DNA of 64,000 nt from an uncultured delta proteobacterium (GTDB lineage: Bacteria > Myxococcota_A > Polyangia > Polyangiales > Houyiibacteriaceae), in assembly GCA_963699755.1 (NCBI GenBank), contig CAVOVB010000006.1, positions 89,081 through 153,080 on the forward strand, in the 5' to 3' direction. Shown here one piece after another: positions 1 to 64,000 of the stretch; the stretch's first letter is position 1, and the number at the start of each line of letters is the position of its first letter. The position numbers and the translations under genes were made by a program. Below the pieces are notes generated by a model. It saw only the letters and a list, made by a program, of their open reading frames with translations, ran no database searches and was not told the DNA's origin.

Positions 1-151
1 GCTTCGCGATCGCGATTGCCGGAGCCGTAGCGGTCTTGTGGGTCTATCGAAGGCTGAAGAAATAGGGGACGCGCGGCTACCCTTGAGAGCGGTGTTGTAC
101 CAATCACTCGACAAGCGCGTTAAGCGGTTCGCGTTCGGGACCGGGGCCCGC

Positions 152-1867
152 CTAGGGACGTCTCAGCCTCTGCACAGCGATCGACCCCTCGATGATCATC
201 CAGATCAGCAAGACGAGCAAGAGCGAGGCCAGTGCGGTGAGCGGGGCATTGCCTTCGGCGAGAAACTGCTGAAGCTTGCTGATCAAGGCCAGGGCTGCGA
301 CCGGCATCACCAACAGCATCGGAATGACCAGTGGCCAGACCGGTCGCTTCCGAGCAAAGAAGTAGAGGGACAAGGTCATGAGCGTCAATGCGGCCAGCAG
401 CTGGTTGCTCGCGCCGAAGATCGGCCAAAGCACCCATCCGACCGCCTTGGCTTGCCCCGTGCTAGGGTCCGGGGTCTCGGCAAGCGCCAGATACATGGCA
501 GGAACGACCGCGATGATCGTCGCAACGTACGGATTGGTCAGCGGCTTGATTCGAACAACCTCCCCCAGCTCGCTCAGGATGAAGCGCTGGATTCGCGTTG
601 CGGTGTCGAGCGAGGTCGCTGCAAACGCGATCACCAAAACGGCCATCAGGGTTCGCGCCAGCTCCGACGATAAGCCGACTGCCTCGAGAAACGCGCCGCC
701 GCCGAGCACGAAGGCGGCGGCTTTGTTGCCACCGGCGTGCGCCCAGTTGTCGTAGTAGACGGCCCAGCTCAGATCCTCGATCGCTCCTTGGCTGGGCAGT
801 GCGCAGGCACCAACCAAACCAATGCCGGCAACCGCCGCCAGAGTGGAGGCAAGTGCGAGGGAGCCTTCGCCGAGCATTGCGCCGTAGCCGATCATCCGCG
901 CGTCGGACAAGCGATCGATTTGTTTCGATGTCGTCCCGGACGAGACGAGCCCGTGGAAGCCGCTGATCGCGCCGCATGCAATCGTGACGAAAAGGATCGG
1001 AAAGATCGAGGGCGCCCCCGCTTCTGGGGATCGATACACTGGGGCGTCGAAGCTCGGATGCGCGATGAGAACGCCGAGGAACAAGAGCCCGAGCCCGACG
1101 AAGAGCTGATGGCTGTTGATGTAGTCGCGAGGTTGCAGCAGCATCCAAACCGGAAGGAGGCTGGCGACCGCCGAGTACAGCAGGAGGAAGAAGATCCAAG
1201 CGGTCGTCACCATGTGCTTGTCGAAGCCCATTGCCACGAAGTCGACTGGCACTTCCGCCCCAACCCAGACGAAGAAGTACAGGACGGCAAGGGCGATCAG
1301 CGACGGCCAGAGGATCTTCATTCGCCGCTTGTAGACCAGCCACCCGATGACGACCGCGACCGCGATTTGAATGTTGATCGGAATCACGCTGGTCGGCTGA
1401 CTGACGAAGAGGCCTGCGATCGCCATCGCGAAGACCGCGAGAACGAGCCAGATCAGCACGAGCACGAAGCACATGAAGAGAATTCGGGCCCGAGGGCTGA
1501 TGGTCTTTGCGGTGATGTCCGCAATCGAGTGGCCCTTCTCGCGAATGCTGGCGACGAGCGCACCGAAATCGTGCGCGGCCCCCATGAAGATGGTCCCGAG
1601 GACGACCCACACGAGCGCAGGACCCCAGCCCCAGTAGGCCGCTACGCAAGGGCCGATGATCGGGGCGGCGCCTGCGATTGAGGTGAAGTGGTGTCCGAAG
1701 AGCACCGCTCGTTGTGTGGGCACGAAATCAACGCCGTCGTCGAGCTCGTGCGCCGGCGTGACGATGTCGTCCTGATCCTCGAAGACGCGCTCACCGAGGA
1801 ATCGCGCGTAGAAGCGATACGCGATCAAGAATGCGCCCAGGACCAGAGCTGCCGCCACCGCCGCCAT
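152..1867 (-). CDS. cstA: Carbon starvation protein A (CstA) family peptide/pyruvate transporter
   Basis: 571 aa polytopic membrane protein with motifs TPAH..DGVDFVPT, LFGHHFTSIAGAAPIIGP, LLQPRDYIN, IACGAISGFH and WPIFGASNQLLA. Confidence 0.93.
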   Translation of the reverse strand: MAAVAAALVLGAFLIAYRFYARFLGERVFEDQDDIVTPAHELDDGVDFVPTQRAVLFGHHFTSIAGAAPIIGPCVAAYWGWGPALVWVVLGTIFMGAAHDFGALVASIREKGHSIADITAKTISPRARILFMCFVLVLIWLVLAVFAMAIAGLFVSQPTSVIPINIQIAVAVVIGWLVYKRRMKILWPSLIALAVLYFFVWVGAEVPVDFVAMGFDKHMVTTAWIFFLLLYSAVASLLPVWMLLQPRDYINSHQLFVGLGLLFLGVLIAHPSFDAPVYRSPEAGAPSIFPILFVTIACGAISGFHGLVSSGTTSKQIDRLSDARMIGYGAMLGEGSLALASTLAAVAGIGLVGACALPSQGAIEDLSWAVYYDNWAHAGGNKAAAFVLGGGAFLEAVGLSSELARTLMAVLVIAFAATSLDTATRIQRFILSELGEVVRIKPLTNPYVATIIAVVPAMYLALAETPDPSTGQAKAVGWVLWPIFGASNQLLAALTLMTLSLYFFARKRPVWPLVIPMLLVMPVAALALISKLQQFLAEGNAPLTALASLLLVLLIWMIIEGSIAVQRLRRP

Positions 1868-1950
1868 TTGTCGCGTTGGTGGGCTTTTTTCCGATTTCGG
1901 TCAAGCACAATCCCACTTTCCTTTGCGATGAAAGACGCTAAGGTCCCGGC

Positions 1951-3012
1951 ATGAGTGGGACCTTCCGACCTCATGGCGTCTGGACCGCGTTGGCAACTCC
2001 GTTTTCGACGGACAAGCAGGTCGACTACGACTCGTTGCGTCGGCTGACCGATTTTCAGGTGCAAGAAGGTATCGACGGCGTGCTTCCTTGCGGCACCACG
2101 GGCGAGTCGCCGACCCTTTCATGGCAAGAGCACGACGCCGTCGTCGACGCGGCGATTCGAGCCGTCGACGGACGCGTGGGTGTCTTGGCGGGTGCTGGTA
2201 GCAACAACAGCCAAGAAGCGATTCGGGCCACGAATCAAGCCAAAGAAGCCGGTGCCAACGCAGCGCTGCTCGTGGATTGCTACTACAATGGCCCTTCGAG
2301 CCTGGAGCTGCGCACGGAGTACTACGAACGAATCCTCGAGAGCGTTCCGGGCATTCCGGTCGTTCCCTACGTGATTCCGGGTCGCACAGGCTGTGCGCTT
2401 TCCGCGGCCGATCTCGCTGTCTTGCATCTAAACGATCCAAAGCGCGTACCCGCGGTCAAGCAAGCTACGGGCGACCTCGAGCGCATGCGCCTGGACCGCA
2501 AGCTTGCTGGGCCTGCCCTGAGCATTCTCTCGGGCGACGACGACCTCACGCTCACGATGATGCGCGACGAAGAGATTCGCGGCTGCGGCGTCATCAGCGT
2601 GCTGTCGAATATCGCACCGGGCGCCATCGGCTCCATGGTTCGCGCTCAAGTCGCGGGAGACATCGAAGAGACGGAGCGGCTCGCCAACGCACTTGCTCCC
2701 GTGCTCCGGCTGGTCAACTGCTCGGTGACTTCGGTGCGGACGCTTCCGAACGGGCAAAGCGTCGATGTGACTGACAAGTTCCGAAACCCGGTCCCGCTCA
2801 AGACCATGATGGCTGGGCTCGGCATGGTCTCCTCGGCCATGCGCCCACCTCTCGGGCGGATGAGCGCAACGGCCGTCGCGCAGTGCCGGGACGCCTTGCG
2901 CGAGGTTCACAGCGCCGACCCCGGCATTCTCGGCCCAATCGAGGACGCGTTCGACGTGCGAATCGATCAGCGACTCGGAGACGACGCAAGATGGTCGGCG
3001 CTGACCCGTTGA
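1951..3012 (+). CDS. dapA: 4-hydroxy-tetrahydrodipicolinate synthase (DapA family, long variant)
   Basis: [18 protein letters not shown]-x-IPGRTG, Schiff-base K in AVKQATG, SGDD and NPVPLK motifs; dapB lies nearby. Confidence 0.88.
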
Positions 3013-3019
3013 GTGGACC

Positions 3020-4057
3020 GTGTACAAGGCGCTAATTCGCCCGTTGCTGTATTTGCTTCCCGCGGAGGCAGCTCATCATTTGGCGTTTGGCTGCCTGCGA
3101 TTGCTCGCGGCGATTCCTGGCGTGCTCACGCTCATGCGGCGCGTGTTTCACGACAACGGCGATGGGGTTCGTGTCCAAGCGCTCGATCTTGAATTCCCGA
3201 ACCCGGTCGGCTTGGCTGCAGGATTCGACAAAGACGCGATCGGCTACGAGGCCTTGGGTGCGATGGGCTTCGGCTTCGTCGAGGTGGGAACACTGACCGG
3301 GCAGGCCCAGCCGGGTAACCCGAAGCCGCGCTTGTTCCGGCTTCAGAAGGATCGGGCGCTCGTGAACCGAATGGGCTTCAACAATCATGGCTCCGCTGAG
3401 GCGGTGGCTCGTTTGCAGCGTCCGCATCAGACGATTGTTGGGGTCAACATCGGAAAGACCAAGCTCGTCCCCGAAGAGCAAGCGATAGGCGACTATGTCG
3501 CAAGCGCCAGGAGAGTGGGCCCGTACGCCGACTACGTCGTGGTCAACGTGAGCTCGCCCAACACCCCGGGTCTACGCAACCTACAAGCCACCGAAAAGCT
3601 GCGTCCGCTGCTCGCAGCAGTTCGTGAAGCACTTAATGAAGTATCTCCGACGCGGCGAGTCCCTTTGCTGGTCAAAATCGCCCCCGACTTGGCCGATGAG
3701 GACCTTGACGCAGTAGCGGACCTTGCCCTCGCGCTCAGCCTCGACGGGATCATCGCCACCAACACGACGATCTCGCGCGACGGGCTCGTGAGCTCCGCCG
3801 ACGATGTCGAACGTTGCGGCGCCGGTGGCCTGAGCGGTCCGCCGCTGCGAGAGCGCTCGATGGAAGTGCTTCAGCGATTGCGGGCCAGAGTCGGCGACCG
3901 ACTCGTGCTGATCTCGGTCGGCGGCATCGAAACGCCTGAGCAAGCCCTGGAGCGGATTCAGGCCGGAGCGACGCTGGTGCAGATCTATACGGCGTTCGTG
4001 TACGAGGGGCCGTGGCTGCCGAGCCGGCTGGCGCGGGGGATCGCGGGACAGGGGTAG
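3020..4057 (+). CDS. pyrD: Quinone-dependent dihydroorotate dehydrogenase (class 2)
   Basis: [36 protein letters not shown] and GGLSGPPL motifs. Confidence 0.96.
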
Positions 4058-4088
4058 CGACAGATGCAGTGCCAGGGCTGAGCCGAGC

Positions 4089-4640
4089 TCATGCGTGGTC
4101 TTTGGTGTCCGCGAGCTGGGCTAAGTCTCGGATCATCCGGATGGTGATGGCAACGACCAGGAGCAGATACGCGACCATGATCACGATGAACAGGTCGTTT
4201 GCGAAATTGGTCTGCTCGAGGTTTGCCTCGATGGCGAGCTCGACGGCCAGCGCCAAGAGCGCGGCGGTCAATAGCCCGATCCAAGCCATCGGGGCGGCGA
4301 TGCGATCCATCGCGACATCGCGCCGCTCGTCCGTTGCGAGCCAGTAGTCGCGATTCGGAATGTTGAGCCAGCGCGCTGGGAGCCGTTTCAGCATCCCCGC
4401 GGCCGCAAACACGAGCGCGACGCTTCCGCCCACCGATGCCGTCAAGAACCAGAAGAACGGCCCCTTTGACATGTAGTCGTTCGGTCTGCCTCCCGCGCCG
4501 AAATGAGAGGCCACCGTCTCGGGCAGCTCCGACCAAACCAAGGCGACGCGCAGCATCAGCGCGATGGTGATGACGAGCGTGAGCAGCAAAGGCCCACGAA
4601 TCGCGCCCGAGCCCCGCCTCGTCGTAGGTTCGTTCGTCAT
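4089..4640 (-). CDS. DUF1648-like membrane protein
   Basis: LPETVASHFGAGGRPN motif, NIPNRDYW and 4 hydrophobic segments. Confidence 0.75.
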   Translation of the reverse strand: MTNEPTTRRGSGAIRGPLLLTLVITIALMLRVALVWSELPETVASHFGAGGRPNDYMSKGPFFWFLTASVGGSVALVFAAAGMLKRLPARWLNIPNRDYWLATDERRDVAMDRIAAPMAWIGLLTAALLALAVELAIEANLEQTNFANDLFIVIMVAYLLLVVAITIRMIRDLAQLADTKDHA

Positions 4641-4792
4641 GATGTCCGCCTAGCTAGAGGGTAGCGAACTCAGAGAGCTGTGGGTAGGTCTCGCCTGCGC
4701 TCCTGTAGGTGCCAGCGTCGGTGCCCGCATCAGCGCTCATGGCTGCTCTTGTCGTCTCGTGCGCGACGCTCTGAAGAGCTGCTGCCGCGGTG

Positions 4793-6055
4793 TCACTCCC
4801 GCGCGTCGACGAACGCCGCAGCAACGGAGTCCGACCAGACGTTGACTGTCGTTCGGAGCATGTCGAGAATGCGGTCGACCGCGAGAATCAGGGCGACCGC
4901 GCTCGTCGGTAGGCCGACTGCATTCAGGACGACGACCATCATGACCATGCCAGCATGCGGGATCCCCGCTGCACCGACGCTGGCAAGCAGTGCCGTCACA
5001 GCGACGAGGCCCTGCTGCGCGATCGTGAGGTCGATCCCGTATACCTGGGCGATGAAGAGAACCGCGACGGCTTCGTAGAGCGCGGTGCCATCCATGTTGA
5101 TCGTCGCGCCAAGGGGGAGTACGAAGGAGCTCACCTCTGGCCGAACGCCTGCCTTTTCGACGTTTTCCATCGTGAGAGGGAGGGTGCCGTTGCTCGACGC
5201 GGTGCTGAAGGCGGTCACCAGAGCGGTCATGAGCTGTCGGGCGTACGCGATCGGCGAACGGCCCGTGCCGAGCTTCAAGATGGTGGGCAGGGTGATCATC
5301 GCGTGGACCATCAGCGCGATGAAGACGGTGAAGACGTACCAGCCCAGGACGCGAAATGCCCCTGGGCCTTTGCCGGCCGCCGCGTATAGGGTGAATCCAA
5401 ACACACCGATCGGTGCGAACTTCACCACGAAGAGCGTCATCTGCATCATCACGTCGAAAAGCCCGGAGAAGAAGCGTCGCACGACGTGCGCGTCCTTCGA
5501 TCCTTCGCGGTGCTCGGCGATCCCGATGAACACGCCGATGAGGAGTGCGAAGAAGATCACCGGGAGCATGTCGCCCTGGGTTGCGGCGGCGAGTGGGTTC
5601 TTGGGGATCAGGCTTTCGAATTGTTCCCAGAGGACGACCCCGATGCTGCTCGGGGCCTCGGTCAAGAGCGGGTTTGTCGCGGCCCCTTCTTCGAGCATGG
5701 CGAGCTTGGCGCCTTCGCCCGGCCGGATGATGTTCACCATCGCGATTCCCGTCACGATCGCGAGAGCGCTTGTCGCCAGATAGAAGCCGATCGCGCGCCC
5801 GCCAATGGAGCCCAGGGTCCGGAGGTCGCCCATCCCGGTCACGCCGGTGATCAGCGAAGAGATGATCAGAGGAACCACGAGCATCTGGAGGAGCCTGAGG
5901 AACAGGTCGCCTATCGCCTTGCCAGCCATCGCGGCCTTGCCGACAATCTCGGTGTCAACCATGCCCTGGCCGCCGGCCCAGTTCAGGCCTAGCCCGAGGG
6001 CTGCACCTAGCCCCATGGCGATCAGGATCCAATGGTGGAGTTGCAGTCGCTTCAC
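4793..6055 (-). CDS. Dicarboxylate/amino acid:cation symporter (DAACS, GltP-like)
   Basis: FLRLLQMLVVPLI, FSTASSNGTLP, PLGATINMDGTALY and DRILDMLRTTVNVWSD motifs. Confidence 0.94.
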   Translation of the reverse strand: MKRLQLHHWILIAMGLGAALGLGLNWAGGQGMVDTEIVGKAAMAGKAIGDLFLRLLQMLVVPLIISSLITGVTGMGDLRTLGSIGGRAIGFYLATSALAIVTGIAMVNIIRPGEGAKLAMLEEGAATNPLLTEAPSSIGVVLWEQFESLIPKNPLAAATQGDMLPVIFFALLIGVFIGIAEHREGSKDAHVVRRFFSGLFDVMMQMTLFVVKFAPIGVFGFTLYAAAGKGPGAFRVLGWYVFTVFIALMVHAMITLPTILKLGTGRSPIAYARQLMTALVTAFSTASSNGTLPLTMENVEKAGVRPEVSSFVLPLGATINMDGTALYEAVAVLFIAQVYGIDLTIAQQGLVAVTALLASVGAAGIPHAGMVMMVVVLNAVGLPTSAVALILAVDRILDMLRTTVNVWSDSVAAAFVDARE

Positions 6056-6100
6056 GAGCGCGCATTATGCGGACGCCCTCCTTCGATGTAAAACCAAGCC

Positions 6101-7261
6101 ATGACCGACGAGAATCCAGACAAAGGGCCGCTTTTTGAGCTTCGGGGGGCCCTCGATGTCCTCGATCACGAGCTGCTGGAGTTGCTGGTCCGGCGAATGG
6201 ACATCGTGGCAGAGATCGCGGCGCGCAAGCGTTCGCACCGGGTTCGGATTCGCGACCTCGCCCGCGAGCGCCGGGTTCTCGATGATCGCTGCGCCCGCGC
6301 CGCGGAGCTGGGGCTATCCGCCGACAGCGTCGAATCGATCTGGAGGCAGCTCATGCTCATGAGCCGTGAGCGTCAAGCGGCGCTACGCGCGGAGGTGCCG
6401 CTCGACGTCGAGGCAAGGTCGGTGGCGATCATCGGCGGCGAAGGAGGCATGGGGCGTTCGCTCGTCACCTTGTTCTCCGACCTCGGGCACGACGTCTACA
6501 GCGCGGACCTCGAAACCGAGCTTCGACCGGCAGACGCCGCGGCGCAGTCCGACGTGGTGATCATCAGCGTACCCATCCGCGAGACTCGCGCGGTCATCGA
6601 GGCGCTCGGCCCTCTCGTTCGAAAGGATGCGCTCCTCATGGACGTGACGTCGATCAAGACCGACCCGGTAGCGGCGATGCTGGAGTCGACGGAAGCCAGT
6701 GTGGTGGGCACCCATCCGATGTTCGGCCCAGGGGTCAACACCTACCAAGGGCAGCGAGTTGTGATCTGCCCTGGCCGAGGCGAAGCCTGGCTCGATTGGG
6801 TTCGTGAGATGCTCAGCGCCCGTGGGCTGGTCATCACCGAGTCCACCCCGGCCGAGCACGACTCGAGGATGGCGATCGTGCAGGTCCTGCATCACTTCAA
6901 GACGCAGGTGCTTGGGATGGCGCTGAGCCGAGCGGGTACCCCGCTCGAGGAGACCCTTCGCTTCACCTCCCCTGCATACCTTCTCGAAGCCTACGTGACA
7001 GGCCGGCACTTCGCCCAGGATCCGGAGCTCTACGGGCCGATCGAGATGCTCAACCCCGACTCGGGGCGGGTGATCGAGATCTTTCGGGGGGCAGCTGCCG
7101 ATCTGGCGCGGATCCTGGCGGACGGCGACCAGGACGCCTTTGACCAGGTCTTCGCGGATGTCCGCGCGTTCTTCGGCGACTTCACCGACGAAGCCCTCGA
7201 GCAAAGCGGCTTCCTCATCGACCGTTTGGTCGAGCTGAGCGCGGGCCGCTCGTCTCTCTAG
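6101..7261 (+). CDS. tyrA: Bifunctional chorismate mutase/prephenate dehydrogenase
   Basis: N-terminal CM_2-like helical domain (LRGALDVLD..RDLARE), then IIGGEGGMG, DVTSIK, HPMFGP and EHD. Confidence 0.9.
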   Translation: MTDENPDKGPLFELRGALDVLDHELLELLVRRMDIVAEIAARKRSHRVRIRDLARERRVLDDRCARAAELGLSADSVESIWRQLMLMSRERQAALRAEVPLDVEARSVAIIGGEGGMGRSLVTLFSDLGHDVYSADLETELRPADAAAQSDVVIISVPIRETRAVIEALGPLVRKDALLMDVTSIKTDPVAAMLESTEASVVGTHPMFGPGVNTYQGQRVVICPGRGEAWLDWVREMLSARGLVITESTPAEHDSRMAIVQVLHHFKTQVLGMALSRAGTPLEETLRFTSPAYLLEAYVTGRHFAQDPELYGPIEMLNPDSGRVIEIFRGAAADLARILADGDQDAFDQVFADVRAFFGDFTDEALEQSGFLIDRLVELSAGRSSL

Positions 7262-7304
7262 CGAGTCGATTGACGCTCGTCGCTGCATCTGCGATGTCGT
7301 GGCC

Positions 7305-8111
7305 ATGGCGCAAGTTGCGATACACGGAGCAGCCGGTCGCATGGGGCAAAGCATCGCTGCCGTCTTGGCCGACGACCTCGAAGCAAATCTCGTCGCCGCG
7401 ATGGACCGTGAAGGCAGCGAGCTGATCGGTCGAGACATGGGCACACTCACCGGGCGGGCGCCCTCGGGCGTTCGCATCACGTCCGACGTTGAAGAGTTCC
7501 TGAGCAACGTCGAGGTCGTCATCGACTTCAGCATCGCCTCGGCCACCGCGAAGCTACTGCCGCTTTGTGCCGGCCAACATATCCCCATGGTGATTGGCAC
7601 GACAGGACTCGATGCTTCATCTCGGGCAAGCCTCGAGCGGGCGGCAGAGCGGGTGCCAATCGTCTTCGCCCCAAACTACAGCCAAGGGGTCAACGCCCTG
7701 TACTTCCTTGCAGCCCGCGCTACCGAGCTCCTAGGGCCAGGCTTCGATGCCGAGATCATCGAGCTCCATCACCATCACAAGCTCGATGCGCCGAGCGGTA
7801 CCGCAGTGCGTCTTGGCGAGGTGGTGGCCCGGGCAAAGCAGCTCGATCCAGAGCGAGTCGTGACTCACGGGCGCAGCGGCCAGGTCGGCGCGAGGCCGCT
7901 CGATGAAGTCGCTGTGATGGCCCTGCGGGGCGGCGACGTCGTTGGTGAGCACACCCTCTACCTGGTGGGCGAGGGCGAGCGAATCGAGCTCACCCATCGC
8001 GCGACCGATCGCGCGATCTTCGCCCGTGGGGCGGTGCGTGCGGCGCGCTGGGTCTTGGGCCGACCCGCCGGCCTCTATGACATGGCCGACGTCATGGGTA
8101 TTCCAGGCTAG
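7305..8111 (+). CDS. dapB: 4-hydroxy-tetrahydrodipicolinate reductase
   Basis: GAAGRMG, VIGTTG, ELHHHHKLDAPSGTA and RGGDVVGEH motifs. Start could be 7299. Confidence 0.95.
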   Translation: MAQVAIHGAAGRMGQSIAAVLADDLEANLVAAMDREGSELIGRDMGTLTGRAPSGVRITSDVEEFLSNVEVVIDFSIASATAKLLPLCAGQHIPMVIGTTGLDASSRASLERAAERVPIVFAPNYSQGVNALYFLAARATELLGPGFDAEIIELHHHHKLDAPSGTAVRLGEVVARAKQLDPERVVTHGRSGQVGARPLDEVAVMALRGGDVVGEHTLYLVGEGERIELTHRATDRAIFARGAVRAARWVLGRPAGLYDMADVMGIPG

Positions 8112-8151
8112 GCGCGGTTGCGAAGGAATTCTGATACGGTAGGGGCGCGTC

Positions 8152-8760
8152 ATGGAATGTCCTCAATGTGGAGCTGAGGTCCCGTCGGACGATGTGTTCT
8201 GCGGCAAGTGTGGTTACGCCCGGCGCGACGAGGGTCCGGAGCGTCTCGATCAGTCGCGTATTCGCGTGCACGAGACTCCGAGTCCGTCGGGAGATGATCG
8301 GCCAGGTCGACCCTCGTCTCGGCAACGCTTTCGCAAGCACACGGTCCTCGGGATACAACCGGGCACACCCACCCCCGAAGCCGGAAGCCCGACCCCGGAG
8401 CCCATTTTATCGCCTCCACCCACCCCGATTTCATCGGCGCGGGGAGAGCGGTCGCGCGGTCGCGCCGCTCAAAAGACGATGCTCGGCATGCAGCCGCCCG
8501 AATGGATCGACCCGGTAGGTGACCGGCCCTCCTCGGAGCAGGTCGATTGGAAGTCGGGCGCTTCGCAGGGTAGCGAAACGGGAACGGCCTCCGATTCGGC
8601 GCCTGCCAGTCATCGTGCGCGCGCCCGGGTCCGTTACGAGAGCGCAGACGAGGCGCTCCCCATCATCGAAAAGAGAAGGAAGGCGATCGGTGGGCTTGCG
8701 GTTCTCGTTCTCCTTGCGGCAGCGTGGCTGGGGTACCGCTATCTGACGTTGAATGGCTAG
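8152..8760 (+). CDS. Zinc-ribbon, Pro/Ser-rich protein with C-terminal membrane anchor
   Basis: N-terminal CPQC-x10-CGKC, a low-complexity linker and a C-terminal TM helix; overlaps the kinase start. Confidence 0.75.
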   Translation: MECPQCGAEVPSDDVFCGKCGYARRDEGPERLDQSRIRVHETPSPSGDDRPGRPSSRQRFRKHTVLGIQPGTPTPEAGSPTPEPILSPPPTPISSARGERSRGRAAQKTMLGMQPPEWIDPVGDRPSSEQVDWKSGASQGSETGTASDSAPASHRARARVRYESADEALPIIEKRRKAIGGLAVLVLLAAAWLGYRYLTLNG

Positions 8761-10663
8761 TACCGCCTCAGACAGCCCGGCATTGTGCACGGCCTGCGAC
8801 AAGAGCAACCCACCGGGGTCGAAGTTCTGCGGGAAGTGCGGAACCTTGCTGGGCGCTTGGTTGCTAAAGCCCGGCGACATCATCGCAGAGCGCTACCGCG
8901 TGGTTGCGCCCATCGGACGGGGTGCGATGGGGACGGTGTATCGAGTCGAGCACACGCAGATCAGCAAGGTGATGGCGATCAAGCTGCTGCACCGAGAGCT
9001 TCAGGAAGACCCCGAGAACGTCGCTCGCTTCCATCGCGAAGCGGAGTCCGCCTCGCGTCTCAACCACCCGAACACCGTTCATGTGTTCGACTTCGGCCGG
9101 ACCGAGTCCGGCTCGCTCTACCTCGTGATGGAGTATGTCGACGGAGACGATCTGTCGAAAGTTCTCGAGAAGGATGGCGCGATGGCGTTCGGACGCGTGG
9201 CATACCTTTGCGCGCAGGTGGCCGGCTCCGTCGCGGATGCGCACGCGGCTGGCATCGTCCACCGAGACCTCAAGCCGGAGAACATCGTCGTTGCCGAAGG
9301 GCGCGATGGCGAGACCGCGAAGGTGCTGGATTTTGGGCTTGCTAAGCTCTTCGAAGGCAACGTCGAGAAGCAAGTGACGAGCAGCGGCACCATCGTGGGG
9401 ACCCCACACTACATGTCGCCCGAGCAAATCCAGGGACAAGGGTTGGACGGGCGAAGCGACATCTACGCAATGGGTGCCATCATGTACGAATGCGTCGTCG
9501 GCCATCCGCCGTTCGAGGCGCCCAATCCCGTTGGCGTGCTTTCGAAGCACCTATTGGAAGAGGCGTCGGTTCCTTCGGGCCGCTCGCCGCTCTCCGTGCC
9601 CACCGAGGCCGACGCGATCATCATGCGCTGCCTTCAAAAAGACCCCAAGCTGCGCTACCAGACCGCGGAGGAGCTTCGGCAAGACTTGGTCGAATATCTG
9701 ATGACCGTCGGATCCGGAGATTGGCGACTGAGCGGAGTGGGGCAGGCGCCGTTCAGCGGTGGCGCGCGTCGCGTCGACAAGCTCGCCTCGCTTTTCCCGC
9801 GCAAGCGAGGACTCTGGTGGACTCTGTTGCTCTTGGTCCTGGCTGGCGGCGGTGTGCTCGCCTGGCAACTCGCGAGCCAGGGCCCCTCGGAGAAGGAACC
9901 CAACCACAGAGTGAAGAACGCGACCCGCCTTCCCGAGGACACCGAGATGGAAGCGTATCTCGGGCAGCGCCTCAGCGAGGACTCGAGCGATGTCGATCTC
10001 TTCGAGATTCAGCACGTCGGGAGCGAGCGACGTGCGGCGGAGCTGGAGGTCAGCGCGATCCCCAACATCGACGTGCTCGTCGAGCTTCTGAGGCCAGACC
10101 AGGACGAACCTTTGATCGTGGCCGACTCCCGGGGTCTCGGCCAGGGTGAACGGCTGCCCAACGTTCCAATCGAGCACGGGAAGTACTTGATCCGCGTGCG
10201 TGAACAGAGGGCAGAGGGTGAGCTCCCGACCGAGAACGTTTCCGATCCCTACTACGTTCGGTGGCGGCTACTCGATGATGATGCGACGTTCGAGCACGAG
10301 CCCAACGATTCGCTCGAGCTTGCCGAGCGCCTCGGGCTCGGCGCTGAGCGGCGCGCTTGGATCGGTTGGCCGGGCGACGTGGATACCTTCTGTCTGGATG
10401 TCGATGCCGAGGGAGTCATCGCGCAAGTCAGCGCGCTCGGAGAGGTGGATTTGGTTCTTCGCGTCGTCGAACGGCGAACCGACCGGAGCGGGAAGTACGA
10501 TGACAACGGCGTCGGGCGCGGTGAAACGAGCGAGACCTGGCGCAACGCCGAAGCCGGCAAGCTCTGCGTCGAGGTGTCCGCCGATCCGTGGGAAGAAAGT
10601 GGCCTGCTTGCGCAGCCCGACCAGACCTACGGCGTGCGGTTCATCATTGCCCCTGGACTCTAG
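8753..10663 (+). CDS. Membrane Ser/Thr protein kinase with N-terminal zinc ribbon and extracytoplasmic ExEPN-repeat domain
   Basis: CTAC/CGKC ribbon; GRGAMG, AIK, HRDLKPEN, DFG and GTPHYMSPEQ; TM helix; EKEPN and EHEPNDS repeats. Confidence 0.92.
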   Translation: MASTASDSPALCTACDKSNPPGSKFCGKCGTLLGAWLLKPGDIIAERYRVVAPIGRGAMGTVYRVEHTQISKVMAIKLLHRELQEDPENVARFHREAESASRLNHPNTVHVFDFGRTESGSLYLVMEYVDGDDLSKVLEKDGAMAFGRVAYLCAQVAGSVADAHAAGIVHRDLKPENIVVAEGRDGETAKVLDFGLAKLFEGNVEKQVTSSGTIVGTPHYMSPEQIQGQGLDGRSDIYAMGAIMYECVVGHPPFEAPNPVGVLSKHLLEEASVPSGRSPLSVPTEADAIIMRCLQKDPKLRYQTAEELRQDLVEYLMTVGSGDWRLSGVGQAPFSGGARRVDKLASLFPRKRGLWWTLLLLVLAGGGVLAWQLASQGPSEKEPNHRVKNATRLPEDTEMEAYLGQRLSEDSSDVDLFEIQHVGSERRAAELEVSAIPNIDVLVELLRPDQDEPLIVADSRGLGQGERLPNVPIEHGKYLIRVREQRAEGELPTENVSDPYYVRWRLLDDDATFEHEPNDSLELAERLGLGAERRAWIGWPGDVDTFCLDVDAEGVIAQVSALGEVDLVLRVVERRTDRSGKYDDNGVGRGETSETWRNAEAGKLCVEVSADPWEESGLLAQPDQTYGVRFIIAPGL

Positions 10664-12849
<2,186 letters not shown>

Positions 12850-12871
12850 GCCGCCGGGCCCTCGGATTCCA

Positions 12872-12900
12872 TTGACGAGCTTCTGGCGCCGGGGTATGGC
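12872..12900 (+). promoter_or_regulatory. Sigma70-type promoter of purH-purD-tsaC
   Basis: TTGACG (12872-12877), 17 bp spacer, TATGGC (12895-12900). Confidence 0.5.
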
Positions 12901-12922
12901 CCGACCTCCGAAAGGCAGGGGC

Positions 12923-14473
12923 ATGACAGAGATCAAACGCGCACTGATATCGGTCTCCGACAAGACGGGCGTCCTCGAGTTCGCCAAGGGGCTCTCCGAA
13001 GCTGGCGTCGAGATACTGTCTACTGGCGGCACCGCCCAGGCGCTTCGCGAAGGCGGAGTTTCGGTCATCGACGTCTCGGAGTACACCGGGTCGCCCGAGA
13101 TCATGGACGGTCGCGTCAAGACCCTGCATCCGCGAGTCCATGGCGGGATCCTCATGCGTGATAGCAGCGAGGATCGCGATGCCCTCGGCGGCATTGGCGG
13201 CAAGCCGATCGATCTGGTCTGCGTCAATCTCTATCCCTTCGAGCAGACGGTCGCGCGAGGAGCGTCTCATGAAGAGACCATCGAAAACATCGACATCGGC
13301 GGCCCGTCGATGGTGCGAAGCGCCGCCAAGAATCAGGCGCGCGTCACGGTGGTCACCGAGCCCGGCGACTACGACGAGGTGCTCGCCGCCGTGAAATCCG
13401 GTGACGGCCCGAACGCTTCACTGCGCGCGCGGCTTGCCGCCAAGGCCTTCGCCCAAACTGCGGCCTATGACGGTGCCATCTCGGCCTACCTGACCTCTCA
13501 GGGCAGCGATTCCAAGTTCCCTGGTGCGCTGACCTTGAGCTTCATCAAGGCCTACGATGTTCGCTACGGTGAAAACCCGCACCAGCAGGGCGCCTTCTAC
13601 GTCGAGCGCAATGCTCCTGCAGGAAGCTTGGCCTTGGCGGAGTCACTTGGCGCAGGCGGTAAGGAGCTCTCGTTCAACAACTTGGTCGACGTCGACGCCA
13701 CCATCGAGGCGGTGCGCGAGTTCGAAGGGCCTGCCGCGGTCGTCGTGAAGCACACCAACCCCTGCGGCGTCGCAACCGCTGCGACCCTCGAAGAGGCATA
13801 TCGCATCGCCCGCGAGGCCGACGCACAGAGCGCCTTTGGCGGAATCGTTGCCGTGAACCGCGAGGTCGACCAGGCGACGGCCGACGCGGTCGCCGAGACC
13901 TTCATCGAGTGCATCATCGCCCCTAGTTTCGCGCCTGCCGCGCTCGACCGGCTCCAGAAGAAGAAGAACCTTCGCATCCTCGCGACGGGCGAATGGCTCC
14001 GAGCGGACTATGCGGCGCTCCAGTTCAAGAGAGTTGGTGGTGGCATGGTGGTTCAGGATCGCGACGCAACCGGGCCGAGCGAGGTTCGCGCTGGGAGGGT
14101 GGTTACCAAGCGTCAGCCGACCGACGACGAGATGCGCGCGCTCGACTTCGCATGGCGCGTTTGCAAGCACGTCAAGTCGAACGCGATCGTCTTCGCCAAG
14201 CCCGACCGGACGGTGGGCGTGGGCGCCGGCCAGATGGCCCGCGTGACCGCGGTTGGAATTGCAGCACAGAAGGCGGGCGAGCTCTCCAAGGGCGCCGTCA
14301 TGGCCTCAGACGCATTCTTTCCCTTCCCGGACGGCATCGAAGCCGCCGCCGCAGTAGGCATTACCGCGATTGTTCACCCCGGCGGCTCCAAAGGCGACGA
14401 CAAAGTCGTCGCCGCAGCCGACGCCGCCGACATGGCAATGGTCTTTACCGGCGTTCGTCACTTCCGGCACTGA
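12923..14473 (+). CDS. purH: Bifunctional AICAR transformylase/IMP cyclohydrolase
   Basis: RALISVSDKTG, GRVKTLHP, IDIGGPSM, RYGENPHQ, KHTNPCG and ASDAFFPF. Start set at ATG 12923. Confidence 0.97.
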   Translation: MTEIKRALISVSDKTGVLEFAKGLSEAGVEILSTGGTAQALREGGVSVIDVSEYTGSPEIMDGRVKTLHPRVHGGILMRDSSEDRDALGGIGGKPIDLVCVNLYPFEQTVARGASHEETIENIDIGGPSMVRSAAKNQARVTVVTEPGDYDEVLAAVKSGDGPNASLRARLAAKAFAQTAAYDGAISAYLTSQGSDSKFPGALTLSFIKAYDVRYGENPHQQGAFYVERNAPAGSLALAESLGAGGKELSFNNLVDVDATIEAVREFEGPAAVVVKHTNPCGVATAATLEEAYRIAREADAQSAFGGIVAVNREVDQATADAVAETFIECIIAPSFAPAALDRLQKKKNLRILATGEWLRADYAALQFKRVGGGMVVQDRDATGPSEVRAGRVVTKRQPTDDEMRALDFAWRVCKHVKSNAIVFAKPDRTVGVGAGQMARVTAVGIAAQKAGELSKGAVMASDAFFPFPDGIEAAAAVGITAIVHPGGSKGDDKVVAAADAADMAMVFTGVRHFRH

Positions 14474-14475
14474 CG

Positions 14476-15744
14476 ATGCGTATTCTCATCGTTGGAGGAG
14501 GAGGGCGTGAACACGCTCTTGCATGGCGTCTGTCCCAAGATGCGGGAGTCGAAATCATTGGCGCGCCAGGCAACGCAGGCATTGCTGCCATCGGCCGCAC
14601 GGTCGCCGTGGACCCGACCGACGCCGAGGAAGTCGTCGCGCTCGCCAAGCGAGAGTCAGCAGACTTGGTGGTCATCGGACCTGAAGCCCCACTGGTCGCC
14701 GGCGTCGTCGATGCGCTTCGAGACAATGGCATCGATGCCTTTGGTCCCGATCGTGAGGCCGCGCAGCTCGAAGGCTCCAAGATCTTCTCTAAGGAGTTCA
14801 TGGCGCGCCACGAGATTCCGACCGCAGGCTTCACCGTCTTCGATGATCCGGATGCGGCGACGCGGTACATCGAGGATGCGAACCGTCCACTGGTCGTGAA
14901 GGCGGACGGCTTGGCTGCAGGCAAGGGAGTGATCGTCGCCAGAAACGCGGCAGAAGCCATTGCGGGCGTCGACCAAATCATGCGTGAGCGCGCCTTTGGC
15001 GATGCGGGCGATCGCGTCCTGATCGAGGAGTGCCTCGTCGGTCAGGAGGTGAGCTACCACGTCGTGTCCGATGGCGAGCGATTCATTCCTTTGGCTCCGG
15101 CTCAAGATCACAAGCGCGCCTTCGACGGCGACAGGGGCCCCAATACGGGAGGAATGGGCGCTTACTCGCCGCCGCCCGTCGTTACGCCCGATGTTGAGCA
15201 GAAGATCCTCGACCGGGTCATCGAGCCGACGCTGCGTGGCATGGCAGCCGAAGGGCGTCCGTTCCGCGGCGCGCTCTTCGTGGGGTTGATGATCGTGGAC
15301 GGCGAGCCCCTGGTCCTCGAATACAACACGCGCTTCGGCGACCCCGAGTGCCAGACTCTGATGACTCGCTGGAAGGGCTCGGTCCTGCCGCTCATTCAAG
15401 GGTCGGCGCGTGGTGATTTTCGAGACCTCGCGCTTGAGTGGGAGGCCCCTGCTTCGCTCTGCGTCGTGCTGGCTGCGGGCGGGTACCCGGGCAGCTACGA
15501 AAAGGGAACACCCATCCACGGCCTCGATGAAGCGTCGGCGATCCCACAGGTTACGGTGTTCCATGCGGGCACCGCGCTCGAGGGCGATGCGGTGGTCACC
15601 GCGGGTGGACGGGTGCTCTCGGTCACGGCCGTCGGCGAAACCATCGACGCAGCGGCCCAACGCGCCTATGAAGCCGTCGACAAGATCGATTTCGAAGGCA
15701 AGCAGCTCCGCCGGGACATCGGCTGGCGGGCCCGCAGCCATTGA
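14476..15744 (+). CDS. purD: Phosphoribosylamine-glycine ligase
   Basis: MRILIVGGGGREHAL, KADGLAAGKGV, GPNTGGMGAY and RFGDPE; ATG 2 nt after the purH stop. Confidence 0.97.
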   Translation: MRILIVGGGGREHALAWRLSQDAGVEIIGAPGNAGIAAIGRTVAVDPTDAEEVVALAKRESADLVVIGPEAPLVAGVVDALRDNGIDAFGPDREAAQLEGSKIFSKEFMARHEIPTAGFTVFDDPDAATRYIEDANRPLVVKADGLAAGKGVIVARNAAEAIAGVDQIMRERAFGDAGDRVLIEECLVGQEVSYHVVSDGERFIPLAPAQDHKRAFDGDRGPNTGGMGAYSPPPVVTPDVEQKILDRVIEPTLRGMAAEGRPFRGALFVGLMIVDGEPLVLEYNTRFGDPECQTLMTRWKGSVLPLIQGSARGDFRDLALEWEAPASLCVVLAAGGYPGSYEKGTPIHGLDEASAIPQVTVFHAGTALEGDAVVTAGGRVLSVTAVGETIDAAAQRAYEAVDKIDFEGKQLRRDIGWRARSH

Positions 15745-16322
15745 TGGACGAGCTTGCCATGCTCGTGCGGGTTCTCGAGCGGGGCGGTGTCGTTGCCTGT
15801 CCGACCGAAACCTGGCTCGGCCTTCTCGCCGACGCGCAAAACGAAGAGGCGGTCGAACGGGTCGCTGCGCTCAAGGGACGGCCTGCCGATATGCCGATCG
15901 CTTTGCTTTTGCCGGATATGGCTTCGCTGGCGCGGGTCGCGGAGCCCCCGTCACCAGCGGCTCGGGCGCTCATGCTCGCTCATTGGCCCGGCCCGTTGAC
16001 GATACTCCTAACGGTGAAGCCCGGCTTGAGCCCGCGCCTGAGCCGTGACGGCAAGATCGGCGTTCGAGTCCCCGGCCGTAGTCCGGCAGCAGAGCTGGTG
16101 CGGGCGTTCGGTCGTCCCCTGACCGCGACCAGCGCCAACAGGACTGGAGAGCCGCCGCTCGCAAGCGTCGACGAGCTGCCCCCCGAGCTCGCGGCGGGGC
16201 TCGGGGGGCGGGTAGCCGGTACTTCCCCTGGAGGCGCCCCGTCGACTTTGATCGACTCTACTCGGACCCCGATGGAGGTCATCCGAGCGGGCGCGATCGA
16301 CATCGACCCAACTGCTCTTTGA
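15744..16322 (+). CDS. tsaC: L-threonylcarbamoyladenylate synthase (TsaC/YrdC)
   Basis: PTET..GL, KGRP, WPGPLT, IGVRVP, TSAN and PST motifs. Confidence 0.87.
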   Translation: MDELAMLVRVLERGGVVACPTETWLGLLADAQNEEAVERVAALKGRPADMPIALLLPDMASLARVAEPPSPAARALMLAHWPGPLTILLTVKPGLSPRLSRDGKIGVRVPGRSPAAELVRAFGRPLTATSANRTGEPPLASVDELPPELAAGLGGRVAGTSPGGAPSTLIDSTRTPMEVIRAGAIDIDPTAL

Positions 16323-16365
16323 CAGAGGCGGGGATGCTGCGTCACTCTTCGCCAACGGAGGACCG

Positions 16366-16629
16366 ATGGCGCTGATCGAAACCCAGGAAGCCGCACGTCG
16401 CTTGGCACGAGCGATCTCGAGTGACCTTGCTCTCTACAATGAAGACAAGATCGCCGAGGGCATTCGCAACGACAGTCTTTTCGAAGTGATGGCGGAGGAA
16501 ATTCAGGAGGGACGCGACCTTTACCAGAGCCGCGTCGCGCCCGAGCTGCTGGGGTGCAACCTCTACGATCGCGCGATCATCGATCTTCTCGTCCGCTCCA
16601 AGGCCCACGTCGAATCGCCGATCTGGTAG
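16366..16629 (+). CDS. Small helical hypothetical protein (87 aa)
   Basis: Strong SD (GGAGG) and protein-like amphipathic sequence ARRLARAISSDLALYN. Confidence 0.75.
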   Translation: MALIETQEAARRLARAISSDLALYNEDKIAEGIRNDSLFEVMAEEIQEGRDLYQSRVAPELLGCNLYDRAIIDLLVRSKAHVESPIW

Positions 16630-16642
16630 GCCGACGATCACG

Positions 16643-17364
16643 ATGACCCCCCTCCATATCAGGCGGCTGGCCGGGGCTGCCTGCTTTGTTTTCGTCTTTT
16701 TTGTTCGGCCTCCGGGTGCAACGATGAGGCCAGTCCGACTGCTGGTACCGGGGGTACGGCTGGGACTGCTGGGATAGGCGGCGACGGAGGCAAGGGGGGC
16801 ATGGAGCCCCCTCAGATCGTCGGGCTTTGGGAGGGTCACAACGTTGGGGTCGACGTCTGCTTTTACATCAGCGACGACGGTCTGACCCTCACCAAGAACC
16901 TCGACTGCAGCCTCAGCGAAGATTCGGAGCACTCCTTTGACCTGGGCGCGGACCTCGGCGGAATCGACGAGAACGGGCAACCCTGCAGCTTCGAGCTTCG
17001 CTACGACGAAGAGGTCGCGATCGATCAGGACCGGAATTCCTTTCGCGCATCCATCGTGGAGCCGCCGGGCAGCGGTGTCACGCTTTCGTTCTCGGGGGAG
17101 CTCGTAGGGGAAGTCGCCTCGGGCACCGCGCAAAGAGAAGAGGGCGGTTCGTTTTGCCGCGCAGGGTGGGGGGCGTCGCCATCGAGTGAATGCGACGATG
17201 GGGCACGGGACACCTGTCTCAACCTCCTCGACTGCTGTAGGGCGATTCTCGTCAACCCGGTCTTCTTCCAGAGCTGCCAGTCGGTCGCGGATGCATGTGA
17301 CGAAAGGCGCTGCCAGGAGCTCCTCGATGGCTATCCGCAGTGCGAGCCCGCGCCGGAGCCCTAG
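16643..17364 (+). pseudogene. Cys-rich lipoprotein with apparent frameshift in its signal peptide
   Basis: The signal peptide from ATG 16643 is in a different frame from the lipobox ASGC, Gly-rich linker and 16801-17364 ORF. One extra T in the T6 run (16697-16702) would join them. Confidence 0.6.
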
Positions 17365-17376
17365 TCTCGGCGCCCG

Positions 17377-18327
17377 CTACTCGCCACGGAGTGAGTGCAA
17401 CGCCTGCTGGAAATCCTCGGGAGGCTCGGTCTCGAAGCGCATAGGCTCGCCACTGATCGGATGGGCGAAGGCAAGCACGGCAGCGTGAAGCGCTTGGCGG
17501 CCCAACTCGGCCGACACCCCACGTAGCTTCGGGTCAGCGATCGACCGTCCGTAAAGCGGATCGCCGAGAACCGGATGTCCGTGCTCGGCGAGATGTAGCC
17601 GAATCTGATGAGTGCGCCCTGTCTCGAGACGGCAACGAACCAAGGCGCTTCCGTGCAAAAGCTCGATCAATTCTAGATTTGTCACCGCTCTGCGACCCCG
17701 GTCGCCGCGCGAGGTAAACTTCTTTCGATTCGCCGGGTGTCGCCCATGGAACGTGTCGTAGCGGATTGCCGCGGGCGGTCTCCCGAGCGCGATCGCCAGA
17801 TAAGCCCGCTCCAGGCTGTGCTGCTGAAACATCTCGACCAGTCGTTCATGGGCCTGGGCGCTTTTCGCGACGACCATCACGCCACTGGTGTCCTTGTCGA
17901 GTCGATGGACGATGCCGGGACGCAGCGGGTCTGCGCCGCCCTGCACCTTGGCGTGATGCAGCAGAGCGTTGACCAAGGTGCCATCCGGATGGCCGGGAGC
18001 GGGGTGCACCACCAGGCCAGCGGGCTTGTCGAGGACGACCAGATGCTCATCCTCGAACAGTACCCCGAGCGGAATCGCCTGGGGTTCGGCGCTCAGCGCC
18101 TCCGGCGGGGCAGGGTGAATCAAGACCTCGGCCCCCTCCACCGCCTTGGTCTTCCGCGAGACGACCTCGCCGGCTTGCTCGACCCTCCCCTGCTCGATCC
18201 AGCGTTGCAACGCGCTTCGCGAAAACTCCGGGCAGCGACGAGCCAGGACGCGATCGATCCGCTCCCCCGCGTCGTCCTCGGAGAGCGTGATCGTGAGCAC
18301 CGTCGGCGTAGGCGCCGATTCCGACAT
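17377..18327 (-). CDS. rluD: RluA-family pseudouridine synthase with S4 domain (RluD-like)
   Basis: S4-like N-terminus, KPAGLVVHP, GIVHRLDKDTSG, LETGRTHQIR and GDPLYG. Confidence 0.88.
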   Translation of the reverse strand: MSESAPTPTVLTITLSEDDAGERIDRVLARRCPEFSRSALQRWIEQGRVEQAGEVVSRKTKAVEGAEVLIHPAPPEALSAEPQAIPLGVLFEDEHLVVLDKPAGLVVHPAPGHPDGTLVNALLHHAKVQGGADPLRPGIVHRLDKDTSGVMVVAKSAQAHERLVEMFQQHSLERAYLAIALGRPPAAIRYDTFHGRHPANRKKFTSRGDRGRRAVTNLELIELLHGSALVRCRLETGRTHQIRLHLAEHGHPVLGDPLYGRSIADPKLRGVSAELGRQALHAAVLAFAHPISGEPMRFETEPPEDFQQALHSLRGE

Positions 18328-18330
18328 CTC

Positions 18331-18978
18331 TTATTTGAGTCTCTCGATGAGCTGATGGGCGTTGGTCTGCATGTCGATGTTGCGGAAGACGCAGATGCCC
18401 AGCTCGGGATCGAGGCTGTTGCAGTGTTCGGCGATTTTCGCGACCGACGCCTCATCGTAGCGCGACCGATGACCCGCCGGCCCCGGAAGGCGGAGATAGA
18501 CCATCTTCGCTGTTGGGGGCGGGTCGTCGCTGAGTGGGTCGTAGGCGGCAATCGCAGGCCGGTCGCCGCAGGCGGCAGCGATGTCGCTTGGCTTCCAGGC
18601 CTCGAAATCGAAGACGACCGGAGGCATGTTCGACGGAAGAAAACCTAAAAACGCTCGAAGAGCGGCTCGGTTCGCCTTGCCATGCTTGAATGTTTCGTCC
18701 GCGTGAAAAACGATCGCCTTCGCGTTGAGGTCGCTGGCCAGAGCCGCCACGTCCTCGCAGGTCGCCTTGTTCTCTTTGGTGCGCCGGAAGCCGGATTCGC
18801 TCACCGATGCAGGCGCCACGACGGTGAACAGAAAGCCTTCGGGGGCTTCTCGAATCCAGCGCCGCACCGTACCGGCGCCTGGAATGGCGATCTCGGTGTC
18901 TGAGATTTCCACCGCATCAAACTCCCGCCAGTATCGGCTGACCGGCACGGGGAAACCGGAGCACGCGACCACAAACAT
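18331..18978 (-). CDS. DUF72-like protein
   Basis: ACSGF..Y...FDAVEI, W...PEGFLFTV, YLRLPG and YDE pattern. Confidence 0.7.
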   Translation of the reverse strand: MFVVACSGFPVPVSRYWREFDAVEISDTEIAIPGAGTVRRWIREAPEGFLFTVVAPASVSESGFRRTKENKATCEDVAALASDLNAKAIVFHADETFKHGKANRAALRAFLGFLPSNMPPVVFDFEAWKPSDIAAACGDRPAIAAYDPLSDDPPPTAKMVYLRLPGPAGHRSRYDEASVAKIAEHCNSLDPELGICVFRNIDMQTNAHQLIERLK

Positions 18979-19077
18979 TGCGCGTGAGTATACAAGCTTT
19001 GGCGCAGAAGGCCCGGGCTGACTCCGTCATTGCCGGGAATTCATGCATTTCGCTGCGGCTCTGATAGGATCTCCGCC

Positions 19078-20457
19078 GTGTCTGATTTCGGCTTCGACGC
19101 CTATGCGCTCGACGATCTGGATACCTCCGGGCAGCCGCATCCGTTGGAGATCGCACGCGATCTGATCGCGAGCGGCAAAGCGCGAGCGGCCCTCGATCTC
19201 CTGAGCGCTCACCACGCTCAGCTGAGGGACGACCCCGAGTACCTGCTACTCTGTTCGGCGGCCTGGTGGGCGGATGGCGACACGCTCCGCGCGCAGCAGG
19301 CGTTGCAGGGAGCCGCTCGCGTCGCCCCCGACGATCCGAGACCCCTCCAAGGGCTCGGCGAGCTCTTGGCTGAGCGGGGCGAACACGACAGGGCCGAACG
19401 GCTGTTTGCGAAGGCCCGAGCGCTCGAGGTCCAGGCGATCGAGAGCGAGGGGACGCTCCGTGAAATGGGACCCGACGCGGAAGAGGATTTGATCGCTTTC
19501 GCGGAGAGGCGAGAGCGAAAGACGCACAAGGCACTCACACCGCGTCAGGCCTTGCTCGGCACGGTGGCCCTCTCGGTGCTTGCACTTCTGGTCGCGGGCA
19601 TCGTCTTCCTCACGTCTCCGCGGGAAGCGACTTCGCCGCCAAGGGGCGTCTCCCATTCTCAGACGGCGACCCTTGTCGACGAACCTCCCGCTTCGGAGCT
19701 CGCTGAGGAGCCCGAGGCGCCGCCGCCGATCGCCGCAGTGGAGCAGATCGAAGCGCCCGCGGAGGTCGCCGAGCCCGAGAACCTCGTGGCGGCAGAGATC
19801 CGCACGCCCGAGGAGACCGAGCCTCCGAAGCCCAGGACATGGGCACGCAAATCGGCTTCGGCGGCCCCATCGCGAGAAGCAAAGCACGCTCCACGTACCC
19901 CGGCTCCCGCGGGGGCGTCGCGCCAAGCGGCCGCGTCTGAGCCCGATCCGCCTCCGAGCGACGCCGTCGTTCAATCGGAGCTGGCCTCGATGGATCCCCA
20001 GCAGCTCACGCTTCGTGCCGACGAGCTCTATGCTCGGGGGCACTCGAGCTTGGCCGCAGGCTACTACCGGCGCGCTCTCGAGATCGATCCCGATTACGCG
20101 CCCGCCCTCGTGGGCGTGGGCCGGGGTATCCTGCGCGCCAAGAAATACTCCGATGCGATGGAGAACGCGACCCGTGCGTTGCAGCTCGCTCGTGGTGTCG
20201 ACGCGCGTCCTGGACTCGAAGCCGCAGCGATCTATCAGATGGGCCGGGTCCACTATGAGCGGCGGGAGATGGATGCAGCGCGTCGTTTGTTCCGGCAGTC
20301 GATTTCCCTGCCCGCTGCGCCTGCGGAGGCCTGGTTCTACCTCGGCGAGGCGCTTTCGAGCGAGAACAGCCCTGCGGCTCGACAAGCCTACGAGAAGTAT
20401 CTGGAGCTCGTTCCGACGGGCTCCTTGTCAGATCGGGCCCGTCGAGCAATTCGGTAG
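19078..20457 (+). CDS. Bitopic TPR-repeat protein
   Basis: N-terminal TPRs, one TM helix, a Pro/Ala/Glu linker and C-terminal TPRs. Confidence 0.8.
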   Translation: MSDFGFDAYALDDLDTSGQPHPLEIARDLIASGKARAALDLLSAHHAQLRDDPEYLLLCSAAWWADGDTLRAQQALQGAARVAPDDPRPLQGLGELLAERGEHDRAERLFAKARALEVQAIESEGTLREMGPDAEEDLIAFAERRERKTHKALTPRQALLGTVALSVLALLVAGIVFLTSPREATSPPRGVSHSQTATLVDEPPASELAEEPEAPPPIAAVEQIEAPAEVAEPENLVAAEIRTPEETEPPKPRTWARKSASAAPSREAKHAPRTPAPAGASRQAAASEPDPPPSDAVVQSELASMDPQQLTLRADELYARGHSSLAAGYYRRALEIDPDYAPALVGVGRGILRAKKYSDAMENATRALQLARGVDARPGLEAAAIYQMGRVHYERREMDAARRLFRQSISLPAAPAEAWFYLGEALSSENSPAARQAYEKYLELVPTGSLSDRARRAIR

Positions 20458-20469
20458 TATGCTCAGCCG

Positions 20470-20790
20470 ATGCCCAAGAAATCGCATGACCGCCGCCAGG
20501 CGCGCAAAGAGCGGGCCAAAGAGGCGAAAGAAGCCAAGCGAGCAGCGGAAGCACGCGAGCAGCAGCGTCGCCGTTTGCAAATGCGTGTTTCGGCGGCCGT
20601 CGCCGTAATGACGCTGGCAGTTGCTGGCCTTTGCTACTGGGTCTTCGACAATCGACAACTGATGGGCATCACGCTCCTCGTCGGAGGGGTGTTGTTCCTG
20701 GTACTCGCGCTCGGGACCTTGGCCGCGGGTGTGCAGCCACGTGATCGGACGCGTGCAGGCTCCATCGACTACGGCAACCGTGACAGATGA
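20470..20790 (+). CDS. Small membrane protein (charged N-terminus, 2 TM)
   Basis: 106 aa ORF between two TPR genes; basic coiled N-terminus and two hydrophobic helices. Confidence 0.7.
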   Translation: MPKKSHDRRQARKERAKEAKEAKRAAEAREQQRRRLQMRVSAAVAVMTLAVAGLCYWVFDNRQLMGITLLVGGVLFLVLALGTLAAGVQPRDRTRAGSIDYGNRDR

Positions 20791-21316
20791 GACTTCCGTG
20801 GACGACGTGCAATCCGAGCGCTGGGAAGCCGTCGAAGAAGGCATGGAGCTCTTGCATGCGGGGGAGACGGATCTGGCGATCGACGAGCTCTTGCGCGTTG
20901 CGCGCAATGATCCCCACAATGAGTATGCCTTCAACTTCCTGGGTCATGCCTATTTCGACAAGGAAGCCTATCCGGAGGCGCTCAAGAGTTACGTCGAAGC
21001 ACTACGCCTGGCGCCAGATTACGTCGGCGCCATGCTAGGCGCCGGGCAGACGCTTCGGATGATGGGCGAATACGACCGCGCGATCCGGATGGGTCAGCGC
21101 GTCCTTCAATGCCGGGAAGACGACGGTGACGGCTTGTTCCTCGTGGGCGCAGCGCACTTCCAAAAAGGCGAGAATCAAGCTGCGAAGCGCTACCTCGAGC
21201 GCTTTCTAAGGACCAGCCCCGAGCTGGAAGTTGCCCTGGAAGTCGAAGGTATGCTGCAGGTCATCCGCGGTGAGGTCTTGCCTTTTCCAGGCGCGGAGGA
21301 CACGGTAGAGAACTAG
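20780..21316 (+). CDS. TPR-repeat protein
   Basis: TPR consensus (AFNFLGHAYF, ALRLAPDY, LFLVGAAHF); GTG start at 20780 inferred. Confidence 0.82.
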   Translation: MTDETSVDDVQSERWEAVEEGMELLHAGETDLAIDELLRVARNDPHNEYAFNFLGHAYFDKEAYPEALKSYVEALRLAPDYVGAMLGAGQTLRMMGEYDRAIRMGQRVLQCREDDGDGLFLVGAAHFQKGENQAAKRYLERFLRTSPELEVALEVEGMLQVIRGEVLPFPGAEDTVEN

Positions 21317-21328
21317 CAGGAGGTAGCC

Positions 21329-23041
<1,713 letters not shown>

Positions 23042-23096
23042 GTCGGCCAGAGCTCGACCTAGCGCGAGCTTCCGAGCAGCGTAGGGTTTCCGAGGC

Positions 23097-23119
23097 CTGC
23101 GGCTGGGGTTCAGCCGCAG
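23097..23119. terminator. Perfect 9-bp hairpin between convergent genes
   Basis: CTGCGGCTG-GGGTT-CAGCCGCAG; a second hairpin TAGGTCG/CGACCTA at 23039-23061. No U-tract. Confidence 0.45.
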
Positions 23120-23164
23120 TGTAGCACCAGCGCCAGTTGCTCCGCCCGCAGGTGACAGTGCGGA

Positions 23165-23617
23165 TCAGGACCCAGTCATCCGGAGCCACATCGCGACTAG
23201 CATTGCGGCGACCATCAGGGCGAGGGCCAAGGTGCCGACGGTGTCTTCGACTCGCTTTCGGCGCTCGCGGTCGTCGCGCCGACCAGGGGCCGCTGGCTCG
23301 CGAACCGCCGCCTCTGACGGCAGGGGAGCAGGCGGCGGTAGCGGCCGATCAAGGATCGGATCGGGGAGGGTGGGAGCTGCATTGACCACTTCGCTCCACT
23401 GCACTTGGCGTGGCCGCCGCCTGTGGACAACGTTACCACCATCCACCTCGCCGATGTCACCAGGATCGGGCGCCGCGGGCCTGACCACACGCACCACCTT
23501 GGTTGTGGTTTCTCTGCGCTTTTTCCGGAAATGACTCGGTCGGCGTCTTGCCTTTCCGGGGAGCTCCGGTTTGTCTTCGGGGTGCGGCACGGGTCTTTGT
23601 CTCTCCACCGCCCCCAT
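23165..23617 (-). CDS. Hypothetical Pro/Arg-rich protein with C-terminal TM helix
   Basis: Fills the gap between genes; hydrophobic C-terminal anchor. Start uncertain. Confidence 0.5.
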   Translation of the reverse strand: MGAVERQRPVPHPEDKPELPGKARRRPSHFRKKRRETTTKVVRVVRPAAPDPGDIGEVDGGNVVHRRRPRQVQWSEVVNAAPTLPDPILDRPLPPPAPLPSEAAVREPAAPGRRDDRERRKRVEDTVGTLALALMVAAMLVAMWLRMTGS

Positions 23618-23701
23618 CGGCTTCGCTTCCGAGTATACCGTTCAATTGTTCAGTGTCATCGGGGAGCTCGACTTTTCGAGACTTTGCTTACAATTCGGCG
23701 C

Positions 23702-24412
23702 ATGGACTGGACCGACGCAGCAGAGTTGATCGATGGCGACCTCAAGGGTCCTTTGGTGTTCACCTGCGAGCACGCGTCCGCGGAGCTTCCCGATCCTTGG
23801 ATCTGGCCAGGCGAAGATCGCTGGCTCGTCGAGACGCACTGGGCGAGCGACATCGGTGCCGCCGCCTTCACGCGAAGAGTTGCCGCGCGCACGAACGCGC
23901 CAGCGGTGCTCTCGCGCTTCTCGCGGCTTCTGATCGATCCAAACAGGCCGCTCGAGTCCGATACCTTGTTTCGGGAGAACGCCGAGGGCAGAACGGTCCA
24001 CTTGAACGAAGCCCTGCTCGAGGCAGAGCGAGCGCGCCGAATCGATCGTTTCTATCACCCCTATCACGCAGCGGTCAGCTCGATCGTGGAGGAGAGCGCC
24101 TGCGACACCGTGTTCTCCATCCACACTTTCACCGACGACTATGAAGGTGAGAAGAGGGTCTTGGAGATTGGTGTCTTGTTCGATGAGGACGAGGAGCTCG
24201 CGTACAGACTCGTGCGCCACCTCGCGGATGCAGGTTTTCAGGTTGCGCCGAACGAGCCCTGGTCTGGCAAGCTCGGCCTCGCGTATTCGCCAGTGCGCCA
24301 TGCCCAGGAATTTGGACGTTGTGCGCTCGAAATCGAGGCGCGCCAAGACCTGATCGTCGAGGAGTCGTTCGCAGCTCGGCTTGCGGAAGCGCTTGCGAGC
24401 TTCTTCGCCTAG
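23702..24412 (+). CDS. N-formylglutamate amidohydrolase family protein
   Basis: TCEHAS, HWASDIGA, SRLLIDPNR, FYHPYH, SIHTFT, NEPW and EIEARQDL motifs. Confidence 0.88.
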   Translation: MDWTDAAELIDGDLKGPLVFTCEHASAELPDPWIWPGEDRWLVETHWASDIGAAAFTRRVAARTNAPAVLSRFSRLLIDPNRPLESDTLFRENAEGRTVHLNEALLEAERARRIDRFYHPYHAAVSSIVEESACDTVFSIHTFTDDYEGEKRVLEIGVLFDEDEELAYRLVRHLADAGFQVAPNEPWSGKLGLAYSPVRHAQEFGRCALEIEARQDLIVEESFAARLAEALASFFA

Positions 24413-24422
24413 GCTTGGCTTC

Positions 24423-25277
24423 GTGCGCCGACTTCGCTCCGAACAGACTGGGCTCTCGTACCTCTCGACAGGGGCGGACAACGCTCCCTTGGTCCTGTGC
24501 CTGCACGGCTTTCCCGACATTCCGCGAACCTGGGCGCCCTTGACAGAAAGCCTCCGCGGCGCCGGCTACCGTGTCGTGAGCCCCTGGTTGCCAGGCTACG
24601 CCCCCTCGTCCCTCGAAGGCCCTTACGACATTCCGGCGCTGGCCCAGACCATCCTTTCGCTCGCCGACGAGCTCTCGCCCGCGGAGCCCATTCGGGTCGT
24701 TGGTCATGATTGGGGTTCGATCATCACGCAGTGCGCGACGGCGCTTCGACCTGAGCGTTTCCGCGCTGCGGCGATACTCGCCGTTCCTCATATGCTCGCG
24801 ATCGAAACCAACATTCAGCGCTACCCCCGCCAGCTTGGGCGAAGCGCCTACATGGGTTTGTTCCAACTGCCCGTACTCTCCGACAGCATAGTGAGGCTCC
24901 GCAACTTTGGCTTCATCGAGCGCCTCTGGGAAGCCTGGTCTCCGGGCTACCATCCCGGGGTCGACTATTTCGAGGAGCTCAGAGTTTGCCTGCGTTCCAG
25001 TATGCCGGCCCCGCTGAGATACTACCGTGCGATGCGCTCACCGAAGGTGATTCGCGAGGTTCGAGAGGTCGTAGGTAAGAGTCCCATCGTCGTCCCGACG
25101 ATCTACCTGCACGGCGAGCGCGACGGTTGCATCGGTCCAGAGATGCTCGAGGGACAGGAGAAGTACTTCAGCGCGCTGTTCGAACTGGTCAAGCTCGCGG
25201 ATGCAGGGCACTTCTTGCACCTGGAGCGTCCTGCGGAGGTGAGCGCGGCGATTCTTCGCTGGTTTGAGGGGCACTAG
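24423..25277 (+). CDS. Alpha/beta hydrolase (epoxide hydrolase-like)
   Basis: LHGFPD, GHDWG nucleophile, GERDGC and GHFLHLE motifs. Confidence 0.9.
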   Translation: MRRLRSEQTGLSYLSTGADNAPLVLCLHGFPDIPRTWAPLTESLRGAGYRVVSPWLPGYAPSSLEGPYDIPALAQTILSLADELSPAEPIRVVGHDWGSIITQCATALRPERFRAAAILAVPHMLAIETNIQRYPRQLGRSAYMGLFQLPVLSDSIVRLRNFGFIERLWEAWSPGYHPGVDYFEELRVCLRSSMPAPLRYYRAMRSPKVIREVREVVGKSPIVVPTIYLHGERDGCIGPEMLEGQEKYFSALFELVKLADAGHFLHLERPAEVSAAILRWFEGH

Positions 25278-25295
25278 CGGCGCCCGCGCCAATGC

Positions 25296-26711
25296 CTAGA
25301 CGCCCACCAGCGGCAGCTGCCGGCGCAGGGCTACATTGTCCGTGACCGGAATCGGGTAGCGGCCGCTGAAGCAGGCGCTGCAGAAACCTTCTCCGCCGAC
25401 CGCGCGTTTCAAGCCGTCTAGTGAAAGGTAGCCGAGGCTATCGGCGGTGACGTAGTCGTTGACTTCGGCAACGGAGTTGTGCGCGGCGATCAACTCTTCA
25501 CGCGTGGGTGTATCGATTCCATAGAAGCATGGCCAGATGGTCGGCGGAGAGCTGATCCGGAGGTGTACTTCCGTGGCACCCGCGTCCCGAATCATCTTCA
25601 CGATCTTGCGGCTGGTCGTGCCGCGAACGATCGAATCGTCGATGACGACGACGCGCTTCCCTTCGAGCAGGCTCTGCACCGGGTGCAACTTCAGTCGCAC
25701 CCCGAAGTGTCGAATCGATTGTGCGGGCTCGATGAAGGTGCGGCCGACATAGTGGCTTCGGATCAGGCCGAGCTCGAAGGGGAGACCGGCGGCTTCCGCA
25801 TATCCGAGCGCCGCCGCCACACCGCTATCGGGCACGGGCACGACCATGTCCGCTTCGACCGGTTGGTCTTCCCACAGAGCACGACCCATGCGCTTGCGCG
25901 CGTCGTAGACGCTGATCCCGTCGAACGAAGCGTCGGGCCGAGCGAAATAGACGTACTCGAAGATGCACATGTATCGCCGCTCGGCGCTCGTTCGAAAGGG
26001 CCGGAGGGTGTGGAGGCCCGACGCGTTGACGACGACCATCTCACCGGGTTCGATGTCGCGGAGGAACTTGGCGCCGATGAGTTGAAATGCGGGTGGCTCC
26101 GAAGCGATGAGGTATGCACCGTCGAGCTGTCCGAGGCACAAGGGACGAAAGCCATAGGGGTCGCGGACCCCCACGAGCTCGTCGGGCGAGAGAAAGACCA
26201 GTGAGTAGGCGCCCTCGACCTGATGCAGAGCATCGGCGACGCGGTCGATCATCGTTTCGGCTTTGGAGCGCGCGATGAGGTGTACTAGAACTTCCGTGTC
26301 GCTGTCCGACGAAAAGATCGATCCGTCCTTTTCGAGCTGGTGACGAAGCGCCAAGCCGTTCGTCAGATTGCCGTTGTGGGCGACGGCGATCGAACCGTGG
26401 CCGCAATCGACGGCTAGCGGTTGCGCGTTCTTGATGTGACTGCCGCCCGCGGTGGTGTAGCGCACGTGACCGATGGCGCTGCTGCCGGGCAGCTTGTCGA
26501 TTTGATCGGCCGTGAAGACGTCCTGAACGAGGCCCATTCCGCGGTGCACGAAAAGCTGCTTGCCGTTGCTCGAAACGATGCCAGCGGCTTCCTGCCCTCG
26601 ATGCTGCAAGGAGTGCAGGCCGAGGTAGGCCAAATTCGAAGCTTGATCGGCCCCGAACACTCCAAACACACCGCATTGATCATGGAAATGATCGTCGTCC
26701 ACCATCGGCAC
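25296..26711 (-). CDS. purF: Amidophosphoribosyltransferase
   Basis: Propeptide then [37 protein letters not shown] and CFYGID. Start is GTG 26711 or ATG 26705. Confidence 0.97.
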
Positions 26712-26797
26712 CGCGGTTTCATAGCGCCGGGCCCCCCCCACGTCCACGACCCCAGTATGCTCTTCGGCCGAGCCTGCGCTAGAACGAGCTGAGCGAA

Positions 26798-29431
26798 ATG
26801 CCAAGGGTATTGAAGCGAATCGAATCGGTCGTTCCCCGGAAGGCTTCTGGCTATGGTGGGAAGTCCCGCGGCCTGGCAGCGCTTGCTCGGGCCGGCTTTC
26901 CCGTTCCGGCAGCCTATGCGATGCCTGGCTGGGTTGCTGATTCCTTCTTTTCGAGCGTGCTCGAGATCGCGGACCGCCCGAGGGCGCTTCTGCGTACACC
27001 GCACGTTGCGGACAGCCGCCTTCCGGCGATCGCCGAGCGCGTACGGGCGGCGACCCTTCCGGAGGACGTCATTCGGAGCGTCGATGATGCGCTGCTCGCA
27101 ATGCGTGATGAGGGCGCCACCGGCTTCGCGGTTCGCTCTTCGGCAATGCACGAGGATCAGGAAGGCGCATCGGCTGCTGGAATGCACCTGACCTTGCTCA
27201 ACTTGATAAGCGAAGACCAGGTTCTCGAAGCGATCAAGGCCTGCTGGTCGAGCATCTTCCGCCCGCGCGTGCTCTCGTACCTGCGTACCTTCGGGGAGGA
27301 GGTGCCGATTTCGATTGGCGTCGTGATTCAGGCGATGGTCCCGGCTGAGGTTTCTGGTGTTCTCTTCACTGCCAACCCGCTGACCGGAGATACGGGCGAA
27401 GTCGTCATCAATGCCGCATACGGATTGGGGTCTTCTGTCGTCGAAGGCCGTGTGACGCCGGACACCTATCGTGTCGACAAAGTTACGGGCCAACTTCGCG
27501 ATCGGATCATCGGCAACAAGGCTCAGCGCACCATACTCGATCCCTCGGGAGGTGTGAGCGACGTTTCTGTGGTTCCGGGAGAGCGCGAGGCGCCTGCCCT
27601 CAACGAGCAGCAGCTTCTGCAGTTGACAGAGCTAGGGACCCGAATCGAAAGTCATTTCGGAAGCGCTCGCGACGTCGAGTGGGCGTTTGCGGAGCACGAG
27701 CTGTACGTCTTGCAAGCACGCCCAATCGTCGTTCCCAGCACGCGAAGCCGCCGCGGCTCGAGGCGCGACCGTCCCGTGGACCGTCGAAAAATCGTCTGGA
27801 GCAACGCGAACGTCGGCGAGGCACTTCCCGGCGTTGCCACCCCGTTTACCTGGTCTGTGCTCAGTCAGTTCAGCGACCTAGGCTTCCGCCGGGCGTTTGG
27901 CGCCATGGGCTGTACGGTTCCGCGTGACGCCGAGCTCGTCGGGGACTTCCGCGGACGAATCTACATCAATCTGAGCGAGTTCAGCGCCATCATGTCGCAG
28001 ATCCCGTGGATCCATCCTTCGACTCTGGTTCGGCTAGGGGGCGGCCTGTACGCCTCTGAGCTCGACGATGTCGTTGCCGAGCGAAGCTCGAAGGGTTTCT
28101 TCATGCGCCTACCGCAAACCGTTTCGCGATACGCGCGCGAGAACTTTCGCCTCAAAGAGCGCCTAGAAGAATTCGAGAGGTACTTTTCGGAGGAACGCCT
28201 GCGGTTCGACGGGATCGATCCACGCCTTCTCGAGCCAAGCGGACTGGAGCAATTGCTCAGCGACGTCGAGCACCTCTTGGATGAGACGGGTTCGATTATG
28301 CTGACCGCCTATGCAAACCTGCTGACTGCCGTGCTCCTGCTGGTCGGTGTGCTGCGCATGTTTACGCAGAGCCAGGGCTCGGACTTCTATCGTGAGTTGC
28401 TCTCCGGCTTGCAGGACGTGTCCAGTGCGCGTCCTGGGTTCGCGCTGTGGCAAATCGCCCAGCTCGCCCGCGCAGAGCCCGAGCTGGCGGAGCTCATCCG
28501 CACAGCCGACCTCACGGCCCTCAAGGTGGCGGATCTTCCGAGTGGTCCCACCCGGGATGCGCTGAGTCGATTCCTCGAGGACTACGGCTTTCGGGGCATC
28601 CGTGAGGCTGAAATCGCAGCGCCGCGCTGGTCCGAGGACCCAACGCTGATGTTTGCCACGCTGCGCTCGCACCTCTTCAGTCGAGTCGACATGGTGCAAC
28701 GCGGGCGCGATCTCCAGCTCGCCCGCGAAGAGGCCGAGGAGAAGCTCAGGAAAAGCGTCCCTTTCCCACTTCGGCCCGCTGTGGCGAAGCTCCTCGAATC
28801 CGTGCGGCACTTCACCCGGGTGCGAGAGGAGTTGCGTGGCCACGTGGTGGAAGTCCTCGGTATGTTCCGGCGAGTGGCCATCGACGCTTCGCGTCGTATC
28901 GAAGCCCGCGAGCCCGAAGCCGGTCCCGATGCTGCGTTCTTTTTGACCCTCGCGGAAGTTCGGCGGGTTCTCTACGATGAAAACGAGCGCGTAGCGATTC
29001 GCGTGCAGCGGCGCCGCCTGGAATACGAACGCAATCAAGCGCTGCCTGAGCCGCCCACGACCTTCGTCGGCTTCCCGCCCGATGGTGAAGGGGTCCTATC
29101 GACGGCGAAACGCCTCCGCGGCTTGGCTGCGAGCCGAGGCGTTGCCGAGGGGAGGGTGCGCGTCCTACACGATTCTGCGCAGGCCGGCAGGTTCGAGCCC
29201 GGCGAGGTTCTCGTCGTCGCGGCGGCGGACACCGGATGGGCACCGTTGTTCTTGGCAGCCTCCGGCGTGGTGACCGAGCTCGGGGGCCCTTTGTCTCACG
29301 CTGCGATCATCCTGAGAGAGTACGCGGTACCTGCGGTGGTCAACGTGGCCAATGCAACGCGCTCGCTCCGCGATGGCGACCTCGTTCGCATCGACGGGGA
29401 CGCTGGCACCGTGGAGATTATCGGTGGTTGA
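26798..29431 (+). CDS. PEP-utilising enzyme family phosphotransferase (rifampin phosphotransferase/PigC-like architecture)
   Basis: N-terminal ATP-grasp (GGKS, AVRSSA..ED, DVEWA, LQARPI), a large central domain and a C-terminal His-swivel ([13 protein letters not shown]). Confidence 0.85.
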
Positions 29432-30143
29432 GGCCAGGAGCGACGAACCAGAGGTCATCCACCGCGATGACCAATTGCTTATCGTGAACAAGCCTCCAGG
29501 CCTTCCAACGACTGCCCCGAGCGCCGACGAACCGTCCCTCGTTCGGTGGGTATCTGAACGCGTCGCGGTCCTCCGGCCTCACCCCACATCGCGCCTCGAT
29601 GCCCAAGTGAGCGGCTTGGTCACATTCGCGCTCACGCGAGCGGCGAACCGGAAGCTCCTCGACGCACGGCGCGCGGGGACATACGAGCGCGTCTACCTCG
29701 GCATCACGCTTTACCAAACGCCTGCAGAGTTGGGCGAATGGGCGTGGCCGATTTCAATCGATCCAGCAAACCCAAAGCTTCGCGTTGCTGGGGAGGGCCG
29801 TGGCGAGCGCGCGGCGTTGACCCGGTTCGAAGTGGCGAAGCGAATCCCGACGGCGACGCTTCTACGGATGATGCCGGCGACGGGTCGAACTCACCAGCTT
29901 CGCGTGCACGCTGCCCGCTTCGGCGCTCCGCTCTTCGGCGATCACGCGTACGGAGGAGAGCGGCGCGAGGCCATGCCCTGTGGCACCGTCGTCACGGCAC
30001 GACGCGTGATGCTTCACTGTGCGCAACTGAGCTTTCCGTCACCATCTGGCGGCGACCGAATGCAGTTTCAAGCGCCCGCGCGATCGGACATGCGGCGCGC
30101 ATGGCTCGCCCTCGGTGGGGCCGCTTCGGACCTTCAGCCGTGA
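29424..30143 (+). CDS. RluA-family pseudouridine synthase (no S4 domain)
   Basis: VNKPPGL, SRLD (catalytic Asp), TGRTHQLRVH, GDHAYG and MLHC; overlaps the upstream stop. Confidence 0.85.
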   Translation: MVEARSDEPEVIHRDDQLLIVNKPPGLPTTAPSADEPSLVRWVSERVAVLRPHPTSRLDAQVSGLVTFALTRAANRKLLDARRAGTYERVYLGITLYQTPAELGEWAWPISIDPANPKLRVAGEGRGERAALTRFEVAKRIPTATLLRMMPATGRTHQLRVHAARFGAPLFGDHAYGGERREAMPCGTVVTARRVMLHCAQLSFPSPSGGDRMQFQAPARSDMRRAWLALGGAASDLQP

Positions 30144-31168
30144 CGCTTGTTCGAGAACTTTGCACCCGGAGGCTCGTCCGACGGCCTATTGAAATGCGCT
30201 TCGAGCTCGCGATGCAGGATTTCCTGCACGTCTCGCTGCAGGCCAAGCGGTTGTCGAACCAGCCGTTCGATGTTTCGCTGGTAGACGAAGAGGCGCCGCT
30301 GCTCTTCGCCGCCTGCGGTGGTGGCCATTTCGTCTAGAAGCAAAGGGGTTCGTGGGTCGACGCCCTCTGCTACGACCTCCAGGCCGGGCAGGTCGCTCAC
30401 CATGATCAGGTTCCCCTCGAGCCGCCTCGTGAGGTCTTCGGGAAGCTCACGAAGGGCGGCCTGTACGATCTTTTCGAAGCGGACATGGGACGGCGACCAC
30501 GGGGGTGCCGGAAGGAGCCCGTCGAGATGCCGAGTCTTGAGGAAGGCCAACGCGGCTTCGCCGTTGCGCTCCTGCCGGTCGCGCAGAAGTCCTAGGTAGT
30601 AGAGCACGTCGGGGGAAGGGTCGGGACGAGACGCAGCGCGTTCGATCAAGATCTCGGCCGCCTCGGTCTGGTCGAGCTCGAAGTGGGCCCGCCCGATCAG
30701 GAAGTCGAGCTGCGGGTTTTCGTAAGGCCCTTCGGGAAGCGCCATGAGAAGCTCCGCGGCTGCGCCACGGTCACCCTGCTGCAGCAGCGCGTCGACCTTC
30801 AGCACGGAGGCATCGGCGATATCGTCGGCGGTCTGGCAGCTTTCCAGAGCCTGGTCGAGCACCCGAATCGCCTCCGTCAGGCTTCCGAGTGGGTGAATCA
30901 GGAGCTCGGCGGCATTGAGCATCGCCTCGAGATAGTGCTCGTCCAGCTCAATCGCTTGGTGGTAGTGCTCGAGCGCCATATCGAGATTGCCGTTGGCCGC
31001 GTGGATGTAACCGATGAGGTTGTGTGCATCCGGGGAATCGCCATCGAGCTCGAGAGTCTGCTCAGCCGAGGCCATGGCGCCGTTCAAGTCACCCTGTGTG
31101 ACGAGCTCCCAGCCGCGGTCGAGGTGCGCACTGACCCGGTCCATGAATCCTTCGTTTGCCTCAGACAT
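30134..31168 (-). CDS. TPR protein with C-terminal degenerate zincin-like domain
   Basis: Multiple TPRs; the C-terminus LFVYQRNIER..ILHRELEAHF resembles Zincin_1 but lacks HExxH. Confidence 0.7.
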   Translation of the reverse strand: MSEANEGFMDRVSAHLDRGWELVTQGDLNGAMASAEQTLELDGDSPDAHNLIGYIHAANGNLDMALEHYHQAIELDEHYLEAMLNAAELLIHPLGSLTEAIRVLDQALESCQTADDIADASVLKVDALLQQGDRGAAAELLMALPEGPYENPQLDFLIGRAHFELDQTEAAEILIERAASRPDPSPDVLYYLGLLRDRQERNGEAALAFLKTRHLDGLLPAPPWSPSHVRFEKIVQAALRELPEDLTRRLEGNLIMVSDLPGLEVVAEGVDPRTPLLLDEMATTAGGEEQRRLFVYQRNIERLVRQPLGLQRDVQEILHRELEAHFNRPSDEPPGAKFSNKRHG

Positions 31169-31237
31169 GATCAATTCCAAACGATACGTGGCAGGTTTGG
31201 GACGTCAAGCCAAACCGTACGCTATCATGCGTCTGAG

Positions 31238-32122
31238 ATGCTGAGGTTTTTCGGGCTTGTCGGAATAATGGCGATCTATTCCTGCGTGACCGAGCCCCTG
31301 CCCCCAGGCCAGACGATCTCGGTTGGCACAGCCGACCAGGGCTACCTCCACGATGGGGTTCGCCTGCCTGACGTCGGAGTGGGCTACCGGCGGCTGCGCC
31401 CCCGTGAGGGAACGCGCTTCGGGACAGCCACCCTGGTCGGCGCGATCGAGCGCGCGGCGCGTGAAGTAGCCAACGCTTTTCCATCAGGATATCCGTTGCG
31501 GGTCGGTGATCTGTCGAGCGCGCACGGTGGCTCACATGGGAGGCATCGCACCCATCGTGCCGGCCGGGACGCCGACCTTCTGTTTTTCGTGCGAGATGTT
31601 GGCGGCCTGGCCATGCTTGGCAGTGGCTGGCTGCGCTTCGATCGCTTTGGGCTCGCGGTCGTCCGAGAGCGACTGTTCCGCTTCGACGACGCGCGAAACT
31701 GGCACTTGGTTCGCAGTCTCGTCATGGACGACGAAGCCAGGGTGAAATGGCTCTTCTGCTCGAACGAGCTGAAGACCCGGCTTCTGCGCTATGCCGCGCG
31801 CTATGAGCGCTCGCCGGAGGCAGTCGTTCGAGCCACCTGGATTCTTCATCAGCCGTCTCGCGCCGATCCGCACGATGACCACTTTCATCTGCGCGTGGGC
31901 TGCGGGGTAACGGAGCAAAGTCTCGGTTGTCGAGAAGAACCGCCTCATTGGCCTTGGCTGAGCGACCCTGCGCGCAAACAGGAGAGCAGTGCCAGCGCAG
32001 CCGCTACAGATGCGCACATCCTCCGCTGGCTACTCGCCGAGGAGCATTTGGATCAGCGCAGCAACATCGCCGGGCGTGGCCTCAACACCGCAGCGAAACC
32101 ATCCCCGATCGTTGGTCGCTAG
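31238..32122 (+). CDS. mepA: Penicillin-insensitive murein endopeptidase (MepA-like), probable lipoprotein
   Basis: Signal peptide with YSC; SVG...GYL, VGDLS, HRTHRAGRDAD and PHDDHFHLR (LAS zinc motifs). Confidence 0.8.
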   Translation: MLRFFGLVGIMAIYSCVTEPLPPGQTISVGTADQGYLHDGVRLPDVGVGYRRLRPREGTRFGTATLVGAIERAAREVANAFPSGYPLRVGDLSSAHGGSHGRHRTHRAGRDADLLFFVRDVGGLAMLGSGWLRFDRFGLAVVRERLFRFDDARNWHLVRSLVMDDEARVKWLFCSNELKTRLLRYAARYERSPEAVVRATWILHQPSRADPHDDHFHLRVGCGVTEQSLGCREEPPHWPWLSDPARKQESSASAAATDAHILRWLLAEEHLDQRSNIAGRGLNTAAKPSPIVGR

Positions 32123-32845
32123 GTCAGTCAGATCCTGATGCGCTTGGGTGGCGCCCCAGACCAAGACCGCCGAGGTTTTGGGCAGCTCGTGCGCCAAGGT
32201 CGCAATCGTCGACGGTTGTACCGAAGCCTTCACGCAATCGATGACGACCAGCGGACTCAGCGATGCGGTGGCTTTCACGTTGTCGAGAAACGCGACGACG
32301 TCCTCGATTTGCTGAACGGCCGCCGCAGAGCCCACCCTCCTGGCGATTTCCTCACATCGCTGTCGGTCGCTCGTGGCGACGAAGACCATCGGTGCCGCCG
32401 AGCCCAGGGGCTGCATCGTCGGGTACTTCGAGGTGCTGGCTTCCAACACAGGATCGCTGCGCTTCCTCGTGAGCTGCGAGGTCGCCCGTTCGCGGCCGAG
32501 CTTGTGCGTTGGTTCGTCTCGGTCCGCTCGCTGCGGCGGCTGCGAGCTAATCCTTTCTGCGAACGTCAGCATGGGTGCGAGGTTCTGCATGACCGCGTCC
32601 GTGGCAACGTTACCCAGATAGAATACCATCGAGGCTCGGAGGTGTTTGTCGACGAAGCGGTGAAGGGACTCGCCGGCCGTCGGAACTTCGTGCTCGCGCG
32701 CCATGTGCAGGGCGCGATGGAGGATCTGAATCCGAACCTCGGGCGTCGCCACGCTTTCGATCGCTTCGCGGACCATACGGGCAATCGGGCTCTCGGGCTC
32801 CGGTTGATCGTCGTCTCCGGACGCAGAGTGTATGCGGGCTACCAC
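32030..32845 (-). CDS. Hypothetical protein with helical N-domain and receiver-like C-domain
   Basis: Protein-like 271 aa ORF; C-terminal beta/alpha pattern VFVAT..LVVID..VLVWG. Confidence 0.65.
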   Translation of the reverse strand: MVARIHSASGDDDQPEPESPIARMVREAIESVATPEVRIQILHRALHMAREHEVPTAGESLHRFVDKHLRASMVFYLGNVATDAVMQNLAPMLTFAERISSQPPQRADRDEPTHKLGRERATSQLTRKRSDPVLEASTSKYPTMQPLGSAAPMVFVATSDRQRCEEIARRVGSAAAVQQIEDVVAFLDNVKATASLSPLVVIDCVKASVQPSTIATLAHELPKTSAVLVWGATQAHQDLTDLATNDRGWFRCGVEATPGDVAALIQMLLGE

Positions 32846-32930
32846 AGCATCATAATATTACCGTGATTTGGGCAAGAGGCCAAGCCTCTCCGAGTGGTGC
32901 TGTCTACGTTGTCCATGGTACATCACGAAG

Positions 32931-33854
32931 ATGCTCGTGATGGGGGTCGACGAGAACGGGCTGGGGCCCCGACTGGGGCCTCTGGTGGCGACCTCCGTGG
33001 TTCTCGACGTACCCCGCTACAAGCGCGCGGACTTGCGCGACCGAGGGCTTAGCCTCGGACTGACCGACAGCAAGGAGACCGGCGGATTCGGACGGATGGC
33101 GTTCGCCGAATCGGTGGCCCTGGCGTTGGCCGAACGTCATTTGGCAGGGCTTCCGAGCTCGGTGGATGATTTTCTCGATCGCGTCGCACCCCAGTCCCGT
33201 CAGCGGCTTCGCGCCTGTTGTCCTGACGATCGCAGCGCGTCGCAGTGCTGGGGGGTCGACCCCACGCTGCCCGTGTTCGGTGGCGACGCGGCTTACGGCA
33301 AGGCCCTGCTCGGCGAACTGGTCGGCCGATCGGAGCTTCGGATCGTCGATGCCCAAAGCCGAATCGCTTGCGCCGGCGTGCTCAATGAACAGCGCTCCCT
33401 GGGTACGAACAAGCTGGCCGTCGATCTCGAGCTCTTCGAGGACCTGATCGCTTCGGCACACGCCCGTCACGGCCGCGCTCTGCTCGTCGTCTGCGGGATG
33501 ATCGGCGGCATTCGCGACTACGCGACGCGCTTCTCCCAATTCGATCCGCACGGGGTCGAGGCGCTGCGGAGCCGTCGGGGCCAGCGGAGATATGGGGTCG
33601 AGGGCCTCGGTGAGCTTCGGTTCGAGGTCGACGCGGACGCGCAGCACCTGCCGGTCGCGCTAGCCTCCATCCTTGGCAAATACGTCCGGGAGGTCAGCAT
33701 GCATCGCATCGGGGAATTCTACCGGCGGGACCTGCCGGGGCTAAAGCTCGCGAGCGGATACCACGATCGGGTCACCAGCCGCTTCATCGAAGCGACCGAG
33801 CAACCACGCCGCAGGCTCGGCATTGCGCCCGATTGCTTTCGGCGGCAGGCCTGA
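32931..33854 (+). CDS. Ribonuclease HII-like protein (atypical)
   Basis: MGVDENGLGPRLGPLV, LTDSK, ADAQHLPVALASILGKYVRE and SGY motifs. Confidence 0.78.
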   Translation: MLVMGVDENGLGPRLGPLVATSVVLDVPRYKRADLRDRGLSLGLTDSKETGGFGRMAFAESVALALAERHLAGLPSSVDDFLDRVAPQSRQRLRACCPDDRSASQCWGVDPTLPVFGGDAAYGKALLGELVGRSELRIVDAQSRIACAGVLNEQRSLGTNKLAVDLELFEDLIASAHARHGRALLVVCGMIGGIRDYATRFSQFDPHGVEALRSRRGQRRYGVEGLGELRFEVDADAQHLPVALASILGKYVREVSMHRIGEFYRRDLPGLKLASGYHDRVTSRFIEATEQPRRRLGIAPDCFRRQA

Positions 33855-33875
33855 CGGCCGTGCTAGAAGGCCGGT

Positions 33876-35006
33876 ATGTCTGAGCGCGACATGGTTCCGC
33901 GTTGGGTTCTCTGGCTGGGTGTTTCGCTCGCCTTTGGATGGCTGCTCTTCACCTTGCGCGGCGTCCTGGCTCCCGTCTTCTTCGCCTTCCTCATCGCCTA
34001 CATGCTCGATCCCTTGGTCGATCGCGTCGAGGGAAGCAGGTTGCTTCGCGGTAGGCCAATCGGTCGCGCCGTTGGCATCGCGGTGCTTCTCCTCTGCGTA
34101 TTCGTGATCACTGCGTTTGCGCTCCTGGTCATCCTTCCGATGGTCTATGCCGAGATCGCGGGCTTCGTGAAGCGATTGCCAGGCCTGGTCGAGCGCAGTC
34201 GGGCGGAGTGGGAGCCGACCCTCCTCGAATACGGACTGCAAGTCCCCAACTCCGTTGGCGATGCGTTCGAGGAGCTGCACCTGGACCTCCAGTCGGTCCT
34301 GACCAAGGGCTACACGCCCGCTACGGCCGTTGTGAAATGGCTCTTGGGCGAGACGGCTTCGGCGGTTGCGGCACTCGTCGCCGCACTGATGATCCCAGTG
34401 TTTGCGTTCTACCTCCTGTACGACTTCGACACCCTAGTGGCCCGTGCTGCTGAGTTGATCCCTCCACGCTATCGGCCGGAAGCGCACGGTTTCTTCCACG
34501 AGGTCGACGCGGTGCTCGGACAGTTCTTCAGAGGCCAGTTCACCGTCATGGTGATCTTGGCGATTTTGTACTCGGTCGGCTACGGCTCGATCGGTGTGCC
34601 CCTTGCGCTTCCGATCGGGATCATGGCGGGCTTCCTCTCGTTCATCCCCTATGTCGGCAGCACTCTTGGGCTCGCTACAGCCCTGCTGATGACCGCGCTC
34701 GACTGGCAGGGGTGGACACAGGTTCTCTGGGTGCTCGGCGTCCACGCTGTGATTCAGGGCCTCGAAGGATTCGTGATCACACCGAAGATCATGGGCGACA
34801 CCGTCGGGATCTCCGCGATTGCCGTCTTGTTTGCTTTGCTGGTCGGTGCCGAGCTTCTGGGATTCACAGGGGTGCTGCTCGCGGTGCCCGCGGCAGCGGT
34901 CATCAAGATCTTGATCGAGCGAATCCACGAACGCTACCGAAATTCCGAGTTGTTCATGGGGCCCAATACCGAGTCGAGCAGCGCTAGGGAGCAGTCGAAA
35001 GACTAG
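33876..35006 (+). CDS. AI-2E (PerM) family transporter
   Basis: AYMLDPLV, FYLLYD, FFRGQ, FIPYVG and QGLEGFVITPKIMG motifs. Confidence 0.92.
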   Translation: MSERDMVPRWVLWLGVSLAFGWLLFTLRGVLAPVFFAFLIAYMLDPLVDRVEGSRLLRGRPIGRAVGIAVLLLCVFVITAFALLVILPMVYAEIAGFVKRLPGLVERSRAEWEPTLLEYGLQVPNSVGDAFEELHLDLQSVLTKGYTPATAVVKWLLGETASAVAALVAALMIPVFAFYLLYDFDTLVARAAELIPPRYRPEAHGFFHEVDAVLGQFFRGQFTVMVILAILYSVGYGSIGVPLALPIGIMAGFLSFIPYVGSTLGLATALLMTALDWQGWTQVLWVLGVHAVIQGLEGFVITPKIMGDTVGISAIAVLFALLVGAELLGFTGVLLAVPAAAVIKILIERIHERYRNSELFMGPNTESSSAREQSKD

Positions 35007-35919
35007 ATACGTCCAAGGTCAGCTCGATCCGGCGTCCATCAGCCTTTACGCGCCCCGATTGCAGCACATCCCTCCACGGACGTTCGATGGATCGGGGGGG
35101 CGACGCGAGCCAAGCACGGATGCGCTCTGGGTCTCGACTAGCGAGCTGCGCATCGCTGACCTCGATGTACATCTTCACCGTTTGGGTGCTTCCGGACGCG
35201 ACCGACAAGCCTAGCGCGTCCAGGCCTTGCATGGCGAAGGGTCCGTCGAACCGTTCGGACAGACCTTCGAGCGCGGACATCCAATGAGCCGGCAGCTCCA
35301 GGACCGCCGCGATGCTGCTTCCATCGTTCACCGAGCGCCAAAGCATCGCCATGCGATCCCGCTCGACGAGAGCGGGTGCGGCACCACGCCTGACCGACAT
35401 GGCCTCTGCCACTGTTCGGACTGAGCCGGTCGCGATCGTGTGCTCGTCGAGCACGGCGACCGCGCTGCCCTGGTCGCGGCTTGCAAGCAAGGGCCCACCT
35501 GGACCGTCCAGGCGAACGACCGAGCCACCGCGTCCCTCGACCAGCGCACGATGGCACGCCGCAAGCGTTTCGGCACTGACGGAGCTACCTCGCAGCATCA
35601 GGCCAATCGATTGAAAGGGTTGTGCGTCCGGCCCACGCACCCAGACGATCACCTCACTCAATACCTGGAGCGGATCTAACCCGCAGAGCAATTCGATTTC
35701 GCGCAGCGGCTCGTCAGTAACAAAGGCGGCGAGAAGTGTCTTGGCCGCAGCCGTGCGCTGCAGCGCAGCCGTGTCGATTCTCACCACGGCTCGCGCGTCG
35801 CTCGGTAGCTCATGGAGCAGCCGTTCTGCCCGGAGCGTCCCGGCGTGTTGCATCGCTGCAAAGAGCAAGGCGCCCATGCAGATCGTGACCAGGGCACCCA
35901 CCTTGAGCGAGCGAGACAT
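34984..35919 (-). CDS. Hypothetical exported protein
   Basis: N-terminal hydrophobic segment; fills the gap between genes; -10 box 6 nt upstream of ATG 35919. Confidence 0.65.
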   Translation of the reverse strand: MSRSLKVGALVTICMGALLFAAMQHAGTLRAERLLHELPSDARAVVRIDTAALQRTAAAKTLLAAFVTDEPLREIELLCGLDPLQVLSEVIVWVRGPDAQPFQSIGLMLRGSSVSAETLAACHRALVEGRGGSVVRLDGPGGPLLASRDQGSAVAVLDEHTIATGSVRTVAEAMSVRRGAAPALVERDRMAMLWRSVNDGSSIAAVLELPAHWMSALEGLSERFDGPFAMQGLDALGLSVASGSTQTVKMYIEVSDAQLASRDPERIRAWLASPPRSIERPWRDVLQSGRVKADGRRIELTLDVSSLSTAP

Positions 35920-35975
35920 CGGTCGAGGGTAGGAAGTTCTTTTCACGGAGCAAGCCCTCGTGCTAACGCGTGCTC

Positions 35976-36686
35976 ATGCCATGGCGCCGAATGCGGTTGC
36001 GCAATGCCGAGGTTCTCGCGCGCTGCGATGCGAGTGGGGAGCTCGTCGCGAACGAAGGTAAGGTCGAGGTTCGGTACAAGCCAAACGACGGGCGGGCCTA
36101 TTTTGCCAGCACCTCGAACTTGCAACCGAGCGGCGGCGCCCTGAAGATCGAACCCGACGCGTTTTGCGGCCCTGGTCAATCGGTTCAGAAGCGATCCACC
36201 GCCTCCAAGAACTTGCCCGGCGCAGCATCGTCAGAAGCCTCTCTGCCGCCCGAGAAGCCGGAAGGCGACGAGGTTCTCGTCTACGCGGACGGCGCTTGCA
36301 GTGGGAACCCGGGCCCCGCGGGCGTCGGCGCGGTCGCGCTATGGGCGGATCAGAAGCGCGAGCTGAGCGAGTACATCGGCGAGGCCACCAACAACATCGC
36401 CGAGCTGACCGGGATTCTTCGTGCCACAGAGCTCGCGCAAGCGCTCGGTAGGCCACTGAGGCTCTATACCGATTCGAAGTACTCCATCGGCGTGCTGACT
36501 CAGGGTTGGAAAGTACGGGCCAACAAGGAGCTGGTCGCGAAGGTTCGCGAGGCGCTCGATGCGCACCCAGACGCAAAGCTCTTTCATGTTCCCGGCCACC
36601 AGGGGGTTCGCCTGAACGAGGAGGCCGACCTTCTCGCGGTCCGTGCTGTGCAGAACAGAGTGTCTACGGGCTGGGTTTCGCCTTGA
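35976..36686 (+). CDS. rnhA: Ribonuclease HI with extra N-terminal domain
   Basis: YADGACSGNPGP, TNNIAEL, YTDSKY and GHQG..NEEAD (D-E-D-H-D intact). Confidence 0.9.
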   Translation: MPWRRMRLRNAEVLARCDASGELVANEGKVEVRYKPNDGRAYFASTSNLQPSGGALKIEPDAFCGPGQSVQKRSTASKNLPGAASSEASLPPEKPEGDEVLVYADGACSGNPGPAGVGAVALWADQKRELSEYIGEATNNIAELTGILRATELAQALGRPLRLYTDSKYSIGVLTQGWKVRANKELVAKVREALDAHPDAKLFHVPGHQGVRLNEEADLLAVRAVQNRVSTGWVSP

Positions 36687-37599
36687 AGCGCTGCGCGGCT
36701 TCTTCGAGAGTCACGAGCTCGTAGCCGGCCTCGCGAATCACTCGAACCGCCGTCCGAATCGTGCGGAGCTTCTCCCTCGCGGTCCGCTTCAAGTCCGCGC
36801 GATGCGGTGCCAGCATCTCGAGCCCATCTTCGACCGCATCGGCCACGTCGAACCCATGGAGCTCGAGGTTGATGTACTCCCTTCGAAGCATTTGTTGGCT
36901 CAGCTGCTTGGCGATCCGATCGCCGCCCAGGACCAGCGAGGTACCGATGTACGGAAGCTGCAGAGGGGTGACGCCGATAGGCAGCTCGAGGAGGCCACTG
37001 CCCTTGCGCCAGTACGGCTGACCGACGCGGTACGGCTCCCTTGGGGCGCGGAGCACTGCGGGTTGATCCAAGATACTGGCGCTCTGCCTGCCTCGCAGCT
37101 TGATTGCTGCGAGCGCGGCGGCCTTGGCAGCGTAATAGGTCGGACACGGAAAGACGCTCGAATCATATTCGACTTCTGAGGCCTCGAGCGCGTTGAAGAG
37201 CGGGTCGCTGACTGTGTAGCCAGGTGCGCGAAAACCGACGGGTCGTTTGCCGCAGCTTCGCTCGATCATCGCTGCGCCTCGTTCGACCTCCTCTCCGATC
37301 TCTCTCGGCGCTCGATGCGTGAGGTCATAGTGGTGGTGATAGGAGTGATTTGCGATCTCGTGGCCCCCCGTATGAAGCTCCGCGATCGTTTCCCGGTTCT
37401 CGTCGTCTTCGAGGTCCTCTCCGATGGCGAAGAAGGTGGCAGGAATCGATTCGTCATCCAGCCAGGCTCTGAGTCGCGGCACGCACTTCCCATAGACCGC
37501 ACGGGCACCCGATCCTTGCGGAACCTCCAGGCCGTGGATCGACGCGTAGCGGGGCACCTCGTCCAGGTCGATCGAAATCGAAGCCAGTTTCAGCCTCAC
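36664..37599 (-). CDS. Polysaccharide deacetylase (NodB/CE4-like)
   Basis: SIDLDE, ATFF, HEIANHSYHH, GFRAPGY and YDSS motifs. Confidence 0.9.
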   Translation of the reverse strand: MRLKLASISIDLDEVPRYASIHGLEVPQGSGARAVYGKCVPRLRAWLDDESIPATFFAIGEDLEDDENRETIAELHTGGHEIANHSYHHHYDLTHRAPREIGEEVERGAAMIERSCGKRPVGFRAPGYTVSDPLFNALEASEVEYDSSVFPCPTYYAAKAAALAAIKLRGRQSASILDQPAVLRAPREPYRVGQPYWRKGSGLLELPIGVTPLQLPYIGTSLVLGGDRIAKQLSQQMLRREYINLELHGFDVADAVEDGLEMLAPHRADLKRTAREKLRTIRTAVRVIREAGYELVTLEEAAQRFKAKPSP

Positions 37600-38342
37600 C
37601 GCTTGATCCGGATTGCGATGACGAGCCTAGTCAAGTCCTTCAAAACCTTGGGTACTCTTCTTGCGAGCCCGATCGTCGGCGGCCGTTTCTCGAGAACTCG
37701 CACCGGAATCTCGCGGAGGCCAAGCCCAGCGCGCTCTGCGCGAATGACCAGCTCGGAGGGGAAGAGATCGCGCTCGATCTGGCATGCGGTCGCGATCGGC
37801 CTAACCGCCGCCGTTCGAAAGGCTTTGAGGCCGTGGGTATCCGTGCCTTTGAAGCCCAGGGTCAGTTTGAGCATGCCGTTGATCACCACGGTGCCTAGGC
37901 GCCGGTGGAAGGGACGTCGGTCCACGGCGCCCGGCATCGCCTTCGAGCCGACGACGAACTCCACCGAAGGGTCTCCAAGAAGGGCTAGAGCACGTTCATA
38001 AAAATCGGTGTCGCAAAGGTCGATTTCGTCGCAGATCACGATCTCACCTTTGGCGTGAAGAATTCCGTCGCGCAGTGCGGCGCCATAGTTGGGCTCGTCG
38101 GTATGGCGACACACGATCCCTTCGAGACGCTCCGCGAGCTTCGTCGCTACCTGGACCGTGCGGTCTGTCGACCCGTTCTCCGCGAGCACAATCTCGTATG
38201 GCCAGGGTAGGGTGCTCAGTCGTTCAACGAGATCGAGTACGGCCACGCGCAGAATCGCTTCCTCGTTGTGGATGGGAATCACGATCGAAATCGCCGGTGC
38301 GGTATGGGGTTCGGCCAAGGCGCGGCACTCTCTTACGCTCAT
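37596..38342 (-). CDS. GT2 glycosyltransferase (polyprenol-phosphate sugar synthase-like)
   Basis: SIVIPIHNEE, ENGSTDRT, YGAALRDG, DEID, VVGSK and DTHGLKAF motifs. Confidence 0.88.
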   Translation of the reverse strand: MSVRECRALAEPHTAPAISIVIPIHNEEAILRVAVLDLVERLSTLPWPYEIVLAENGSTDRTVQVATKLAERLEGIVCRHTDEPNYGAALRDGILHAKGEIVICDEIDLCDTDFYERALALLGDPSVEFVVGSKAMPGAVDRRPFHRRLGTVVINGMLKLTLGFKGTDTHGLKAFRTAAVRPIATACQIERDLFPSELVIRAERAGLGLREIPVRVLEKRPPTIGLARRVPKVLKDLTRLVIAIRIKR

Positions 38343-38351
38343 ACGAGGGCG

Positions 38352-39437
38352 TCAAGCCAAGTTGCAGAGCACAGCATGGGCCGCATCGAGCACGACGCGA
38401 AGGGAGCCGAGACAGGCGGGTAGCGCTGCGGTTTGACCCCGTGAGAGCTCCAATAGCGTGTCGCTATGCTGCAGTGTGACCCGCCCGCCGAGCACCGTGA
38501 GAGAGCGCAATCGATCGGCTGCGCGGAGCTCGAGCTCCCCGGAACCAGCCAAGCGTTGGAGGACGAACGCCTCGGAACGAAGTGGCCCGTTGCGGCTCAC
38601 GAGGACTTCGAGGCTCGCCGGCCCATCGACGGGCGCCGGTCCGGCTCGATAACCGCATCGTTCGAGGAGGGCAACGCCCTGCGGCCCCTGCCAATTCGTC
38701 ACCTCGAGAGCCCGCTCGCGGTGAAGCGCGCGTGCTTCGCCTTCGGGGTCGAGCTGCCCAGCGGCATCGTACCTGCGGTTCCAGTCCCAGTAGCGGTAAG
38801 TGACTCCTCGCTTTCCGGGCGCAACGCGCTGAGGCTCGAGAAGCAGAACACCTTTGCCGATTGCATGTGGTGTACCGGGTCCGATCAGAAATAGATCTCC
38901 GGGCGAGACCGGCACGAAGGACATCAGGGCGTCGACGTCGCCTTGCTCATCGATCGCCTTTTCAACGTCACGTCGGGAAACGCCGTCACGAAAGCCGAGA
39001 TACAGGCCCGCGCCAGGCTCTGCGTCGATGATGTACCAGGACTCTGGCTTGCCACTTTCGTCCGCTTCGAGCTCTGGGTCGTCGTTTCGCGGATGGATCT
39101 GGACCGAAAGATCGTCGGCAGCGTCGATCAGCTTCACGAGAAGGGCCGTCGATCCACTCGGACCCTCCGCGCCCAGGAGCGCTGGATCGGCGCGCAGGAC
39201 CTCGTCGAGTGTAGGTCCTTCGGCGAGCCGGCTCGGAAAATCCGGCTCCACCGAGAGCTCCCAGGCCTCGCCCACAGGGCCGCTCCATCGCAAGCCGGCT
39301 TCGGCTTTGAGCTCCTCGCTGATTCGGCGTCCCCCCCAGGGCGTTCGGCTGGGAGGCGTGAAGTTGTCCGGCCGCAGAAGCAGCGGCCGCCGCCAGTTTC
39401 TTGGTCCTACTTTGTCCCACATGTAAGGTGACTTCAA
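38352..39437 (-). CDS. manA: Type I mannose-6-phosphate isomerase
   Basis: PWGG, GEAWE, LLVKLIDAADDLSVQIHP, KPESWY, PGTPHAIG and TYRYWDWNR motifs. Confidence 0.85.
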   Translation of the reverse strand: MKSPYMWDKVGPRNWRRPLLLRPDNFTPPSRTPWGGRRISEELKAEAGLRWSGPVGEAWELSVEPDFPSRLAEGPTLDEVLRADPALLGAEGPSGSTALLVKLIDAADDLSVQIHPRNDDPELEADESGKPESWYIIDAEPGAGLYLGFRDGVSRRDVEKAIDEQGDVDALMSFVPVSPGDLFLIGPGTPHAIGKGVLLLEPQRVAPGKRGVTYRYWDWNRRYDAAGQLDPEGEARALHRERALEVTNWQGPQGVALLERCGYRAGPAPVDGPASLEVLVSRNGPLRSEAFVLQRLAGSGELELRAADRLRSLTVLGGRVTLQHSDTLLELSRGQTAALPACLGSLRVVLDAAHAVLCNLA

Positions 39438-39467
39438 ATCCTATCGTAGCGCCCTAGGAGGTTTTGG

Positions 39468-39785
39468 ATGGGTTATTTGGGCAAAGAACGTCGAATTCAT
39501 CGTGTCTTCGTGACTCGTAACAGTGAATACCACGTACGCCGAAACGTGTGCGTGGGTGTCCGGGACCGCAGAAGCGGCGATTGGCTCGGGGGCCACCTCG
39601 CACTCCGCAGCACGGTTTCGGGCGGTCTCAAGTTCCACGACAATGGGGCCATCAGCGCTTCCGAAGGGCTCCCAACGGTGGGTGAGTCGCTTTTCTTCAT
39701 CGCGGCGGGTCGGGATCTGATCACCAGCCCCGTGCTGAATGTCGAGCGGCCTCCCCGCGAGGTCGTTCAAGACTATCCGATGTGA
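39468..39785 (+). CDS. Hypothetical beta-rich protein (105 aa)
   Basis: SD AGGAGG upstream; protein-like sequence VFVTRNSEYH..CVGVRDRRSG..ITSPV..VERP. Confidence 0.75.
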   Translation: MGYLGKERRIHRVFVTRNSEYHVRRNVCVGVRDRRSGDWLGGHLALRSTVSGGLKFHDNGAISASEGLPTVGESLFFIAAGRDLITSPVLNVERPPREVVQDYPM

Positions 39786-39818
39786 ACATGTTGGAGCGAG
39801 GATGCTATATCCTCGCCC

Positions 39819-40220
39819 GTGTCGTCGGAGATGAAAACCATTCGCGTGGTAGCCGCCCTGGTCGAGCGCCACGGGCGATACTTGATCACCCAACGTCGAG
39901 AGACGGCGGTGTTGCCACTGCTTTGGGATTTCCCAGGTGGGCGAGTCGAAGATGGCGAGACCGATGAAGCTGCGCTGGAGCGGGAGGTGGCTGAGCGCCT
40001 CGGCGCTAGCGTCGCGGTCGGGCAGCTGATCTCTTTCGTGAATCATCCGTACGAGAAGTACGCCGTGGATTTGTATCTCTACGAGTGCACCTTGCTCCGC
40101 GATCATCTGCAATGCCGCGCGGTCAAGGGCTATGCCTGGGTCACGTCCGAGGAAATGGAATCGTACTCCTTCACGCCCGTCGATGAAGCATCCATGAGCA
40201 AGCTCCTAGGCGAGGGCTGA
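39819..40220 (+). CDS. Nudix (MutT-like) hydrolase with variant Nudix box
   Basis: VVAAL..GRYLITQR and WDFPGGRVEDGETDEAALEREVAERLG. Confidence 0.85.
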   Translation: MSSEMKTIRVVAALVERHGRYLITQRRETAVLPLLWDFPGGRVEDGETDEAALEREVAERLGASVAVGQLISFVNHPYEKYAVDLYLYECTLLRDHLQCRAVKGYAWVTSEEMESYSFTPVDEASMSKLLGEG

Positions 40221-40230
40221 GGAAAAAGCG

Positions 40231-41340
40231 CTACACGTCGTAGAAGATCGGCGGGCGCTTGCGAATGAAGCGCATCACCAGCTCGCGAGCCTCTCCCGAC
40301 AAGCCTTCGAATTGGACGCCCATACCGGGCTCGGATTCTGATGCGAAGTCCATCGGATCTCGGACGAAGCGAACGTAGCCGTCGCATTGGAATTCGAATC
40401 CACCGGGTAGGGTTACCAGCATTCGAACCGACGTGTCTTTAGGGAGCGCTTCGTAGGTGGCGAGAAACACGCCCCCGTGAGCGATTTCGCCACTGAAGCC
40501 GACATAGAAGTTGGATTGCGTGGTTGCCCCGAGATTCGCTTCGACCTGTTGTCGCTCGCCCGTTGGGATCGGTGCCGGAGGCGGAAGCATTGAAGTCGGG
40601 ATCGACGCCGGTGGACCCGAATGCGGCCGGCCCGATGCGGGCCGAACCGACGGCGGCCGACTCGCCACCACGCGCGCCGACGGTGCAATGCTTGGCGGCG
40701 CTGCGCTCGCCGCAGGTCGCTCCGAAGGCGCCGCGGTCTCCGGAGGCTGGCTCGACGGCGCAACGCTTGGCGGCGCTGCGCTCGCCGGTGCTGCGCTCGC
40801 CGGAGGGCGCTGTGAAGGAGGGCGCTGTGAAGGAGGGCGCTGTGAAGGAGGGCGCTGTGAAGGAGGGCGCTGTGAAGGAGGGCGCTGTGAAGCCGGGGCC
40901 TGCGCCTCAGGACGCTGTGAAGCAGGCCGCTCCGATGCCGAGTCAGGCCGCAAGGTCGGTTTTGTCGTCAGTGGGAAGAGGATGCTGATGACGTCCGCGA
41001 TGCTTTCGGTCGTGGTATTCAGCGCTGCGTGCTCGCTCTTCACGTCCTGTAGCAAGGCGAGCGTTTGACTGAGCGTGCCAAGCGCGTTCTTCACGCAAGT
41101 CTTCCCATCGGGTTCCGTCGAGGCGTACTCGGCTTCAAAGAGGGCGCCGATCGACCTCGCCACGTTCTGGGTGAGCGCTAGGACCTCTTCGGGAACGTCG
41201 GTCTCCTGCTGCAGCGTTTCGAGTGCTTTGCCGAGCGCTTCGCGCGCTTGTCGTGCCTCGTCGGCCGATGAGTAACCCATGCCTGGTCTTCCCCCGTTTC
41301 CTTGGCTGAGAGGATACCGGGAGTCGCCGGGAGAGGTCAA
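40231..41340 (-). CDS. TIGR02266-like PilZ-domain protein with Pro/Ser repeat linker
   Basis: C-terminal NFYVGFSGEIAHGGVFLAT..PGMGVQF..FIRKRPPIFYD; helical N-terminus. Start may be ATG 41280. Confidence 0.8.
   Translation of the reverse strand: MTSPGDSRYPLSQGNGGRPGMGYSSADEARQAREALGKALETLQQETDVPEEVLALTQNVARSIGALFEAEYASTEPDGKTCVKNALGTLSQTLALLQDVKSEHAALNTTTESIADVISILFPLTTKPTLRPDSASERPASQRPEAQAPASQRPPSQRPPSQRPPSQRPPSQRPPSQRPPASAAPASAAPPSVAPSSQPPETAAPSERPAASAAPPSIAPSARVVASRPPSVRPASGRPHSGPPASIPTSMLPPPAPIPTGERQQVEANLGATTQSNFYVGFSGEIAHGGVFLATYEALPKDTSVRMLVTLPGGFEFQCDGYVRFVRDPMDFASESEPGMGVQFEGLSGEARELVMRFIRKRPPIFYDV
40802..40891. repeat. Perfect 15-bp tandem repeat x6 (encodes SQRPP)
   Basis: GGAGGGCGCTGTGAA repeated six times with no mismatch. 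Confidence 0.97.
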
Positions 41341-41774
41341 AGCTCCTTCACGAATACGACTCGCGAGCGGCCCGGCCCGGCGTAGTCTGGGACCTCGGTG
41401 CTCTCGAACCCCATCGACTGGTGAAATCGAACCGGGCCCTCATGCCCGGCAGAAGCAAGGGATTTGATCCGCTTCATACCAGCGGCGCGGCACCGCTCCG
41501 TGAACTGAGCGTAGAGCTGCTTGCCTACCTGACGCCGCCGGTGATCCGGATGAATCCCCACCAGATGCACGTATCCAGTTGCGGAGGGCGCTGGAAGCAT
41601 CACCCCAAGCAGAAAACCGATCACTTGCCCGTCCTGCTCCGCCACCAGCGCGTGCTCACCGAATTCGTAGAAGAACATCGGATCAGCGCGCCTTCCGGCC
41701 GGCCCGCCCCACCACTGGTCGAGCACCGAAATGATATAGTCGTAGTCGGCTTTGGTGAGTCCCCGGATCTTCAT
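41337..41774 (-). CDS. GNAT family N-acetyltransferase
   Basis: YVHLVGIHPDHRRRQVGKQL (motif A) and FHQSMGF. Confidence 0.9.
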   Translation of the reverse strand: MKIRGLTKADYDYIISVLDQWWGGPAGRRADPMFFYEFGEHALVAEQDGQVIGFLLGVMLPAPSATGYVHLVGIHPDHRRRQVGKQLYAQFTERCRAAGMKRIKSLASAGHEGPVRFHQSMGFESTEVPDYAGPGRSRVVFVKEL

Positions 41775-41833
41775 CGTCTAGGACAGCGGATAACACGAAC
41801 GCAGAAAGAACGCACGGAAACCCGGATCAAAGC

Positions 41834-42400
41834 ATGTCTCAGCCCCGAGCGTCATCCAAGTGCCCCGAGATTGCGTTTTGTCCTTTCTGCGGCGACGGGT
41901 TCGAGGGCCGGTTCGACTGTCCCGAGCACGAGCTCACGCTGGTGCCGATCGACCTCCTTGCAAACAAGCCGGATCGCGGATTGGACCGGGTCACCTTCTT
42001 TGCAGACCCGCGTCTGGGTCGCGGGGCTACACTCTTAGGCGCAACCCTCGTGCTGTTCGGCTTCCTCGCTCCTTTCGTGAGCTCCTTGGAGCTCCAAGCG
42101 TCGGGCTTGGAGCTCGCCATCGATGGCGCGGGCAATCTCTGGTTTACGCCAGGCGCTGCGATCCTGCTTCTCTGGATTCTTTGGCGACGCCGCAGCCGGG
42201 GCGCGATGCGGCCCGCCCGCGCGGCGGTGTTCGGGCTTGCGTTGGGGGGCATCCTGCCTCTGGTTTACACCTGCCGCAGGATCAGTCTCCTCGCCGAGGT
42301 CCACGGCGCGACCGTCGACTGGCTTTGGGGTGCCTGGCTGATGTTGTCAGGTCTCCTGCTTGCGGCCCTCAGCAGCCGCGGACTCGGATTGAGCGACTAG
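41834..42400 (+). CDS. Membrane protein with N-terminal CxxC..CxxH zinc finger
   Basis: FCPFC..CPEH followed by 4 hydrophobic helices. Confidence 0.7.
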   Translation: MSQPRASSKCPEIAFCPFCGDGFEGRFDCPEHELTLVPIDLLANKPDRGLDRVTFFADPRLGRGATLLGATLVLFGFLAPFVSSLELQASGLELAIDGAGNLWFTPGAAILLLWILWRRRSRGAMRPARAAVFGLALGGILPLVYTCRRISLLAEVHGATVDWLWGAWLMLSGLLLAALSSRGLGLSD

Positions 42401-43365
42401 GCTGCGCCCGGGAGCGTAGGGCGGAAGATGTACCCCTGTCGCTGGACCACGCATACGCGGTTCTTTCCGGCGACTTGCGCTCGGGCGACCGCGATGCTCG
42501 CCGCATCCAAGAGCTCGCTCTGCGTGCGAACGCTGCTGCTTGGGTAGAGGCCGATCCCGATGGAAATGCTCAGGTTGAGCTGCGTATCCCCGAGCGTGAA
42601 GGGCCGGAGCGCAACTTCAGACACGATGCGATCGGCAAGAGTCAGTGCGCGTCCCGGCCGTGTATTTGGCAGTAGAAGGCCGAACTCGTACGTCCGTAAG
42701 CGCGCCGCAATGTCGGTCGGTCGCGCCGTGCTTTGCAGTCGTGACGAGGCCTCTTCGAGAATCCGCGCAGCGAAATCCGCGCCTCGCTCTGACACGAGGT
42801 CTCGGAAGTCATCGATTGCCAAGATGCAGCAAGCGAGCGGATCCAGGTGCCGCTGCGCCTCACTGAACTCGCTTTCGAGGCAGGCATGGAAGTCGCGGTG
42901 GTCCGGGACCTCGAGGAGCTGGTCATGAACGGAACGATAGCTGAGCTCATGCTTGGCAGACTGCACGTCGTCGTGCGTTCTCTTGACCCGAATCATGTTT
43001 TCGACATGCTCGACGAGCTCATCGTCTTCGAGTGTCTTTGCAACGAGCTCATCCGCTCGGCTGCGCACAACGCGGGCGCTCATATCGGGCCTCGGCGTCA
43101 GCAGAATCACCGGGACGAAGCGATCGCTGGTGATGGACTTGACGACTTTGCAAACATCAATCCCATTCAAACCGGGCATGTCGAGATCGAGGACCACGAG
43201 ATCCACTGGCTGGGCACGAACCGCGTCGATTGCTTTCTGGCCGCTATTCGCCGCGATGACAATCGAGCCGCGCGCCCGAAGCAGCTCGCATATGTGCTCC
43301 CGCGTAGCCCGATCGTCGTCGGCAACGACGACAACTGCCTTCTCCACGGGCCGAGTCGTCCCCAC
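42397..43365 (-). CDS. Response regulator receiver plus degenerate GGDEF domain
   Basis: VADDD/VLDLDMP receiver; GGDEF fold (HDQL.., RPTDIAARLRTYEF, SIGIG, GKNRV). Confidence 0.88.
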   Translation of the reverse strand: MGTTRPVEKAVVVVADDDRATREHICELLRARGSIVIAANSGQKAIDAVRAQPVDLVVLDLDMPGLNGIDVCKVVKSITSDRFVPVILLTPRPDMSARVVRSRADELVAKTLEDDELVEHVENMIRVKRTHDDVQSAKHELSYRSVHDQLLEVPDHRDFHACLESEFSEAQRHLDPLACCILAIDDFRDLVSERGADFAARILEEASSRLQSTARPTDIAARLRTYEFGLLLPNTRPGRALTLADRIVSEVALRPFTLGDTQLNLSISIGIGLYPSSSVRTQSELLDAASIAVARAQVAGKNRVCVVQRQGYIFRPTLPGAA

Positions 43366-43479
43366 CGGGACAGGATAGCCGAGCAGGAAAAGTTTCGCGA
43401 GTCCTGATCGGCGAGTTTCCCTGAGCGCAGGACAAGTCTATACTGCCGGTTGACCCACTTAAGGGGGCGTGGGGCCTGA

Positions 43480-44901
43480 ATGGAGCTCAAGCAGCAACTC
43501 AAACTATCGCAGCAGCTCATCATGACGCCGCAATTGCAGCAGGCGATCAAGCTGTTGCAGATGACGCGCATGGAACTGACCGAGCTGGTGCAGGAGGAGC
43601 TCCTCGAAAATCCCGTCCTCGAAGAGGGGCCCGAGCCGCGGGACCTCAACACGGCAGGCACCGAAGAGCTGGCTTCGGCAGAGGTCAAGGCCCACGAGCA
43701 GAAGAAGGAGGAGATCGACTGGGAGCGCTATCTCGAAAACCAGTCGAACGAAGCGCCGATGCCCTCGCTCCGGCGCGGACCAGACGAGGAGATGCCCGGG
43801 CTCGAGGCGACGCTATCGACCTCGGAAGACTTGAGTGATCATCTCGGATGGCAATTGCGGATGGGCGATTTCGTCGACAACGAGCTCCGGTTTGCGGTGC
43901 TGGTCGTTGGCAACCTCGACGACAATGGCTATCTAAAGATCGAAGGCTTCGCACCCGAAGAGATCGTGCCACGGCTCGCAACGGAGGCCGGTCTCGATCC
44001 CGAAGACGCTGAGGAAGTCCTGGCGATGATTCAGCAGTTCGACCCAATTGGGGTTGCGGCGCGCTCTCTCGAAGAGTGCTTGATGATCCAGGCGAAGCAC
44101 TATGGCATGGACGACTTGGTGCTTCGCGTGATCACCGATCACCTAGGCGATCTCGAAAAGCGGCACTATCCGGCGATTGCCAAAGCCTGCGGTTGCGCTC
44201 TCGAAGAGGTATACGACGTGGCTCAAATCATCGCTGAGCTCGAGCCGCGGCCGGCTCGACGTTTCCAGACCGAGGAGCCACGGTACATCATTCCCGACGT
44301 TTACGTACACCGAGTAGGGGAGGAGTATTATGTCGTGGCCAACGACGATGGGATGCCGAAGCTCAAGATCAGCGGCTTCTACCGCGCGGCCATGGCCGAC
44401 AATCCAAAGGCCAAGGAGTATATCCAGGACAAGCTCCGAAGCGCCCAGTGGCTGATCCGCAGCATCGACCAGCGCCGCAAGACCATCGTCAAGGTCACCG
44501 AATGCATCGTCGAAAAGCAGCGGGACTTCTTCGACAAGGGCATCGAGTACCTCAAGCCCATGATTTTGCGAGACGTGGCCGAGACGGTCGGGATGCACGA
44601 GAGCACGATTTCCCGTGTAACGAGCAACAAATACGTCCATACCCCGAGGGGCACTTTTGAGTTGAAGTACTTCTTCAACAGCGCCATAAAAAGAGACCAG
44701 CAAAACGATATCGCCTCGGAGAGCGTCAAAGAGGCGATCAAGAGCATTATCGGTGGCGAAGACCCGAAGTCCCCTCTTTCAGACCAGCGAATCGTTGAAA
44801 TACTCGGTCAAGACGACATTAAGATTGCCCGCCGCACGGTCGCGAAGTATCGCGAGATGCTCGGGATCCTTAGCTCATCCAAACGGAAGAAGTACTTTTA
44901 G
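43480..44901 (+). CDS. rpoN: RNA polymerase sigma-54 factor
   Basis: LIMTPQLQQAIKLLQ, ENPVLE, HESTISR and the RpoN box ARRTVAKYRE. Confidence 0.98.
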   Translation: MELKQQLKLSQQLIMTPQLQQAIKLLQMTRMELTELVQEELLENPVLEEGPEPRDLNTAGTEELASAEVKAHEQKKEEIDWERYLENQSNEAPMPSLRRGPDEEMPGLEATLSTSEDLSDHLGWQLRMGDFVDNELRFAVLVVGNLDDNGYLKIEGFAPEEIVPRLATEAGLDPEDAEEVLAMIQQFDPIGVAARSLEECLMIQAKHYGMDDLVLRVITDHLGDLEKRHYPAIAKACGCALEEVYDVAQIIAELEPRPARRFQTEEPRYIIPDVYVHRVGEEYYVVANDDGMPKLKISGFYRAAMADNPKAKEYIQDKLRSAQWLIRSIDQRRKTIVKVTECIVEKQRDFFDKGIEYLKPMILRDVAETVGMHESTISRVTSNKYVHTPRGTFELKYFFNSAIKRDQQNDIASESVKEAIKSIIGGEDPKSPLSDQRIVEILGQDDIKIARRTVAKYREMLGILSSSKRKKYF

Positions 44902-44915
44902 CTGCTGGAGGTTCG

Positions 44916-45242
44916 ATGCGTATTAGCTACACATTTCGCAACATGGAGTCGTCGGACGCCATCAAGAGCCACGCATCCGATAAGATTGGCAAGATCCAAA
45001 AGTACATGCGGGCGCCTCTGCACGCCGAGTTTACTTTTTCCATGGAGCGGCACTTCCACCGGGTAGACTTGAATCTGACCGGCGACGGCCACCAGTACGC
45101 GGGCCACGGTCAGTCCGAGGACATGTACACGACCATCGATCAGGTCGTTGATAAGATCGACCGACAGGTTCGTGACACGAAGGCAACCGAGACCCACCGC
45201 CGGCGGCATGGCGGCGCCTCCCTTCGTAATTCAGAAGACTGA
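44916..45242 (+). CDS. hpf: Ribosome hibernation promoting factor (short HPF/RaiA)
   Basis: TFRNMESSDAIK..KIGK and DMYTTIDQVVDKIDRQV; directly after rpoN. Confidence 0.9.
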   Translation: MRISYTFRNMESSDAIKSHASDKIGKIQKYMRAPLHAEFTFSMERHFHRVDLNLTGDGHQYAGHGQSEDMYTTIDQVVDKIDRQVRDTKATETHRRRHGGASLRNSED

Positions 45243-45285
45243 ACCGCGTTGCGCCGCTGGGATGGCTGGGGTATCGCCTGCCGTC

Positions 45286-45732
45286 ATGCTGGCCGACCTC
45301 CTTCATCCTGAGCGCGTCCGTATCGGCTGGTCGTTTTCCGACAAGGAGGCTGCTTTGCGTGCACTCGCTTCTCTACTCACGATGCCAGAGCGAGTGGTCA
45401 ACGAGGAAGTCCTCTATGACGTGCTCCTAGAGCGCGAGCGCTTGGCGAGCACGGGAATTGGGAGCGGGGTTGCCATCCCGCACGGTCGCTACGATGGCGT
45501 CGAGGAGCTTCGAGCGGCGGTTGCGGTCTGCCCGGCCGGCGTCGACTTTGACGCGGTCGACCGCCTGCCCGTGAAAATCTTGGTCGGTATCGTGGGACCG
45601 AGGTCCACGCCCCAGAAGCACTTGGCTGCGCTTGCGGGAGTGTCGCGCTTCCTTCGAAATGACGAAAAACGCGACGCGCTCACTCGAGCTGTAGACGACG
45701 AAGACGCCTACCGTACGCTCGTCGAGCCCTGA
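45286..45732 (+). CDS. ptsN: PTS EIIA (Ntr/Fru type)
   Basis: ERERLASTGIGSGVAIPHGR, GVDFDAVD and HL..LA motifs. Confidence 0.9.
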   Translation: MLADLLHPERVRIGWSFSDKEAALRALASLLTMPERVVNEEVLYDVLLERERLASTGIGSGVAIPHGRYDGVEELRAAVAVCPAGVDFDAVDRLPVKILVGIVGPRSTPQKHLAALAGVSRFLRNDEKRDALTRAVDDEDAYRTLVEP

Positions 45733-45771
45733 CGTGCAGACAGTATCTGAGCATTCGCGTATGATGGGCGG

Positions 45772-46773
45772 GTGACCCAGTCCTCCTCTTCGCGGCACGG
45801 CGGCCTTCCGAGCATGCGTGTAGACCGCGGAATCACGGTCGCCCACCTACTCGCCGAGCCCCGCTTGAAGGCTATCATCCGCTTGGTTGCCGGCCATGAG
45901 GGGCAGGACCGCATGCTCGATCATCCCCGCGTGCAGAAACCGGGGCTCGTCCTGGTTGGGCACACCCACGGGGTGGTTCCCACGCGGGTTCAGATCCTCG
46001 GCGAGACCGAGATCACATTCCTCGAAGGCCTATCCGCGGATGAGCAACTCGAGCGCGTACGAATTCTGTTCGGACTTGGCCTGTCGCTCGTCGTCGTGAC
46101 CCGGGGCATCGAGCCGCCGGCCGCGTTGCTCGAAGTTGCTGCAGAAACCTCCACACCGCTTGCAGTTGCTGAGCCTCGGTCCAGCCGCGCGATTCAGGCG
46201 ATTCACCTGGCGCTCGATGGAATTCTCGCTCCGTCCGAAACACGGCACGGCGTCCTGATGGATGTGCACGGCATCGGCACTCTGCTCCTCGGGCCGAGTG
46301 GCATCGGAAAGAGCGAATGCGCGCTCTTCCTGGTCGAGCGCGGGCATCGATTCGTTGCCGATGATCAGGTGATCTTGTCGCTGCTTCCGTCCGAGCAAAT
46401 CCTCGGCCGCGCACCGACTTTGCTGCGCAACCATTTGGAGGTACGCGGCATCGGTATCATCAACGTTCGCGATCTATTTGGAGCGAATGCGATCCGGTCC
46501 GAGAAGACCGTGCAACTCGTGGTGGAGATCTGCCCCTGGAGTGAAGACGAACCCTTCGATCGGCTCGGTCTCGATGACGAGACGATCGACATCCTCGGTG
46601 TGCCTATCCCGATGTTGCGGATTCCGGTCCGTCCGGGTCGTAACATGGCCGTCATTCTGGAAGTCGCGGCGCGCAACTACATCCTCAAGGCTGCGGGGAA
46701 TCATGGCGCTCAAAGGTTCATCAACAACTTGATGGGCGACATGGATGACCCGACCACAGGGCCCGCTCGATGA
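45772..46773 (+). CDS. hprK: HPr kinase/phosphorylase
   Basis: RVQILGETE, HGVLMDV, GPSGIGKSECAL, VADD, LEVRGIGII and PVRPGRN. Confidence 0.96.
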   Translation: MTQSSSSRHGGLPSMRVDRGITVAHLLAEPRLKAIIRLVAGHEGQDRMLDHPRVQKPGLVLVGHTHGVVPTRVQILGETEITFLEGLSADEQLERVRILFGLGLSLVVVTRGIEPPAALLEVAAETSTPLAVAEPRSSRAIQAIHLALDGILAPSETRHGVLMDVHGIGTLLLGPSGIGKSECALFLVERGHRFVADDQVILSLLPSEQILGRAPTLLRNHLEVRGIGIINVRDLFGANAIRSEKTVQLVVEICPWSEDEPFDRLGLDDETIDILGVPIPMLRIPVRPGRNMAVILEVAARNYILKAAGNHGAQRFINNLMGDMDDPTTGPAR

Positions 46774-47639
46774 GCGAAGGTCCGCAGATCTTCGTCGTGA
46801 CGGGGCTTTCCGGTGCTGGCCGCAGTACCGCGCTTCGCGTACTCGAAGACGCCGGCTATTTCTGCGTGGACAACCTGCCGCCCGCCCTGGCCCCGGAGCT
46901 GATCAGCCTTGTCGGCCGAGAAGGAAAGCTCGAGCGAATTGGTCTCGGAATCGACGTTCGGACCGGCGAGTTTCGAAGGGGCGCCGAAGAGACTCTCTCG
47001 GAGCTCGAAGCGCTCGGCCATCGCGTACGGGTGATCTTTCTCGATTGCGCGGACGACATCCTCGTCCGGCGCTTCAGCGAGACGCGGAGGCCACACGCGC
47101 TCTCCCGCACCGGCGATCTGCAGGGCGCGATATCCCGCGAACGGGAGCGCCTCGCGGCGCTTAGAGCGCGTGCCGATATCGTGGTCGACACCACGGAGTT
47201 CAGCGTCCACGACCTTCGGCACCATCTCATGGACTACGTCGGCCGCGACCCAGGCAGCCCGTCGATGGTGGTTCGCTTGCTCTCATTTGGTTTCAAGTAC
47301 GGGGTCCCGGTGGATGCCGATTTGGTATTCGACCTGCGGTTCCTGCCCAACCCGCACTTCGTCGAGGACTTGCGACCCAAGACGGGCTTGGATGCCGCGG
47401 TATCCGCCTACGTCATCCAAGCTCCGGAAACGCAGGAGCTCTTGCGACACCTGCGTCCGCTGCTCGACTACGTGCTTCCGCAGTACGCGCGGGAGGGGAA
47501 GGCCTATCTCACGATCGCGCTCGGTTGCACCGGCGGAAGGCACCGGTCCGTGGCGATGGTTGAAGAGCTCGGTCGTCAGCTTGGCGACGGTCACGAGGTG
47601 GTCGTGTCCCATCGAGATGCGCAACGGGCTGGGTCGTGA
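46770..47639 (+). CDS. rapZ: RNase adapter RapZ/YvcJ
   Basis: TGLSGAGRS, VDNLP, RRFSETRRPH, SFGFKYG and GCTGGRHRSV. Confidence 0.95.
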   Translation: MSEGPQIFVVTGLSGAGRSTALRVLEDAGYFCVDNLPPALAPELISLVGREGKLERIGLGIDVRTGEFRRGAEETLSELEALGHRVRVIFLDCADDILVRRFSETRRPHALSRTGDLQGAISRERERLAALRARADIVVDTTEFSVHDLRHHLMDYVGRDPGSPSMVVRLLSFGFKYGVPVDADLVFDLRFLPNPHFVEDLRPKTGLDAAVSAYVIQAPETQELLRHLRPLLDYVLPQYAREGKAYLTIALGCTGGRHRSVAMVEELGRQLGDGHEVVVSHRDAQRAGS

Positions 47640-47914
47640 GTGAGGCGTTCGCCGCAACTGTCGAGGTTCCCAACCGTCTCGGGCTACACGCGAGGGCGGC
47701 CGCGAAGCTAGTCAACCTCGCCAACCGATTTAGGTCGCAAATCGAGGTGAGCAAGGGCGACCAGGTCGCCGACGCCAAGAGCATCATGGGCGTGCTCCTG
47801 CTCTGTGGTGGTCGGGGAGCCAAGATCACGTTTCGCGCGTCGGGCCCCGACGCGGAAGCCGCGCTCGGCGCGCTCTGTGCTCTGGTCGACGATGGATTTG
47901 GTGAGTTGCGATGA
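47636..47914 (+). CDS. ptsH: HPr phosphocarrier protein
   Basis: GLHARAAAK (His15) and DAKSIMG (Ser46). Confidence 0.95.
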   Translation: MSEAFAATVEVPNRLGLHARAAAKLVNLANRFRSQIEVSKGDQVADAKSIMGVLLLCGGRGAKITFRASGPDAEAALGALCALVDDGFGELR

Positions 47915-49611
47915 CTCGCCCAACACGCCTCAAGGGGATCGCAGCTTCGATCGGCGTTGCGGCCGGCCGGACCCGCGTGATCGACCGAAAGTATCATCGG
48001 CGTCCGCATCGACGCATCGAGCAAGCCGACGTCTCGTCCGAGCTCGAGCGGTTCGAGCAGGCCGTCTCGAGCTCGCGCGCAGAAATCGAAGCGGCCAAGG
48101 AAGAGCTGACCGAGCGCCATGGTCCAAGCTATGCGCCCATTCTCGACGTCTACATCTTGATGCATGGTGACGCGCTTCTGATCGACGCGATCTCCAGAAC
48201 AATCCGTGAGGAACGCATCAACGCCGAGTGGGCAGTCTCTCAGGTTGCCGAGGTTCTGAAACAGCCGCTGCTCGAAGATGTTTCCCCGTATTTCCAGGAA
48301 CGCGCGAGTGACGTCGAGCACGTCAAAGAACACTTGCTTCGTCACCTCAGTGGCGAGGAGCAACGCCAGCGGTCTGCTGACGGCCCGACCGTGTTGTTCG
48401 CTCGTGACCTCACCCCTTCGGATGCAGTGCAACTGCTGGCGCCGCCCACGGTGGGGCTCGTCACGGAGCTTGGCGCGGAAAGCAGTCACACGGCGATTCT
48501 CGCCCGAACCTTTGGTGTGCCGGCGGTCGTCGGTGTCGGTCCGCTTCCGAGGGAGATCAAAGACGGCGAGCTCGTCCTGGTGGACGGCTTCTCAGGCGAC
48601 GTCACGCTGAATCCTCTGCGCGATGAAAGGGAGGCAGCGGAGCAACGACGAGACCGGTTTTCGGCATTCTTGATGGCCGAGCGCTCCACGACCTCGGTGA
48701 CCCGTGATGGCGTTTCGATTTCGGTGACGGCCAACATCGAGCTCCCGAGCGAGCTAGAGGCCGCCCTCGAAAACGGGGCCGAAGGCATCGGCCTATACCG
48801 GACCGAGTTCATGTGCCTCGATCGTCGCGAGCCACCAGCCGAGGAAGAACAGCTCGCACTCTACCGCAAGGTCATCACAGCCATGGCCCCAAGACCAGTG
48901 GTGTTTCGCACCTTCGACTGGCGAGGCGACAAGCGCCCGAGGGCCCAGGACCTGGGCGCGCCCGAAGGGGATTGGCTCAGGACTCAGATCAGGGCGGTCT
49001 TGCGCGCGAGCGGGGCGGGCTCTGTCGCGCTGATGTTCCCGATGGTCGCGACGGTGGCCCAGTTTCTCGAGGCACGAGCGCTCGTCGAGGAGTGCCGGGC
49101 CGAGATCGGCGAGCAAGACGTGCGACGTTCGCCCCTTCCGCTGGGTATGATGGTCGAAGTTCCGTCCGCGGCCTTGCTGGCGGAGCGCTTCGCGGAGCAT
49201 GCGGACTTCTTCGCCGTCGGCACCAACGATCTCGCGCACCATACCTTGGCTTCCGATCGGAGAGACACTTGCTCCGCTGCGAATCCGCTCGATCCAGCGG
49301 TTCTCGTACTCCTCGATCGGGCCATCACCGCTGCAAGCAACGCCAGCATTCCGTGCTCGATCTGTGGCGGGATGGCTGCTGATCCGGTCGCACTGGCACT
49401 GGCATTGGGGCTTGGCTATCGCAAGCTCTCGGTGCCGGTCAGCGTCGTTCCGCTCGTGCGTGCGATCATCCGCAGGATCGACCTTCAGTCGGCTGCAGAG
49501 CTTGCTCGCGACGCCCTAGGATGCAGCTCCGCCGCCGCGGTTCGCGAGCTGCTTCTCGAGCGCCTCAGCCCGGAGCTCGGGGCTCTGTGGAAAGAGCAGG
49601 GGCTCATCTAG
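47911..49611 (+). CDS. ptsI: PTS enzyme I (PEP-protein phosphotransferase), divergent
   Basis: ERASDV, SHTAILAR, GIGLYRTEF, MVEVPSA, GTNDL and ICG; no GAF domain; NPxLGxR motif missing. Confidence 0.88.
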   Translation: MTRPTRLKGIAASIGVAAGRTRVIDRKYHRRPHRRIEQADVSSELERFEQAVSSSRAEIEAAKEELTERHGPSYAPILDVYILMHGDALLIDAISRTIREERINAEWAVSQVAEVLKQPLLEDVSPYFQERASDVEHVKEHLLRHLSGEEQRQRSADGPTVLFARDLTPSDAVQLLAPPTVGLVTELGAESSHTAILARTFGVPAVVGVGPLPREIKDGELVLVDGFSGDVTLNPLRDEREAAEQRRDRFSAFLMAERSTTSVTRDGVSISVTANIELPSELEAALENGAEGIGLYRTEFMCLDRREPPAEEEQLALYRKVITAMAPRPVVFRTFDWRGDKRPRAQDLGAPEGDWLRTQIRAVLRASGAGSVALMFPMVATVAQFLEARALVEECRAEIGEQDVRRSPLPLGMMVEVPSAALLAERFAEHADFFAVGTNDLAHHTLASDRRDTCSAANPLDPAVLVLLDRAITAASNASIPCSICGGMAADPVALALALGLGYRKLSVPVSVVPLVRAIIRRIDLQSAAELARDALGCSSAAAVRELLLERLSPELGALWKEQGLI

Positions 49612-50153
49612 TCCGTACCGCTCGACACCGGCTTCACGAACCGGGCTAGGTCTCCTTCGCTCAGCAAACCCGTGGTTCGATCGATCTCGTAGCCGTTGGC
49701 GTCATAAAGAATGTACGTCGGCACGGTTTCGATTTTCCCGAGCGTGCTTTGTCCGGTCTCGACGAGCCCGTACGGATTGGTTCCGACCAGGAATGGTGGA
49801 TCGAGCGCGTAGGCCCAGGCTTCCACGAGTTGAGCGCCTCTGGGCTGCGCCCCAACTCCAATGACGAGCAACTCGGGATGCTGTGGCACGAAGGGCCGAA
49901 GCGACTTGAGCGATGCTTGGCTGACGGCGTCGAATGTTGCGAAAACGAACAGCAGCACTGGCGCACCGCGAAGCTCCCGGAGCTCGATCCAGCGGCCGTC
50001 AGTCAATCGGAGGCCCAGCTCGAGTCGGGCCGACGACCGCGCTTCGGGGGTAGTCGCCTTGGCGCTGCTCGAACTGCGGGCGCAGCCCAAGGTGACCACG
50101 AGCACAATCGAGATCAGACATAGGCCGCGTTTGGGAAGACTGCTCCTGATCAT
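49608..50153 (-). CDS. Thioredoxin-fold (TlpA-like) lipoprotein lacking CxxC
   Basis: Lipobox LGC; LRGAPVLLFVFATFDAVS; cis-Pro loop VPTYILYD. Confidence 0.7.
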   Translation of the reverse strand: MIRSSLPKRGLCLISIVLVVTLGCARSSSSAKATTPEARSSARLELGLRLTDGRWIELRELRGAPVLLFVFATFDAVSQASLKSLRPFVPQHPELLVIGVGAQPRGAQLVEAWAYALDPPFLVGTNPYGLVETGQSTLGKIETVPTYILYDANGYEIDRTTGLLSEGDLARFVKPVSSGTD

Positions 50154-51067
50154 TGCGGTTGGCTCGGCAATATAGCAAGAAGCTAAGCGAGGTGGACGGA
50201 ATCCAAGAACGCCTGGACGGACTGCTCGCCGCTTGTGATGCGAAGTCTACACGCCGGCAGGACCCTGTCGATTTCGTCCATCGCTTCGAGGAGTCTCGCG
50301 ACCAGGAGCTCGTCGGCCTGATTGCGGCCAGCCTCGCGTTTGGAAACGTCGTAGCCGCACGGCGAAGCATCGAACGGCTGCTCACGGCGCTCGGGCCCGA
50401 ACCAGCAGAGGTCATTACAGGCTCGAGCGACGCGGAGCTCCGCCGTCGGTTTCGAGGTTTTGTCCACCGGATCTATCGCGGCGAGCATCTCGCCTCGATG
50501 CTGTCGCACGCAGGGGCCTTGTTGCGCGAGCACCAAACGCTCGGCAGCGCGTTCGCCGAGTTCCATCGGGCGAGTGACGGAGATTTCCGCGAAGCTCTGG
50601 CGTGCTTGGCCGACGCGCTTCGTGGCGACACGCGCAATCGGGGCCTACGACACCTGGTCAGCGACCCCCGCGCCGGGAGCGCCTGCAAGCGTCTCGTCCT
50701 CTATGCGCGCTGGATGATTCGCCCCGCCGACGGCGTCGATCTCGGCCTCTGGCCCATCGCCCCGTCGGAGCTCGTGATTCCCGTCGATACGCACATCCAC
50801 CGCATCAGCCGGAACCTGGGCCTCACCAATCGCCGCACTGCGACATGGGCGACCGCCGAAGAGATCACCGCCTCGCTTCGAAAGTTCGATTCCGAGGATC
50901 CGGTGAAATACGATTTCGCGCTCTGCCACCTCGGCGTGTCTCGGGACTGTCCGAGCCGCCCCGAGCCGGAGAAGTGCAAGCAATGTGTCCTACAGCAGGT
51001 CTGCAGCGTTTGGAGAAGTGGTGGCCGAAGACCCTCAGCGAAGAAATCCAGTGAGCTTCGGCTCTAG
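50153..51067 (+). CDS. TIGR02757/DUF2400 family protein (HhH-GPD-like) with Cys cluster
   Basis: DPVDFVH, SACKRL..RWMIR, DLGLW, PVDTHIHR, DPVKYDFAL and C-x8-C-x2-C-x5-C. Real start may be GTG 50192. Confidence 0.85.
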   Translation: MRLARQYSKKLSEVDGIQERLDGLLAACDAKSTRRQDPVDFVHRFEESRDQELVGLIAASLAFGNVVAARRSIERLLTALGPEPAEVITGSSDAELRRRFRGFVHRIYRGEHLASMLSHAGALLREHQTLGSAFAEFHRASDGDFREALACLADALRGDTRNRGLRHLVSDPRAGSACKRLVLYARWMIRPADGVDLGLWPIAPSELVIPVDTHIHRISRNLGLTNRRTATWATAEEITASLRKFDSEDPVKYDFALCHLGVSRDCPSRPEPEKCKQCVLQQVCSVWRSGGRRPSAKKSSELRL

Positions 51068-53620
51068 CTCGTGCAAGCCGTCGACGCTTTCGACGCCTTC
51101 ACCGCGCTCGAGGATCTCGCCGTTGATCTGAACGAGCTGGTAGTCTTGAAGCGCCTTGAGCGCGGTTTCGAGCTTGAGCTTGGATAGCGACTCTCGACGT
51201 TCGATTTCGCCGGCGAGGTACATCTGTTGCCCGAGCGCGAGTGTGCGCTTGTACCAGTCCTTCTTGGGGATGGGGCCGTCGAGGACAATTTCCGCACCAC
51301 GCAGGGCGAGCAGGTAGCTTTCGAAGAAGGTCTGGAGCATAACGGCATAGCGTTCGAGCCGGTGACGCGTTGCACCTTCGCTGGCCTGCGCGTATCCCTC
51401 GCGGACTTCGATTTCGCCGTCCCCTGCCATGTCACCAAGCGCGTCTTCGAAGATCTCGTCGAACGCAGCGTCCGTTCGATAGATGAACTCGTGCTTGAAC
51501 AATCGCGAAAGCTGCTGAACGCGATCATTGAGGCGCGCAATGTCGACCCACTCGTCCATGTCGACCAAGAGACCGGCGGCGATGAGAGCCCGCGGTACGA
51601 AGAAGTGAATGATCGTGTTTTGGTAATATTCGAGCGCGATACGTCGCTCTGAATCGATGGTGTAGATCGGTTCCGGACCCGTGTCGTGGGCGACGATTAG
51701 CCGTGCGTCCATGAACAAGCGCAGCGCTTCGTCGATCGTGTCTTCGCGGATGCGATCGTCACCAATGCGAATCTGCTGGGCGATCCTGGCGTCCATGGTA
51801 TCCAAGGTGCCAAGCAGATCCTGGCAGGCGGTTAGTAGGGACGTCCGGGTCATGCCGCGCTTCTGGTGGCTGAGCAGCGCTGTAGCCACGAGCGCCGCGG
51901 GTGTCACGACAGTGACCTCGTTGATCGAGTACATCACCTTGTGCGCCAAGGCACGCACCGCGCTTCGCTTCTGGTCGGGTGTCATGGCCGCGCCGCTCGA
52001 CGGCTCGGCTCCCGTGCGCTTCATGAGCTCCTGCTTGGACTCATCGAAGTCGATGATCTCGCCAAACTGTACGTAGAGGCGGCCCCACTTCGAACGAAGA
52101 ATGCTGGAGCTCTTGATCAGGTCGCCAACGTTTTCCGATTGCTTGTCCCCGCCCGATAGCTCGTGCACGAAGGAGCGCTCCTCGATGATGCGCTCATAGC
52201 CAATTGAAATCGGAACGAGCCGGACTTTCGTGCCGCGGAGCTTGGTTGCCGAATCGAAAACCATCGAGAGCAGGCCGTACTTCGGTGGAAGTGCCTTCCC
52301 GGTCCGCGAACGGCCGCCTTCCAAGAAGAACTCAATCGTGAAGCCCTCGGCGATCAGCTTCCGCACGTAGGCTTCGACGAGCGCGGGGTAGAGCGAATCG
52401 TCCTGAAAGCTCCGGCGAATGAAGAACGCGCCACCTCGACGCAGGAGAACCCCGATCGGCCAGAAGCTCAGGTTCTCCCCGGCGGCGATCAGCGGGGGCA
52501 TCAGTGCATTGCCGTAGAGCATGTCGCTCAGAACCAAGTAGTCGATGTGGCTCTTGTGGCTCGGCAGGAGCACGAGCGATGCATCGCGGGAGGCTTCACG
52601 GACTCGTTCGAGACCTTCTTTGTCGAGGACGACGCCGTCATACATCTTCGACCAGACCCAGCTGAAAAACCGGTGCATCAAGTCGACTACGAACAAGCTC
52701 TGCTTGGCGCAAAGTTTCCGTAGCTGTTTGTGCGCGATGGTCTCTGCCTTGGCGTACGAAATGCCCTTTTCAGCCGCATACTGCTCGATGTGCATTCGGA
52801 CCCGAGGGCTGCGCAGGAGCTCGTCCTGGATGCGAGTGGTCGTCTTTTTCATCGGGCCAATGATGACTGCCCTGTCGCGCTCCATTCGCCGGAGCAGTGC
52901 GTAGCGGACCTTGTCGGCGGCTTCCAGGTCGCTGAGCTCGGGGTTCTTCGCGAGGAAATCCCCAAGGTTGAATGGCTCGCCAGAACGCAGCTTGGCGTCT
53001 CGGTAGTTCAGCAAGAACTGACAGAACACGCGCACTCGGCCTGGCCAATGTACCGGGCCAAACAAGAGGTCGAGCAAGCTCGGGCTCGCGGTTCCAGCCT
53101 GCTTGCTCCAGACGAAGGTCTGAGGAACCAGAAGGATCGGCTGTGAGCTGGTTCGTTGTTTCGCGACGAGCGTTTCGATCAGATCGACGTCGAGCTGGCG
53201 GCCTCTTCGAGCTTGGCTTCCAAACTTTGGTGGCTGTCTCAGGAAGAGGAGCGCGCTATACCCGTCGCCGACGGTTTGCTGCAGCGCTTCGGACTCCGGA
53301 ATCTGTCGCCGGAGGCTCAATCTGCGTTCGCCCTTCCCGAACGGCTCGAGAATCCAGAGCCCCAGGTCATTGACGAAACGGACCAAGGGCAGGCCGAACT
53401 TCTTCAAGAGGAAGTCGAGGCACAGGAAGTCGAGGAACGAGAGCGACCGCATCACATAAACGACAACGCCTTTGCTGGCGGCCTCCCGGACGCCCCGACT
53501 CCAGTTCTCGTCGACTCGAATGTGCGCGAAGAAGCGCCGATAGAGCCATCGCAGGATCGCGTTGGGCGCATATGGCGCTGGCGTCGGTGACCGCCGCGCG
53601 AGCTCCGGCAGATTCGTCAT
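51035..53620 (-). CDS. plsB: Glycerol-3-phosphate O-acyltransferase
   Basis: HKSHIDY (HxxxxD), AAGENL, GAFFIRR, FFLEGGRSRTGK and PISIGYE. Confidence 0.9.
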   Translation of the reverse strand: MTNLPELARRSPTPAPYAPNAILRWLYRRFFAHIRVDENWSRGVREAASKGVVVYVMRSLSFLDFLCLDFLLKKFGLPLVRFVNDLGLWILEPFGKGERRLSLRRQIPESEALQQTVGDGYSALLFLRQPPKFGSQARRGRQLDVDLIETLVAKQRTSSQPILLVPQTFVWSKQAGTASPSLLDLLFGPVHWPGRVRVFCQFLLNYRDAKLRSGEPFNLGDFLAKNPELSDLEAADKVRYALLRRMERDRAVIIGPMKKTTTRIQDELLRSPRVRMHIEQYAAEKGISYAKAETIAHKQLRKLCAKQSLFVVDLMHRFFSWVWSKMYDGVVLDKEGLERVREASRDASLVLLPSHKSHIDYLVLSDMLYGNALMPPLIAAGENLSFWPIGVLLRRGGAFFIRRSFQDDSLYPALVEAYVRKLIAEGFTIEFFLEGGRSRTGKALPPKYGLLSMVFDSATKLRGTKVRLVPISIGYERIIEERSFVHELSGGDKQSENVGDLIKSSSILRSKWGRLYVQFGEIIDFDESKQELMKRTGAEPSSGAAMTPDQKRSAVRALAHKVMYSINEVTVVTPAALVATALLSHQKRGMTRTSLLTACQDLLGTLDTMDARIAQQIRIGDDRIREDTIDEALRLFMDARLIVAHDTGPEPIYTIDSERRIALEYYQNTIIHFFVPRALIAAGLLVDMDEWVDIARLNDRVQQLSRLFKHEFIYRTDAAFDEIFEDALGDMAGDGEIEVREGYAQASEGATRHRLERYAVMLQTFFESYLLALRGAEIVLDGPIPKKDWYKRTLALGQQMYLAGEIERRESLSKLKLETALKALQDYQLVQINGEILERGEGVESVDGLHELEPKLTGFLR

Positions 53621-53704
53621 CGCTGCGTGAGACCCTAGCAGCGTGCAAGATCAGGTCGAGTACACGCAGTTTCGCTTTTATTCCGACTTTTTAGCGGACC
53701 GGGG

Positions 53705-54277
53705 CTAGAACTGAGCCCGCACGAGGCGACGTTGCCCGGGGCGCAGATCGACCGGGTATCGGCGTTCCTCACCCCCGAGGCGCACGATGACCTCGTACTG
53801 ACCCGCGCTGAGGCGCGCCCCGACACCGCCGCCCAGGGTGCCGATTCGCTGGGAGCCCCGATTGATCATGACGATTCCGGGCCCGCGCTGCCCCTTGCTG
53901 TCGATCCGGACTTCGAGGACGCCTGTCTTGAAATCAGCAGCGACTGGAACCCGTTTCCCAGGACTCACCTCGACCTCGACCGTCTTCGACGGGTTGTCGA
54001 GCGTGCCGTCCAACCTGAGGGTGACCTTGTACTTTCCAGCCGGGACGGAGAGGGCGACCCCGCAGGCGCCAGCGCCGACCTCTTTCCCATTTCGCCCGAC
54101 GGACGCTGTGCCGCGCGCGAGGGCGCCGTTCTCGGTGACCGAGCAGACGATCTCCCCGGATTGCGCTCCGACGCCCCCAGCCCAGAAGAACAGCGTCAGG
54201 GCGAGCGAGATAGACGGGACTAGAGCCGACAAGGAGCTGCTGTTCCTGAGGACGCCCGTTTGAATAAGAATTCTCAC
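53705..54277 (-). CDS. Hypothetical secreted protein with two beta-sandwich (PEGA-like) repeats
   Basis: Signal peptide (AGGVGA-Q); repeated VPAGKYKV and LSAGQYEV units. Confidence 0.6.
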   Translation of the reverse strand: MRILIQTGVLRNSSSLSALVPSISLALTLFFWAGGVGAQSGEIVCSVTENGALARGTASVGRNGKEVGAGACGVALSVPAGKYKVTLRLDGTLDNPSKTVEVEVSPGKRVPVAADFKTGVLEVRIDSKGQRGPGIVMINRGSQRIGTLGGGVGARLSAGQYEVIVRLGGEERRYPVDLRPGQRRLVRAQF

Positions 54278-54377
54278 CGCTTATCTTTCTAACTCAATTC
54301 GAGCCAGGGGTGGACAGTCGATTGAGATTTGCTCGAAAATCCATGGATTCCGCGGGCATTTATCCCCCCGTGACTGC

Positions 54378-54406
54378 TTGACACCAGCTAGGCCGACGGC
54401 TACGAA
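54378..54406 (+). promoter_or_regulatory. Sigma70 promoter of rplM-rpsI
   Basis: TTGACA (54378-54383), 17 bp spacer, TACGAA (54401-54406). Confidence 0.65.
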
Positions 54407-54439
54407 ATGCGCCCTGAAACGGGGTCTTAGGAGCGAATC

Positions 54440-54868
54440 ATGGCTACCCAGAGTGCCAAAGCGTCTGAAATCGAACGCAAATGGTATGTCGTCGATGCAG
54501 CGGGCCAACCGCTAGGTCGGCTTGCGTCCAAGGTGGCTCACGTCCTTCGTGGCAAGCACCGTGCGGAGTACACACCGCATGTCGACACGGGCGACTTCGT
54601 CATCGTCATCAACGCGGCCCAAGTCCGTCTCTCCGGTAACAAGCTCTCAAACAAGTACTACTACCGTCACTCCGGTTATCCGGGAGGCCTCAGTACCGAA
54701 AGCTATGGCGACCTGCTCCAGCGCAAGCCCGAGTTCGTCGTCGAGCGAGCGGTCAAGGGCATGCTCCCCAAGAACAGCCTCGGCCGGCAGATGTTTCGCA
54801 AACTGAAAGTCCATTCCGAAGGGACCCATCCTCATGTGGCCCAGCAGCCCGAACCCTTCCCCCTTTGA
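54440..54868 (+). CDS. rplM: 50S ribosomal protein L13
   Basis: [28 protein letters not shown] and GMLPKN. Confidence 0.98.
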
Positions 54869-54886
54869 TCTCGAGAGAACTGGTTA

Positions 54887-55294
54887 ATGACACACGCAAA
54901 AGTCATAGACGGACGCAACTACGGCACCGGGAAGCGCAAGAACGCAATCGCGCGTGTCTTCCTCAGCTCTGGCAGCGGGAATGTGACTGTGAACGGTCGC
55001 AACTTCGAAGATTACTTTCCGCGTGAGATTCTTCGGATTATTGCGATGCAGCCTTTCGCTGCGCTTTCGAAGCAGGGCCAGTTCGACGTGGAGGTCAATG
55101 TCTCAGGTGGCGGTGTTTCGTCACAGGCTGAGGCCGTCCGGCACGGCATCGCGCGGGCGCTCGTCGGTATGGACGAAGACAACAAGCCGGTCCTCAAGAA
55201 GGCTGGCTACATGACCCGTGACGCTCGAAAGAAGGAGCGCAAGAAGCCCGGTCAGCCCGGCGCCCGCAAGAAGTTTCAGTACTCCAAGCGCTGA
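54887..55294 (+). CDS. rpsI: 30S ribosomal protein S9
   Basis: GTGKRK, GGGVSSQAEAVRHGIARAL and ERKKPG..ARKKFQYSKR. Confidence 0.98.
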   Translation: MTHAKVIDGRNYGTGKRKNAIARVFLSSGSGNVTVNGRNFEDYFPREILRIIAMQPFAALSKQGQFDVEVNVSGGGVSSQAEAVRHGIARALVGMDEDNKPVLKKAGYMTRDARKKERKKPGQPGARKKFQYSKR

Positions 55295-55316
55295 CAGCTT
55301 CGGATCTCAAACCTCG

Positions 55317-55349
55317 AGCCGCGGCGCCTTCAGTGCCGCGGCTTTTTTT
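55317..55349 (+). terminator. Rho-independent terminator after rpsI
   Basis: AGCCGCGGC-loop-GCCGCGGCT followed by a T7 run. Confidence 0.88.
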
Positions 55350-55400
55350 GCTTGAGGCCGTAGACCCTAGACGTGTGACTATCAGGATGGAGTTGAGCAG

Positions 55401-56453
55401 ATGACCTCGAAGCCCATACGCGCGACCATCGTTGGCGGAACCGGATATACCGGAGCGGAGCTGGTGCGTCTGGTGATCGCTCATCCTTCCTTGGAGCTCG
55501 CTTCGATTGTCGGGAATAGCACGGCTGGTCAGGCGATCGGGGAAGTCTTGCCGAGCCTTCGGGGCATCGTCGAAGGTGCGGTGCAACCTTTCGAGCCCGA
55601 TGCGATTGCCGAGGACGCTGACCTGGCGTTTTGTGCGCTGCCCCATTCGGCCAGCGCCGCGGCGGTCGGCGCGTTGCGGCAACGTGGTCAGAAGGTGCTC
55701 GACCTCTCCGCAGACTTCCGATTTCGAGACCTATCGGTTTACGAAGCCTGGTATGGCAAGCATCCGGTGCCCGAGCGCCTCTCGGAGGCCGTGTACGGTT
55801 TGGTAGAGCTACACCGGGAAGAGCTGCGCGATGCCGATCTGATCGCGGTTCCCGGTTGCTACCCGACGGCGTCGACGCTTGCGCTCGCGCCCCTGCTGAA
55901 GAACGGCTTGATTCGACCCGATGGAATCGCCGTGGATGCAAAGAGCGGCGTATCCGGTGCCGGACGGGGACTATCGGCGGCGACCCACTTCCCGGAGACG
56001 GCGGAAGGCGTGCGTGCCTACAAGGCGGGGGCACACCGGCACGGGCCGGAAATCGAGCAAGAGCTCAGCAGGCTCGCCGGAGCGGCCGTCAAGATCGCGT
56101 TTGTTCCTCATCTTCTTCCGATGACACGCGGCATTCTCGCGACCTGTTACGCTCGTCCGGTGGACTCCAAAGTAACCGCGGCCGCATGCATCGAGGCCGC
56201 CCGCGCGCTCTACGAAGGGTCTCCCTCGGTGCAGGTCCTCGACGAAGGAGAGCACCCGGACACTCTCTGGGTGAGGGGGTCGAACCGGGTTCACGTCGGA
56301 TACGCGCAGGATCGCGGCAGCGGGACATTGATTGCGATGAGCGCAATCGACAACCTCGTCAAAGGCGCGTCCGGTCAGGCGATCCAGTGCCTCAACGTTC
56401 GATTTGGCCTCGACGAAGGGGTGGGGTTGCAGGCGCCGGCACAATGGCCGTGA
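55401..56453 (+). CDS. argC: N-acetyl-gamma-glutamyl-phosphate reductase
   Basis: GGTGYTGAEL, DLSADFR, PGCYPT, SGVSGAGR and DNLVKGASGQA. Confidence 0.97.
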   Translation: MTSKPIRATIVGGTGYTGAELVRLVIAHPSLELASIVGNSTAGQAIGEVLPSLRGIVEGAVQPFEPDAIAEDADLAFCALPHSASAAAVGALRQRGQKVLDLSADFRFRDLSVYEAWYGKHPVPERLSEAVYGLVELHREELRDADLIAVPGCYPTASTLALAPLLKNGLIRPDGIAVDAKSGVSGAGRGLSAATHFPETAEGVRAYKAGAHRHGPEIEQELSRLAGAAVKIAFVPHLLPMTRGILATCYARPVDSKVTAAACIEAARALYEGSPSVQVLDEGEHPDTLWVRGSNRVHVGYAQDRGSGTLIAMSAIDNLVKGASGQAIQCLNVRFGLDEGVGLQAPAQWP

Positions 56454-57349
56454 TCAAGATTTTGCACGTCAGCGACGTGCACCTCGAGGATGGCTTCCCG
56501 GGTGTGCCACTGACGAGCTTCCTCAACAAGCGCATCGTGGGGCTTGCGAATCTTCGATTCAGGCGCCGGCGGGTGTTCGCGGAAGCGGCGAAAAAGGTCG
56601 AGGCGCTTGCTGCGTTTTCGAAAGAGCAAGGGGTCGACCTGGTCATCTGCACCGGGGACTACACTGCGCTTGGCACGCTCCCGGAGATCGCCTACGCGCG
56701 AAAGATCATCGAACCGCTCACTCATGCCCCGCTAGGCTTCTTCACCGTCCCGGGCAATCACGATCTGTATCTGCGCGACACGGTCGAAGCGGGTTGGTTC
56801 GACCAGCACTTCGGCGCACTGATGAAGACCGAGCTTGCAGAGTATGCGGTCGATGGTGTCTGGCCTCAGGTATGGTTCCCTGCCGAGGGCTTGGCGCTCG
56901 TGGGCGTCAATAGCGCGCGCGCAAACCCGAAGCCACACCATTCGAGTGGACGAATTCCGAACGAGCAGCTCGACGCGCTGACGCGCATCTTGGACGACCC
57001 TCGTCTATTCGATCGCTTCGTGATGATCGTGACCCACTATGCCCCTCGACGCGCAAGCGGTCGGCCTGACAGGCCGGCGCACGGGCTCGAGAACGCAGAC
57101 GAGCTCTTGGCGATCAGCGCTGCCGCGCGACGGGGCGCGATCCTTCACGGCCACATCCACTGGCGCTATCATCTGAGGGTCCCGGAGACCCCGTTGCGGT
57201 TGTTTTGCTCGGGGAGCACCACCCACGCGGGCCGGGAGGGCCTTTGGCTATACGAGCTCGGCGAAGGCCGCGCGACCGCCACAGCAGGAACCTGGGATCA
57301 AACGCGCTACGTCCTCGAACCGGATCTTCGCGTCGACTTGGACCCGTAA
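56444..57349 (+). CDS. Calcineurin-like metallophosphoesterase (CpdA/Icc-like)
   Basis: HVSDVH, TGDY, PGNHD and LHGHIH motifs; ATG overlaps the argC end. Confidence 0.9.
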   Translation: MAVIKILHVSDVHLEDGFPGVPLTSFLNKRIVGLANLRFRRRRVFAEAAKKVEALAAFSKEQGVDLVICTGDYTALGTLPEIAYARKIIEPLTHAPLGFFTVPGNHDLYLRDTVEAGWFDQHFGALMKTELAEYAVDGVWPQVWFPAEGLALVGVNSARANPKPHHSSGRIPNEQLDALTRILDDPRLFDRFVMIVTHYAPRRASGRPDRPAHGLENADELLAISAAARRGAILHGHIHWRYHLRVPETPLRLFCSGSTTHAGREGLWLYELGEGRATATAGTWDQTRYVLEPDLRVDLDP

Positions 57350-57387
57350 TTTGCTGCCCGAGGGTCTGCTCGCATACAAGTTTGCTC

Positions 57388-57999
57388 ATGGCAGCTCGCC
57401 AGTTCGGGGCCAAACGCGAGGCGCGCAGGGCGGTTCGACGGCTCGTCGATCTCGAGTGCGAGGTTTATTCCGAGCTCTGGGGTGAGGCGATCGCGCATCG
57501 GGCCAGTGACGTGAGCGAGGATGGTCTCTGGATTCAGACCGACCTCTTGCTCGAGATCGGCAGTCGAGTGACCTTGACTTTCTATCCGCCCGATTGGGAA
57601 GAGCCGCTCTACGTGGCTGGCTGTGTCCAGCGCGTCGAGCTTCAACGACGCCCCGGAGAGGGGAGCGCAGTCGGCATGGGTATCGCGTTCGAGGCCTTAC
57701 GCGGAGATGAGCGACGGCGCCTGACGCAGAGCATGCGTGGACTCAGAGCTGACGAGGCCTTCGTATTGGATCAGCGCACGCTCAGCGGTGTTCCGGTGGG
57801 TGTTGCCGAACCGCAACAAGCGGCCCTCCATCCAGGACGCACCGTCATGGGTTGGACGGCGCCTTCGCCGACGGCCGAGTATCAGGGGCCACCCTCCCGC
57901 ACGATGAAGAAAACGCCTGAGCGTGATCCCGACACAGAACGAACCGATCGAGGATTCCCAGGTGGCTTGGATCTGGCCGCGTCGGTGTTCGCGGGCTGA
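57388..57999 (+). CDS. PilZ-domain protein with canonical c-di-GMP motifs
   Basis: RRAVR (RxxxR), DVSEDG (DxSxxG) and GMGIAF; low-complexity C-terminal tail. Confidence 0.82.
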   Translation: MAARQFGAKREARRAVRRLVDLECEVYSELWGEAIAHRASDVSEDGLWIQTDLLLEIGSRVTLTFYPPDWEEPLYVAGCVQRVELQRRPGEGSAVGMGIAFEALRGDERRRLTQSMRGLRADEAFVLDQRTLSGVPVGVAEPQQAALHPGRTVMGWTAPSPTAEYQGPPSRTMKKTPERDPDTERTDRGFPGGLDLAASVFAG

Positions 58000-58010
58000 G
58001 TCGCAGTCTA

Positions 58011-60326
58011 CTAGTCGACGCGCAGCGTGCCGGCGTTCAGGCGGTCTTCTCCGTCGAGATGGCCAGACTTCAGCGCGAGACGCGTGTTTCCGCTGAACCA
58101 GCCCACGTAGATCGCATATTCCCCCACGGGATAGTTGGCGGGCACGGTGAGCCGCTGGGTGTCGGCGATCACGTCTCCTCTTTCCCAGAGCTTGGCTGGG
58201 TATCTGCCGCCGACGGGGACGTGGTCGCCGTTGAGCCGCAAGCCGCGGCCATCGATGTGGACGAAGACCTGATAGCCTACCGGTGCTTTGCCGATCACCC
58301 GCCAGTACCAGGTGATCTCGAAGCGCTGCCCTGCGCCAACCGAGTCGCCTCCAGGAAGCTCGAGGTCGTATCCAAGAAGCTCGATCCGGTCATCGTAGTT
58401 TGCGCCGACCTCGTGCTGAGGCTGTGGGACCTCGTCCAGGACCACAGATGCGATGAAGCTCTGGTTGGGGCGGCCGTCGATCGGCTTCGCGGCCACCAGG
58501 AGCAAGCGCGCGCTCTGGGCGTTGGCGACGAACAGGTGCTGGCCTGTCTTCCCGCGGTAGGCGCGGTCGAGCTCCGGCAGGCTCTCGGCTTGGAGCACGG
58601 CCCAGCGTTGCCCGCCCTCGCCGAGGAAGTCGATCAGATCGGCCTGTCGCGTGATCTCTTCGACCGGTGCATGGGTGTAGTACCGCGCGGCTGTTGACGG
58701 AAGCTTGTACGCCGCAAGGGGCTCTGGGGCGTCTGCGGCTAGCTCGGCGTACGCTTCGTAGACCGCTTTGGGGGAGAAGTGCGGGCCGAGGGCGGGCTGA
58801 AACGAAAGGGCGATGAAGCCGCCGACGAGCAAGCCCCCTCCTAGAGCCAGGAACACACGCTGTTTTCCAAGACGTCCGTATCCGTGACGCAGCCAAGGCA
58901 GCCCAAACACCAAGGCGGCCAAGACGAAGGGCACAAAGAAGAGAGCCTGTCCGACCCGACGTGCGAGCGAAGCGATTTCGAGGTCCAGGACGAAGCACGC
59001 CAGGCCAAGAACAAAGCAAGCAGCGAGCAGAAGCGAGGCGAGCGAAAGCCAAGCGCGCTGAGGCCAGCCGACAGTCCAGAGGTCGCGAATCCTTTGGACC
59101 GTGCCGACGGCGCTAGGCCGACCGATGTCTTGAGGACTCAATAACATCAGGCAGAGCAAGAACGCGGCCACGGAAAAAAGCAGAGCCCACTGGGCTCTTG
59201 GATTGTAAACGTCCGGCAGAGTCAATCCGTCGACGGCTAGGGCGCAAAGTGGGCTGTCCGGATAAAGGGCGTAATCGCGAATCAGGAGGCCGACCAAGAG
59301 CCCCACGACCACTGCGGAAGGCCAGCGAGCAACGGGCTCTTCGGTGACCTCGGCTATCCAGATTGCGACCAGTCCCGCCAGAGGAAGCAATGCGAGATAG
59401 GGCGGCGTGCCGTAGCGAGATGCGAAGAGAGTCCACGAGACGAACGCAAACGCGGCCCAGAGCAGGAGCAGCCAAGCCAAATCCTGCGTGCGTTCGTTTC
59501 GGCTGGGTCGAGGTGCGAGCGCCCACACGACGGCCACGGGAAGGGCGGCACTCCAAGGCGCGAATCCGTGAAACACCAGCTCGAGAGCCTTCTCGAAGCT
59601 CGGCGGATTTCCCCCCACGGCGCCTCCTCCAAGCCAGATGCTGAAGCTCGGGTCGTCCTGGACAACTGCGCACACCACCCCAAGCGAAAGAGCCAACGCG
59701 GTCGCGGGAAGGAGCCAGCGCGCGATCCGATCTCCGCGACCGGTGTCGTCGGAGAGCAAGCTCAGCGTCGCCACCGCGAGGATGGGCGGCAGAGGTCCTA
59801 GGAGGACTCCACTGGCGTAGCTGCTCACCGCGAGCCCGAGCGCAAGCAGCGCGTATCTCGTGACCCTTTGCCGGTTCGAAACCGGGGTCGAACAAATGGC
59901 GAGTGCCGCCAGGCCGACCCAACTCTGCACGAAGACCTCGACCGCGTTGCCCATCAGCAGGCGCGCGTTCAGCAAGAACAAGGGGGTCGATGCAATCACT
60001 GCGACACCGATCACTCCTGCTCGCCGCCCATAGTCCCTGCGCAGCAGGAAGAACAGCAGCAAGCAGCTGAGCAAAGAGGCGACCACGCCAGGTAGCCGAC
60101 CAGACCAGTCGCGAATGCCGAAGACGTCGAAGGCTATCGCGATCAAGCGGGTCGACAGTGGAACGTGAACCGGCGGGTCGTCGCCATGCTGCGAGAGTGC
60201 GCGCGCCGCATCGGCAACGCCGAGCTCCCAGGGATCCCAGATCCCAAGCGACCAAATCCCCCAGATGGTCAGCAGCGCGACGGCCGCGAGCAAGAGGCGA
60301 TCGAGCGCGACGGACCGGTCCAACAC
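58011..60326 (-). CDS. GT-C fold glycosyltransferase (ArnT/PMT-like, family 39/83) with periplasmic C-domain
   Basis: GIWDPWE acidic loop, FGIRDWSGRLP, many TM helices and a soluble C-terminal domain (YQVFVH..DHVP..WERG). Confidence 0.78.
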   Translation of the reverse strand: MLDRSVALDRLLLAAVALLTIWGIWSLGIWDPWELGVADAARALSQHGDDPPVHVPLSTRLIAIAFDVFGIRDWSGRLPGVVASLLSCLLLFFLLRRDYGRRAGVIGVAVIASTPLFLLNARLLMGNAVEVFVQSWVGLAALAICSTPVSNRQRVTRYALLALGLAVSSYASGVLLGPLPPILAVATLSLLSDDTGRGDRIARWLLPATALALSLGVVCAVVQDDPSFSIWLGGGAVGGNPPSFEKALELVFHGFAPWSAALPVAVVWALAPRPSRNERTQDLAWLLLLWAAFAFVSWTLFASRYGTPPYLALLPLAGLVAIWIAEVTEEPVARWPSAVVVGLLVGLLIRDYALYPDSPLCALAVDGLTLPDVYNPRAQWALLFSVAAFLLCLMLLSPQDIGRPSAVGTVQRIRDLWTVGWPQRAWLSLASLLLAACFVLGLACFVLDLEIASLARRVGQALFFVPFVLAALVFGLPWLRHGYGRLGKQRVFLALGGGLLVGGFIALSFQPALGPHFSPKAVYEAYAELAADAPEPLAAYKLPSTAARYYTHAPVEEITRQADLIDFLGEGGQRWAVLQAESLPELDRAYRGKTGQHLFVANAQSARLLLVAAKPIDGRPNQSFIASVVLDEVPQPQHEVGANYDDRIELLGYDLELPGGDSVGAGQRFEITWYWRVIGKAPVGYQVFVHIDGRGLRLNGDHVPVGGRYPAKLWERGDVIADTQRLTVPANYPVGEYAIYVGWFSGNTRLALKSGHLDGEDRLNAGTLRVD

Positions 60327-60354
60327 CGCGGGCAGCCTAACCTTGGCTCCGGTC

Positions 60355-61845
60355 TCAGTCCATGATTTCGTCGACTTGCTCGACCAGTGGCTCGTCCGCG
60401 CCCGCCATGAGCGCGGGTGCGTTTTCGATGCTCCCCAACTGGGCCTGCCAATCCGCGAGGGCAGTCTTATACGCAGGCAAGTCGCGCGCAGCCATGCGAA
60501 GCCCGGGGCCGTTGAGCTCGGTCAGCGGGTCGATGGGGCGTGTGTACTTCTTGAGACCGAAGTGCAGATGAGGTCCGGTAGAGCGGCCGGTCGATCCGAC
60601 GAACCCAATCAGCTCGCGCTGCTTCACGAAGACGCCGGGACGAATGCCGCCCTTGATGCGGTGCAGATGCGCATAGGCGGTCTCGAAGCCGCCGCTGTGA
60701 CGGATCACGACCAGGTTCCCGTTCGGTCCTTTGAATCCCGCGAAGGTCACCCGCCCGTCGGCTGCCGCCCAGACCGGCGTACCAGTTGCCGCGGCGTAGT
60801 CGACTCCGAGGTGCGGAAGGATGCGCTTCAGAATTGGGTGAAAACGCCGAGGGTTGTAGCGAGACGAAAGTCGATCGTAGCGAAGCGGCGTGCGAAGCCA
60901 GCCGCCCTGCATGGCGCGGCCGCTTTCGTCGTAGAACTGCCCGGGTGCCCCTCCGGCTTCGTAGTAGAACGCTTGCGTCTTGCCCGTCCGTTGCCCGTCG
61001 TATTCGAGCGCACGAACCCGGCCGTAGCGAAGGAACTCGCCGTCCACCCGCTCTTCGTCGACGATGATTCGAAAGACGTCGCCCTTGCGGGCCTGCAAGG
61101 CGAAGTTGATCTGACCCTCGAAGGCCTCGACGAAAAACGTCGCAAGACCGGCTGGAAGCCCAAGCTCGAGGAGGCCATCGCCGATCGAAGTCTGCACCGA
61201 AGCGGCCCGCGCGATCGGGGTTCGCTCGACCTTCACTCTGATCTGCTCCGCGCGAAACAGCCCATCGTCACCGCGGGTGACCTCGACGAACTCCGTTGCG
61301 GAAGGATGGTACTCGAAACGCTTCAAGTCGGCGTTCTCGTCGCGTTCCACGATCAGCTTGTGTTCGGGGCGGCAGCGCCGGAAGTCGACGATGTGTTGGA
61401 GCGCTTGTTCGATCGCCGTGCACTCGTCTGTTTCGAGCCCTGCGTTGAGAAGCGCGCCGCGGAAGCTCGGGACCCCCCCAAACGGGGTTTCGTATCGCGC
61501 ATTGGGACGGGAGCGGGCCAGTGCAAGGGCCTCTTCCTCGCTGAGGCCTTCATCGACGCCGCTGTCGGCGTCTCCGGGCAGAAGTCCATCGGTCACCCCG
61601 AGATCCGCTGCAAGCTGAGCGTCCTGTCGGCCGAGGGCTTCTTCCATCCATGCCCAGGTCTGAGGGATGACGCTTCGAGCGATCCAGAGGAGCAGCAGAG
61701 CGAGGACCACGACTCCGAGCATGGTCCCGAACAGCAAGCGCTTGGCGCGGCGCGCCCGGAGCTCGTCAGGCAGCAGCGCCATCTTGACCGAGGGCAGGGG
61801 CCGAAGCCCACTAGGCTCCTTTTGGCTCGAAGGTTCGGCGCTCAT
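60355..61845 (-). CDS. M23 family peptidoglycan endopeptidase (MepM-like)
   Basis: N-terminal TM helix; RFHPIL..HLGVDYAA, YAHL and STGPHLHF. Confidence 0.92.
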   Translation of the reverse strand: MSAEPSSQKEPSGLRPLPSVKMALLPDELRARRAKRLLFGTMLGVVVLALLLLWIARSVIPQTWAWMEEALGRQDAQLAADLGVTDGLLPGDADSGVDEGLSEEEALALARSRPNARYETPFGGVPSFRGALLNAGLETDECTAIEQALQHIVDFRRCRPEHKLIVERDENADLKRFEYHPSATEFVEVTRGDDGLFRAEQIRVKVERTPIARAASVQTSIGDGLLELGLPAGLATFFVEAFEGQINFALQARKGDVFRIIVDEERVDGEFLRYGRVRALEYDGQRTGKTQAFYYEAGGAPGQFYDESGRAMQGGWLRTPLRYDRLSSRYNPRRFHPILKRILPHLGVDYAAATGTPVWAAADGRVTFAGFKGPNGNLVVIRHSGGFETAYAHLHRIKGGIRPGVFVKQRELIGFVGSTGRSTGPHLHFGLKKYTRPIDPLTELNGPGLRMAARDLPAYKTALADWQAQLGSIENAPALMAGADEPLVEQVDEIMD

Positions 61846-61932
61846 CGAACGCTGGGCTTATCAGCGCCCCACTCAATAAGCAAAGGGTGAGGCAAAGCCC
61901 CGTGCGCGAAGCGAAGCGTCGGTTCCACGGGG

Positions 61933-61961
61933 TTGACACCCCTTGGGGTCAGGGTTAAGAC
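61933..61961 (+). promoter_or_regulatory. Sigma70 promoter of tRNA-Val
   Basis: TTGACA (61933-61938), 17 bp spacer, TAAGAC (61956-61961), then a GC-rich discriminator. Confidence 0.6.
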
Positions 61962-61992
61962 GCCGCTTCCACCGTCGGTGGACATGACGAAC

Positions 61993-63185
<1,193 letters not shown>

Positions 63186-63336
63186 TGCTTAAGTTCCTCC
63201 CAGAAGTACATGTTGGTGCCGCCGATCGTGACCTTGCTCACGCGCGGCCTTACGTGCCGGTCAAAGCTCTTCCGACTGAGACGCAGATATGCCCGAGCTT
63301 CGGCCGGGGTTGCAAGGGGAGACGTGAAAGTATCTG

Positions 63337-63486
63337 TCATGTTTCAGGTTGCGGAAGGCGTTCGGACCAACGGAGCGCGAAATCGGAGCGAAACCGTTCG
63401 CCGTTGCGACGCCGAGAGCGCCAGGACGTCGCTCGTGCCTTGAGCCCGCGAGGAGCCGTACGCTCCGAGCAACTCATTTGGCTCAC
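63337..63486 (-). CDS. Small basic ORF (49 aa) translationally coupled to xis
   Basis: SD AAGGAG (63501-63496), GTG 63486, and a TGA overlapping the xis ATG (ATGA). Confidence 0.4.
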   Translation of the reverse strand: MSQMSCSERTAPRGLKARATSWRSRRRNGERFRSDFALRWSERLPQPET

Positions 63487-63723
63487 GACCGATGTCTCCT
63501 TCCCACAACCCTATTATCGGTTTTGCCCCCCGAAATGTTGTCCTGCGGCTCGAAAAACCTAGTGAAGGCGCCAAAACGACAAAGGATATCGAGAATCGGC
63601 GCGTTGCGACTAGCCTCCCATGCGGACGGAGCAAGCCCAGGCGCACCCTGGTTGGAACGGACCGAAGGGCATGCGTGATCACGATGCTCCGAAATCCGCA
63701 TGCGACGGCGCGCGGGGGTTCGG

Positions 63724-63934
63724 GCAGGCCGTGTGCCGCACCATCTGCAACGGCATGCGGCACTCGAATCCGGCCCGGACCTGCCACACGGTGAAGCCGT
63801 TGCGGACCTGTCTGGAGGACGCCATCCGTTGCTTGCCGAGCGTGGCAAATATGTGGCAGCAAACCGTGATTGACTTGGCCAAAGCCAGCGAAAACTGCAC
63901 AACCCAGAGAGCAAAGAGGGCTGAAAATGCGTAG
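63724..63934 (+). pseudogene. Decayed C-terminal fragment of a second tyrosine integrase
   Basis: AGRVPHHLQR then, after a frameshift, MRHSNPART..LEDAIRCLPSVANMWQ, resembling integrase box II; catalytic Tyr absent. Confidence 0.5.
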
Positions 63935-63954
63935 CGCGAAGCGCAGCATCAGAT

Positions 63955-64000
63955 GCCTCTCACGCCGGTAACGCGAGTTCGAACCTCGCTGGGGTCACCA
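63955..64000 (+). other. 3' half of tRNA-Glu(CTC), att core-like fragment
   Basis: GC-CTCTCAC-GCCGG-TAAC-GCGAG-TTCGAAC-CTCGC-TGGGGTC-ACCA. Anticodon loop, T-arm, 3' acceptor strand and CCA are present; the D-arm and 5' acceptor strand are absent. Confidence 0.88.

Follow-up and report, generated by a model that had tools for sequence, protein, structure and literature searches.

The window, by which we mean the whole 64-kb stretch of DNA that was analysed, forms the end of contig C6 in an assembly of 11 contigs with 9% contamination (C1–C11, together designated G000; other G numbers denote the genomes compared and L numbers the loci). The contig terminates at position 64000, which is the CCA of a tRNA-Glu(CTC) fragment. 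Sediment metagenomes made up most of the sequencing runs that contained the stretch, and the closest integrase was encoded in records assigned to Myxococcales and Polyangiaceae. The features at the end of the window are as follows:

61993..62067, plus strand: tRNA-Val(GAC), the left end (attL) of an island, with a 44-nt copy of its 3′ half on C11
62004..63185, minus strand: the tRNA-Val element's tyrosine integrase, 393 aa and intact (PF00589, E 1.8e-14)
62999..63340, minus strand: likely excisionase of 113 aa (weak HTH_17 match, E 0.11; paralogues)
63509..63545, plus strand: conserved motif, likely an origin of transfer (13 genome copies; position)
63546..63814, plus strand: non-coding shared segment that contains HLQR/MRHSNP (copies behind other integrases ~75–82% alike)
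63815..63934, plus strand: last 39 codons (333–371) of an otherwise deleted tyrosine integrase gene whose product targets tRNA-Glu(CTC); they also form the left (P) arm (assigned from relatives)
63842..63858, plus strand: GTGGCA-N5-GTGGCA, a predicted arm-type integrase site (the opposite arm has the mirror counterpart GTGGCA-N5-GTGTCA)
63955..64000, plus strand: 46-nt 3′ half of tRNA-Glu(CTC), an att core running from the anticodon loop to CCA (match to the host gene)

A tRNA 3′ end is the exact stop of 4 of the 11 contigs (ends of C5, C6, C10 and C11), as would be expected if integration sites varied within the population. Elsewhere in the assembly, C7 was collinear with C1:1583460–1951988 at ~82% identity and duplicated a tRNA cluster, which points to a second species in the bin. 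We also observed 5′ halves of tRNA-Arg, a rarer configuration, bounding islands in L120 (G020:C6), in L100 (G060:C6) and at C1:510751–510791.

The core matched the host tRNA-Glu(CTC) gene at 46 of 46 positions, the matching 3′ stretch of that gene being C3 463877–463922. It begins at tRNA position 31, 2 nt ahead of the anticodon loop, and lies 1,888 nt after tRNA-Val, so that the tRNA-Glu 3′ half of the original prediction, placed ~1.9 kb from tRNA-Val, was confirmed in sequence and in position. A family of serine-recombinase units, to which we return below, also targets the last 11 nt of this core. The GTGGCA direct repeat that had been predicted at 63842 and 63853 was likewise present. The 17-nt repeat motif had one occurrence in the window, where shuffled sequence gave an expectation of 0.01 (for a pattern chosen after the site had been seen), and three in the genome, always beside a Glu core; the GTGGCA pair was not among the 20 largest repeat families of a repeat search.

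Upstream of the core, a frameshifted integrase C-terminus had been proposed, of which a remnant was indeed found. In a search of 55 genomes of the genus, residues 63–104 of a 104-aa ORF matched the ends of long open frames in two genomes, one of which encodes a 371-aa tyrosine integrase in full (PF00589, E 3.8e-12). In L047 and L080 this intact integrase ends 20 nt short of the core; its end is identical to the window stub at 28 of 41 residues, and DNA identity to its locus is 85% over 63815–63999. Similarity of the window to this protein begins at codon 333, and its PF00589 domain comprises residues 176–329, so that the tail kept in the stub lies outside the domain. A Pfam scan of seven ORFs in 63344–63949 returned a single chance-level match (E 0.052), a six-frame genome search found no match to PF00589 in the same interval, and the integrase profile expected in 63600–63934 did not appear. 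Searching a protein collection with the 104-aa ORF gave 13 candidates among longer proteins, none of them at E 0.01, which is weak evidence. From the motif order of the family, we take the catalytic tyrosine of the 371-aa integrase to be Tyr324. With codons 333–371 all that is left, this predicted residue is lost, and the junction thus has no working integrase in cis. By this alignment the integrase gene is cut by a fusion at codon 333, without a frameshift. What survived of the earlier reading is therefore a 39-codon remnant at 63815–63934; the frameshift and the claimed length did not, and HLQR/MRHSNP proved to be non-coding.

That segment, 63546–63814, has no codon pattern (variability over its 270 nt was 0.133/0.133/0.140 by frame position) and no reading frame conserved among its copies, which is why HLQR/MRHSNP is not a frameshifted C-terminus and why we rejected the segment as a decayed integrase or other gene. 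A structured RNA or single-strand signal was also considered and found no support: there was no Rfam family, the fold had a z score of −1.76, the covariation term was unfavourable and 4 of 56 pairs were changed on both sides. Three of four metagenome runs covered the integrase, excisionase and motif and left 63548–63778 uncovered, where missing cover does not equal absence. The neighbouring motif at 63509–63545 recurs at 12 other sites in the genome and accompanies most of its integrases and relaxase operons. On C11, as in relatives, it lies between the traK-like and traJ/relaxase genes, and a comparison of loci showed that sequences swap partner at this motif. Judging from its position, the motif is likely to be a shared transfer origin and, likewise, an exchange point of integrase heads and bodies.

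The tRNA-Val end of the locus belongs to an island of its own. The frame of the Val integrase terminates within the antisense strand of tRNA-Val (62004–62067), so that its C-terminus would differ between the integrated and the excised state. Paralogues of the 113-aa ORF precede four other integrases of the same genome, which makes an excisionase the likely assignment. The second tRNA-Val 3′ copy that the original prediction had called for lies at C11 73667–73624, 44 nt long and 20 kb from the right end of that contig. In three relatives with an empty site tRNA-Val is joined directly to thrS, and here thrS is on C11; the ends of C6 and C11 thus appear to flank one island, and the host order peptidase–tRNA-Val…thrS is preserved across the site. 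Read in reverse from its right end, C11 begins with 48 nt of a serine-type end, the 11-nt core of the Glu 3′ end and the second arm that L088 also has (described below), and continues with cargo, a relaxase (PF03432, E 3.6e-25), a NikA-like gene (E 2.6e-6), a second copy of the motif, a traK-like gene, a truncated traL-like gene and then the 44-nt Val copy. The tra names are putative; the underlying profile matches are to DUF5338 and CbiA. No mating-pore genes were found in the subset of C11 ORFs that was scanned. The island thus has its own integrase and flanking att repeats, with its two ends on two contigs, together with a relaxase and accessory genes on C11 whose link to C6 we infer, and these are properties that an integrative mobilizable element would have. 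Within our strain no read or contig bridges the window end to C11. A homologous body, 83% alike across the transfer genes and 77% across the arm and a further 600 nt, is found behind a different integrase in G023:C6, where stub, core and arm are contiguous. A related tRNA-Val element in G015, with an integrase 71% alike, had no Glu half within the 40 kb examined.

The missing continuation of the core can be read in other loci. L088, an independent contig of 2,164 nt that is 93% identical to the window end, contains in unbroken order tRNA-Val, integrase, excisionase, motif, stub, core and second arm. The two are a mosaic in their similarity, with ~96–97% identity over the Val integrase adjoining tRNA-Val, 76% over the middle segment and 87% over the stub. 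The second arm directly follows the core in L081, L089 and L034 as well, and directly follows a full tRNA-Glu in L087, L133 and L138; in our strain it is on C11, with a gap between core and arm. Both repeat-bearing arms flank the core in L088, L081, L089 and G023:C6. GTGGCA-N5-GTGTCA was present in 18 of 26 second-arm-like sequences (a set that includes loose false matches), with nine different spacers, and we predict that the GTGGCA pairs on both arms are arm-type sites of the integrase. A core starting at position 31, a cognate integrase encoded next to this arm and core where the element is intact, and a second arm are what an anticodon-loop attP comprises. Because L088 runs directly into the second arm, we read the layout as an integrase-less attP-type junction and not as a chimera or a chromosomal hybrid: on this comparative evidence, stub-arm, core and second arm form such a junction inside a relaxase-carrying tRNA-Val island.

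The stub-core unit is not peculiar to this island. A pattern scan of metagenomes yielded 18 loci, which with the window and six genome loci make 25 arm-core loci, some of them near-duplicates; viral contigs gave no match to the arm-core pattern. Since the metagenome pattern demands the arm repeat, retention of the arm is partly a matter of ascertainment. The integrase is intact in two of the 25 loci, and two others run off a contig edge; in the remaining 21 it is truncated, at ~10 breakpoints that range from codon 265 to codon 333, with 20 of these 21 loci broken within 300–333. The codon-333 junction occurs in five loci: the window and L088 behind a Val integrase head, L083 behind a Leu(TAA) head, L086 behind another integrase, and L081 behind an unassigned head. 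A sibling junction at codon 326 occurs in three loci, in one of them behind a fourth integrase. The codon-333 loci differ in their downstream partners (a serine recombinase in L086) and carry both host core alleles, two having allele A and three allele B. These alleles, both of which exist among host genes, differ by three changes that include a compensated T-stem pair, and finding both behind one junction suggests to us that the core recombined once the junction existed.

We also counted Glu halves in 14 well-assembled genomes, which were selected for few contigs and, being related, are not independent samples. Extra Glu halves accounted for 16 of 30 pattern matches, in 7 of the 14 genomes; two lay in a tRNA-Glu array, ten in regions anchored elsewhere, two probably so, and two were ambiguous. 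They occurred in islands bounded by Asn, Arg(CCG) and Leu genes and beside a further integrase family, and halves from at least four other arm families recurred in non-Glu islands. The full arm was kept in 7 of 7 genome halves of the window's arm family, and its partial form was found in none of the 28 genome halves examined (of 34 fragments). A 5.9-kb Asn island contains one Glu half followed by one serine-type end.

Such ends belong to the second family of elements, which targets the last 11 nt of tRNA-Glu and had 98 end junctions in 12 of the 14 genomes, with none for a reversed control pattern in all 14. In relatives, genes for large serine recombinases (with Resolvase, Recombinase and zinc-ribbon domains) run directly into full tRNA-Glu, the gene end overlapping the short target repeat. 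They also run directly into Glu halves that are not tRNA genes, in L030, L086, L096, L098 and L105, and a 516-codon frame reads into the Glu half of a Leu-bounded region, which fits the earlier suggestion that the att core may still be usable in trans. In our own assembly there was no serine-recombinase match and no intact Glu integrase (best other match 36%). A conserved 25-residue peptide is encoded on the antisense strand of the far ends, in one and the same frame. This frame was open in 78 of 80 distinct junctions and the remaining antisense frames in 28 and 3, while one sense frame was also open in 75 of 80 and the third-position excess was slight. The serine recombinase gene would accordingly seem to be split by its own att site, as the integrase genes of Mx8 and SSV are (PMC4383910). 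The first 48 nt of C11 are a far end of this type, from which a unit in the assembly gap would follow. Elements of this serine type often come after the Glu halves of Asn, Arg and Leu islands. Many Glu halves had no serine-type junction within the DNA examined, and a serine-type array in G005:C3 sits behind tRNA-Gly fragments and has no Glu half.

At tRNA-Glu(CTC) itself, in our strain (C3:463847–482653, L002) and in relatives, we observed arrays of up to ~16 short units in an integron-like tandem, most of them without a recombinase and each ending in the same 70-nt junction; a terminator-like hairpin begins 52 of 85 distinct left ends of the units. One unit (L002:3383–3912) resembles, by its sequence, a putative small toxin–antitoxin pair of ParE/RelE type, and a tRNA-Pro-like gene or fragment is present inside units at L030:5732–5806 and L084:8598–8631. 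In L128 (G061:C10:238924–242694) a serine-type end junction lies 3.7 kb after tRNA-Glu(TTC), and the serine family may thus use another Glu isoacceptor too.

Taken together, we think it probable that the tRNA-Val island carries an integrase-less tRNA-Glu(CTC) attachment junction that acts as a portable secondary integration site, or landing pad, and reuse of this passenger att site by incoming elements is likely. The island would be an integrative mobilizable element with its far part at the right end of C11. Glu-specific elements, using their own or a trans-acting recombinase, would land on the 46-nt half: those with a tyrosine integrase at the anticodon loop, where landing would rebuild P-core-P′ and swap the core allele, and those with a serine recombinase at the 3′ end of the half. 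At least one serine-type unit probably lies between core and second arm in our strain, and its presence there would explain why the assembly breaks at the CCA. On excising at tRNA-Val and being mobilised, the island would take captured cargo with it. Several observations weigh against this reading: the unbridged gap before C11, an assembly with neither a serine-recombinase match nor an intact Glu integrase, the Val element of G015 and the G005:C3 array that have no Glu half, and the many halves with no serine-type junction in the DNA examined. So do the ends of other tRNAs in the Lys island of this genome, described below, and 11 Glu-array loci, none of which had a foreign attP-plus-integrase head, the trace to be expected of whole-element integration at tRNA-Glu.

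The same junction could have arisen by a module swap, in which a tRNA-Glu element gained a Val head, lost its integrase and kept its attP, so that the circle could use tRNA-Glu as a second site with an integrase in trans. The four loci with repeat-bearing arms on both sides of the core, the relaxase-element gene order after the second arm on C11 and the module exchange described among such elements (PMC5704250) are all what this history predicts. We nevertheless regard it as unlikely. None of the 11 Glu-array loci held a reciprocal product; the traK-like gene of the C11 body, compared with its counterpart in the intact Glu element, is just 56% alike over 50 residues, and it precedes the traL-like gene and not xis-int; and a serine-type end stands between core and second arm in our strain. 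One junction, moreover, has varying core alleles and downstream partners, and with the stub-core unit behind Val, Leu(TAA) and a third head and both alleles present, repeated landing fits at least as well as a swap. The original prediction of a change from tRNA-Glu to tRNA-Val with a retained dead int-attP was thus right about the stub and, given the arm in L088, about the attP-type junction, and too narrow in making it a one-off event. A hybrid of Val and Glu islands formed by deletion or rearrangement of the chromosome, or a chimeric assembly join, had been offered as the other possibility, and a contig that ends exactly at the core, in a bin with 9% contamination and one contig ~82% identical to another, gave some reason to suspect it. 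We now consider it extremely improbable and largely refuted, by the identical layout in L088, by a contig from the unrelated run X1 that bridges 63586–63960 with two other letters and a 7-nt gap (its integrase differs from that of the window at 16 of 1,349 letters), by the intact synteny at tRNA-Val, and by tRNA-Glu with its own array intact on C3.

A neutral scar is a different matter, since it grants the junction and denies it a role: segments would be shuffled through shared transfer-origin or cargo sequence, att junctions carried along by accident, and later landing would be incidental. Foreign tRNA fragments do occur elsewhere in this genome, a 55-kb tRNA-Lys(CTT) island (C1:408923–464645) containing the ends of tRNA-Arg(CCG), tmRNA and tRNA-Met, and the mosaic identity to L088, the Val element of G015 that has no Glu half and the G005:C3 array that has no Glu head all agree with shuffling of this sort. 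Yet deletions of ~10 origins end just short of the arm repeat, the 28 genome halves include no partial arm, and halves from several other arm families recur in non-Glu islands, so that we hold an accidental origin to be decidedly unlikely. Going further than the landing-pad reading, one may ask whether mobilizable islands of the genus are selected to carry the exported tRNA-Glu half as a gene-capture platform. Such a tRNA-based counterpart of the mobile integron would harvest recombinase-less cassettes of the chromosomal array by way of a large serine recombinase acting in trans, and would spread them by conjugation from other chromosomal sites. We raise this as a tentative, rather doubtful possibility; the likeness to integrons is functional only, the enzyme that goes with the repeated junctions here being a large serine recombinase.

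Several known systems, as the cited work describes them, resemble parts of the landing-pad arrangement. It is established that elements accrete on leftover att sites and that modules are exchanged (PMC5704250, PMC7168690). In the cis-mobilizable elements of Streptococcus (ICESt/CIME) the integrase is lost, the att site is kept and incoming elements integrate there (PMC5704250); a leftover att without an integrase, as found here, and the exchange of integration modules between elements are shared, but CIME tandems share one target gene, whereas here the Glu junction lies inside a tRNA-Val island and tRNA-Glu is on C3. A leftover att inside an element that is integrated elsewhere would move with that element. 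The ssrA islands of Dehalococcoides are tandem arrays formed at one tRNA-like target by a large serine recombinase (PMC3146451), and they are similar in having a motif just upstream of a short repeat, the repeat inside the recombinase gene and many units without an integration module; those arrays are at a chromosomal gene, in contrast to the junctions found here also on exported tRNA-Glu halves in other islands. Class A of Islander (PMC4383910) likewise has a 3′ fragment from anticodon loop to CCA beside a tyrosine integrase, whereas the fragment described here does not mark the distal boundary of an island at its cognate tRNA and lacks a functional integrase in cis; the method pairs a tDNA with its own fragment, and non-cognate fragments fall outside it.

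A single element with att sites for two or more chromosomal targets is also known from Mesorhizobium, in its tripartite ICEs (PMC5882170), but these have three working integrases with excisionases and an element split over the chromosome; in the present case the second integrase has been deleted and the chromosome shows no rearrangement. Tycheposons (bioRxiv 10.1101/2020.12.28.424599) resemble our islands in their scattered partial tRNAs and fragmented integrases, which are interpreted there as older integrations at the island's own tRNA, and differ also in having no relaxase modules. Integrase exchange has been reported in pipolins, and target sublocations have been treated in a Klebsiella survey. 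We found no description of a non-cognate tRNA half inside a mobilizable island being reused as a target in the literature searched, the scope of which was outside subscription journals. Island accretion itself is thus known, and accretion on a non-cognate tRNA half inside a mobile island would be a new variation.

If this interpretation is right, an integration hot spot can itself become mobile, as a tRNA fragment in islands at other genes. A carried fragment would open extra docking sites and give array cargo a second vehicle on which to leave; islands of this kind would be overlooked or wrongly delimited by methods that match each tRNA to its own fragment. The loci also provide two recombination systems with mapped ends from an uncultured lineage of marine sediment, both open to testing: the 371-aa tyrosine integrase, together with its two arms, and the large serine recombinase, which has a short 3′-end core and a gene apparently split by its own att site.
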